From Octopus vulgaris (taxonomy: Eukaryota), in assembly GCA_951406725.2 (NCBI GenBank), contig OX597816.1, forward strand, positions 108,686,001-108,750,000: a stretch of DNA of 64,000 nucleotides, written 5' to 3'. Within the stretch, counting starts at the first letter, position 1; each line of letters starts with the position of its first letter. Shown here one piece after another: positions 1-64,000 of the stretch. Made by a program: the position numbers and the translations under genes. The notes beneath the pieces were generated by a model that was not told the origin of the DNA, searched no databases, and was given only the letters and a program-made list of their open reading frames with translations.

Positions 1-894
1 AGTACTAGGGTCAATTCTTTTCGACTAAAATTCTTCAAGGCGGTACCCCAGCATGGCTGCAGTCTAATGAGTGAAATAAGTAAAAGATAAATAAGTATTA
101 CAAGTAATCTGAATGCTAAGGGGTTAAAGTAATGTAATATTCTTTCTGAAGTAACCATATAAAAGAAAAATACTTTCTATTAACCTACATATTGATAGCT
201 GAGACATATTCAACACTGTCTACTGAAGCAAACAATTAAAAGGTGTCAATAAATAGTTTAGCTTATGTAAAGTTAGACAACACAAAAATATATATATATT
301 TGGTATTCAATCATTGTTTCTAAACAAACATCTGAAACAATAAAATGGAACTGAAGATATATAGATCTTTGTCCCAACAACAAGAGAATCGTCTGCTTTT
401 ATACACGTCAGTAAGATGTGTGTCTATACTTTCTCAGTTGAAAGCAAGTGTACTTTGTTTCTTGGATTCTTAAGTTATTATTTAGCCTGAAGTCAACTCT
501 GACCTAAGATATTCCAGCTAAGACTATTCCCGAAATGTTGGAATGGTCATGCTTTTGAGAGAATTTGATAGGTGGAAACTATGTGAAAGCCCATTTATGT
601 ATTTGCATATATATGTATGTATGTATATGTATATATATATATATATATATCATCATCATCATATATATATATATAGAGAGAGAGAGGGGGGGGGGGGTTA
701 TGAAAAAAACACAAGACGAAGACAGGTGGTGTACAAAACAAGCAGATGTATTAGTATAACGCTCAGGAATAGAAAAAGTATTTTACATTTCGAGCCTATG
801 CTCTTCTACAGAAAGGGACACAGGAAAAACAAGGAGAGAAAAAAATTATATATATATAAGAAACACACTCTAAAACATTAGAATGGTAGTATAC

Positions 895-1086
895 TTAGAA
901 GGTTGTTTGTTGTGGCTGGTCAGAGAGTGACCATTCATTTTGCATCCATAAAGTGCTTAGCTGGATAGGCAACTCATCATACACAAATACCCATTTGAGT
1001 CTTACGAGTTGCCTATACAGCTAAGTGCTTCATAAGTGTGAAAGCAATGGTGACTCTCTGATCAGCCACAACAAACAACCTTCTAA
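895..1086. repeat. Hairpin/MITE-like inverted repeat (~80-bp arms, 30-nt loop)
   Basis: ttagaaggttgtttgttgtggctg...ggataggcaactc pairs with gagttgcctatacagc...cagccacaacaaacaaccttctaa. Confidence 0.85.
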
Positions 1087-1848
1087 ATGTGTGTGTGTGT
1101 GTGTGTAAATATGCACGTTTGTTTCTCCACCACTGCTTGAAATAAATGTTGGTTTGTTTATGTCTCCATATAGCAGAATAACTACCATATTTAAAAAACA
1201 TGGTACTACAGTCAATTTGTTCAATTAAACCCTTCAAGGTGGTGCCCCAGCATGGCCAGCAGTGCAATGACAGGAACAAGTAAAAAAAATAAAAGACAGC
1301 ATACCCATCAATGTCAATGGATATACTCTCCACGGGAGAGCCCCCCCCCCACCAAAAACCACTGACCCATGATTAAATAAAAAAAACACAAAACAAGGAT
1401 GATTGGTAAAGCTATAATTTACCAACTATTCTGTCATTAATGTTTAGTATTTCAAGATCAAATAATTTTCATGGCTGACTTAACCCTTTCCAATCAGCTA
1501 TGAGATGGGGAGAGAAAGGAAGGCTTCATTGGCAGGATCAGTAGCAGTGGCATGTTCAGAAGACAAAAAAAAAAAAGAGCAGAAGCTAAAAGCAATATTT
1601 TTTTTTTATGGGAAATTTGTGGATGGCCAACTCTCATCAGACAGATGGCTATCAAGCACCAATCAAACATCTAGTCCATATAAATTAAAGACTGCTAAAA
1701 GTATTTACAAGTCCATACTATATGATTACCAAACATCAAGTATGTGAAAACAAAATTTTTTTTTATTTATAGATATCTTTATTTATTTTTACTGCTTTCT
1801 GTTAATAAACTGCAACCATAGGTGTAGTTTTAAAAATCACTAAACATA

Positions 1849-2023
1849 GGCGTAGGAGTGGCTGTGTGGTAAGTAGCTTGCTTACCAACCACATGGTTCC
1901 GGGTTCAGTCTCACTGCGTGACACCTTGAGCAAGTGTCTTCTACTATAGCCTTGGGCCAACCAAAGCCTTGTGAATGGATTTGGTAGAAGAAAACTGAAA
2001 GAAGCCTGTTGTATATATGTATA

Positions 2024-2097
<74 letters not shown>

Positions 2098-2283
2098 TCC
2101 CCCCAACATCGGTTGACAACCGATGCTGGTGTGTTTACGTCCCCGTAACTTAGCGGTTCAGCAAAAGAGACCGATAGAATAAGTACTAGGCTAACAAAGA
2201 ATAAGTCCTGGGGTTGATTTGCTCGACTAAAGGCGGTGCTCCAGCATGACCACAGTCAAATGACCGAAACAAGTAAAAGAGTA
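1849..2283 (+). mobile_element. tRNA-type SINE family A, full length
   Basis: A-box tggctgtgtggt, B-box gggttcagtc, core accttgagcaagtgtctt, internal (TA)n(TG)n, tail ccagcatg...gaaacaagtaaaaga; many copies in the window. Confidence 0.88.
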
Positions 2284-3519
2284 TGCTGTGATATGGCATG
2301 CAAGGTTTATAAATTGATCACAACCCAAGTACTCATTTCAGTCTGGTACTTATTTTATTATGGAAGATGCACTTAACCCCTTCCAAATGGATTGAGTACT
2401 GACAGTTTGTGTGGTGTACCGGTATTAGGTCATTCAGTAACAACATAATTTTTCATACAAGGAATTTTACAGCATTTTTACAGATTCTTCTCAATGTGGT
2501 GTATTTGAAAACACAGTGCCACACAGAGTGAGACATCACACTGCTCACACACACAATGTTTCAATGTGGTCAGAACCTCTTCCTGTCTGCAAGAGGTTAA
2601 GCCATTCAAAACACACAAAATTTTGATGCCAAATAACAAATAATAAATATTAAAGTGAAGTTAACAGCCTTTACATGTTTGATCTCTTCAGTTTGGCTCA
2701 CAGATTTTTTTTTTTTTAACTAAACAGTTTGAAACTTTGTATACTGGTGTAATTTCTCACACTGAACATGGTTTGTTTTCAACATTTTTGACAAAATTTC
2801 ATATTTTAGAAGTTATTTCAAGCTAAAGTTGTCTTATTTGGGTAATTTTAACCAATCAAGAGGTGTAGCTACAAGATTTTGATGATGTGATTGTTTATTC
2901 TTTTAAAAGACGTTGTAGAGTACATGAGAGAGGCAGGATCTGGCCAATTTGAACATCGTAGTATGCTTCTTTCCTCTTGTTATCCATGCAACTGCCACAC
3001 AAACTGGTTGCTGTTATAGTCTCTTCAACTATACAGCAGTTATTTTGTTTCACTACTCACTGAGGATTTCTTTGCTCTCAGCCCTGGTCTTCTCTCACAT
3101 GCATCTGTCTTATCCACCCTGACTGAACATTGCCTGCTTCCTTTTCCTCTTAATGAATCACTGTTCTACCACTTTTCTCAAGTCTAGCACCAGCAAGATA
3201 GGAAGGAGAACATCATAAATCAAGCTACAGACCACTGATATCCTACACCTAGCAGAAGCACTATACACTGCCATCCTCACACCTCATTTTTCAAAATCTT
3301 TCTTTCATGTACCCACTCCATAATGCCTTCCTAAAACAACTTCAACCCAAGTCAAACCCAGCAATGAAGACAAATTAATCATTTCTTTTCTTTTGACTGA
3401 GACTATTTTCATTTTTGCTCATGCTTTGTTTTTCTCTCTCTCTCTCTCTAACACAGACACCTCTGTCTCCTCTCTCATATACACACACAACTGCTTAAAA
3501 ATTCACTGCATCCTTTCAC

Positions 3520-3895
3520 TGTACATACACACAAATATACATATATATACACATATGCATATATACACATACAAATATATATATGCATATACACATACAT
3601 ATATACACATACATACAAATACATACATGCATATATACACATACATACAAATACATACATGCATATATACACATACATACATAGACACACATGCATATAT
3701 ACACATACATAGACACACATGCATATATATACATACATAGACACACATGCATATATATACATACATAGACACACATGCATATATATACATACATAGACAC
3801 ATGCATATATATACATACATAGACATGCATATATACACATACATAGATATACACGTGCATATATACACATAAGCAAACACATACATATACACAAA
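3520..3895. repeat. Compound (TACA/TA) micro/minisatellite
   Basis: Repeated ~30-bp acatacatagacacacatgcatatatatac units. Confidence 0.9.
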
Positions 3896-4398
3896 TACAC
3901 TCCCCTTTTTGTGTACACCTTTCCTCTCTCTTCAAGCACTTATGCACATTTACTTTCTCTCTTCTCATTAACTCTCCTCACAAGTATAAGGTGACCTGTC
4001 CCATAAAGCAACAAGTATTTACACACATTACATACATATAAACTTGAAAGACTCATGCAGCAAACAACACATGCACACAAACACACGTTTCCTTCTACTT
4101 CTCTCTTTCACTGAACACTATTTCGCTTGACATTCCGACCAATTTTCTTGACTCAATATAACAAGAGTGGACAAACTGTCCACACTATCTACTTAATCAA
4201 CAATTAATAACAGTCATTAAAATTCCTTTAATTCCCTCATCAGATTATGGTTCCACTAATAGTGTACATTTGTGTGTGAGGGGGGGTGCAATACACACAC
4301 ACACATTCTCCTTGATTAACACTTCATTGATTTTCAATGCAAACTTATTTCCTTTTCCTTATTTATATACGTATAAACACCTCATTTATAAATACATA

Positions 4399-4441
<43 letters not shown>

Positions 4442-4458
4442 CTAATTACACATTCCCC

Positions 4459-4502
<44 letters not shown>

Positions 4503-4644
4503 TTGACTTAACAAACAAAAAAACAAGTAATGTTATTTTATTCTTCAAGTTAACTTCAGTTATTCAAGATTCGTGCTTGGCAGTGGCAACAAGAAACTTA
4601 AGTAACTTGCTGAAGTTTATCACATACACACACACACACACATT

Positions 4645-4700
4645 CTTTTATACCTTTCAGCCCAAAGGCTGTGGCCATGCTGGAGCAATGCCAGTGAAAA
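4645..4700 (-). mobile_element. SINE/LINE-type 3' tail attached to the 5S copy
   Basis: Minus strand gctccagcatggccacagcctttgggctgaaaggtataaaaga matches the tail of SINE family A (gctccagcatggccgcagtcaaatgactgaaacaagtaaaaga). Confidence 0.65.
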
Positions 4701-4708
4701 TGTGTGTT

Positions 4709-4815
4709 GCTTACAGCACCTAGGTTTCCCAAACGGTCACCCATCTAAGCACTAACTAGGCTCCACATTGTTTAATTTCCGCAATCAGATGAGAACTGGT
4801 GCATTCAATATGATA
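4709..4815 (-). pseudogene. 5S rRNA-derived sequence (degenerate, lacks ~10 nt at the 5' end)
   Basis: Plus strand gcttacagcacctaggtttcccaaacggtcacccatctaagcactaactaggctcc...tcagatgagaactggtgcattca aligns colinearly with the reverse complement of metazoan 5S rRNA, with many substitutions. Confidence 0.85.
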
Positions 4816-7230
4816 CACATACACACACAATTACAGCATTGAAGGCATATAGCCACTCAAAAACTGTAAACATCGCTTAAACATTTATTATTGGGTATCA
4901 AAATTTTCATCACACTAACTGCAGCCTGGTCACTGACACAGTTCAACTGCGACACAGTTTTTGATAAAACCACTAGCCAGACAAATATATCTCTGACATA
5001 GAGATAAAGTATCCAGGTAGGTACCATACAAGCAATCAGTTATTATCTGGATTATAGCTAACTGCATCAAGTCTGAATTTCCAATCACAGGTTTTCTGTT
5101 GTTTGATCCACTAAATTATCAAACTCAATGTATGAGTATGTAAGAGGCTGAGTATTCCATACACACATTTAGCCTTAGTTTAATTCTCAGTGGAATCAGC
5201 TTGGCATAGGGTGGCAAGGCAGAATGTTTGAATTACAGGTACAATCCGTCCAGTGGATTTCTTCAGTTTCCATCAATTCAATTTCCCTCACAAGTTTGTA
5301 GAAAATGACATGCCCAAGATGTCAAGCAGCCGGTTCAAAACCAAGACCTCAGGATAGTGAAGCAGCAACCACATAACCATTCAGTCATACTATACCTGTG
5401 TAAGTGTGTGAGTTAGTGCTTAGGGTGTTGGATTCATGACCATAAGATTGTGGTTTCAATTCCTGGACCAGGTGATGTACTATGTTCTTGAACAAAACAC
5501 TTCATTTCATGTTGCTCAAATTCACTCAGCTAGCAAATATGAGTATTCCTGCAATGAACCAGCATCCCATCCAATGGGGAAATACATATGCCAGGGAATA
5601 TGGGAAACCAACCCTATGAGTCTATAGAACTCAATAAGGAGCTATACCCTTTTCTATACTACACCTACAGGTATAAATATGTCGTAGATCAAATTTTTAA
5701 TCGAGTACTTTCAATGAAAATATATCAGACCTTAGAAGAGTTGAGATACGTAGCGTACAACTTATGTATCCATTATTCATATGTATATCACTTGTGAATG
5801 CATATGGATTTTTTTCAATAGCTTTCTCACCAAACTGAGCACTTAAGTGATTTAAAACAATTTTAGTGAGAGAAAGAGGTGGTGATTTAGAAGAATGGTT
5901 AAAGTAGCAGACAGCATGCCTTTGCAGTGTTTGCTCTGTCTGTGAAGCTCTGAATTCAGATCCTGCCAGAGTCAACTTTTGTGGCTACTTTGTATTATAT
6001 ATCTGAGAATTTTCCTTTCCATCTCTTTCCTTCTGACAGTTGTTGTAGCTCTAAAGTTATATTTCATATTGAGCACTTCCGTGAAAAAAATAATATATCA
6101 TTTTTTTTTAATACAAAATTGAGACGTGTGTTATGAAATGCATGTGTAGGTGTATGTAATTTAGTATTTTGTCTCTGCCCCCACTTCTACCTTTTATGGA
6201 AAATACTAGAAGCAACAAAAATTTTCTTTTATAAACAATAAAAACAAAACAAAAACCAATGCTACCATATTTCTGTCGACATGGCACCAGCACTGAAACT
6301 GGAGTTTTAATACAGCTTAGCAGAGGAAATATGCCAGACAAATACACATGCAAGAATGTGTGACTGTGTGCATCGACAGAATTTTAAGTTTGTGTCTACC
6401 TCTTTGTATGAGCAACATATGAGAGAGAGAGAGAGAGATATCAACAGTGAACACATACATCAAATTCCCACACAGAAATACACAAAGATATATGATGCAC
6501 ATATACACATATATATATACAGGCTGCACATACAGATGTATTTTATGTGTGCGTATGTATACATGCATGTGTGTTTAAATTGTAAATATTGATTATTGAC
6601 AAACTGCATATAAATGGTCCATATCCAATGATAGAGTCTTTAACTGTAACAATGTTTTGATTGATTTTTATTGTTTTTTTTTAATTTTTAAAGATGAGCA
6701 AGGATAAAGAATGATGGGAGAATTCTTCTAGGGTTATAAGATATCCCGCCAAAGAGACTACAAAGGTTGGCCTTCCTTCTTTACCTCTGCCCACCACCAC
6801 CACCACATAGAATATGAATAGCTGCTAAATCTTCCTCAAATCCCACCCTAAAGGTCTTAGGTTCAGAAAAAAGTATAATGAGGTTACACATGTCCCCTAA
6901 AAAGAGATAGAATAGATATAGCTGGAATATTTTTGATCACAGACTTGCTTGATCAAGGGTGACCTGTGATTAAAGAACTGAATATAGATGCAAAGCATGT
7001 TTACATGAGCCTGTACATGTTCAGTCGACTTGCTAGAAATAACAACAAAATCTTTGTCAAACTATGAACTACCATCTTAAAAAGGACACACTGGATAATA
7101 TAGTCCAGGTCACAACTATATCTGAAAATATAAGGAGGATGGCTTGAATACCCTTGATTATAGATATGCTTGCTCAGGACAAGCCTAGGGCTAAACAACA
7201 TATTCACACACAAGCCAAAGAAGAAACTGC

Positions 7231-7634
7231 TATTCTTTTATTCTTTTACTTATTTCAGAAATTTGACTGTGGCCATACTGGAGCACAGTTTTGAAGGGCT
7301 TTAGTCAAACAAATCGACCCCAGGATTTATTTTTTTGAAGCCTAATACTTATTCTATCAGTCTGTTTTGCTGAATCACTAAGTTACAAAGACCCAAACAC
7401 ACCAACACCGGTTGTCAAGCAGTTACGGAAGCAAACAGACACACACACATAGATATATATATACATATATATGACGGGCTTCTTACAGTTTCCGCCTACC
7501 AAATCCACTCACAAGGCTTTGGTTGGCCCCAAGGCTATAGTAGAAGACACTTGCCCAAGGCACCATGTAGTGAGACAACCCAGAACCATGCGGTTAGGAA
7601 GCAAGCTTCTTACCACTCAGCTACACCTGCACCT
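7231..7634 (-). mobile_element. SINE family A copy
   Basis: Reverse-complement match to 1849-2283. Confidence 0.82.
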
Positions 7635-8467
7635 ATGTGAGTACCTTTGCTAAAAGTAGCCACTAACACACTCTCTTACTTTTTTTTTAAATAATAGAAG
7701 ACATGTTTGGATAATGTAGTCCTACCTACATGCACTGTTTAGGGAAGAAAAAAATGTCACTAGATGGTTACACCTGGAACATCTCTGATCATAATTTTCT
7801 CAATAAACAACAGGGACAATCTCATGTGCATGGCTTGAGAAGAAACACACACCTTACCCTTTCTTAACCTCGTATTTTCCAACCTTGTTCATTCAAGTCA
7901 GACACTCTCACTCCGACAAATACTAGCCACCACTGCCTCCATAAAAGAATGAGAAGACAAATCTTTGTATCCATGTTTGTTTCTTCTCAAGCCATGCCTG
8001 GCTCATAAGGCCGGTTTCCCAGTTTCCTTGGCGTATAGATTCCCCATCTGGAAGGGACGCCAGTCCGTCGCAAGCGAGCTGCAAGATGCAGGAGTTAAGA
8101 GTGAGAGAAAGTTGTAGCAAAAAAGTCAGCAGAAGTTCACCACTACCTTCTGCAGGAGCCGCGTGGAGCTTAGGTGTTTCGCTTATAAACACACACATCG
8201 CCCGGTCTGAGATTCAAACCAGCGATCCCTCGACTGCGAGTCCACTGCTCTAACTACCAGGCCATGTGCCTCTTGTATCCATATAATAGTTTATTTACCA
8301 TGGTGTTGAATAAGTTTTAAAAGTTTCAACCCTTTTGGTACCAACTCACCAGAGGCCACTTCAGATTCTATAATACAAGTGACATGTTTTACAGTGATAT
8401 AAATTAAAACTGTTCATCAAAATTCCAAGCTGATTTGTTTTAAATACTAGCTTAATAATTACAATGT

Positions 8468-8774
8468 GAAGGCATGTGGCTTAGTGGTTAGGGTATTCAG
8501 CTCATAATCATAAGATCTGGAGCGCAATTCCCAGTAGTATGTCCTTGAGCTTTATTTCACATTAATCCAGTCCACTCACCTGACAAAAATGAGCTGTACC
8601 TGTAATTCAAAAAGCCAACCATGTCACATTCTGTGTCATGCTGAATCTCCGAGAACTACTAAAAAGTACATGCATCTGTGGAGCGCTCAACCACTTGCAT
8701 ATTAATTTCATGTGCGGGCTGTTCCACAGATCAGATCAACTGGAACGCTTGTTGTCATAGCTGATGGAGTGCTA
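8468..8774 (+). mobile_element. tRNA-type SINE family C (related heads at ~5405, ~60148 +; ~8271, ~26231, ~42605, ~51670 -)
   Basis: A-box tggcttagtggttagg, core gtccttgagc...tttcac. Confidence 0.65.
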
Positions 8775-8791
8775 GTTAATAATTACAGCTA

Positions 8792-9187
8792 CAGGTCGTC
8801 GTCGACTTTACGATGATTGGTGAGCCAGCTCCCGGCAGCAATAATAGATAGTCCAGTTCAAATCTAATGGGCTTAATTTCTTAAAAATCAACCTGCCTTC
8901 GATGATGTCAGCTAACAAATGCTACCCCTAGGTTTGGTTATTGATTGCCACTGTGGTTTATCCCAAGTGTTGGATGAATATCCTGTTGCGGAGACATCGA
9001 GACAACCTTGTATTTGTTTATAAGACAACTGCTTGAGACTCTGAAATTTTTGACTAATGCCCAGTATAATACAGAATGCTGTGTCTGTCTTTTACCTGAG
9101 AATGTAAAAATATAAAACAAAGCTATATAGGCCAACTTACGACAGGTCAATCAGAACCAATTGTGGTCGTAAGTCGACGACGAGCTG
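8792..9187. mobile_element. pogo/Tigger-type MITE
   Basis: TA|caggtcgtcgtcgactttacga ... tcgtaagtcgacgacgagctg|TA. Confidence 0.75.
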
Positions 9188-9590
9188 TATTTTACTAAAT
9201 TTTTCATTATGTTCAGCATAATTGGAACAAAGGCAGCTTTTTTTTTTCAAAGATATAACAAAAGAGATAAACTAATTTTATTCAACATGGCAATTAGTCC
9301 ATCTCCCTATTCAATTTTTACAGGTTATCCTCAGTGGGTGCCTGACTCTCACTGAGTAACACAAATTTAAGTGATTCTACATCTAACACTGTCATTTTCA
9401 TAAATTCTGCCACTAGCAAAATCTAACCTTGTCCTTCAGTTTTTAGAAATGCTTGGGTGTGAACAGGGGGGGGGGGAACTAGCGGCTATTTCGAGCAGAG
9501 TAAGACTTGTCTGTGATTTGGTTGATTTGAAAAAAGTTTAACACATTTTTTCCACTTGATCTGTTCTTACACATAAATATATACATATAT

Positions 9591-9968
9591 TACTCTTTTA
9601 CTTGTTTCAGTCATTTGACTGCGGCCATGCTGGAGCAGCGCTTTTAGTCAAGCAAATCGACCCCAGGACTTATTCTTTGTAAGCCTAGTACTTATTCAAT
9701 CGGTCCCTTTTGCCGAACTGCTAAGTTATGGGAACATAAACACACCTGCATTGGTTGTCAAGCAATGTTGGGAGGGACGAACACAGACATATATATATAT
9801 ATATATACGACGGACTTCTTTCAATTTCCATCTACCAAATCCACTCACAAGGCTTTGGTCGGCCCGAGGCTATAGTAGAAGACACTTGTCCAAGTTGTCA
9901 CACAATGGGACTGAACCCGGAACCATGTGGTTCGAAAACAAGCTACTTACCACAGGACCACTCCTACG

Positions 9969-9971
<3 letters not shown>
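9591..9971 (-). mobile_element. SINE family A copy (a partial second copy follows at ~10035-10135)
   Basis: Reverse-complement match to 1849-2283. Confidence 0.85.
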
Positions 9972-10036
<65 letters not shown>

Positions 10037-10676
10037 ACAGGCTTCTTTCAGTTTCCTTCAACCAAACCCACTGACAAGACCTTGGTTGGCCCAGGGCTAT
10101 AGTAGAAAACACTTGCCCAAAGTACCACACTGTGAAATGAACCCTTACTTACACAAGTGGAAACACCCTTACTTGAAAAAACAAATAATATGCATCATCT
10201 AACCCGAGGGGTCAGCAAACTAGGGTAAATTACTCCAGCTGGGTTAAAAATGAAATTCTTGGGGGTAATGAGGACCCATTAGACATAAGTAAAATTATAT
10301 AAAAGAACGTGTTTCTTGTTATGACAGAAATTTTTTTTCTGGCTCTGAGGGGGCAGTCAAAAAGTTGCTGCCTTTGGCAACAACCTACCTTTGTGAACAA
10401 GGATTTTCCACTCTAATGAACATGAAACAAAGTAAAGAAATTGATTGGACCCCCCCCCCCGAAAACTGTATTCAAATTTCTCTGGCATCAAAATGTACCC
10501 AATTTTGATGTAATTGTACAAAAACAAAACATTATTTCTCCAAAGCCTAAAGTGAAAAAGTTTCTAGAAAAATCCTCATTTTATATTTATAATTGTACTC
10601 TCCATATAAATAGATTCAATAAGCCTTTTGAATTCAAAGAATCTATGATTTTCTTCCTTTCAAATCAAGGGGGTAA

Positions 10677-10727
10677 TCATCATCGTTTAACGTCCGTTTT
10701 CCATGCTAGCATGGGTTGGACGGATGG
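10677..10727 (-). mobile_element. RTE-type LINE/SINE 3' tail fused to the U6 copy
   Basis: CCGTCCAACCCATGCTAGCATGGAAAACGGACGTTAAACGATGATGA; the same tail recurs at ~57376-57434 and in degenerate form near 47940-47985, 53365-53430 and 60765-60890. Confidence 0.75.
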
Positions 10728-10796
10728 AAAATATAGAACGCTTCACGAATTTGCGTGTCATCCTTGCGCAAGGGGCCATGCTAATTTTCTCTGTAT
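10728..10796 (-). pseudogene. RNU6: U6 snRNA retrocopy, 5'-truncated (ACAGAGA box to 3' U-tract)
   Basis: Minus strand reads ATACAGAGAAAATTAGCATGGCCCCTTGCGCAAGGATGACACGCAAATTCGTGAAGCGTTCTATATTTT, nearly identical to the conserved 3' two-thirds of U6. Confidence 0.93.
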
Positions 10797-11609
10797 GGTA
10801 AATATGTTTTGGGGTAATTGTTTAAAAAAAGTTCCCCGAACCCTGATCTAACTCATGCTACCCTGGGAAACAGACAGGAATAATTATATAGGCGTGTTTT
10901 TTTGGGGTTTTTTTTTAAAGATCATAGTCATTCATCCGTGATCATACTGTCTTTTTCATGTATAGTGTTTTTATCATTGATGCTTAGCTCCAAATTAGCC
11001 CTGATCCTCCTATGCTTTCCGATAGTGAACATACATTATACAACTTGACCGCCAGCTTTTAGGACGGTAGGGAGTAAGGTTGAGGAGAAATTAGCTGCTA
11101 TTTCTAGCAGGGTGGATTTCTTTGTTTTCATCGATGCTGGTTGTTGTTAACATGTCAGCTCACATCAACCTACGATAATTATGGCGTTCCAGCTATGACC
11201 ATCCAGTTTTTTAGGGAGATATGTAAAACCAATTTAAATAAGTTCTTTCATTTTTACCACGTGAGTTGTGATTTGCGAGAGATTTGGCTGCTATTTCTAG
11301 CACGTAAAGTGACCACATAAAAGCTCCGTTTGTTTTCGTTTATAGCAAGATGATGGTAGTACTGATGGTGAATTGGAAGGGTACAAATGTAGGTGATGGT
11401 AAAGAATACGCACACCAGGTGTTTAGGGTAGGGTAAGGAGTGAGGGTTTTTGTTACGTCGAAAACTGATGGTGTGCGTATTCTTTACCTCTGCCACAGAT
11501 GTAATACGGGTTAATTAAATGGAGATATTTTCTCCCTATTTACTGTGTTGGATTGGGGAAGTTCCTATACATCGAGGAACGGTTTTAGCTACTTTTAAAT
11601 CGGATCAAT

Positions 11610-12014
11610 CAGTCTGCTGGCCAACCTGCGGCCCGGAGACCTTTATCTTGTGGCCCGCTCGATACTTTCTTAAAATGGGTTTATTTAAACAAACATTTTA
11701 AAAATCGGCAATGTTTCGTTTGTAGTAGCACGTTTCCGTCGATTTCCTCCGTCGATTTCCGTAAAAAATATTGCCTTAAAATCTTATCAAAAATTAAAGA
11801 TTGTAACGAAAAATAAAAAAGAATGATACTGCTGTTTTTTTGCAACGATTAATAAATATTTCATGTTGAATCAACGATCATTCATTCATTATCGTAATAT
11901 AATAAATAGCATGAGAAAGCAAAATGCTTTCAATTCTGTCAGTATACAAACGGCCCTGAAAAAACTTTCTGTGATAAAAGTGACCCGCAATTGTAATTCG
12001 AGTTGGCCAGGCCT
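11610..12014. mobile_element. hAT-like MITE
   Basis: ctggccaac / gttggccag termini with subterminal gcggccc/gtggccc repeats. Confidence 0.5.
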
Positions 12015-12348
12015 AGACTCTAGGCCATATATTATTTTAGCACGCACGTTTGTAAGTAGGAGTGATGTGTGTTATTCTCCATATATCAACAGTCTTTACG
12101 TATCACATAATCAGATGTTTGTTTATCACACACATATACTATAACGTGTGAGATACAGAATGAGTCAACGATGGGTCATAGAAAGCGGTTGCTGAACATG
12201 CTAGAAACAGCAGTTAAAACTCGTCTATGACACCCACTAGAGCCTTAAAAAACACGCATTAGGTAACTGTAGTCCTAGGTATATGTATGAAAAGAAAAGC
12301 CAAGACGGTCATGGCTGTTTACATTGATGAATTATTTTCGGATACCTA

Positions 12349-12526
12349 TTACAACAAAGTGACCCGAGGAAATAAATGAAGAGAACGTTGAAGGCTGAGA
12401 GAACCTCTGACAAGGATCATATCCAAGTGTACAAGTATGTACAATACGAACATTCCTTGAGAATCCTGAAAGTTAACTGAGCCCTGTTTACGATGCACCC
12501 CGCGTTTCATCCTCTCATAGAGTGTA
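12349..12526 (-). CDS. Candidate terminal coding exon (S-TLYERMKRGVHRKQGSVNFQDSQG...VTLL*)
   Basis: Acceptor gttttttcaag|T completes the phase-2 codon of the 16740 exon and enters the frame of ORF 12349..12714, open to a stop. No transcript support is available. Confidence 0.4.
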
Positions 12527-13014
12527 CTTGAAAAAACGACGGGATGTTCCAAGTTGGAATGGTTTTGATTATAAAACTGATGATTAATGCTGACATTAGG
12601 TACATCCCAATAATAGGGTGTGTGTGTGTATGTGTGTAACAAGTGACAATATATACAATATACGCAGAAAATATTATTAAGAAAGGGAAATAGTAAGACG
12701 CTTATATTACACAAGCTACAACATAACTTGAGGTGTAACTAGATCGGTACCCCCCGCCCCAACTCTGGACTGTGTTTCCTCCTAACTTTCTGAAAAATGC
12801 ATTTTTTTTCAAAGTACAGGGATACGTTCTGGAGAGTGTAGATTACAATTAAGTTTTATCACGCTGGGACACAGCCTTGAAAGGTTTGCTCGAACAAATC
12901 GACGCCAGTACTTATTTTTAAGTTTGGTACGTGTTCTATCGGTTGTTTTGCTGAACTACTAAGTTACAGGGACGTAAACAAGCTAATAGTAGTTGTAAAG
13001 TGGTGGTGGTGGAA

Positions 13015-13069
<55 letters not shown>

Positions 13070-13799
13070 GACGAGCTTCTTTCAGTTTCCGTCTACCAAA
13101 TCCACCTCAAGGCTTTATGTTGATTTAGAAAAAACTTTTTCAGAAGAATTTTGTATCGTTCTTTATCTCTCCCGCCCACACTTCGTTACCCCTAATTTCT
13201 ATAACTTTATCATTTTTTTTTTCACTTGTTCTTTTCAAACTCGTTTGAATTTTCAATTTTATGTAATCCACTCACTCGAAAACGTATCTCTGCAAAAGGT
13301 TGTTTTTTTTTTATTTATATTTTTTGTAATATTATCAGCATAATCATTATCTACACTCTCAAAAATGTAGTTCTATAAAATTTCATGAGGAAAAAATGCA
13401 TTTCTCAAACACTTATATGGAAACATTAATCTGAAGTTATATCGAACTGCATGCATAAAAAATATATATATAGTACGTATGCATATACACTCATTGGCGT
13501 TGTTAACCAAGTCGAGTACCCCTTGGTAACCTGTCAAATATATAATTATAGAATTCACTAAATTCAGAAAGTCAATTTTATCTGTTTGTTTTGTTTTCAT
13601 TCATTTATTGATAAGTGTAACCCACTGTTACAAACATAGAAACTATATCCAACACTCTTAAAAGTGTTTACTGTAGCAATTCAGAGTACATTTTTAAAGA
13701 AAATTACTCCCTCTTTAGTAAGCGCTTTAGTGGCTGACACCCTCACTAATCGTCGCAGCATTGTAGACATAGAACGTGGCATATGTGGGTAGATAATTC

Positions 13800-13996
13800 T
13801 TTGTATTTTCGACACAAGGCCAGGTAGGAATATAGTCGATTACATCGACACCCAGTGCTCAACTGGTATTTATTTTCTCGACCTCGAAAGAATAAAAAGA
13901 TAAATCAACCTCGGTGAAATTTGAACTCCGAACATAAAGACGGACGAAATGCGCTAGGCATTTTGTCTGACGTACTAACGATTCTGCCAAGCTCAC
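13800..13996 (-). mobile_element. SINE family B copy (others at ~17917-18082 -, ~24604-24748 +, ~40693-40790 +, ~42752-42960 -)
   Basis: Homologous core and head. Confidence 0.75.
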
Positions 13997-16443
13997 TACG
14001 TATATGACAAGAGCATGTGTCAAACATGTATCTGTACTCCCAGAGAATTTTGCTCCTCCGTATATTCCCAACCTTCGTGTAAATGCATGCATTTGCACTT
14101 TCCAAAATATACTTGTTTACCAAGTCAGTGAGGAAGCTTGTGTTCGACCTGCTAAAAATAACAGCTAAGTCTCTCTTGAATCACATTTCTACCATTTTAA
14201 AAATGGAAGGACATATTGCATACTGTAATCCCAGATACATAGTGTCCGGATAGAAGATGGGATCGTCTGGACATAGGTTTATTCGATCAGAACTGAGCTG
14301 GGACAAAAAAAAACATCACATATGTGTGACAAAAGACAAGGAGAATGGAAGCTAGAATATGTGCATGCGAGTGTGTCCTAAATACAATTAAACGTGTAAG
14401 TACAGGGATATTAATGAATAGTATAAGTAATTATTAATAAATCCAGGACAGCTGGCGTAAACCGAAACAATGCCTTATTATAAAAAGAATAATGTTATGT
14501 TAATAACTAAAAAAAATAATTTAAAAAGATGTGTGCCAACAAGGGGGTTTCGTTCGAGCTGTTAGAAACAGTAGTTAAATCTCTTTATGTTGCACCATAT
14601 CGTCTTAAAAAAATGAATAGGACTAATTTGATATGATCTTAGACACACTTTCAGTTGGTCACGGCTGGAATGCCATTGATAATAATAGGTCTCTACTCGA
14701 TCAGAGCCCGAACTGGGACTAAACATCAACGACTAAGTATAAGACAGCTTGAGTGTGTTGGTGTGTGTGTGTTTGTGCGTCCATCCATGAAACTTCGTCA
14801 CGAAGCTAACACGAACCCTAAAGAAGCATTAGGGGAATGATATAGCCGGAGAGAGAGAGAGAGAGAGAGAGCGAGCTAAGTAAATGGACCCAATTCAACA
14901 CTGCCTCTTAGCCTTCTCTTAACAGCCCGCTCATTGGACCATAATAACAATATTGTATAGTCTCTTGTGTTTGACCGAAGAATGAGAAAACAATCACTAT
15001 TGTGTTTTGAAACTATACACCCACTAATAAAGAAAAAAACAACATTCATATACCCACAAATCCACACATTCATGTATATACACTCCCTTACTCCCGATCA
15101 TGCACCCACACACTTTCGTACACATGGACCGTTTTACACGTGCGCGCGCCAACATACACGTACACTTTCGTATACACTTTCATACAAACACATACACGAT
15201 GCACGCTTACGCACACGTTCATACCCTGTTTTATGAACATTACGTATATACTATAGTACAATAATTCAAAAACACTATGTCTATCTCTCTCATGCATACA
15301 CTTTCTCTACTATACAGAAAAATTACACGCTAACACTTCTTATCTAGTGGTATGTTTAATACAACTGCGGATAAAGCTTCCCAAAACAATGCTACTGTTG
15401 TTTGTATTAGCCACATTAAGATATGTGTGTGTCTAAGTATATAATGTATGTGTAAAATAACGTGTTTACATTTTGTTGTAACGTCAGTGTAGCAGAATGT
15501 ATCAAAGCATCATCGATATTCCTGGTAAATTCTCTTTTAGAGAAAAAGAGCAAACTCACTAGTAGAAATACTAGCGTTATATCCTTAGCGATGTTGTCTC
15601 AATGGGAGCGGGAAAAAAGAGAAAGAAAAAAAGTGGAGAAGACAAAAAAAAAAGTCGAAAGCAAGATATCTATTTTAAAAAAATCAACATGAAAATGTGA
15701 TTCACTCCTCTATCTCCTTCTCGGAATACAATACTAAAATAATTTTTTTTATAATTGCCAAAAATATGGGTTAGAGAGAGAGAGAGAACCCATAAATATT
15801 AGATAGGAATGGTTTATAATAACAGAGTATGAAGGGGGGACTTTAGTGCTATGTCAGTACGAATCATCTTTTAGGAATCTTTTTAGGGAGGATTCTGGGA
15901 GCACAACACGGGATGGTTAGAGCTCTTATAGTTCAGAGAGAGGGTTTCTGTGATTTTAGATCTGAATGAGCATTGGCACAATTAATTATTGCAATTGTTA
16001 CTATTTTGGTGAGAGATACTCGAGTGGAATGGAGTGGAGTGAAGTGTAGCTAGAGACGTAAATAAAGTGTTTGTGGACATGGATGACAAATCTGAGATGA
16101 ATGAATGGCGCGTGTGAGCAGAGGTTATATGTGCGTATGTTTATGTGAGAATGCTGAGTGTGTATTATCTTCACTTATCAGATATGTATGTAGGGTAGAG
16201 AAACAAAGAACGAATATGAAAGGTGGGGAATATAAAAATATCTAGCAACATGAATGCATTCGCTGAATGAGGTTTGTATCACTCTTATTTCATATTGATA
16301 TGAGTGAGTATAAATGTGTATTGTATATGAATATCTAAGTATAAGGCATTTTCGATAGTGCATATACAAGTGTAAGATACATAATTAAATTATATGCAAA
16401 TATAGATAGGCAGATAAATTTATATATACATATAAGCACATAG

Positions 16444-16447
<4 letters not shown>

Positions 16448-16490
<43 letters not shown>

Positions 16491-16497
16491 AACACAA

Positions 16498-16575
<78 letters not shown>
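16448..16575. repeat. (TA)n plus (GATA)n microsatellite
   Basis: Direct reading. Confidence 0.95.
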
Positions 16576-16576
<1 letters not shown>

Positions 16577-16739
16577 TGAATAAACGGATAGGGATAAACA
16601 GATAGACAGACAAATAAATAAATCGATGGAGAAAATGAAAGATCCACCAGTTAGTTTAGAGAGAATATTAAGTAGACCGAAAGAAAAAGAGACAAACAAA
16701 CAAACAATTCAACACAAAACTAAAACAACCCAATCTTAC

Positions 16740-16819
16740 CTGTGGAATAACTGCTGCTGAGAGCGGAGCGTGGAAATTTGGTCCTTGTATGAGTGTATCT
16801 CCAATTTTAACTGTAAGGT
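16740..16819 (-). CDS. Coding exon, probably same gene (TLQLKLEIHSYKDQISTLRSQQQLFH-S/R)
   Basis: gatttttgtag|ACCTTA...CCACAG|gtaag. 80 nt, phase 0-2, continues the coiled-coil-like sequence; an alternative in-frame acceptor lies 9 nt downstream. Confidence 0.7.
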
Positions 16820-17352
16820 CTACAAAAATCGAAAGGAAAAAAAAAGATATAAAGAGGCTACACTCGACTCACACTTGACAACGAATGGCTGTTGAAGGGT
16901 TTGGTTTGTGTTCTATATTAGGATTTATTTACGTTTTTTTCTTCTTTTTTTTGTAAGTGGCTGGAGTTACTCTAGACCAACAGTGAGTTGTGTGAGAAGG
17001 GTTTTAATGACATGAAGCAAGCAGATGAAGGAAAGGGGAGTAGCAGTAAGAGGAGAAGTAAGAGAATTTAATAGAGAAATAGAAGGAGGGAGTAAAAGAG
17101 TGAGGAAGTGAAAGAAAAAGTGAATAGAAAGATAGAGTAGGAGTGGAAAGAAACGCAAAGCTATAGAGAAAGACAAATTCAGATAAGAGAGTGGGAAGAA
17201 ATGCTCAGGAAAGACTAAGAGATGACAAAGTAACCAACTAGTGTTAGTGTATGAGTGTTAGTCACAGCAACTATCTGACCTTTTTGTTTGTAAACACAAT
17301 TGCATGTTCGCGTGTGTGTAAATCATACACATGCATCCCCCTTCTTTCTGTT

Positions 17353-17411
<59 letters not shown>

Positions 17412-17554
17412 TACTCTCACACAATGTATGTATGTATATATAAATATATATATAATATATATCATATAGAATGGTTGTATACTGTCAATCTATCGCCCCA
17501 CCACCGTACATGTCTCTACGAGAGATTTAGAAATTTAGTATTTCTGATATATCA

Positions 17555-17580
17555 TATATATATATATATATGTATGTATG

Positions 17581-17616
<36 letters not shown>

Positions 17617-17858
17617 CATACATACATATATATATATATACATGCATACATATATATATACATATATATATATACATGCATACATACATATATATATATA
17701 TACATGCATACATACATATATATATACATGCATACATACACATATATATATATACATGCATACATACATATATAATACATGCATACATACACACACACAT
17801 ATATATATACATATATATATATACATGCATACATACATATATATATATATACATGCAT

Positions 17859-17902
<44 letters not shown>
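17555..17902. repeat. Compound TA/TACA/CATG microsatellite
   Basis: Direct reading. Confidence 0.92.
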
Positions 17903-17903
<1 letters not shown>

Positions 17904-18107
17904 ATGCTTTATCTATATCCTTTTCTACTCTTGGTACAAAGCCCGAAATTTTGGGGGAGGGGATAGTCGATTAGATCGCCTCCAGTACGCAACTGGTACT
18001 TCATTAATCGACCCCGAATGGATGAAAGGTAAAGTCGACTTCGACGAAATTAGAACTCAGAACGTAAAGACAGACGAAAATGCCTATGCCTATATCGAAA
18101 GAATGCC

Positions 18108-18158
<51 letters not shown>

Positions 18159-18341
18159 GCACAAAAACAATATGTACATCTATATATACATACATATACA
18201 CAAATATGTACAAATATATATATATATATAAATGGAGTTAAACGCATTTATTCAAATTCTTTTACTTCTTACACATGTTTCGAAGATATCACTAGTATTA
18301 TTTTTCCCGTGTTAATTGTTAACAAAGGAAAAATACACACA

Positions 18342-18467
<126 letters not shown>

Positions 18468-19119
18468 ATTTTATACATAAATGCATACTTAAGAACATAC
18501 TATATAACATGATAAATTCTTGATTTATTGAAATTATTTCTGCATTTAAGAGTGTAAACTAATTGTTTGGTGGCATTTAGGATTTAGTCCAAATGAGAAG
18601 GAGATAATCTAAGAATCAAAAGCTCTCCAAAACTGACATGACATGCAATGAAAAACAGCAGTCTGGTTGTCAGCAGACAAGAAAACAGCTGTGAACGCAG
18701 GTTTCTGCTTCATTATCCGTCGTCACCGAAAGAAATTTTGCTACTTTATCTTCAGCAGAAGACACTGAGACACGCTGCTGGATTAAACCAGTCAGTAAAA
18801 ACAAAAGCACATGTTTAGGGCATCGAGGGAAGGGGAGTGCACCACAGAAATAGTAAAAGGTTTACGGTAGAAAACAAATCGATTTAAACTTGCTAAAATA
18901 ATATTCGAAGTGGTTTATATGAGCGGAAATATAATTTCGAAGGTTCATGATGTCATAGTGAGGATCTGATCAAATATTTTTTCATAGAAAAAAAATATAG
19001 GAGAAAACTTATCAAATATAAATAAAGTGAAAGTATACAAGATAAACATTATTTTCCAATTTGTTTCATTAAAAACAAAATTGAAATGTATTTTATGATT
19101 TATTATTGTTTATATTTTG

Positions 19120-19186
<67 letters not shown>

Positions 19187-19375
19187 ATAAATATTAGGGA
19201 ATAAATCCAAACTTACAGGGGAAAATCAGATTTAGGATTGAATCCAATTTTATAGTAAAATATTATATTATATTAAATTAGAGACAAAACCACTATTAGG
19301 CAAATCAAACAATGAAAAACTTAATCCAATACATAATATTATTTAATTTATATTATTTATATATATATATATATG

Positions 19376-19439
<64 letters not shown>

Positions 19440-19693
19440 GGGTGGGGTACACTAAAGTCTTTTAAGCGCTTGGGACTCCTATTTGTTTTAATCCGGTCCT
19501 AAGACATACAAAAGAGTATAGTGTACATTTATGGCGTATGAAATTTGCATAGATGAGACGAAAATGGGCTCAGAGAAATAATTTGGAGAAATCAGTGACA
19601 TGTATTTGAACAATGAATATAGATATAATAAATAACATAGACATAATATATAATATAATATAATAGAGATATAGATATAAATATAATAAATAA

Positions 19694-20058
19694 TCTATTA
19701 TATAAAATCCGTTCTGTCTGTCTGTGTGTCTTCTAGGATCTCGGGCATCCTCCATCCGATTGCGCTCAAATTTGATATGTAGATACCGACGGTATCAGGG
19801 CGTGTATAAGTCTTGAAAAAATTACAAAATCGATTCCAGGTGAGAATGCGATCGATAAAGCCGTGGGAACGTTTATTTGTACGCGCAAGTACATCAGCTG
19901 TTGCGATCGATACTACGCGTACGCGAGAAAAATGCACACGCAGTTTGCGCAAAAAAAAGCCGGCTGGCTTGAAATAATGCCACAAAATGCAGTACATTTA
20001 AGAGACCAAAAAAGATGCAAAAGAGTGTTCTCCCAGTCAGCAACCTTATCATTACTGG
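19694..20058 (+). mobile_element. Possible non-autonomous Helitron
   Basis: A|TCTATTATATAAAA start, (TCTG)n tract near the 5' end, CTGG|T end, no TSD. A 3' hairpin is not obvious. Confidence 0.45.
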
Positions 20059-20587
20059 TACTTTAAACTCTTCGGTTGCATATTTGTGTGAATAAAATCG
20101 TTTTTCTTTGGAATAGAAAAAAAGTCTATCTTTATTTCTTCTTTTGCTGGTGTCTCAAATTTAGGTTAAATCAGTGTTTCTCAAAGGGGGGCGGCTATGG
20201 GACGGTCGGACAAGTTGTTTGGAGAAAATTTGGTTTAAATGTTTGATAATTCAGCACCGTCCATTGGACGGGGGGCGTTTTGCTCTTATTTTATAAATAT
20301 GCATAAATATATGTATATGTATCCATGTGTGTGCGCGCGCGCGAGTGCACGCGTAGTTCACTTTGTCTTGCTTCTGTCGATCCATAGTTACATTTTAAGC
20401 AAAGGAAATATTTTCCGTATAAAACAAAAGTTGCAGGCTGCAGAAAATGAGTCCATGGACGTTAACAAACTGCTTGTAATCGCTCTCCCAGCCACTTATA
20501 TGTGTGCATTGTCTACTCGTGGTTTGTTACTTGAATTTCAGCTGGTTGGCTTGATATAATTTTCTTCAGAAAAAATGTTTGCTACAT

Positions 20588-21468
20588 AATCAGAGTACTA
20601 CTCGTATATGCTCTCCCGATCATTTATGCGTAGTTCGTTAATCGAATTTCAGTTCGTTATCCCAGTTTAATTTTCTTCGGAAAAAAACGTTCGTTATTAA
20701 ATTTGTTCCTTTAAAGAACCGTTCGTATATGAGTAACTCACTGTATGTATGTGCCGGGACGCAGAAATATTCAGGCTGGTGTCCGAGTACCCAATGAGGA
20801 ATTCCTGGTCTTTGTCAAGGCATCCCTCAAGAAGAAGGTAAACTCGTATATAATTCCTGCTGCTCTACTGGGCTGGATATCTTGCAATTTGCTTGACTCT
20901 GGGCTTCTCAGCATTGCTAGTAAGAGGTGTTGTGGTGTTGTGTAAGCCACACTCGACTTAAAACCCTTGCTTGCGTGGGTATTGCTGACACTTAACACTT
21001 GAACCTGTCAGCGATGGTCTCATGTTCGTCTAAAGAGTAGACAGCCATCATAATGTATGTATTAAGAGTCAGCAATACCCACGCAAGCAAGGGTTTTAAG
21101 TCGAGTGTGGCTTACACAACACCACAACACCTCTTACTAGCAATGCTGAGAAGCCCTGAGTCAAGCAAATTGCAAGATATCTGGCCCAGTAGAGCAGCAG
21201 GAATTATATACGAGTTTACCTTCTTCTTGAGGGATGCCTTGACAAAGACCAGGAATTCCTCATTGGATACTCGGACACCAACCTGAATATTTCTGCGTCC
21301 CGGCTCATATATACAGTGAGTTACTCATATACGAACGGTTCTTTAAACGAACAAATTTAATAACGAACGTTTTTTTCCGAAGAAAATTGAACTGGGATAA
21401 CGAACTAAAATTTGATTAACGAACTACGCATAAATGATCGGGAGAGCATATACGAGTGGTACGCTGAA
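20588..21468. repeat. Long near-perfect inverted repeat (~410-bp arms, ~65-bp spacer)
   Basis: 20588-20996 is the reverse complement of 21062-21468; mirrored ORFs 20771..20998(-) and 21053..21286(+) give nearly the same peptide. Confidence 0.95.
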
Positions 21469-21609
21469 TAAACAGCGTTTATGTATGCATGTGTGTGCAT
21501 GTATTTATGCGTTTATGTATGCATGTGTGTGCATGTATGTATGTGTATGTATGTATGCATGTATGTATGTATAGATGGATGGATGGACCAGACAGACAGA
21601 CAGATTGAC

Positions 21610-21747
<138 letters not shown>

Positions 21748-21877
21748 AGAGAGAGAGAGAGAGATCCCTTGTTGAGTCCGACATTACTACCATGGCCCTG
21801 CTCTGACCACCTCTTACGGGCCTTCCTTCCCAGAACTGTCAGCTTTCGTGTGTGTGTGTGTGTGTGTGCGTATAATA

Positions 21878-22272
21878 GGTGCAGGAGTGGCTGTGTGGTA
21901 AGAAGCTTGCTTCCCAACTACATGGTGCTAGGTTCAGTCCCATTGCGTGGTACTTTGGGTTAGTGTCTTCAGCTACTTCCTCGAGCCGACCAAAGTTTTG
22001 TGAGTGCATTTGGTTGACGGAAACTGAAAGAAGCCCGTCGTATATGTATATGTGTGTGAGTGTGTGTGCTTGTTTGCGTGCATGTTGTGTGTGTGTGTGT
22101 GTGTGTGTATCCCACCGCTCGACAATCGGTGTTGGTGTGTTTATATCTTCGTGAGCTAGCGGTTCGGCAAAAGAGACTGGTAGAATAAGTACCAGGCTCA
22201 AAATTATTTAATCGATTAAAATTCTTCATACACCAACATAGCCGCAGTCTAATGACTGAAACAAGATAAAGA
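21878..22272 (+). mobile_element. SINE family A copy
   Basis: Same head, core and tail as 1849-2283. Confidence 0.82.
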
Positions 22273-22299
22273 ATAAACGAATACACCCACCCACACACA

Positions 22300-22361
<62 letters not shown>

Positions 22362-22384
22362 ATATATATATATATATATATATA

Positions 22385-22515
22385 CAGGGTGTCCCAAAAG
22401 AATGTATACACACCTTAAATAATTGTAAATTTGTTATTCTTTGTAAGCCTAGTACTTATTCTATCGTTCTCTTTTGCCGAACCACTATGTGTATACATTT
22501 TTTTGGGACACCCTG
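22385..22515. mobile_element. 131-bp Tc1/mariner-type MITE
   Basis: TA|cagggtgtcccaaaagaatgtatacaca ... tgtgtatacatttttttgggacaccctg|TA. Confidence 0.8.
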
Positions 22516-23138
22516 TATATATATATATATGTATTCACACAAACCCGAATATAACTATGTGTGTCGTGTTTCTGAAAATATAATCTTCTGTAACACAATA
22601 CAATAAACATCTCATAATGTAACTTATCTACATTCAGTTTATAAAGTATCGCATAAAATTTCATACAAAATGTTGAACATGACTGTAGGGCTTTTTTCTA
22701 GATTTCGATTCGTACACTAAGTAACAAAAGAAAACAAAAACAAAATCACTGCAGTCTAACTATGGTGCGTATTTTTCGCAGAGAGACTGCTATGACTATT
22801 ATGAATATTAACGCAAAAGACACTAACTGGACAGTCGATCTGCAACAAATATAGGCAAATCTTTCTCGAATTGTATCTTAGTGTCAAGGACAAAAAAAAA
22901 AAAAAAAAGGACGTGAGCTTACATTAGAAAAGGGTTTCTTTACTAAACAGACGGTATAAGCTTTGCTGTAAAGCTTTCAATTTCAAATCTGCCAGGTCAG
23001 GTATGCCATGAGCTAAACAATATCAACAATAATAAATATATAGATATGAGTTTGTATGTATTTATATGAGAAATTTGAAATAACTAGGTGGTTTGAAATA
23101 TCTAGGTGGTGGATCATTATCAATATGAAGGACCCATA

Positions 23139-23142
<4 letters not shown>

Positions 23143-23214
<72 letters not shown>
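23143..23214. repeat. (TG)n microsatellite
   Basis: Direct reading. Confidence 0.95.
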
Positions 23215-23215
<1 letters not shown>

Positions 23216-23938
23216 TTATTACGTCTTGTGCAATTACAATTATATAATTATGGTTGTTGTTGTATTGTTATGTAGGAGTTATTGAACCAGCTGTAGGAAT
23301 GAATATTTTGAAATATCATTAATTACCTTCGGTACTTTTAGATTATCTCGCTCCCATTAAAAAATTGGGTTACCTCCCCCGTTTTACGAGAAACAACAGT
23401 ACTTTTGGACATCTCCCTCAACTAAAAAAATTCTTTAATCCTCAATAAAACAAAAACAATTTTAAAAATTAATAAACATGAAAACTGAAAAAATTAATAA
23501 GCATCAAAACTGAAAAAATCTGATAACATTTTTTACAACAAATCATACCATGCCTATTGAGGAAGCCAAACGTCAAGAAAGTGTTGAAGTATTGAATCAA
23601 AAGGATCTAACTCTTTTAATCCAATCTCTTGTCACCACATTAACTCGATTTTTTAGTGGGGAGATAACCCAATTTTTTAATGGCAATTTTTTTAATGGGA
23701 GTGAGATAACCAAAAAGTACCTTATCTTCAGTTGGTCTTTCAAATTCGCGCGCGTAGTTTTTTTTTTTTTTTTTACTAAATCTGAGAATTTGTCCCACAA
23801 CTCGAGTATCACGTCATTGAGATCTTCAGATAAAACGTTTTGTCTGAAGATCGCAGTGGCGTGAAACTCCAGTCGCGAGACTAACTCAGCTGTCTTCTTG
23901 TTTAGTTGTCTCCCCTGTCTCCCAACCCACTCATTCTC

Positions 23939-23975
<37 letters not shown>

Positions 23976-24827
23976 GAAATCGGCTGTAGTTAGTCCCAAC
24001 AAAGACGTGTTCTGCTAGGCTTAGGCACACAATATTTCACGACTAGATGGTATCTTTAGGTAGATGCTCTTGAGAAGAGGCTGCTGAGAGATATTTGGCA
24101 AAGCAGATCAAAAGTGCTTTTGGACACTGGGAGGCTGAACCCTCTTAAAATTCAAGTGGCTGTGAAGTTTTAGTGCGGTACCCAATAGAAAGTTACTGAC
24201 CCGCCTTCATTCTCTAGGTCCCAGACCAACGTATGAGCTGAGCCTGCATCTTATAGGTCCTGGTTTGCTTATATTTATATACACGTAGTTTTTCATTTTG
24301 CTATTTAGCATCTAAAATTGCGGATAAATTTGTCAGCGGACAGTTTAGCTTTCTGCTGAAGCACTCAACCGGAGTCTCGAGGGATGTGGCTTCGAGTCCC
24401 ATGGCTGTTTGTTGACAAATTTTTCCGCTTTGTAGGGTAATTTACCTAGTATTTCTGCTGCTCTAACGGCAATTTTGCGTTCGAGAAAAAAATATCACGT
24501 TATATGAATTCCATATTTCCAATTGGCGTAATATGCTTTGTATTTCTTCCATTTTTATTATATAAGTTCATCTCAACGGAGTAATTTTAATTATCTCGTC
24601 TTTATGTTCTGAGCTCAAAATTTCGTCGAGGTTGACTTTTTCTTTCATCTTTTGGGATCGATAAAATAAGTACCAGTTGAGCATTGGGATCTATGTAGTC
24701 AACTATCCCTGTCCCCAAAATGTCAGGCCTTCGGCCGATTGTAGAAATAATTATCTATCTCGTTCTTAGCACTCTTGTGGTTTATGATCACAAATCGAAA
24801 CGGTAAAATTTTCGTAAGCAATAACCA

Positions 24828-24998
24828 GGCGCAGGAGTGGCTGTGTGGTAAGTAGCTTGCTAACCAACCACATGGTTCCGGGTTCAGTCCTACTGCGTGG
24901 CATCTTGGGCAAGTGTCTTCTGCCATAGCCCCGGGCCGACCAATGCCTTGTGAGTGGATTTGGTAGACGGAAACTGAAAGAAGCCCGTCGTATATATG

Positions 24999-25029
<31 letters not shown>

Positions 25030-25256
25030 TTGTGTGTCTGTGTTTGTCCCCCTAGCATTGCTTGACAACCGATGCTGGTGTGTTTATGTCCCCGTCACTT
25101 AGCGGTTCGGCAATAGAGACCGATAGAATAAGTACTGGGCTTACAAAGAATAAGTCCCGAGGTCGATTTGCTCGACTAAAAAAAGGCGGTGCTCCAGCAT
25201 GGCCGCAGTCAAATGACTGAAACAAGTAAAAGAGAAAAGAGAAAAGAGTAAAAGAG
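24828..25256 (+). mobile_element. SINE family A copy (young, CpG intact); inverted partial copy at ~25268-25388
   Basis: Full head-to-tail match, ending in (AAAGAG)n. Confidence 0.88.
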
Positions 25257-25899
25257 AATTGATATAATTCTCTTTTACTTGTTTCAGTCATTTGACTGTG
25301 GCCATAGTCGAGCAAATCGACCCCAGGACTTATCGGTCTCTTTTGCCGAACTGCTAAGTTACGGGGACGTAAACACACCAGCATCGGTCCTCAAGCGAGC
25401 AGTGAGAATGAATGCTCAACATGCTTTTGATGGATAAATGTTCTTTATTTGTTGATTAACAACGCTACTAATGGTTTCATGTTGTGAGACTTTCCAGAAT
25501 TGTAAAACGATCCACTTAAAATGCTGGTCATCGCCTCTATTTCGGATGAGAATACACCAGATTACATGATTCTATGCGGGTCTTCAACATGATTGCACTG
25601 ATGAAGGAAGTTAACTTAAATTTCTTAACTGTTATTTCCTTTGCACTGGCTTTGGGATTTTGCAAAAATTCATGTTCAACATAGATTAATTACATTATGC
25701 AAGAACCTTCGCACACACCTATATCTACGTATATGTTTGTGTGTGTGTGTATGTATCCAGCGTGCCTTTTGTTGGTGTATGTGCATGTATATTTTATCAT
25801 TTATGGGGTTTTCACAGGTTTTAAACGCAAATTAGTCCATGAAGTTACAGTTCATAGAAATATAAATATATTTTGCGAATCGTGTGACATCTTGAATAG

Positions 25900-26231
25900 A
25901 GATCCCTTTCGGTCATGAACGACCATGGGATTGCACCTTGAAAATTCCCCTCCAAGGCACAATTCCAGGTAAGGTATTTTGTGGAAGACCAGCAGTTGCC
26001 CATGCATACCAGTCTCCCCTCTCCACGTCATGGATGTTGTCTAAAGGAAAGGGAAAGGCCGATACAGCTTGGCACCTGTGACGTCACAACTATTTCTACA
26101 GCTGATTGAACTGGAGCTACGTGAAATAAAGTATCTTGCCCAAGAACACAACACACAGCCCTGTCTGGGAACTGATCTCACAACCTCACGATTGTAAGCG
26201 CGACGCTCTAACCACTGAGCCATGCGTCTTC
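25900..26231 (-). mobile_element. tRNA-type SINE, family C head with a different body and tail
   Basis: Minus strand gcatggctcagtggttagagcgtcgcgcttacaatcgtgaggttgtgagatcagttccc...tcttgggcaagatactttatttcacg. Confidence 0.72.
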
Positions 26232-27102
26232 ACTATGGCTCGAAGCCGCTGCACTTCTCGATCCACGCGCGGAGCGCGGCTGCGGTTGCGACGACCCGAA
26301 TGTGTCGGATTCAGTCTAATATTTGCACCGCGACCAATGCGAAAAGCCGATCGTGTCGTCACGACCGGGGTCGGAGTGTGAGGAGTTACCTTGGACGGGA
26401 CGGGCGTTGCCGACGACGAGCAGCTCCTGAACAACTTTTTCCGGCGTGAGCCCGGCTGCGACCTGTGATCGCGGCTTCGTATCTTGAATATGTGTTATGC
26501 ATTTGTTATACATATCTGTACTGCTTAGAATTTCAACATGAGTTTCTCGGGAGTATATGTCTATTATACATATTGTACATATAATCAATATCCGAAATTT
26601 ATCTTGGTTGGATATCCTGGTGGCAATGTGGATGAGGAGTGATACACGAAATTTCGTAAGTTTCTCCACCTATACATTTCATTTACTTAGCCAAAATTGT
26701 TCTAACTTAGTTTATAATTCCCCTGACCATTCTTTTGATTAAAATCTAAATTCCTAATTTCTGCTTTAACGGTTAGAGCAAAACTGCCCCTATTAGATTT
26801 TCCCCTCCTTTTCTTTTTCTGTTCCTCTTTGCATCTCTTTTCCCTTGCCAACACACTCTAGGGCTCACAAAGTAGGTCTGCTAGCTGGGAGGCGATTTCT
26901 GCTATCCTACCACATTACTCCCCCACTATAAACATCATAAATATCCTCATTATTTGATTCCTGAGCAATTGTCAAGTTATCTATTTAATAGATTTTCTCA
27001 CTTTCGGTTGTTGCTGATGAAATAAATTTTTACCCATCAGACGAATTTCTGTAACAGTAGAACTGTTTCTAATGACTGACCACGAGCATACGCCAAAATA
27101 AA

Positions 27103-27336
27103 CCTATTTCTTTACTACCCACAAGGGACTTAAACACAGAGGGGACAAACAAGGACGGACAAACGGATTAAGTCGATTATATCGACCTCCCCAGTGCGTA
27201 ACTGGTACTTATTTAATCGACCCCGTAAGGTTGAAAGGCAAAGTCGAACTCGGCGGAATTTGAACTCAGAAGGTAGCGGCAGACGAAATACCAAGCATTT
27301 CGCCCGGCGTGCTAACGATTCTGCAAGCTCACCGCC
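27103..27336 (-). mobile_element. tRNA-type SINE family B, full length
   Basis: Minus strand ggcggtgagcttgcagaatcgttagcacgccgggcgaaatgc...gagttcaaattccgccgag...gactttgcctttca...gtcgattaaataagtaccag; many copies in the window. Confidence 0.85.
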
Positions 27337-27993
27337 TTTGTTGAAGGAAATATCAAGAGGAAAAAGTGCCAATAGCATAGATTTGTTTTCGACGGATCTC
27401 AACTTGCCAAGAAGTAATCCACTCTCCACAGGATTGTCCTCTGCGACACGTAAAATGAATAAATAGGTAACAGGCGACAAAAGAACAACGGGACATCACT
27501 GAACGGCTTATAGTCGCGACCGGCGCTTTCTTAATCTGTTGCTCTCCAATGCAGTCAACCATTGTCTACGTCCTGTTGCTCAGTCGTTTGGGTCTTGAAG
27601 AGTGGTTAGTCACATTCAGTCCGTTTTTTTTTTTTTTTTTTACTTTATTCTCATAAACGGCTCTAACGGGAATACTACACTCTCGACGATATTTCTCTTA
27701 GAAGTCATTGAACCACGCAAGCCACCTGTCACTCTCCTTCCCTTTCACACACACACACACATTTGTGTATATATGCATTTATGTATTTATATACGTATAA
27801 GTATTTAATCATATGCACATATACACACACTCTTTCCCTCTCTCTCACACATACAAACACACACATGCACGCATGAGCCTAAACGCAGTCTTACAAACTC
27901 ACGCTCATATTTATATGCATTCATGTATCTGTGTGTTTGTGTGTTAGTAGCTGCGTATATGACCGTGTCATATATAAGATAATAATAATAATG

Positions 27994-28044
<51 letters not shown>

Positions 28045-29207
28045 GGATCTTTTCTATTCTGAAGCCAGGACCACAGATCTTTCTACTTAACTAAATAATC
28101 TGAAACTTCGTATGCTGAGTCTAGCAAAACAAGACACAGGTTGGAACTAGTTTATTTGAGAAAAATCTATTTTATGACTTTAATCGTAGATTAAAACTGC
28201 GAATTTTAACCAATCAGATTGTTTGTTTTCATGTGTAAAACTTGACTGCATTCTATTAGTGTGACGTAGAAAGCGCTTTTGTGACGTACTAACGTTCGGA
28301 AAACTGTAAACAAACACGGCAGACGAAATACGGCTACGCATTTCGTCCGGCGTGCTAACGTTTCTGCCAGCTCTTTGCTTTTTTAATATTAAATTTCGGC
28401 GAAGTTTCGCTTGTCGTAGCACAAGTTTTCCGTCGATTTCCGTAAAAAACTTTTATTTTTTTACATAAGTAATGAGAGCGAAAGAGACTAAGAGGAAGCG
28501 ATTTTATGACGAGGGAAGTTTGTCTTTGAAGTTACCGTCTAGGGGAAGCATTGATGTACATGTGTGTGTGTGTGTGTGTTTGATGGGGTGTGGGAGACAG
28601 TATGTTGTGTAAGTGAAGTGCTTCTGTTAGTGTGTGTGAAGAGACAGAGAGAGTAATGTGTGAAAGAGAGAGATAACTGAAATTTTTTACTCGGTGTATG
28701 TGTATATGTATGTCTGCATGTATGTGTGTGTGTGTATGTATCTATGTATGTATGGCCAATTCATCGTAATTACGATTACGATGAATCGGCTATACATACA
28801 TACACACACACACATACATACACACACACACATACTTACACATACATACACACACACATACATGCAGACATACAGAATGGAAACATTTTCAATTTAATAC
28901 ATGTGGCTTATTAACTAGTTTTAAATATTGTTATTAGAAGGTGGCTGACTTGTTTACGATTAAGATGTTAAATACGTCACGAAATTGGTGGTCGAGACGG
29001 AGTAAATAAAATAAAGCCGATTGACGGAATATCATTGGTTAAAATTCTAATTATTAAACAACGTTAAACTTAGAAGTTACTATTCCGTTTTCATTCTGGT
29101 TTACAATTAAGTTTACTTTTGACACATTCTACCAGTATACGAAGTTTCAAATTGTTTGGTTCAGTAGGAAAAATTTGAAAAAACTGGCCTCAAAATAGAA
29201 AAGATCC
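28045..29207. mobile_element. GGATC-terminated MITE inserted in a (TAA)n tract
   Basis: ggatcttttctattctgaagccag ... ctggcctcaaaatagaaaagatcc; flanked on both sides by taataata. Confidence 0.75.
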
Positions 29208-30049
29208 TAATAATAATAATAATAATAATAATATGTCGTACACTGTTCTATATTTCTAATCAGGCGACCATTACATTTTTCTGCGATGATAGTTTGATGA
29301 CTAAGAAACGGTTTTAGCTGTAACCTACTTGTTCTTCGCTGTTATTGGTGCTAGGACAACCGGCAACAAAGATGTTGACGACAAATAAAGTCTTCAAATG
29401 AATACACACACCACCTCCTCCTCTTAACCGAAACTTCCGTTACTATTTCGCAGACCGTCATTCCTAAAAGAGGTGCTTTTTTTTTTCACCTCTTTCCTTC
29501 TGTTCTGTTGTGGGCGTCATAACTCAGTTATTGAGTCGGTCGAGTAAAGGAAACTTCAGTGAGTTTTAGTCGCTCGAGTTTTAAAAAAAAACACACCATT
29601 TCTTAAATAAGAAAAGAACTTGAATTTTTATGTTTGGTTGCACTTTTTGAAATCTTAATTTTAAGTGAAAATTTTAAAATTTCGTGTATTGATGTAATTT
29701 TCCACGCTAAATCTCAGGGCCCTAATTCACTTGTTCCAGAATTTTTTTTTTTCAAGTTACAGACGTTTAAATTTTGATAATTTTTTTACCCAATCAGAAA
29801 ATAAGATTTGAAAACAGTCATTTTGTGCGTGACTACAATCGTAAGGCGACAAAACAATAATGTCTACATTGTGACGATAGCATGTGCTTTAAGCATTAAA
29901 TGAGTGAAAATTTACCAAAAAACGAGTACGCAATACATATTTTGTAGTTTTACGCATTCGATACGCATCTAAATACGAAAAAAAAAAACCGAGTGAACAA
30001 CATACTTTGTGGCTTTAAGAGCAAAAAAGAACTAACTAAATAAGTTAAA

Positions 30050-30783
30050 GGATCCTTTCCTTTTGAACGGCACATGTCAACACAATTTCTAGTTAACTAA
30101 ACCCTTTTAAACTTCGTATACTGGTAGAATGTGTCAAAATAAAACATTTTTTTCTCTTGGCTTTCTTGAGAAAATTGTAATTTGTTTGTTTAACGTAGTT
30201 TAATTTTTCGACTTTTTACCCAATCCTATGCCCTCTATTTAGCTAAAATCATTTGCTGCGTCTAAAACAGACAACATCCTGTCACTAACCCTAACCCTAA
30301 ATTTTAGCCTTTCGTTTTTTCTTTCTTAATTGTTAAATTAATTTAAGGATAACAATTAAGAAAAAAAAACGAAAGGCTAAAACGAAAGCAAATGGAATAT
30401 AATTTTAATTTAACAATTAAGAAAAAAAAAACGAAAGCAAAAACTCAAAACAAAAACAAAACGAATAATTTTAGACACACACGTAACAATTAAATTAATT
30501 TAACAATTAAGAAAAAAAACGAAAGGCTAAAATTTAGGGTTAGGGTTAGTGACAGGATGTTGTCTCAGTTTTAGACGCAGCAAATGGTTTTAGCTCAATA
30601 GAGGCCATCGATTGGTTAAAATTCGAAAAATTAAACTACGTTAAACTTACAAATTACAATTTTCTCAAGAAAGCCAAGAGAAAAAATGTTTTATTTTGAT
30701 ACATTCGACCAGTATACGAAGTTTAAAAGTGTTTAGTTAACTAGAAATTGTGTTGAAAACTGCTGTTCAAAAGGAAAAGATCC
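30050..30783. mobile_element. GGATC-terminated foldback element, ~295-bp inverted arms with TTAGGG tracts
   Basis: 30050-~30345 is the reverse complement of ~30490-30783; flanks aagttaaa / aaattaaa (8-bp TSD, 1 mismatch). Confidence 0.85.
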
Positions 30784-32507
30784 AAATTAAATATTTCGCA
30801 AACACGTTTTTCATAAACACACGTGTTTTATACAGGAGAGTTCCCAATGCTTTGTTTGTTACTATGGAAACAGGCACCTATATGTCTGTGGCTTTCGATT
30901 GCAAACTTTAAAAGCTATTAACTGTTTATTTATTGATTTGTGGCGAAAATGAATTCCATGTCAATAATAAGCATACAAAATTACATCAGTACACCAAATT
31001 TGAAATCAATTGGAAGAAAATTGAAGAAATTAAAAAGTGGAAGTCAAATAGAAAAGATCCGAATATTTTAGGTCGTTCCCCAAAAAATATAGTGCATCAA
31101 ACAACGCCATTTCTCCGGATCTCGAGGCTTTAAGAAACTCACATAATAATTCTGAAATTAGAATTCGTAATTTTCGATTCTTAAAATATACACATCGAAG
31201 AAATTACGGTTTTCGGCGCACTAGATAATTTCTTACTCTATTCTCTAGGAACACCTTCTTTAGCAAGTATAGACGTAGATATAATATTTGTAAAAAATAT
31301 AAAAAGAAAAGAATGGATGGCCATCGATGGAAGAAGTTTGATCATAGGCCCACTCGGCTTGTTAGAAAATTGTTACTAAATGTCCTTCCATATCACGGCG
31401 TGCTTAGATACATGAGTTTCTGCGTCCTTGATTGATACAATTGATTCTACAAAAGTTCACACACACACACACACACACACAGAGCTTGTCTACTTCCTGA
31501 ACAAAGCAGAACTGATCATACTTTGTTATTGCTGTTTTCTAACCCCCGACCAACCCTGAACGAACAAACTTATTGTCAAAAGTTATATAACTATGAGTAT
31601 CTTGTTCTGTTTTTTTTTTTTCCAGATACAGTGTATCTTAGATTGCCTCGTGCAGTGTGTCCACTTTCTTTCATTTTGTTACTAAGATGCTAATGTATGA
31701 TTTGAAAGAAATTTTGTTGCGCTTTCCAGCAAGCTCGGCGACCACACAGAATCTTTGCCGTAGGGCTATAGTCATAGTAGTCGTATGTACTTGCTTTTAT
31801 TGTTAACTCTAGGTCAAATCCAGTCGAACAGATCAAAAACGTCTCTAAGGCAGCAATCTCATTTTATTCGTAAAACAGGAGAATCGGAAGAACTAGTGAT
31901 ATTCTGTGTTAGTAGAAAAAAAAAAAAGTAAAAGTACAAATAACTCAAACAGTGGGTTTTTTTTTCTGTTTGGCAGCACCTGTAGAAATTTTAAAATTTG
32001 GTGTAATGATGTAATTTTCCAAGCTGAATCTCAAGAGATATTTCACTTTTTCCAGAAATTTAAAGTTTAAAGAGGTTTAAAATTTAATAATTTTCAACAA
32101 GTAAGGAAACAAATAAGGAAGCTGTGATTTTGTGCGTGACAGCACGTGATGTCAACTGTCAACAAAAAAAAAAAAACAGTGAAAAATGTTTTATGCCGCA
32201 AAGAAATGGATAAGTTTCACGTTTCGGACGCTTATCCTTCGTCGGAGAGACAAGGGGAAAGAGATAAAAATATAGATTGTACCACTAAACCACAAAATTG
32301 CAGATGAGAAAAGGGAAAAAGTGGAAAGTGAAGGAAACCAGTGAATGCCTAATTTGGGAAATAGAGTATGCAGTGTGGATGTACAGTACGGGCGGGATAA
32401 AATATGAATAAGGAGTAGTCAAAGTAGTAATAAAGTATAGCTCAGTTGAAATGGTGAGTACTGGCTGGGTGGAATAAGCTACCAGAAATAGACAGAACAA
32501 TAGATTA

Positions 32508-32715
32508 ATCCTTTCTACTATAGGTACAAGGCCTGAAATTTGGGGGAGTGGGATAATCGATTACATCGATCCCAGTGTTTTACTGGCACTTATCGACCCC
32601 GAAAGGATGAAAGACAAAGTCGACCTCGGCGGAATTTGAACTCACAACTTTGCAACAGGCGAAATACCACTAAGCATTTTGTCCAGCATGCAAACGATTC
32701 TGCCAGTTCGCCGCC
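32508..32715 (-). mobile_element. SINE family B copy
   Basis: Homologous to 27103-27336. Confidence 0.82.
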
Positions 32716-33039
32716 TTAGAATAATAGATTAATAACAACTTCAGAATAGTCTACCTAAGAATACATTAACTAATCTGTCTTCCATTTTTTATATCAGAGT
32801 GTAATTGAGAAACACTTGATCACTATTTTTAGTGGATCGATCTATTACTAAAACTCATGAAGTGTTGTGTTTTTTTTTGTCGTTCAATCCAAGGTCAGCC
32901 CTGGTCGAGCACACTAATGATGAAAGGACATAACTACCTCATATTGTTGAAATTCATGCTGCATTCAACAGTGAACAGTTTTTAAAAATAGTAAGTTGTT
33001 ATTTAAGGGGGATTTGGTTGATATTTCTGGAAAGAAGTA

Positions 33040-33408
33040 GGTGCAGGCATAACTGTGTGGTAAGAGACATGCTTCCCAACCACATAGATCCGGGCTCAGC
33101 CAAACTGCGTAACACCTTGTGAGAGGATTTGGTAGGCGGAAGTTGAAAGAAGCCCGTTGAGTGTGTGTGTGTGTGTGTGTGTGTTTGAGAGGGAGAGAGT
33201 TCGTGCCTGTGTTTATCATCCACCACTGCTTGACAACCGTTATTAGTGTGTTTACATCCCCGTAACTTGGCGGTTCGGCAAAAGAGTCCAAGATATAAGT
33301 CAAACTTTAAAAAATATATGTTTTAGGGTAGATTCATTCGACAAAAAACTCTTCAAGACGGTACTCCTGCATGGCCGCAGTTTAATGACTGAAACAAATA
33401 AAAGGTAA
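33040..33408 (+). mobile_element. SINE family A copy (further tail fragments at ~33802-33970 + and ~34251-34455 -)
   Basis: Head and tail homology to family A. Confidence 0.75.
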
Positions 33409-34475
33409 AATATAGACAAGCAACCACGTATATACAGGCTCCTTTTTTGGCTCCCTATTCTTACCAATAATGTAATGATGATGATGGTGGTGGCGGTGGT
33501 GATGGCCTTGATGGTGATGATGATGACTTTCAACTCCAGGGTTCACTGATTTCTTTTATCTACGGTCGACAGATCAATTGCTGGTATGAACACTGTATTT
33601 AATGCATTTTTCATATATATATATATATATATATGATCACGTGACCGACCAGACCATCAGATGTTGTTACACATCGCTGGTCACAATGCGTTCGCATTGT
33701 TTTAGCCTTCGAATGACGCTGGCTAAGCGAGCAGGCCAACAGAAGAAAGAGTGGGAGAAAGAGTGGTGAAAGAGTACAGCAGGGATTTCCCCCCCCCCCC
33801 TATGCTGGTGTGTTTACGTCCCTGTCACTTAGCGGTTCGGCAAAAAGAGACCGATAGAATAAGTACTGGGCTTACAAAGAATAAGTCCCGGGGTCGAATT
33901 GCTCGACTAAAGGTGGTGCTCCAGCATGGCCGCAGTCAAATGACTGAAACAAGTAAAAGAGTAAAAGAGTATATATAATATATATATATATACATACGAA
34001 GGGAGGGTTCTTACGAACTAACCCTGAAATCGGTCCGATATGGTAATAATGGAATGTTTTAGAAATTTCTGTCGACCTTTTTTGAGTAGCGTGCATATTG
34101 TGAAAAAATTATAATGGTTATGGACAATGTGTCTAATTTGGCATTAGAAATTTATAAATTTAACCTTTAAAGGTATTTTTAATATGCTGGCCATTGATAA
34201 AATTTTTTTCGAAAAAAATTTTTATCCTACATTAAATATATATATATATAATCTTTTACTTGTTTTAAGTCATTACACTGCGGCCATACTGGGGCACCGC
34301 CTTGAACAATTTTTTTAGTCGAATGAATCGTCCTAGGACTTATTTTTTCGTTAAACCTGTTACTTATGCCATGGTCTCTTTTGCCGAACCGCTCAGTTAC
34401 GGGGACGTAAACACGCTAACACCGGTTGTCAAGCAGTGACTGGGCAAGGGAGACAAACACACACACACACACACA

Positions 34476-34670
34476 CGAGGGGTGCTGAAAAGTTCCTGAC
34501 TTTATGGCTATCGCAAAAAAGAGTGGTTGGAGGTCTAAACCTTCCGAGTTCTTTTACAAAGTTTAGGAAAATAAAGGACCACTGCAATAAGTGTGTGAAT
34601 CTGAGAGGGGAATATGTTGAGAAAAAATCATAACTGGTCCTCCTGCCAAGACCTTTGCAGCACCCCTTTG
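34476..34670 (+). mobile_element. Mariner-derived MITE
   Basis: Imperfect TIRs cgaggggtgctgaaaagttc / gacctttgcagcacccctttg; encodes the mariner C-terminal motif KCVNLRGEYVEK. Confidence 0.7.
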
Positions 34671-35702
34671 TCTGTGTGTATATACTTATATATGGTATGT
34701 GTTTGTGTTTAAGTGTATAGCAGTGTTACGGGTTTTTGCTTTTCAGTGCGTGTGCGTGACTGTGTGTGTACAAATTTTTTTTAACAAAGAAAAATACTTT
34801 GAATGGGATGTTATATGAATGAAGAAATGGAGTATTATTAGCTCTCCTCTTTTTTTTCCCTCTCGAAACACATGCATACACATTTACACACACACTCACA
34901 CATACACAGTCACGCACTACACACTCATTTATACAAATGGCTGCGGACGCATTCAAATGCTACTACAATACGCCTTTCATGTATCATTGTTCTTTAATGA
35001 ATAGGCTTACAATTGTCACTTTACGCCGTTAGAATGCTGCCGGCATTTATGTAGAATACTACAAATTTATACATGTGCGTATTTGTGTGTATGTGTATTT
35101 ATGCCCGTATGTGTGCTTATATATATCATAAAAAATGGGTTCCAGACTTTTTTTGTATGCCTTGGTTGCTGGGCATATATTTGGACAGTTGTCCTGCTGA
35201 TGATGCCTATTAAGGCAGAAATACACGTTGGCGACTGTTCTCTTATCTCCAGACAATAGGCATGTTCTTTCCGTTAATGGCACGTCAGCTTTGAAGAAAT
35301 CTTTTTTTTGTTTTCTTTTGTTTCTAAGTGAAACGAAATACTCTTAAAAAAGATACACGAAACGTGACAGCAACAGCTGAAAACGTAAAAGTATTACAAT
35401 TGAAGTCGGAAAATATATTATAAGAATGTGTATGCAATGAGAAATAATTTCAGGTGATGTGTATTTGCGTCTGTGCATAAACTATTCTGCGGGATTGCGT
35501 CCGGTTTCAGATAATTTCAAACATTAGTACTCATGTGCTAAGGAAAGTCAAAACAGATACATTCTTTTAAAGTATGTAGCACATTACTCTCTCTGTCTCT
35601 GCTTCACTCTCTCTCCCTCTCTTTCCATCTTTCTCTTTATATATACGAAGTGATATCAAAAGTTCCTGGACTAGTCTTGTTTAATAAAAAAAAAAACCAA
35701 CT

Positions 35703-36090
35703 TATTTACTCTTTTACTTGTTTCAGTCATTTGGCTGAGGCCATACTGGAGCACCGTCTCTAGTCGAACAAATCGACCCCAGGACTTATTCTTTGTTAGC
35801 CTAGTACTTATTCTATCGGTCTCTTTTTGCCGAGCCGCTAAGTTAACACACCAGCATCGGTTGTCAAGCGATGTTGGGGCGGGGGACAAACACAGGCATA
35901 CAAACACACACACACACATATATACATATACATATATACGACAGGCTTCTTTCAGTTTCCGTCTACCAAATCCACTCACAAGGCTTTGGTCGGCCCGAGG
36001 CTATAGTAGAAGACACTTGCCCAAGGTGCCATGCAGTGGGACTGAACCCGGAACAATGTGGCTGGTAAGCAAGCTACATACCACACAGCC
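35703..36090 (-). mobile_element. SINE family A copy nested in the mariner
   Basis: Reverse-complement match to family A. Confidence 0.85.
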
Positions 36091-36577
36091 GTTTTAACAT
36101 CATCTCCTTCGAAATAATCACCCTGCGCAGTAATACACTGGTCTCAGCGTTCCTGTCACTTTTGGAATCCGCCCTGGAAGTCGTCTTCGGTAAGCGAATC
36201 GAGAACCTTCAGCTATTCGCTCTGGATCTCGACAACGGTGTTTAAAGGGTGAACTTTGAGCTGCATTTTCATCTTGAGGAAGAGATGGAAGTCTGCAGTT
36301 GCTAAATCGGGCGAATAGGACGGGGGCAGAAATGATACTATGTTGTTTTTGGCGAGAAACTCACGAGTAAGGAGAGATCGGTGAAGAATCCAATTCTTCG
36401 CGCCCCACACATCCGGTCGCATTCGCTGAATGTCCCCATTCAAACGCTTCAAAACGTCGCAGTAGAACTTCGAGGGACATTCTTCCGCTTTTGAAGCGCC
36501 CGTGTCACTCGAAACATTGCGTACGACCCACTGCCTCGTCACTGTAAGCTTACCGAACCATCCTCAATGTCTTTGTA

Positions 36578-36992
36578 GTGGCACCTTGGGCAAGTGTCTT
36601 CTACTATAGCCTCGGGCCGACCAAAGCCTTGTGAGTGGATTTGGTAGACGGAAATTGAAAGAAGCATGCATGCATGTATGTATGTATGTATGTATGTATG
36701 TATGTATGTATGTATGTATGTATGTATGTATGTATGTATGTATGTATGTATGTATGTATGTATGTATGTATGTGCGTGTGTATATGTTTATGCGTCTGTG
36801 TTTGTCCCCACAACATCGCTTGACAACTGATGCTGGTGTGTTTACGTCCCCGTAACTTAGAGGTTCGGCAAAAGAGACCGATAGAATAAGTACTAGGCTT
36901 ACAAAGAATAAGTCATGGGGTCGATTTGCTCGACTAAAGGCGGTGCTCCAGCATGGTCACAGTCAAATGACTGAAATAAGTAAAAGAGTAAA
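36578..36992 (+). mobile_element. 5'-truncated SINE family A copy with (TATG)n, nested in the mariner
   Basis: Core caccttgggcaagtgtctt through to the tail. Confidence 0.85.
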
Positions 36993-37475
36993 GAGAGAGT
37001 TCAACGCAAAATTTCACGCTAGCTCTTTGTTCTGTCCATGACAAAATTGCGGACTACAGCCCACACATGATCACAAAAATCAAAAACGTCACAACTTGCG
37101 AAGTAAACACAGCGATATCACTCGGCACGCTGCCTCATGAAGGTCACTGCTATCTCTCACTGTGCACGCAACCTTGTGTTGCCATCTGTTGGTGCGCTAC
37201 AGAGCTTGTCCGGGAACTTTTTGATATCACCTCGTAGCTGAGTGCCTTAATATTCCCCTTCTCACTTGTTCAAAGTTTGATCATGTTCAGAATTTTCAGG
37301 CAATCAGAAAATAGCGCGTTCGTTTCCTCTGCCATCATCTATCACAGTAGCGAGGATTGATTTGGGTAGGGGTGGGGGGCGCGTCTTGTCAAAATAGAAT
37401 TCCTACTATTATGGTGGTGGTGGTTACACTCTTTGGTTACTATGGAAACAGAGTTCTTCGCTAACTATGCTAACA

Positions 37476-38832
37476 GAACTTCAGTGACATGTAAAATACT
37501 CGCTTCTGATTGGCTAAAATACCCAAATGTTGCAAACTTTAAAGGCTAATATCTTTTTAATTATAAATTTATAGGGAAAATGGTTTTCATTTTTCATAAT
37601 TATTATACAAAACTTAATCATTATACCAAATTTGAAAACAATTGGAACAAAATTGAAGACAGTGACTCAAACCACAAAGAACCAAATAAAAAAAATTCGT
37701 TTTCATCGTGAAATTTTTGATGAAGGGAAGGGGGTAAGAAGTTTTTTTTAAAATATGAATTACAAATCTGTTATAGCGACGTGCATTCTGTATATCTTAA
37801 CATGGATAAACTGTAGAAAGACACAAAACTGCAGTACTGGTCTCGAGAAAGTTTCTCGTGGACTAAAAATCATAGAAGTGTATAAGTAGCAGTCGAAAAG
37901 TATCCAGCAGTGATAATGGAATTGATAAATCCTGATTTCTCACCAGCTATTTGCGATACCAGTGATTTGTTAATCACAGTTTTTCTATACCAACTGAAAT
38001 GAAATTTGTCTTAGCATGTTTTAGAAGAAGGATCGAGCTGTTGGACACTTTTCTATATGTAATATCAACCCTAAGTAAGATATATAGAATGTTATTTGGA
38101 ATTACAAATGTTTCGAAATGTGAAATGCAATAAAATTTTTTAATTTTTTTATTTATCTAGTTTCAGCTCACAAGCTGTGGCCATGCTGGGGCACCGCCAT
38201 TTGATTAAAATGATTAAAAATAAAAACGAAACGAGACAATAAATAAAAAAATATTGTAGTGGTGGCTGCTGTTCCAAAGGTATGATGGAATGGGAAGAAA
38301 AACAGATATCTAAAATACAAAAACTTAAAAAATATTTTAATTTATATTTTTTGCGACGTCTTGTGAAGGCACAAGGAGGGGGAGTGATGGGGGATGACAT
38401 CCTGGATTTATGGATTAAGTGGGGGTTTTTTCCCCTCCAGTTTTTAGAAAAGGCTTTCCTCTTTATTCTGAAATGCGTGATGCAAAAAACAAAAAAGGAC
38501 AAATTTGAAAAATCCCCGCCAAAATGGAGAAATTCCAACCTATGTGGGAGGGGGTATTTAAAAAAAAAAACTTCTTACCCCCTCCCCTTCATCAAAAATT
38601 TCACGATGAAAACGAATTTTTTTGTTTGGATCTTTGTGGTTTGAGTCACTGTCTTCAATTTTGTTCCAATTGTTTTCAAATTTGGTATAATGATTAAGTT
38701 TTGTATAATAATTATGAAAAATGAAAACCATTTTCCCTATAAATTTATAATTAAAAAGATAGCCTTTAAAGTTTGCAAAATTTGGGTATTTTAGCCAATC
38801 AGAAGCGAGTATTTTACATGTCACTGAAGTTC
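37476..38832. repeat. Inverted duplication (~280-bp arms, ~800-bp spacer)
   Basis: 37476-37755 is the reverse complement of 38555-38832 with few mismatches. Confidence 0.9.
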
Positions 38833-39532
38833 CATACGTCCGCTCCCTCCCCAACACACACACCCACACGATGGGTTTTCACAATCTACCAAATTCGCTT
38901 GTAACTCTTTGGTCTGACCATGGCTATAGTAGAAAATACTTGCCCAAGATGCTGCCTCACAACGAACTTCTGAACTATACAGTCATGACTGCGCCTACAT
39001 ATAAATTCTTTCCCGGTCGCCAAACAGAATGTGATTAGCAGCTTGCTGACAAAATGAAAGCCAAGAAGCTCAAGAATCACCAAAAAAATTCTTAACTGAA
39101 ATTATTTCGATTAAAAGTGTTCTACGTACAGCGTATAGTACATCATATCTTAATTTTCTTCAGTAGTCAGGTTGTGACCGATAAAAATAATTTTTTTTTC
39201 TTTAAAAGAAACATGGCGACTTGCGATTCAGATTTGTCCCCGTGACCGCATTGCTGAAAGGTCAATCGGACATATCGACTTAGGTGTCTCGACGGTTTAT
39301 ATTTGATGGTTGTTTTTGTTATTGTTGTTGCTGATGCCTTACGATGGTCATTCCCACTACCTATCTGACTTGCCCCTTCCTTTGTCACGTCAGTACAGAG
39401 CAGACAATAGATAAAGACAAAGGAAGTTTGTTGCTACTGTTGTGACCATCCCGTCTTCCTTTCCTTTTCTTTTTACGTATTCATCAGAGATTCAATTGTT
39501 CAATGAAGGACATGATTTGTAGGAGATTTGGT

Positions 39533-39946
39533 GGATCTTTTCGGTTTGAACGGCAGTTTTTAACATAATTTCTAGGTAACTAAACACTATTAAACTTCGT
39601 ATACTGGTAGAATGTGTTTATAAAACATCTTTTTCTCTTGGCTTTATTGAGAAAATTCTATAGTTTGTAAGATATTTGTTTTTTTTTCTTCAATTTCTGC
39701 AATTTCAACCAATCACTGACGTCTATTGAGGTAAAAAACATTCTGTGCCGTATGAATATGTGCCTCGTTTAAGAAACAGATTGGGTTTATTTACATTTGT
39801 GAAGAAAAAAGATACCCTTCCCTCCACCCCTAACCCTAACCCTAAAACAGATTGAAATGCAATAGATCGATACTAGGGTCGTAATTATGGGTGACAATTT
39901 CATATGACACCACTAGAAAAAACTGCCGTTCAAACCGAAAAGATCC
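39533..39946. mobile_element. GGATC-terminated MITE
   Basis: Perfect ~29-bp TIR ggatcttttcggtttgaacggcagttttt; flanks gatttggt / catttggt; internal ccctaaccctaaccctaa. Confidence 0.85.
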
Positions 39947-41236
39947 CATTTGGTTGATATTTCTAACAAATCGAATGCTTGCATAGATTCTTCCTTCATT
40001 TACTCGCTGTTGTATTTGTGTTTTTGAGGTTATCGCTGTTATTGTTGTAGGAGAGTAATCATCCCGCTCCACCCGCCAGTCAGCGTCGTGCTGTAAGGAG
40101 CAAACAGAGATAACGACCAAACTGGAAATAGAAGCTATTGAACAGTTAATGAATGGATGGCTGAATAAGTGACGGACACGTAAACTCATTTATTCCTTTC
40201 AGATGAACTACTATCGTTTCTTGCTTCTTTTTTTTCTTTTTTTTTTTTGTAAACTTTTTCGTTTGTTTCGGTCTTTAATACTCACTCATACCATTTAAAA
40301 ATATCAGTCGAAATTGTTGAGAGGCTAAAGTTATTTGAACTAGTTAGGAGTCACGGCTTCAAAATCCGAATCTGAAAAAAAAAAGTCACAGGAAAAAATA
40401 TATATAATGAATTTATTCCCAAGTTGCTACTGTGTGGTACCTTGGGCAAGCGTCTTCTAAAGCCTCGGGCCGACCAAAGTCTTGTGAGTGGATTTGGGAG
40501 ATGGAAACTGCGTGCATGTGTTTTACTTATTGTATTTATGCTGAACCGTTACAGGATGTGAAAAAAAAAGTCTTTTATTCCATTTCTTATACAAAATAAG
40601 ACAATGAAAGAAAATTTTAAGTCAGTCATTTATTGATAGTATAAAACATACGGACTGAAAACACCTTTCACGGTATCGTCAATAAATGGCTGAATTCCAG
40701 GTCGACTTTGCCTTTCATTCTTTGGGGATCGATAAATTAAGTACTAGTTGCGTACTGAAGTCAATCTAATCAACTGGCCCCCTTCCCCAAAATTGTTCTT
40801 CCTGAAGTTTTAATGGAAGATTTTCCTTCCAAACAATATTTTTTGTCTTCCTCACTGAATCGTCTCTCTCACACACAATTCCTCTCATCTTTCAGGTAAT
40901 TAGACTAATAAAACCAGTTTACATATTTCTCTTGCATTCTCTTTTATTATGATTTTATAATTGTCATTTTCCTTCTAACTGCACCTTTTCTGTTTTAAAA
41001 CCCATAAAAAATTACTTTCGGTTGTTTTTTGGGAGGGCTGGAATGGGTTAATTATATCTTAATTAATTTCAATGAGGAAAATTGATTTGTAAAACGAGTA
41101 AATTGTGAAATGAGCTTGGTCATAGAATGAATTAAACTCGTACTGTGCAGTATCACTGTGTATACACACACACACATGCACACACGCATGCAGACAGACA
41201 GATAGATAGATAGATAGATGAATAGATTGGTAGATA

Positions 41237-41279
<43 letters not shown>

Positions 41280-41354
41280 GTAAAACCAATATAAACTTAA
41301 TGAAAGCACTCAACTCTTATTTGCAATGGAGAAAAAATAATTATATGAGCTTAC

Positions 41355-41516
41355 TGTTTCATCCAGATCCCTGCATCTGTCTGTCAAAGTTTGAATTTCG
41401 TTTTCTTTTCGATTCAAGGCTTCTGTAAGTCGTTCACAAGTATTCTTCCAGCCAAAGAGTTCTTCTTTCTGGTTGCTTACTGAATGGGTCAGTTTCTCTT
41501 TGGTTTTCACCAATTC
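41355..41516 (-). CDS. Internal coding exon, same gene (ELVKTKEKLTHSVSNQKEELFGWKNTCERLTEALNRKENEIQTLTDRCRDLDET)
   Basis: cttttatttcag|GAATTG...GAAACA|gtaag. 162 nt, phase 0-0, heptad-like coiled-coil pattern; overlaps ORF 41310..41513. Confidence 0.85.
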
Positions 41517-41911
41517 CTGAAATAAAAGAAATAAGATAATGTAAGCTTCAAATGTATGTTCAACTATATGTTATCATTCTCTGAGAAGAAAAGGATTGTA
41601 ACAGTTTAATCTTTCACTTCAGAATAAAATTTCTTGGTTATTCCGGTAATGATATTAAATACCTGCCAAAAAATAGAATTGTTATTTTTTGAAAGTCACA
41701 TTACCTCAGTAAACTTGACATATCTCAACAAAATATTGTTTCAAAGGTGACATTCCTCAACAAAAGATATATTAGTTTATAAAACTGCTTTCTATAGTTT
41801 CGGTTAATGAAATTTTGAGTGGATATATCTGATTTTTGAAGTAAAGTGGTTAAGATACAACCAATCTGTGAAGCTTGGAATGTTGGTGTATCAAAAGCTA
41901 CACATATGGAA

Positions 41912-42309
41912 TACTCTTTTACTCTTTTACTTGTTTCAGTCATGTGACTGTGGCCATGCTAGAGCACCACCTTCAGTTGAGCAACTTGACCCCAGGACTT
42001 ATTCTTTGTAAGCCTAGTACTTATTCTATTGGTCTGTTTTGCTCAACCACTAAGTTACAGAGATGTAAACACAATAGCATCGGTTGTCAAGCGATGTTGG
42101 GGGGACAAACACAGACACACAAACACACACACGCACATATATATATATGACAGGCTTCTTTCAGTTTCTATCTACCAAATCCACTCACAAGGCTGTAGTC
42201 GGCCCAAGGCTATAGTAGAAGATACTTGCCCAAGGTGCCACGCAGTGGGACTGAACCTAGAACCATGTGGTTCATAAGCAAGCTACTTACCACAGCCACT
42301 CCTTCACCT
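41912..42309 (-). mobile_element. SINE family A copy (CpG-decayed)
   Basis: Reverse-complement match to family A. Confidence 0.85.
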
Positions 42310-44269
42310 AAGGAAAAATCTTCAAGAATTTTGTGGATGGATACTCACAGCCTCTCCTGTCACAGATGACAGTTGAGGTTCTGCAATTTCTTGCTGAACA
42401 ACCAGTACAGATTATTTGTTTATAATCACTGCCTCCATTAAATTGATATTGCCTGGTTAGGTGCACAGTGTGCATACATCAAATGTCAAAGTGATTGCAG
42501 AGCAATGAAGGGTTTTTGCTGAAGAACAGAACACACTACTCAATCTGAGAAGTAAAGCCATAATATTACAATCATGAGTGCAACACACAATAACTAGGTT
42601 ATGCACCCCTGAGAATTAAACTGCCTTAAGATACAATCAATGTATAAGGACAGCACAATAAAGACCAAAATGTTGATTCAAGGTATTCATCTTACAGAGA
42701 ACAGATGATACTTGGAGATAAATGTTAAAATGCTATAAATCCTATTAATATTGGTTTCAAATTTTGGTACAAGGCCAGCAATTTCGTGGGAAGAGTTAAG
42801 TTGATTAAATCAGTTCCAGTGCCTAACAGGTGCTTATTTTATTGACCCTGAAAAGATGAAGGGCAAAGTCAGCCCCAACAGAATTTGAACTCAAAAATGT
42901 AAGGATGGCTGAAATGATGCTAAGCAATTTGCATGCTAATGATTCTGCTAGTATGCTGCCTATAAGTCCTATCAATATCAAGCAATAAATCATACTGTGT
43001 AGAAGATTACTTCTCTTATATGATGGGGTGAAATCAGGATTGTGAACTGATGGTTAAACGACAGCAAAATACCAAAAAAAAAAAAAAAATTACAAAGCAC
43101 TGGTATAAGATGATATACCAAAAAATAGGGGAAAGAACCCCCTTTCCATAAAACCTGGAATTCTATACTTAAGGTAAATGTTTGAATTGGTGAATATACA
43201 GCAAAACAGTTCAGCATTTTCACCACTTTATCTGCTTGCGTTTTTATTTCATCTTGCTTGAACAAAGTCAGCTCTTTCTATTCCAATAACACACTTTTTC
43301 ACCCCAAAAAGGCAAAGTATGACATAAACTAAGAATATATTTCCTGTTCTTTCATTGTTTACTTATATATTTGCTTGTTGCTGTTGCTATTATTATTATT
43401 ATTATCATTATTATTATTATTATTAAGTCATATTTTCTAAAGTATTTTAATAATTTTCAGTGAGGTAATTTAATATTGCTAAACTTTAAACTTTCCTGGA
43501 ATTTACAGTATGTACACACACACACACATAAATTGAACACAATCAAATGCTAAAAGCATAAATAATGTCAAGAAAAAGTATTAAACATTTATACACAATT
43601 TTTTCAAATGTCAATGTTGTTTATTCTTATTTCATATTGGAATTAAGCATATTGGTCAATTAAAACAGAAAACTAAATATTTCTTCATTATTTTGAAAGA
43701 TACAACAGACAAAAACATCTGCAATCTGATTCTATATTTCAGAAACTGAGTTTATATTGGCCCAGGTAAAGGTGATGGTGGTAGTTGAAGAACTAGTGAT
43801 GGTGTTGGTGGTGGTGGTGGTGGTGGCTGTGTTGTTGGTGTTGGTGTTGGTTGTATTAGTGGTGGTTGTGTTAGTGATACTCTAGTTCTGAAAGAGATTT
43901 AAAGAATAAGTCCAGTCTTCCTTGAAATATCATATGAAACAAAATGAGATCTCCAAGATACAAGAAGATAACGTATAATATCTATGCTGTTATAGACAAA
44001 AAGATACTGACAGCTACCTTGAAGGGTTTACTTGATTAAATACACACACATGCCATGTTCCTGTCATGAAAAACCACAGTTACCTCTCACACTCCTGGTT
44101 AGTCAGAGTTCTACCATGTGGGTTACCCACGAGCATTGTTTTTAGATCTAGTTTTTTTCATTCGCAAAATATGCATTTTTTTAAAAGGAATTAAAAAGTC
44201 TGAAAATCGGCTATAATAATATAGACTTCTAGTTTCATTGTTATGAAGGGATGATAGTTCTCTTGCATT

Positions 44270-45238
44270 TAATGAGGCTGTAAAGAGAGAGGCTTGGAGA
44301 TGCCACTATGAAAGGTTGCTAAATGAAGAGAATGAATGGGAGAAAGAGAGTATGCCAAATGTTGACCCAACAGAAGGACCAGCTATCTGAATTGACAATA
44401 CCTTGGTAGATAAAGCAATTAAGGGGATGAAGACAGGGAAAGCACCCAGCCCATCAGGAATCACTGCAGTGATGCTCAAAATATCTGGTGGTGTTGGCTA
44501 TAGTCTAGTCACTCATATAGTCAACCAGGTGATACATGAAGGAGTCATCCCCAATGACTGTGTCAACTGCTACAAAAGTAAAGGTGACAGTCAACTGCTA
44601 CAAAGGTAAAGGTGACACTTTAGATACAAATAATTACAGAGGTATCAAGTTGATAGATCAGGTAATGAAAGTCATGGAGAGGGTCATAGCCCAACCAATT
44701 AGGGAGAGAGTCAGTCTAGATGAGATGCAGTTTGGGTTTGTGCCAGGGAAAAGCATCACTGATGCTATATTTCTGGTAAGACAGCTGCAGGAAAAATACT
44801 TAGCCAACGATAAACCTCTGTACCTCGCTCTCGTTGACATGGAGAAAGCCTTTGATAGGGTCCCCCGATCCCTTATCTGGTGATCAATGAGGAAACTAGG
44901 GATAGATGAATGGTTAGTGAGAGCTGTGCAAGCCATGTGCAGGGACGCTGTCAGTAAGGTGAGAGTTGGCAACAAGTACAGTGAAGAATTCCGGGTAGGG
45001 GTAGGGGTCCACCAAAGACCAGTCCTCAGCCCCCTCTTATTCATCATAGTCCTCCAGGCAATAACAAAGAAATTCAAGACAGGATGCCCCTGGGAGCTTC
45101 TCTATGCTGATGACCTTGCTCTAATTGCTGAGTTGCTATCAGAAATAGAGGAGAAGTTTTAGGTGTGGAAGCAAGGATTAGAATTGAAGGGTCTTAGAGT
45201 CAACCTAGCAAAAGCCAAAGTTTTAATAAGTAGGAAGG
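44270..45238 (+). mobile_element. RTE-clade LINE reverse transcriptase fragment (disrupted)
   Basis: Motifs KTGKAPSPSGI, NYRGIKL, QFGFVPGKS, VDMEKAFDRVPR, GVHQ-PVLSPLLF and LLYADDL (YADD at 45103-45114). Contains stops and a 28-bp tandem duplication at ~44562-44617 that shifts the frame. Confidence 0.92.
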
Positions 45239-48200
45239 GCTAAATTTCAGTTAGGCTGTTGAAATGTGAAGCTAACGGTTTAAGAAATACTCCTAATTTA
45301 AATTTTTATGAACTGAATTAACTTAGTGAAATCATAAATCCAGCTATCTGAGTCAATGACTCCCCAAAATATATGAAATGATATATATGTAAAAATACTA
45401 ATACACAGAAAAATACTAACACACAGATGCACAGAAAAATATATATAATATACTAACACACAGAGATATTAAAATAAAACCCGTGGTTGAAAAGAATCTT
45501 GTGATGTGAAGAATCAAGGGTGAAAAATCAACATAGACAACAGCGTGCGGTTGTCATGATAACAAACTGCTAATGCCACACTATGAGATGATTGGTGAAA
45601 ATTACCCAAATTTCCAAACTTTAATTCCAAATAACATCAGATTCTTTAATTCATGAGATAAAGTAATTGGTTGATCGTAATCAAAATTCAGAGTTGCATC
45701 GATACACCAAAACTGAGAGTAGTCTGAGCAAAATTAAAATTGTGAATGAAAAGGACTAGATCCTTATTTTTTTTCTGGATCTCTTTTCCTTCATTCTTTC
45801 TCCTCTCTGAACTTTTCTCTGTGCATCCAATGAAAGACTAAGTTTGAAATGTTATACTTTTACTCAATAACTTCATTTTATATTTCCTTCCTTCATTATC
45901 AACCTCATAATATTAACTGAGAATGTTCCTTTTTATGTTTTGTTTTGTTTTTGATATTTGATTTTTCTTTTTGTTATTGATTTGCTCTCACTCTCTCTCT
46001 TCTCTCTCTGCCCTTTGCCCTCTCTCTCTCTCTCCACTCTATCCCCCCTCTCTCTCCCCTCTCCCTCTCTGCCCTCTGCCCTCTCTCTCACTGCCCTCTC
46101 TCTGTCTGCCCTCTCTTTCTACCCTCTCCCCCTCTCTCTGCCCTCTCCCTTCATATACACACACATGCACACGCACACACAATGAGCTTCTGCACAGTTT
46201 AGCCCATTAAATTCACTCAATCATTGTTCAGCTCAGAGCTATGGTATAAAACAATTGTTTTAGGTGTTCTGCAGTGAAACTGAACCAGAAACTGCATCAT
46301 TGCAAAGCAAGCTTCTTAACCATACAGCCATGCCACCACATGTATCACCTAACTGTCTGGATGTTTTGAGTTCTTGTCCTATTTTTGTATTTTTACATAC
46401 TTACATACATACATACATACATACATACTAGACTACCTGTGACCTGTTGAATCATCTAGGAAGTCTGCTTTCCAGTGACAGAGTTTTGTTTTGTGGGTTT
46501 TTTTCTTCTTTTCCAGGTTATTTTGCATACTTTCAACAAATGTGGTATCAAAATCATGTGTAAATGGCACCTTTCCCCAGAAAAGGAAAGATTTGGCTGC
46601 TATTTCTTACACGCCCTGCTACTACGTAATAGGTATTTCAGATCCTTTATTGCAAAATGCTGTTGCAGGGCTTGCTAGAAATAGCAACCAAATGTTTGGA
46701 GTTTAGATACGCTGAATGCATTTGAAAAAGTTTTTATAATAGTATTCCCTTGGGGCGATCTTTCGCTTTGACTCTCAAAACTGTCATTTGGATCAGCTGA
46801 TTTTGAAGAGTTGAAGCTGCATATCAGTTTTTCTATTTGAGGCTGTTAGTTCCTTGCTTAATTTCTTCCTCATTTCTTGGGAAAGAGATGCTCTTTATAG
46901 CATTTCATTGCAGATTCCAAGAAAGAGAGATTGGAGAATTAACCTCAATACTTGACCTGTACTTGATTTTTCAACACTAGGAGGTAGAAAGTTAAAGTTG
47001 ACTTCAGCAAGATTTGAACTCAAGGACACATGTTCCGAACAACTACCACAAGGCATTCTATCCAATACATTTCTTCATATTGAAAGTAAAATATTGTTGT
47101 TAACTTGAAGCATTGCCTTCAAAATTTGAACGGAGATAGGGAATGGAAACCACAACAATACTGAAAATAGGGAAAAATATATTTATTCATTATTTTGGCT
47201 TCAATGGACTTAAATCATGAAATTCAAAAATAATTTTAATGCACATTTCAGTACATGCCATTATGATTTTATATCAAACATTGCAGGAAACAATATTTAA
47301 TTGGCATAGCTTTCATAAAGCTGAATATTGAATTAGTGTTTGTTTCTTAATCTTTCTTCAGCTTTTTTCAGGCTTTTAATCCTACAATTTTCTCTTTATA
47401 TAACTGCTATTGAACTGCAACAGTTTCTGTTGTTGTTCAGTTTCAGTAGACTTATGACTAAAAGCACGAACATCCTTGGAGTATATTACACGTGTCGTTT
47501 TTTAGAGATGCTCAGGTATGGTTTTGATGGGGGTTTGCTTGCTAGATCTAATAGGTAGAATGACTACATAGCAGATCCCTTCTTAGTTCACTGTACTTTG
47601 GAAGTATCAACCATATATGTTACATTTTTCTGTCCTACTGAGAGACATAAAATATCATCAAAGTTAGTCTGAACACCCTGTACATACAAGGGGCTACTCA
47701 AAAGTAACCAGAAACATTCTCTGTGGGACAAACTCAGGTTATTTCAGACATCCACCACTAGAAGTCTGCCAACTGGTGTTGTCCAGTGGGGCCGTACTGC
47801 CACATAGTGTCTTTGTTTTGCATGCATAATATTCACCACACCTTGTGTGTGTGTGTGTATGGATGGATATAGATATGTATACATATACATACACACATAC
47901 ATCATGCCATGAGAAATCTGTCTCAATAAATTCCATCTGACCCATGCAAGCATGGAAAAATAGGCATCAAAATGATGATGATGATGAAACAAGTACTGAC
48001 CATTAATTTTTAGTATAAAACTCTGAAGCCACCATACAGGTTATAATGTTATACACATGGCAAGCTCCCTGTAGGGTTTCTATCTACCAAATTCCACTCA
48101 CAAAATATTCATCAACCTGAAGTTACAGAAGACTCATTCTAGGTGCTATGATATAGGGTCAAACTTGGAACCTTATAATCATGAAACAAGCTTCTTAACC

Positions 48201-49090
48201 ATATAGCCATACCTAAACTTAAACAATGACAATGTAAATTCTTGGTTCATGACAAGTGTATTGAGACTTAAGATAATTCTCGTACAATGGGAGGGGAAAA
48301 ATGAGCAGATCAAATTATTATGTATAGGATATATTAATCTAAATGGATTATGTCATTTACAGTAACAGTCTAGATAAAGCATAAGAAGTTTCTTGAATGA
48401 TGTAAACAATTTACTTAAGAAAGATAAAGAATGTGCAAGGCTATTGATTTTTTCCTTTTTAAATAACCATTTTTCTTGAAAATTTATGGAAATTTATGAA
48501 AATATGAATATTTGCCTTACTGCTGAAACAATTGGTGGTTGTTGCTAAGGTCCAGGTTAGCTCTGATCGATAAACCTTTGATCAATTGTGTTCCGGCTGT
48601 GAATATCATTTCTTTTCCTTATTTTCTAACATAATGTATCTAGGAGTATTTTATCCTATGTGTCCTTTCTTTTTTAAGATAGCTGGATATAATCTAATAT
48701 ATATTTAGTTGCTAATTCTAGCTAGTTGAACTATGGTTTTATTGATGGATGTCTATCCTAATGCTTACCACTCTGTGTCATGACCATTTTATAATGGAAG
48801 GCAATGTTTATGATATCAGGAGAATATATCTCCTTCTCCCAATATATTCTGTTCTTCATGTAGCTCAAGCTCCAGTAGGTGAAGAAAGAAGTCTTTAAAT
48901 ACAAATTCAATTTACAACCGGTTTATTTACAAGCTTCACAGAATAGGTGAAGTGTGTTGCTCTCAGCAACCATCTTGAGCTGTGTGTGTGGTGTTGTATC
49001 TCTATTAGTGTGGGCACATTGCCTCTGGAAGTACAACATGCAGACAGGCCGAGCCAGTGAAGTGTGCTCAGCAAGCGCTGCTGTGTAGAA

Positions 49091-49131
<41 letters not shown>

Positions 49132-49364
49132 CTGTTTCTGTTTTGCCCTTATATACAGTTTGCCATTGTGAGCCTTGTTGTGATCTCATGCATGGCAAAT
49201 GGATGCAGGTGAGGTTTGCTCTAGTCTCAGAGATGGCAATGGCTGTTGCGAGATCTGATCCAATATGGTGCTGACTGCTTGTGCCACTACAAATCAAACA
49301 GAACAACTTAGCTTAACACAAAGACAAGTAAAAATCTGTACCCCTGAACATGCTTTTAGTAAAT

Positions 49365-49807
49365 ATCCTTTCCACTATAAGCATGAAGCCTGAAATTTTG
49401 TGGGCAGGGTTTAGTCAATTTCATCGACTCTATTGCTCAACTGGAACTTATATCCTCAATCTTGAAGGGATGAGAGGTGAAGCTGACATTGGCAGAATTA
49501 GAATTAAACATAAAGACAGATGAAATGCTGCTAATTATTTTGTCTGGTGTGACAGCAACTCTGTCAGCTCACCGCTTTCAGGCTGTTTGTAATGATCCTT
49601 TCTACTATTGGCACAAGGCCTGATATTTTTGAGGAGAGGGCCAGTCAGTTAAATCAACCCCAGTGCTCAACTGGTGCTTATTTCATCAACTCCCAGAAGG
49701 ATGAAAGGCAAAAATCGACCTCAGTGGAATTTGAACACAGAACATCAAGACAAACGAAATGCTAAGCATTTTGCCTGATATGCAAATGATTTTGTCAGCT
49801 CACTGCT
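49365..49807 (-). mobile_element. Two tandem SINE family B copies
   Basis: 49365-49576 and 49595-49807 are each homologous to family B. Confidence 0.78.
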
Positions 49808-50297
49808 TTCAAGCCATTTGTGATAATAATAATTATAATGATGATAATGGATGACGACGACGATGATGATGATAATAAATTAATGATTTCTATCCCCAAA
49901 ATAATGAAGGAGAAATTACAGTTAAGCAATCACCTAACAACAAAATGATAGAACACTTATGAAAGTAGTTTGTAACATTTTTTGTTATTGATGTTCAATG
50001 TGATTGTTGATTTTTTTTTTATCAGCATAAAAGATTGCTTTCATTAAATTAGTATATTTAAAAGGGAAAAATGTGAGATGATGAAGAAGAGTTTTTATTA
50101 AGAAAGAAGTAGAGTACAGAAGTTATTTTTCTGTAATGCTGGCATTACTCATAATATTTCTCTTCCTTGCTCTCTGTGTGTCTGTCTCTCTGTCTCTTTG
50201 TCTCTGTCTCTCTGTCTGTCTCTGTCTCTCTCTACACACACTTGTGTGTGTATGTGTGTGTATGCGCGCATGTGTATGTATACATATATATAGATAT

Positions 50298-50515
50298 AGG
50301 CAAAGGCGTAGCTGTGTGGTATGAAGCTTGCTTCCCAACTACATAGTTCCAGGTTCAGTCCCACTGAGTGGCACCTTAGGCAAGTGTCTTCTACTATAGC
50401 TTTGGGCTGACCAAAGCCTTGTAAGTGGACTTGGTAGATGGAAACTGAAAGAAGCCTATTGTATTTATGTGTGTGTGTTTTTGTCTCTGTTTGTCCTCCC
50501 ACCACCACTTGACAA
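50298..50515 (+). mobile_element. SINE family A 5' half
   Basis: Head and core match to family A. Confidence 0.78.
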
Positions 50516-51757
50516 GCAGTTAACCAGCAATGGTGAGATGGTTCAAACAGTTGCACAATATTTTCTGTGCAAAAAAAACCAAAAAAACTACATTGGTGTT
50601 ATATTGGTTTCATATTTTGGCACAAGGCCAGTAATTTTGGGGTAGGGGACAGTCGACTTATTTTATCAACTCCGAAAGGATGAAAGCAAAAGTTGCATTT
50701 TTTACTCAAGCATCATTTTATCACAAACTTAAGGCAAATTTAACAAAAACTTAGCAAATGACTTATAGTACATTGGAAGTTAACAAAAGGGAGCAGCTTA
50801 CATCATCTCAATGTATATCCTTTCCCAGTTTATGTAACCCATATAGATGTATATCTTACATTGTTTAATGACTGGGGTTATCTTTTAGAAATGACGTTTT
50901 TTTTTTATCTATTAGTAAATGGCAAATGATAATATAAAGATTACAGGAGTACAGACATCTTCAGCTGTCAGTCAGCATCACTGTAGATGGCTGATGACAA
51001 AACAAGAGCATTGGTGTTACACCCTGATAGTAGATTGTAGCAATACAAAACATCACAGCTAAAGATACAAGTTTTACACTTTGTAAGTAATTCTCTTGAC
51101 CAAAATATAAAAAAAAAATCATACACACATTCATGCAGCAGTTCTGATTAGCACTAGTGTTTGGTTATGGTATAACTCTCACATTTATTTTTGTTTTACA
51201 ATAAATTTCTTACAGAGTTCAAACTCATGGCTGAAAAGCAACAAAATCTTTAAATGAGTTAAATAAATATTGTCTTGAGCTCTGGGACTCATAGAGCCAG
51301 TTACCCAGTTTCCATGGCATATAAGCACTAGCGTAGCTGGGGATAGAGGCGGCACTTTTAATGGGGCATCACTTTTGGGTCTGAGGTCAGTAATATGTTT
51401 TTTTTTGTGGGGTCTGATGTCTTGGGCAGCAAACGGAAGGGCCACCCCAGGCAGCACTCACTCTAGCTATACGAGTGCATATATGTGACTGAGATCACAA
51501 CATAACTGCTGAATGGTATGCCAGTTCATTGTAGGGTTACACATTTACAACTGAGTCAATTGGAACAATGCGAAATGAAGTGCTTTGCTCATGAACACAA
51601 TGCACCACCTGTTCTCGGAATCAAAACCCTGATCTTGCACTCATGAGTGCAAGACCCTGACCATAGGACCACAAGACCACACACCCCCACCAATGAGCTC
51701 AATGTTGTAGTCTAAACAAAAGAAAAAAATAAATATCCAATACTTGTACTGAGTTGT

Positions 51758-51830
51758 GAAAAAGTGTAGCATGGTAATGTTCCTGATGATACTGAGGACA
51801 ATTTATTGTTTGAAGAAAGTATTGATGATT
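51758..51830 (+). mobile_element. pogo-like transposase C-terminal relic
   Basis: Frameshifted KKCS.../NVPDDTEDNLLFEES resembles the pogo-family FKKC-ISN-LDGTEDD motif. Confidence 0.35.
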
Positions 51831-52499
51831 TAAATCTTAATTCAGTGATGAAGAGAGCTATGTGGATGGCAACAGCAAGAATGAATGTTCAGGGTTTGAG
51901 AATACTGGTTTACTTAGTTCTGAATAGAATGTTTACCTGGGTTTTGCAGATGATGATTAAATAAATCTTATGATCTTTTTTATCACATTTATTGAACTTT
52001 GGTCAATTTTGTTAAAGTTGAAGGTTAAAGAAAAAGAGAAAGGAATTACCAAGTTTGATACAGAAAATTTGTAAGTTGGCCGAATTAAAGATGAATTTAT
52101 AACTGAATATTGAAATTGATTTGTGGTGTTTGAAGCTATAGATGAAGGTAGCCACCAACAACATATAAAAGAGTTTAAAAGAAGTATATTAGACTGTAAC
52201 CAAAGATGTTCAGTGTAGAAGAAAGATAAAAGGAAGAAAATGGAATTTCACGAGAGATGAGAAGTTATTGAAACACAGAACAAATGAAAAGGTTTTGCTG
52301 AAAGTTATAGAGGAAATAAAAGTGGAAATAGATATTAAAGTCTTAACAGAAATGTGCAAAGGTGTTCAGTAGTAAGAGATAAAAGATTTTTGGAAGTGAA
52401 AGCTGATGAAGTACATAAGTTATTCTATGCAAGAAGTAGTAGTGAAATCAGAAAGGCTTATATGAAATAATAAATGAGATTAGAAAGAAAAGAGATCAT

Positions 52500-53560
52500 A
52501 AATACAACCTGTTGTAGTACTGGCGAGGATCTAGTAACATGCAAATAAATGACCAAGAAAGATTTAAAGAATATCTTGAGTCATGAACAAATCATTTAAT
52601 GGGAAAAATACTCTGATATTTCCTGAACCACAAAAGAAGGTGGAAATGGCTCTACATGAAATATATGTTAAAGAAATAGTTAAAGCAATTAAGAAACAGA
52701 AATGCTTCTTGATGAGATGGAAATGCAGGAGAAATGTTAAAACAGATAAGCAGGTGACTATAAGAGCATCTTTGAAGCTGTTTTGTAATATATGAAATAC
52801 TGAACCTGAAAATAATGATGATATAATCCATGGAGATTAGAATACTGAAAAAATGAGGTTTCATAGGCAATGTGGATATCAGGTAGGTATAACCCTGAGC
52901 AGCATAGTATTAAAACTGTTCAGTTTATTTATTCTGAATAGGCTACAGACTGCTTTAGGCAGTATGTTAAAGGGTAAACAAGCAGACTTCCTGTGACTGT
53001 GAAGTTATAGTGATTAGATATTTTTACCAAGGCATGTTATACAAATTCAGACAGCCTTTAATAATGGCTGTTGTAGACTCTGAAAAGGACTTTGTTAGTA
53101 AACAGACTGGAAAGTACTATGCTACTGTGGTTTGCATGGGAAATATGTCAATCTAAACGGTACAATACATCAAGATGTAAATATGTTGTAAATGTAGACA
53201 ACCAGCCCTGAAATGAATTTTGAAGATAGGAATAAAGGGTTGCAGGGAAGTGTTCTCTCACCTCTTTTGTTTGCTGCTCTAGTAACCTACATCATGAAGG
53301 AAACCATTGAAAATAGAAAAGGTAGAACTGAATGGATTTATTGAAAGTACATAGCAGATGTGGATCATCACCATCATCATCGTTATCATTGTTTAATGTC
53401 TGTTTTCATGTGGCATGAGTAAGATGGTTTGACAAGAGCCGGGCAGACAGAAGCCTGCACCAGACTTCTGTAAGTGTTTTGGCAGGATTTTTACAGCTGG
53501 ATGCCTTTCCTAACACCAACCACTCAGCATGCTGATGATATTGTTTTTCTTCGTAATAAA
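52500..53560 (+). mobile_element. Highly degraded RTE-like LINE RT fragment
   Basis: Broken-frame motifs GITLSSIVLKLFSFIILNRLQ, VDSEKDF, QGSVLSPLLF, and HADDIV after an insertion. Confidence 0.65.
53365..53527 (-). mobile_element. RTE-tailed SINE 3' fragment inserted in the degraded RT
   Basis: (cat)n tail plus tacagctggatgcctttcctaacaccaaccactc, homologous to 57376-57530. Confidence 0.7.
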
Positions 53561-54029
53561 CATCATGCAAATAATTGAAATAGGCAAAGGCTTATTCATA
53601 ATGATAAACATCAATGAATCTGAAATTATGAAGAAGGCATATACTAAAAGAGCTGAATAAGTTTAATCATTTAGGACTATCATAAAAAAAGATGAGTCTT
53701 CAGAAATTGAACTGTTTATTATTTTTAGCCATTTACTATCTTCCTTGTCACCTTTTTCCATATGACACATCTGAATGGTTCAAAATGGAGAAAGGCTTGT
53801 CTTGGGGAGGGTATTGTCATTATCTTTTTGGTTCTGTTGTTGTTTGGAGGTTTTCAGTACTGTTGTGCTTTTGTGATATGGTGGCTCTTTAATGTGGTTC
53901 TTTTTTTGTTGTTGTTACTTCTGTTGCTGTTGCTTCCACTGTTGTTATTGCTGTAGCTGATGTTACTGCTACTTTTGGAGCTGTTGGTCTTACTGCTGCA
54001 GTTTCTGTTGTGGTGATAATGCTGGCAGA

Positions 54030-54300
54030 AATTGGGTTTTCCTTTTTTCTTCCTTTGTTGTGCATAGAAAGCCTTGAGATGGTTTGTGTCACTACACAAG
54101 TGACACACTGGCTCTCTGCTATCTACATCCACGAACAGTTGTGCACTACCTGGCTGACTGACCATGTTTGGGATGAATTGCATAATTACTTGATCAGTTT
54201 GGATCAATAGTTCCATCTCTTGGCCCAACTCTTTAGAGTTAATGTGGAATGCTTCCTTACCTTATCCTATTTTGTAAATCTCACCTCTACCAGGCTTAAT
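54030..54300 (-). mobile_element. LINE ORF1/gag-like zinc-knuckle relic
   Basis: ORF 53854..54228 contains VDSREPVCHLCSDTNHLKAFY, a C-x2-C-x4-H-x4-[C>Y] knuckle followed by a basic tract. Confidence 0.5.
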
Positions 54301-54600
54301 TTTTGCCCCTAGCAATGTGTTTTAGTGCCCTAGATTAGTCTGAGACATTTTCTTTTTATTTACTGCTGTGTTGCTTGCCCTATTTTCTGACTTTTAATTC
54401 CCATACTTTTGTAAAAAGCTGTTTTGTGGTTGGTTTCTTGCGAGATGGATTCTGATATATCTAGTAATATATTTTTGGCCAGACCTCATGAAGCAAAAAT
54501 ACACTGGATATGAAAAGCTCTTAAGACCCTTTACAGTTTATGTAAAACACAGAATGGAATTTTTGAACATAAAGTCTTGAAAAGACTCTACCACGTCAAT

Positions 54601-54986
54601 AACAACAACAACAACAATAATAATGGTTTCAAATTTTGTACAAGACCAGCTATTTAAAGGGAGGGGATAAGTTGATTATATCAACCCTTGGGCTCAACTA
54701 GTATTTATTTTATCAACCCCAAAAGAATGAAAGGCAAAGTTGACCTTGGTGGAACAACAACAACAACAATAATAGTTTTAAATTTTGTACAAGACCAGCT
54801 ATTTAAAGGGAGGGGATAAGTTGATTATATCAACCCTTGGGCTCAACTAGTATTTATTTTATCGACCCCAAAAGAATGAAAGGCAAAGTTGACCTTGGTG
54901 GAATTTGAACTCAATCCATAAAGAAAGACAAAATTGCTGCTAAGCATTTTGTCCTGTATTTTAATGATTCTACCAGCTCACTGCCT
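54601..54986 (-). mobile_element. SINE family B copy with ~150-bp tandem duplication of its 3' part
   Basis: ~54601-54753 is repeated almost exactly at ~54753-54903. Confidence 0.8.
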
Positions 54987-55052
54987 TAATAATAACAACA
55001 ACAACAAAATAAATAAATAAATTAAATATTCAAATATAAACTATAAACATAC

Positions 55053-55118
55053 CTGGTCTAAATGATGACATCTTCCTTTCAGTTGAGACCATGATTCATC
55101 CTTGTGGTCAATCTCAGT
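55053..55118 (-). CDS. Internal coding exon, same gene (TEIDHKDESWSQLKGRCHHLDQ)
   Basis: Long poly-T tract then caag|ACTGAG...GACCAG|gtatg. 66 nt, phase 0-0, open frame. Confidence 0.75.
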
Positions 55119-56934
55119 CTTGAAAAAAAAAAAAAAATTAGGACACTTAGATATACTGAGATTAACCAACTTAAAATAGAAATAACAATCTCTCTAAGAC
55201 AAAAATAAATGAAATAAATATTAACTGTGACCTCTGCAAGTTCAGTAATATCTAAGTTGCTATATTTACTGCTGCTATTGCTAGTGTTATCATCTCTTAC
55301 ACCCATTGATATTACTATTATATAGCAATGATATGTTGCTATGGCAGCTTTTATCAAATACTAAATCTCTGGCCTTCTTTCTTTTCATTTTTATGGTTTA
55401 GTCAAAGGAAGGAGTATTCTGCAAGATCTCTGAGATTTGCGGGACAAAGATATAGTCAATCTAACAGACTTCTATATGGAATTTCAACCATGTTTCGTGG
55501 TCTGCTACCACAACAGCTCCTTTATAGGATCCAGTTAGCTTAAGACATCATCAGGAGGAACCACGTCCGGTTTCGGCCCCTACTCCTCTACCGTTTTCAT
55601 GTGGCGGGGGCCCCCACTTTCAGAGGTGTCTTCAGCTCTGGTGTTGGGTGCATGTCTTCTTTTTTCTTTCTTCTGTTCCCTGGCCGCTTTGATGTAGCGA
55701 CAATAAGTGTCAGCAGGTGACTGACTATCTTGTCAAATTTCCCTTTAAATACCAGCTGCTAGGCTCCAGCAGGCAGCCCCAGCAAGTTGTCACATGACAC
55801 TGTTTCAACTTTAACTGACCAATGAAGGCGTGTAGTCTTAGCCCATGCGTTCTCTAAACGAGACCGTCACCTGTACAATTTCAGTCCTGTAGTATTGGTT
55901 TGACCTAAAACCAAGGTAGTAGACACTTGTTCAGATTCTGAACAGTGGAATTGAACCAGGATCCACATGATTGCAAAGGAAACATTTCAACCATACAGTC
56001 ATGCCTGCAACTTAATTGAAGTAGGAAGACTGCAGTAAAGTTTTCCTTTACATTGGAAAAGAGTCACTCCTTCAATTGAAAAAGTGTTATGTTGTTGCTG
56101 ATCAACTCAAGTCATCTTTGGTCTAAGCCAGTTTATGATCAGCTCAAATCAACTTTGGTCTGAGTCAGCTTATGATCATTGATGTTGAAATAATGAACAT
56201 AAAAGCTTTTATGTATATTTAGTACTAACATTGTCCAATGTATCGTCCCTTTTAAGAGGATAGACTGTAATTTGAAGGAGTTTAATTGCTATTTCTAGCT
56301 TGTTGAGTGACCACATAGAGGCATCTTCATGTTACCTATCCCCAGTAATACATTTAGTAATACAAGGTCTAAAATATTTCATGTGTATCATATTTAATGT
56401 TGTGGGTTTTCTTTTCTTCCCAATAAGAAAGTGGACACTAACAGAATGATGATGATGATGATGATGATGATTTGTTATTTCTATTGTTACTTTACAAGAA
56501 GAAATTACATACATTTTTAGAATTTTACTTTATTCTTTTACTGATTACTGTATTTTTGTTTTTTGACCTGGAGTCATTCTTTGGAACAGCTTTAAGGGGT
56601 TTATTGTAGATTATTGTATCTTAATTCTTACATTATCAGTCCCCCACCCGCTTTACTTAATCTCCCTGTAAGTTCCTTTCTGTTAACCAAACACAGCAGG
56701 ATGGTACAAAGATAGGGAAGCAGACAGACAAGAGGTGGGGGATATTTAACAAAATGTTATTTTGTAGGTTTGTTATTTGTATTTATTCATTTATTTATAT
56801 TTTTATTCTATTTTTATCAGATAAAACCTAAGTCATATTGGATACCCAAACATTTTAAGTCATGTTAGATAAAAATGTATAAGCTGATATATTTGTATCT
56901 ATAGCCAAATCTATGTATGCAAAATATCATCATA

Positions 56935-57375
56935 TCATACATGCACACATATACCTCCATATACATATTCACATATATATGTTTGTGTATATCTGTGTGC
57001 ATGTGTGTATACATACATACATTCATATATATATATATACATATATATATATACATATATATATATATGTATAAATGTGTGTATGTATATATATATACAT
57101 ATATATACATACACACACACTCATACTTATATACATTTGTATGCATACATACATACACACATACATACATACATACATACATATATGAGTGTGTGTGTAT
57201 GTATATGTCTGTATATACATATATGCATGATGCATATTTTTAAATATATATATGCATGTATACATATTTTTTAAATATATAAATATATATGTATATATAT
57301 CTGTATATGTATGTATGTTTGTATGTATGTATGTATGTATGTATGTGTATATGTATGTATGTGTATATATATATA
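56935..57375. repeat. Compound TA/TACA/TATG low-complexity tract
   Basis: Direct reading. Confidence 0.9.
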
Positions 57376-58935
57376 TCATCATCATCATCATCATCATTTA
57401 GCGTCCGTTTTCCATGCTAGCATGGGTTGGACGGTTCAACTGGGGTCTGGGGAGCCCGAAGGCTGCACCAGGCCAGTCAGATCTGGCAGTGTTTCTACAG
57501 CTGGATGCCCTTCCTAACGCCAACCACTCCGAGAGTGTAGTGGGTGATTTTATGTGCCACCGACACAGGTGCCAGACGAGGCTGGCGAACGGCCACGCTC
57601 GGATGGTGTTTTTATGTGCCACCGACACAGGTGCCAGACGAGGCTGGCAGACGGCCACGCTCGGATGGTGTTTTTATGTGCCACCGACACAGGTGCCAGA
57701 TGAGGCTGGCGGACGGCCACGATCGGATGGTGTTTGTTACGTCCCCAAAGCACGGAGGCCAGTCTATGCGGTACTGGCTACGGCCACGTTCGGATGATTT
57801 TCTTGTGTGCCACCGGCACTGGTACCACAAGATACAAATTCCATTGATGTTCATCTATTTTGATTTGTTTTGATTTGATTTGATTTTCACTTGCCTCAAC
57901 AGGTCTTCACAAGTGTCACAAGAAGGAAGGTATGCACAGGTGGACTGACTACGTCCCAGGTAGGGGCCACGGGTTATGGCCTGACTAGTCTTGCCGGGTC
58001 TTCGGATGGTGTTTTTATGTGCCACCGACACAGGTGCCAGATGAGGCTGGCGAACGGCCACGATCGGATGGTGTTTGTTGCGTGCCCACAGCACGGAGGC
58101 CAGTCGATGCGGTACTGGCTACGGCCACGTTCGGATGGTTTTCTTGTGTGCCACCGGCACTGGTACCACAAGATACAAATTCCATTGATGTTCATCTATT
58201 TTGATTTGAATTGATTTGATTTTCACTTGCCTCAACAGGTCTTCACAGGTCTTCACAAGTTCTTGTGTGCCACCGGCACTGGTACCACAAGATACAAATT
58301 CCATTGATGTTCATCTATTTTGATTTGATTTGATTTGATTTTCACTTGCCTCAACAGGTCTTCACAGGTCTTCACAAGTGTCACAAGAAGGAAGGAAGGT
58401 ATGCACAGGTGGACTGACTACGTCCCAAGTAGGGGCCATGGGTTATGGCCTGACTAGTCTTGCCGGGTCTTCGGTTGGTGTTTTTATGTGCCACCGACAC
58501 AGGTGCCAGATGAGGCTGGCGGACGGCCACGATCGGATGGTGTTTGTTATGTGCCCACATCACAGAGGCCAGTCGATGCGGTACTGGCTACGGCCACGTT
58601 CGGATGGTTTTCTTGTGTGCCACCGGTACTGGTACCACAAAGATACAAATTCCATTGATGTTCATCTATTTTGATTTGGTTTGATTTGATTTGATTTGAT
58701 TTTGATTTTGATTTTGATTTTTTGATTTTCACTTGCCTCAACAGGTCTTCACAAGTGTCATAAGTAGGAAGGTATGCACAGGTGGACTGACTACGTCGCC
58801 GGGTCTTCGGATGGTGTTTTTATGTGCCACCGACACAGGTGCCAGATGAGGCTGGCGAACGGCCACGATCGGATGGTTTTCTTGTGTGCCACCGGTACTG
58901 GAACCACAAAGATACAAATTCCATTGATGTTCATG
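57376..58935 (-). repeat. RTE-tailed SINE with a complex higher-order tandem array
   Basis: Tail/core at 57376-57545; 62-bp units start at ~57547, 57609, 57671; higher-order units start at ~57671, 58012, 58481, 58817. Confidence 0.88.
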
Positions 58936-59471
58936 CATACATACATGCATACATATATACATATATTCATATAAATAGATATACATACCTACACACACAC
59001 ACACACACAGACATGCATATATATATATATATATATTTATGTAATGAAACAATATATTAATGGTTATTGCATAAATTGGTCAGAATGTTACTGTCACTTT
59101 TGAAATATAGATGACTCTTCAGACATGCATACATACATACATACATACATGATGATTGCTCTATCTTCACAGATGATCGCTATCACCTTGTGCTTCCATG
59201 TTGTCAATGGCATTTCTGACTTTTCGCCCATGACCTCTCAGATGACCATTCAGTTTCAGTGCATATCTGCATGGTTTGAAGTATAGGTGACTGTTGAAAG
59301 TTGCAACTAAGCGTGCATTTCCAATTGGTTAGGATTACACGTGTTGACACTCTTCCATCACCATAAGTTTCAGTAGATGGAATAACAAATGAGGTCAACA
59401 TAAAGAGTCATCAGAGATACCTACACATACATACATACATACATACATACATACATACATACATACATACA

Positions 59472-59505
<34 letters not shown>

Positions 59506-59533
59506 GACAGGTAGTAATGCTACGTATTTCTGC

Positions 59534-59591
<58 letters not shown>

Positions 59592-59874
59592 ACATTTATT
59601 TACATGGAGCATAAAAATATACAGAAAAATAAGAAGACAATATGTAATTTCTTAATTCAACAGCTGTTTCAGGAAGTTCAGAATTATGTAATGATTATAA
59701 TAGTCATAATTTGCAGATGAAACATGCAAAAAAAAGTTATGGGTGTGCAACCAGTCACATGGAGATATTACAATAAGTCCCATTCTCCTCATCAAGAGAA
59801 GATTGGCAAAAACAATTCATATAGCAGTACCAACAAATATAAAAAGATGAAAGAAGGAACAGAGGTAGAACAGA

Positions 59875-59878
<4 letters not shown>

Positions 59879-59950
<72 letters not shown>
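59879..59950. repeat. (AG)n microsatellite
   Basis: Direct reading. Confidence 0.95.
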
Positions 59951-59957
<7 letters not shown>

Positions 59958-60931
59958 TTGGGGAAAAGTTGAAGTTAAAGTCAGTCTGATGAAAGGAAAT
60001 GCCGCTGGTGGTCAAGGTAATCTATCTAAGAAGACTACAAATCAGTTAGAGATAGCAGCTGATCAGTCAGAGAGACAGGAAGGCATCAGCAATGAAGGAA
60101 AGGAGTAGACACTACTCCTATACTTGTGTGTGTGTGTGTGTGTGTGTGAAGACATGTAGTTCAGCGGTTAGGATATTGTATTCATGATTGCAAGATTGTG
60201 GTTTCAGTTACTGGAACAGGTAGTACATTGTGTTCTTGAGCAGTATGTAGTTTCACTTTGATAAATAGCTATCTATCTCTCCATCTTGGAGTTAGAGGCT
60301 GGATCTACTCAATATTTATATGCTTCCACTACTGGTTGCATATTTCTGTAAACTACATCTGCTAAAATTATAAAGTAATTCCAATCCCTCAGAAACAGCC
60401 GTTGGACCTGTAGCACCAAACCTTTTCCTTTTTGCTCTGTTAATATATAAATATCTATATATTTATACATGAATATTCATTGTCCAAAAATTTCCAGTCT
60501 TTGCTTTCTCTCTATTTACATGTATACATGTATGTATTTTCTGTATATCTAACCCAAACAATCTTATTTGCATCATTATCTCTATATCTGTTCACCTGGA
60601 TTCCTCTTATAGCCATTCTTTACCCCACAGAATTAGTCATTGGTAAAAATTTTGGAGTGTAAGTTCAATCATTTGAGCTCCACTGTCTTCTATATTAAGC
60701 TTCTCTGGGTCTCATCTGTTGACTCTGTGTGTGTGTGTGTGTGTGTGTACATACATATATATATATCATCATCATCATTTAACGTCCATTGTCCATGTTG
60801 GTATGGGTTATATATGTATTTTATATATCTATGGGTTGGACCTGGTATCCTGCCTGCATGGAAAATGGACGTTAAGTGATGATGATGAGGATGATATATA
60901 TTATATACGTATATATTTACATACACATGTA

Positions 60932-61182
60932 CAATAATCCCTCATCATATTGCGGTTCACCTATCATGGTTCACCTATCGCAGTTCATGTATTGTGGTTT
61001 ATTATTTAAACTTACATTGATTCCTCTGTGGTGCTGTTTTGCATTTATAACAAAAGAAATATATACAAATCATAAAAATGATAAAAAATAATATACAGTA
61101 CAGTATTGTGTCTACTTTGTGAATTTTTACCTATCGTAGGGGGTTTTGCAACGTAACACCAGCAATAGTCAAGGAATTACTG
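60932..61182. mobile_element. pogo/Tigger-type MITE (degraded)
   Basis: TA|caataatccctcatcatattgc ... gcaatagtcaaggaattactg|TA imperfect TIRs. Confidence 0.55.
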
Positions 61183-62693
61183 TATACATTTCTAATCTAT
61201 TTACTCATGTATATATATATATATATATATATCAAAATAAGCAACTGGAGTGAGACAGCATGTTCTTTGCCTACCTCCTTAACTTCTTGGAGATTTTAGG
61301 TATAATTATATTAATGTGTCCATCTGTTCTAAATCAATTAAATTCTGTCTTTGTGCAGTTGAAGATTGCTTTGCATTTTAAATTGATGTAATGATTGCAT
61401 TGTTCAATTAAATGGAGTTGCATTAAACAATTGTACTGCATTACCTCTGGATATCCTTGTTGCTTATTTTGATTTTAATCACCTTACTTTGAAATTGTAT
61501 GGATAATACTGTACTAAATTCTGGTGCCTCAACTTAAGTACCATATTCATCTGAATCTAAATTTATATATATATGTATGTATGTATGTATGTGGAATGCA
61601 GATATTTTTGTGAATGTAGATATTTTTTGAGTGTCTGGTATATGTATATATGTATGTATGTATATACATACACTCACAAAAACCTGCACATTTATACACA
61701 TATATACTCATAAACACATCCATGATTGCATCTGAAGCAGATATTTCCTTTGCTATTCTCCCGCACCTATTTTATATTTTTATTCATTTTATTACTTATC
61801 AGCTTGTTTGTGTAACGAAGTTCACATTGACATTGAAAGTTTGGAAACTGCTGTCACAAAAAATACTTCTAGGAAACTACGACCAAAAAAGTTCTGTTAG
61901 CTTTTGGGAGAAGTCTGGTATTACTACTGGAAGCAAGGTGCAAAATGGCTTTTGAAGAAAAACAGATTTTCTGTCCTATATTAACAAAAGTATTTGTGAT
62001 TCTGCTGATATACTCAATACCTCTCTCTTGTAATTTTTTCTCTTTATAGTTTATCATATTTTGGCAGTCCTATCTATCAACTTACAAACTTACCCTATAC
62101 ACTGAAAAGCAGCTAAAAAAATATCCAGATAACAGGAATCCCAGGAGGGAATTAACATTTTCAGGAATGTAGTACAATTAAATCCAACTAAAGATCCAAT
62201 CTTTCGTGATATAGGAGTGATTAAAAAAATTGCTGTTAAGTACATTTATTTCTTTAGGCCAAACAAAAGACTGATGTTCATAAGTAACAAAGGTTGTAGG
62301 TTTGGCTAAATTAGTTTTAGTGCATTACTAGGAACCTCTATGTGGTGGGCATTCAGCCTGCTAGAAATACCAGCCAAATATTTTCCAAACCACAATAATG
62401 AAAACAAAGGATGTTCTAGATGAATTTTTGATCATAGGTCTGTTTAGTCAAAGGTGATTTGGGGCTAAACACCACCACCACTACCATCACTACCACTACC
62501 ATCACTACCACTACCATCACCACCACCATTATTATTATTATTAGCAGCAGCAGCAGAGGCAGCAGCAATGAAGGTAGCAACAGTAAGAGAGCAGAAAGAT
62601 AATTGCAATTGGTTCATTCAGAAGATGAGGATGATGAGGTAGAGATCTACTTCCCATCACATCATAAATAGAAAATTAAAACATGTATCTTAC

Positions 62694-62765
62694 CTTCAAT
62701 TTATCTATAATCTCTTCCTGTTTTTCTCTCTCATTCAAATGATCATGTTTCTTACTTTCCAAACT
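62694..62765 (-). CDS. Internal coding exon of a coiled-coil protein gene (SLESKKHDHLNEREKQEEIIDKLK)
   Basis: Minus strand reads aatttcag|AGTTTG...TTGAAG|gtaag. 72 nt, phase 0-0, open frame, E/K-rich and helical; joins in frame to the 55053-55118 exon. Confidence 0.75.
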
Positions 62766-62794
62766 CTGAAATTAAAATAGGAGGTGAGAGAAAT

Positions 62795-62795
<1 letters not shown>

Positions 62796-62833
<38 letters not shown>

Positions 62834-62851
62834 CTGATAATAATAATGCTG

Positions 62852-62927
<76 letters not shown>

Positions 62928-62941
62928 TAATAATAATGCTG

Positions 62942-62998
<57 letters not shown>

Positions 62999-62999
62999 C

Positions 63000-63053
<54 letters not shown>

Positions 63054-63088
63054 CAACAACAACAGCCACAACAATAACAATAATAATA
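62796..63088. repeat. Long interrupted (AAT)n microsatellite
   Basis: Direct reading; source of the poly-I/L/N pseudo-ORFs. Confidence 0.95.
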
Positions 63089-64000
63089 GTAATTATTATT
63101 ATTATTTCTTTTATTTTCTGCCAGGGTGATGAATAAGGCATAATGGGTTGGGGTTTACAAAGAATGAAATGATAAAAAAAAAATGTAGAAAGTATGCGGC
63201 AGGTACAAAATAAGAAAATATACATAGTATACATCAGTTAGAAAAAGGATGAAGATGATGTGATCCTCCTGATACAGGAGGACATCTAGGGACAACCATA
63301 CCCCTCCCCCCCATCCAAGATCTCACTGAACTCCTTGAACTCCAAAGGTAAGTGCCCTCTCCACTTTCTGTTCTCCAACTTACAGGCCTACACTTAGAGC
63401 AGTGTCATCCACTTTGCCATTTTTGCATCTTCCACCCACCTTTCAATAAATTCTGTTGATGATAACACATCCCTCTCAATCTTCCCTTTTCTTTTCAAAT
63501 GAACCTTGAAGAAGTCAATGAGGAATCAACCAAAGAAGAAGAATGGCTCTGTCCTCATACCTTTCAGCCTTGATCACCAGATAAAGGAAAAATGCTTTAC
63601 CTGTCCTATTAGACAAAGGCAGTGGGGCAATCATAACTAAGGCATTGGCTGATAGATGAATCTGTCTCACATGCAACAGCAGCTGTTCAACATAACTTCA
63701 CAAGACAGCAATGCATAGACATTGAACAAGTGTGTGAAGAATAGTTTTGTTGCTCTGCGAATACCTCAGACAAGCCCACCTTTAGTTCCTTTGTGTGTGA
63801 CTATGCAGCCTTCATGTTTCAACTGAAAAAAATGTTCAAGGGTCATTTTCACAGCTAGCACATCAGTCACTATGCCTTTACTAAACACCTCTTCTAGGTT
63901 GCTCATGAGTTTTCCCCTCTAATCTATTTCTTTCTACAGCTAGTTCTTTGCTAAATACTATTGATTCTATCCTCTTTAGGGTGGCCAGCTGTTGACAGTT

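Follow-up and report, generated by a model that had tools for sequence, protein, structure and literature searches.

Within the window, which is the whole 64,000-nucleotide stretch of Octopus vulgaris DNA analysed here, the 120 bp at 10677-10796 on the minus strand are, judged from their sequence, a single retro-insertion in which the 3' part of a U6 snRNA has been fused with the 49 terminal nt of a LINE of RTE type. The fusion probably arose during reverse transcription, with the LINE enzyme leaving the end of its own short template and jumping to the U-rich 3' terminus of U6, and the low divergence of the insertion suggests that it is young. The genome-wide set of chimeras described below matters more than this one locus.

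The U6 part occupies 10728-10796 (minus strand; Rfam U6, 70.8 bits against a cut-off of 44, E 6.5e-16) and runs from nt 39 to about nt 106 of the snRNA, ending in four T. Its real similarity to U6 begins at the ACAGAGA region, and an alignment of these 69 nt with a U6 gene copy from the same genome (L070) shows two substitutions and one inserted base. The Rfam match and this alignment confirm the first-pass annotation, which had read a minus-strand U6 truncated at its 5' side from the ACAGAGA box. In addition, a local alignment of the insert with U6 starts at U6 nt 36, and a possible extension to that nucleotide, with one mismatch, would carry the U6 part up to 10799. U6 transcription uses an upstream promoter. 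Because both this promoter and the U6 5' stem are absent, the copy is predicted to be inert and is probably dead.

The other part of the insert, the 49 nt at 10677-10725 (minus strand), matches the 3' ends of further copies of the repeat (L037-L040) at 100% identity. It is predicted to fold into a nested stem-loop with its base a few nucleotides away from the junction, and a short GAT repeat comes after the stem-loop. A retroposon 3' end of about 50 nt with a hairpin and a GAT tail had been proposed here and is borne out by this identity, the fold being a prediction. The inner helix is paired in 90-98 and the outer helix in 77-97 of 99 tail copies, with one A-T to G-C change of the inner helix in 7, these copies being chosen by likeness and compared without a shuffle control. 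The two parts had been described as joined directly, but two bases (10726-10727, minus strand), which by alignment to L070 match neither U6 nor the LINE tail, sit between them and are likely to be untemplated additions by the reverse transcriptase.

A 27-nt part of the tail has 9,161 exact matches in the genome, against 0 for a reversed control. Of 30 tail copies picked in their order along the genome, 29 extend at least 110 nt upstream and one stops within 50 nt, and the sequence upstream leads to reverse-transcriptase coding sequence. A SINE was rejected as donor, as the tail belongs to the long 3' UTR of a LINE; 16 of the 20 LINE copies with the best protein matches end in this tail. In three LINE copies (L350-L352), a single open frame of 1,087-1,101 aa ends about 190 nt before the tail hairpin. 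The 1,095-aa frame of L350 carries the Pfam domains Exo_endo_phos and RVT_1, together with a PHD-like stretch that scores under the cut-off, and the only other plus-strand frame upstream is one of 151 aa. The C-terminal motifs of the protein are of a kind that we take to be RTE. The donor is therefore probably an autonomous, single-ORF LINE of RTE type, with the type drawn from architecture and from these motifs, the homologues carrying no clade names. The RTE-clade partner named by the first-pass annotation is upheld to this extent, by a single ORF with endonuclease and reverse transcriptase and by a 3' end made of a stem-loop and short repeats. L350-L352 appear to be young copies with intact RTE-type ORFs, and the PHD-like finger inserted in their reverse-transcriptase region is common to many homologues. 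A Pfam search for reverse transcriptases returned mostly CR1-type copies, and none of its 30 loci and 15 further copies ended in the tail of 10677-10725.

The insert lies in a multi-copy, non-autonomous repeat resembling a DNA transposon (10205-10845), which has an 8-bp duplication on either side (10197-10204 and 10846-10853) whose two copies agree at 7 of the 8 bases. The duplication fits the hAT-like label given to this host repeat earlier, a label that we assume on the strength of those 8 bp. Just outside the repeat, an older and decayed copy of the RTE tail lies on the plus strand at 10847-10875 (79% over 29 nt), which apparently served as the landing site of the hAT-like element.

The insert had also been described as flanked by a GGTAA target-site duplication, and both 5-mers (10672-10676 and 10797-10801) exist in the window sequence. 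The host copies speak for another reading. In most of 19 host paralogues compared, the stretch from the left junction to the resumption of host sequence is about 12 bases longer; some have other small deletions or divergence, and none has the empty form with a single repeat. In pattern counts across the 2.8-Gb genome, 40 empty host copies have the long form, with about 12 more bases, against 0 single-repeat empty sites with a gap of 0-6 bases. Loose-end reads from four public runs, which are paralogous, have the long host form too. The duplication is thus unsupported, and it was rejected as the likelier reading because the empty host copies are about 12 bases longer; it is likelier that the insertion deleted about 12 bp of target. 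A private deletion preceding the insertion, which would rescue the duplication, is decidedly unlikely. Because the long form prevails at empty sites, the right 5-mer (10797-10801, plus strand) is best read from the paralogues, the pattern counts and the L070 alignment as two insert-derived and three host bases: three of the five belong to the normal host sequence, and the remaining two could be either U6 nt 37-38, with one change, or untemplated additions. The left 5-mer (10672-10676, plus strand) is, from the window sequence and the host paralogues, host sequence at the 3' junction, with one base common to it and the GAT repeat. The earlier view that the 120 bp represent one insertion event survives without the duplication that was offered as its evidence, as the host repeat resumes on both sides and the paralogues lack both parts. 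Among 36 chimeras with short tails, flank matches average 7.2 nt against 4.6 nt in shuffled pairs, and the long matches are nearly all at microsatellites.

An exact U6 27-mer occurs 166 times in the genome. The first 100 listed of these matches, together with 13 other loci, gave a sample of 113 loci that is confined to copies with the exact 27-mer and in which the labels of 34 loci were set by eye. Chimeras account for 95 of the 113, or for 90 events once a tandem duplication is collapsed, and in 94 of the 95 the partner has the orientation of U6 and starts at the U-tract, which supports a single event. The partners comprise the starts of full-length SINEs from three families (40 loci), internal SINE positions (6), an inverted SINE (1), tails no longer than about 50 nt, from six families (45), and internal RTE positions (2), and the last locus (L079) is a U6-U6-tail tandem. 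Two of the six tail families trace to LINEs whose proteins we take to be of CR1 type. In the two main SINE families, U6 is joined at the SINE start in 39 of 45 cases, compared with 68 of 148 other copies that keep the start (Fisher p 8.6e-7), a control in which diverged starts may be undercounted. The U-tracts at the joins range from 1 to 8 T, with 4-5 T in 34 of 68, and the base that follows (n=68) is C in 33, A in 33 and G in 2; some of these C bases could derive from the partner or from the flank of a U6 gene.

The 18 non-chimeric loci consist of a six-copy gene array, 5 copies with shared flanks, 2 hairpins and 5 others. The array (L069-L074; C1, 139.42 Mb) is made of likely U6 genes at a spacing of ~1.1 kb, and shared AT-rich flanks or an inverted hairpin structure were seen at L030, L146, L167, L168, L176 and L189. 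A separate tandem repeat of ~20 kb (L063-L068; C1, 132.42-132.53 Mb) has amplified one U6 chimera six times. Two U6 5' variants occur in the genome. None of the 30 best-scoring U2 copies was chimeric by eye, a weak control since the best-scoring copies are genes.

Joins to the RTE family itself are varied. Five U6 copies are fused to it by five different joins: L001-L003 join U6 at the base of the RTE stem-loop, each differently, while L026 and L144 join inside the 3' UTR. A search with the junction pattern matched only the locus at 10677-10796. Of 30 copies of one CR1-type family taken without selection, 20 break off no more than about 20 nt from the stem, and these 20 short tails include two with a U6 head and one with a tRNA head, all as judged by eye. 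This LINE family (L254-L283; C1), with 5,047 exact tail matches, consists mostly of tail-only insertions of ~50 nt that have a near-fixed 5' boundary (20/30) and often lie in TA microsatellites. Three loci (L077, L143 and L356) have three parts, with U6 or 5S preceded by the 5' fragment of a SINE and followed by a complete SINE, and either serial jumps or insertion into a SINE would explain them.

Other small RNAs head the same kinds of partner. Outside the 5S gene cluster lie 13 of 47 scored 5S copies, at 12 loci, and all 13 are fused; the scored copies are the best-scoring of many candidates, and those examined are full-length by selection. At 11 of the 12 loci the 5S is fused to a SINE start or a short tail, with partners common to U6 in at least 10. 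A 5S head is also found on the same RTE tail as the insert (L032). The remaining locus (L201/L202, C25) is a 5S-5S tandem followed by other sequence, which by eye resembles what is presumably a Penelope-type reverse transcriptase. Most dispersed 5S copies retain a 3' trailer like that of the cluster genes. Furthermore, a 113-nt tRNA match at L270, long enough for an intron and followed by a T-ending trailer, heads a tail. Two further tRNA-like heads, at L041 (on the same RTE tail) and L283, were seen by eye only, drew no call from ARAGORN or Rfam and were left out of the counts. ARAGORN found no tRNA in the SINE heads, which we take to be tRNA-derived.

Priming of reverse transcription at the target (TPRT) is established, and a sequence of steps can be proposed for the jump at 10677-10796. 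The enzyme would bind the stem-loop tail and prime at the target, where the tail and the base shared with the GAT repeat are observed. It would then copy about 50 nt and reach the 5' end of a probably trimmed RNA fragment; the boundary is observed and would mark a discrete fragment. A few untemplated bases would be added, some of these would pair with the oligo-U terminus of U6, and copying would go on; the two extra bases are observed, and the pairing is modelled on the biochemistry of R2. Finally, copying would halt about 69 nt into U6, and the end would be joined with a loss of about 12 bp of target, as the paralogues suggest.

The chemistry of RNA ends bears on this reading. Unprocessed Pol III transcripts start with a triphosphate, the U6 cap is a methylated triphosphate, and precursors end in a 3'-OH oligo-U. 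RtcB requires a cyclic phosphate and a 5'-OH, and it gave no full-length product with a 5'-triphosphate partner (PMC6789731). Given these needs, joins to SINE +1, U6-U6 and 5S-5S joins and precursor heads point away from ligation. The R2 enzyme adds mainly untemplated A, and jumping needs such additions (PMC8857657); additions of this kind would favour U-ended acceptors. An enzyme paused in the middle of a template does not jump (PMC8594491). U-tracts of 1-8 T and extra bases at the junctions fit jumping. Several points weigh on the other side. The argument assumes the 5' chemistry of SINE RNAs in octopus and treats the behaviour of the enzyme by analogy, an internal-fragment donor at this locus could carry a 5'-OH, and U6 is frequent among the heads, as ligation predicts. 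The four-T tract here matches the ligation products of PMC6789731, and the 34 of 68 tracts with 4-5 T are compatible with ligation. With balanced dNTPs, moreover, the overhang is often too long for jumping, and a physiological role has been doubted (PMC8857657).

The main rival is ligation, in which RtcB would have joined a mature U6, with its cyclic phosphate, to a fragment of the LINE 3' UTR bearing a 5'-OH, the hybrid RNA then being retrotransposed. This route has been demonstrated for human U6/L1 (PMC6789731), and it is favoured by the four T, by the internal-fragment donor and by tract lengths that peak at 4-5 T. However, ligation products are mostly precise, whereas two extra bases occur here and a C-run at L003. 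A precise join from U-tract to partner was not found at the insert, where the two extra bases intervene, with later mutation possible. Ligation also leaves unexplained the SINE +1 joins, the U6-U6 and 5S-5S joins and the occurrence of 5S and tRNA precursors as heads of the same tails, and it is an unlikely origin for this insert. Between the two mechanisms named by the first-pass annotation, RtcB ligation and template switching, the genome-wide pattern favours template jumping and RtcB less so. Both main routes, jumping and ligation, may operate in the octopus genome.

A switch within the template is very unlikely. A stalled cDNA would have come off its template partway along and annealed again, through microhomology, to U6, or a patch of U6 would have been used in repair of the 5' junction. 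The target deletion and the 5' truncation do make for an untidy 5' junction, and a SINE fragment lies upstream of the U6 or 5S head at L077, L143 and L356, but the joins involve the very 3' termini of the head RNAs and fixed positions in the donors, with no scattered homologies. Two separate insertions, with a LINE tail entering the T-tract of an existing U6 copy, would agree with the fact that an orthologous empty allele was not seen for the locus; with 94 of 95 partners in sense at the tract, U6 gene context absent from the flanks and the host repeat resuming directly around the 120 bp, this is extremely improbable. The chance that the insert belongs to a U6-headed SINE family is negligible: an automated Octopus vulgaris annotation from 2026 lists SINE classes 'U' and 'U-L1', without discussion in its accessible text (PMC13282606), but this option, raised in the earlier annotation, fails because the junction is seen once, the five U6 copies on the RTE family show five joins, other copies of U6 with a tail join elsewhere and the upstream U6 promoter is absent. 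The 'U' and 'U-L1' labels, along with many predicted U6 and 5S genes, may themselves represent one-off chimeras.

End-to-end jumping therefore stays the preferred reading of the insert, and a wider proposal can be put forward tentatively, at slightly less than an even chance. In octopus, reverse transcriptases from two or more LINE clades would jump end-to-end routinely in vivo, from the 5' ends of whole SINE RNAs or of a protected tail fragment of ~50 nt, to the oligo-U termini of RNAs made by Pol III (U6, pre-5S and pre-tRNA), sometimes serially. If this is true, the genome holds hundreds of fossils of ligase-independent jumping and of head gain by SINEs. Because many ends are expected to be unsuited to RtcB and young partners are known, ligation and jumping can be directly tested against each other with an RTE or CR1 enzyme.

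The locus appears to belong to a described class of U6/LINE chimera, with only the lineage being new. In opossum, 5'-truncated U6 is found with RTE_Mdo and RTESINE1, without duplications; in Anolis, U6 occurs with RTEX-2, L2 and AnolisSINE2; and 40 chimeras that join U6 to L2 or Mon-1, for the most part truncated and containing short pieces of the LINE, come from platypus (Doucet et al., 2015, PMC4476161). As in those genomes, a 5'-truncated U6 stands ahead of a short stretch of LINE 3' sequence that ends in simple repeats, target duplication is absent or very short, several LINE clades take part in one genome, and template switching has been proposed there too (PMC4476161). With L1, by comparison, a target-site duplication is usual. 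Unlike the chimeras covered in that work, those of octopus come from an invertebrate, number about 90 events in a partial sample, include about 40 joins at full-length SINE starts, show tail joins clustered at the base of the stem-loop and have 5S and tRNA precursors on the same tails (PMC4476161). The earlier remark that no description was known for this lineage stands in part: no cephalopod U6 chimera was found described in the open-access literature, while subscription papers, Repbase and the consensus library of PMC13282606 may hold one, and U6/RTE chimeras as such are known from vertebrates (PMC4476161).

Comparison with other systems is similarly mixed. The octopus chimeras share the U-tract join and the sense orientation, and this insert the four T, with the human U6/L1 pseudogenes attributed to RtcB (Moldovan et al., 2019, PMC6789731). 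The human cases, however, have full-length U6, variably truncated partners and precise joins, whereas extra bases, and many ends expected to be unsuited to RtcB, are seen in octopus (PMC6789731). In primates, one LINE, L1, likewise captures many small RNAs, among them 5S, tRNA and U3 (PMC11838501). The 5S and tRNA pieces reported there are mostly truncated and antisense, with twin priming proposed, whereas the octopus 5S copies examined are full-length by selection, in sense and mostly trailer-ended (PMC11838501). The Bombyx R2 enzyme connects the 5' end of its template to the 3' end of another RNA by way of untemplated bases and makes serial jumps, as would be the case here; it belongs to another clade and was studied in vitro, whereas the octopus events are known from genomic footprints alone (PMC8857657, PMC8594491). 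SINEU and snoRTE also carry a small-RNA head on a LINE tail, but with uniform junctions in many copies, whereas the junction of the octopus insert is unique (PMC4758252, PMC7245038).

The window contains a second chimera on the minus strand at 4640-4826, in which a diverged 5S rRNA copy and a short trailer are followed by a tail of ~50 nt that resembles CR1-type modules; its 5S head and tail are also given at 4708-4826.
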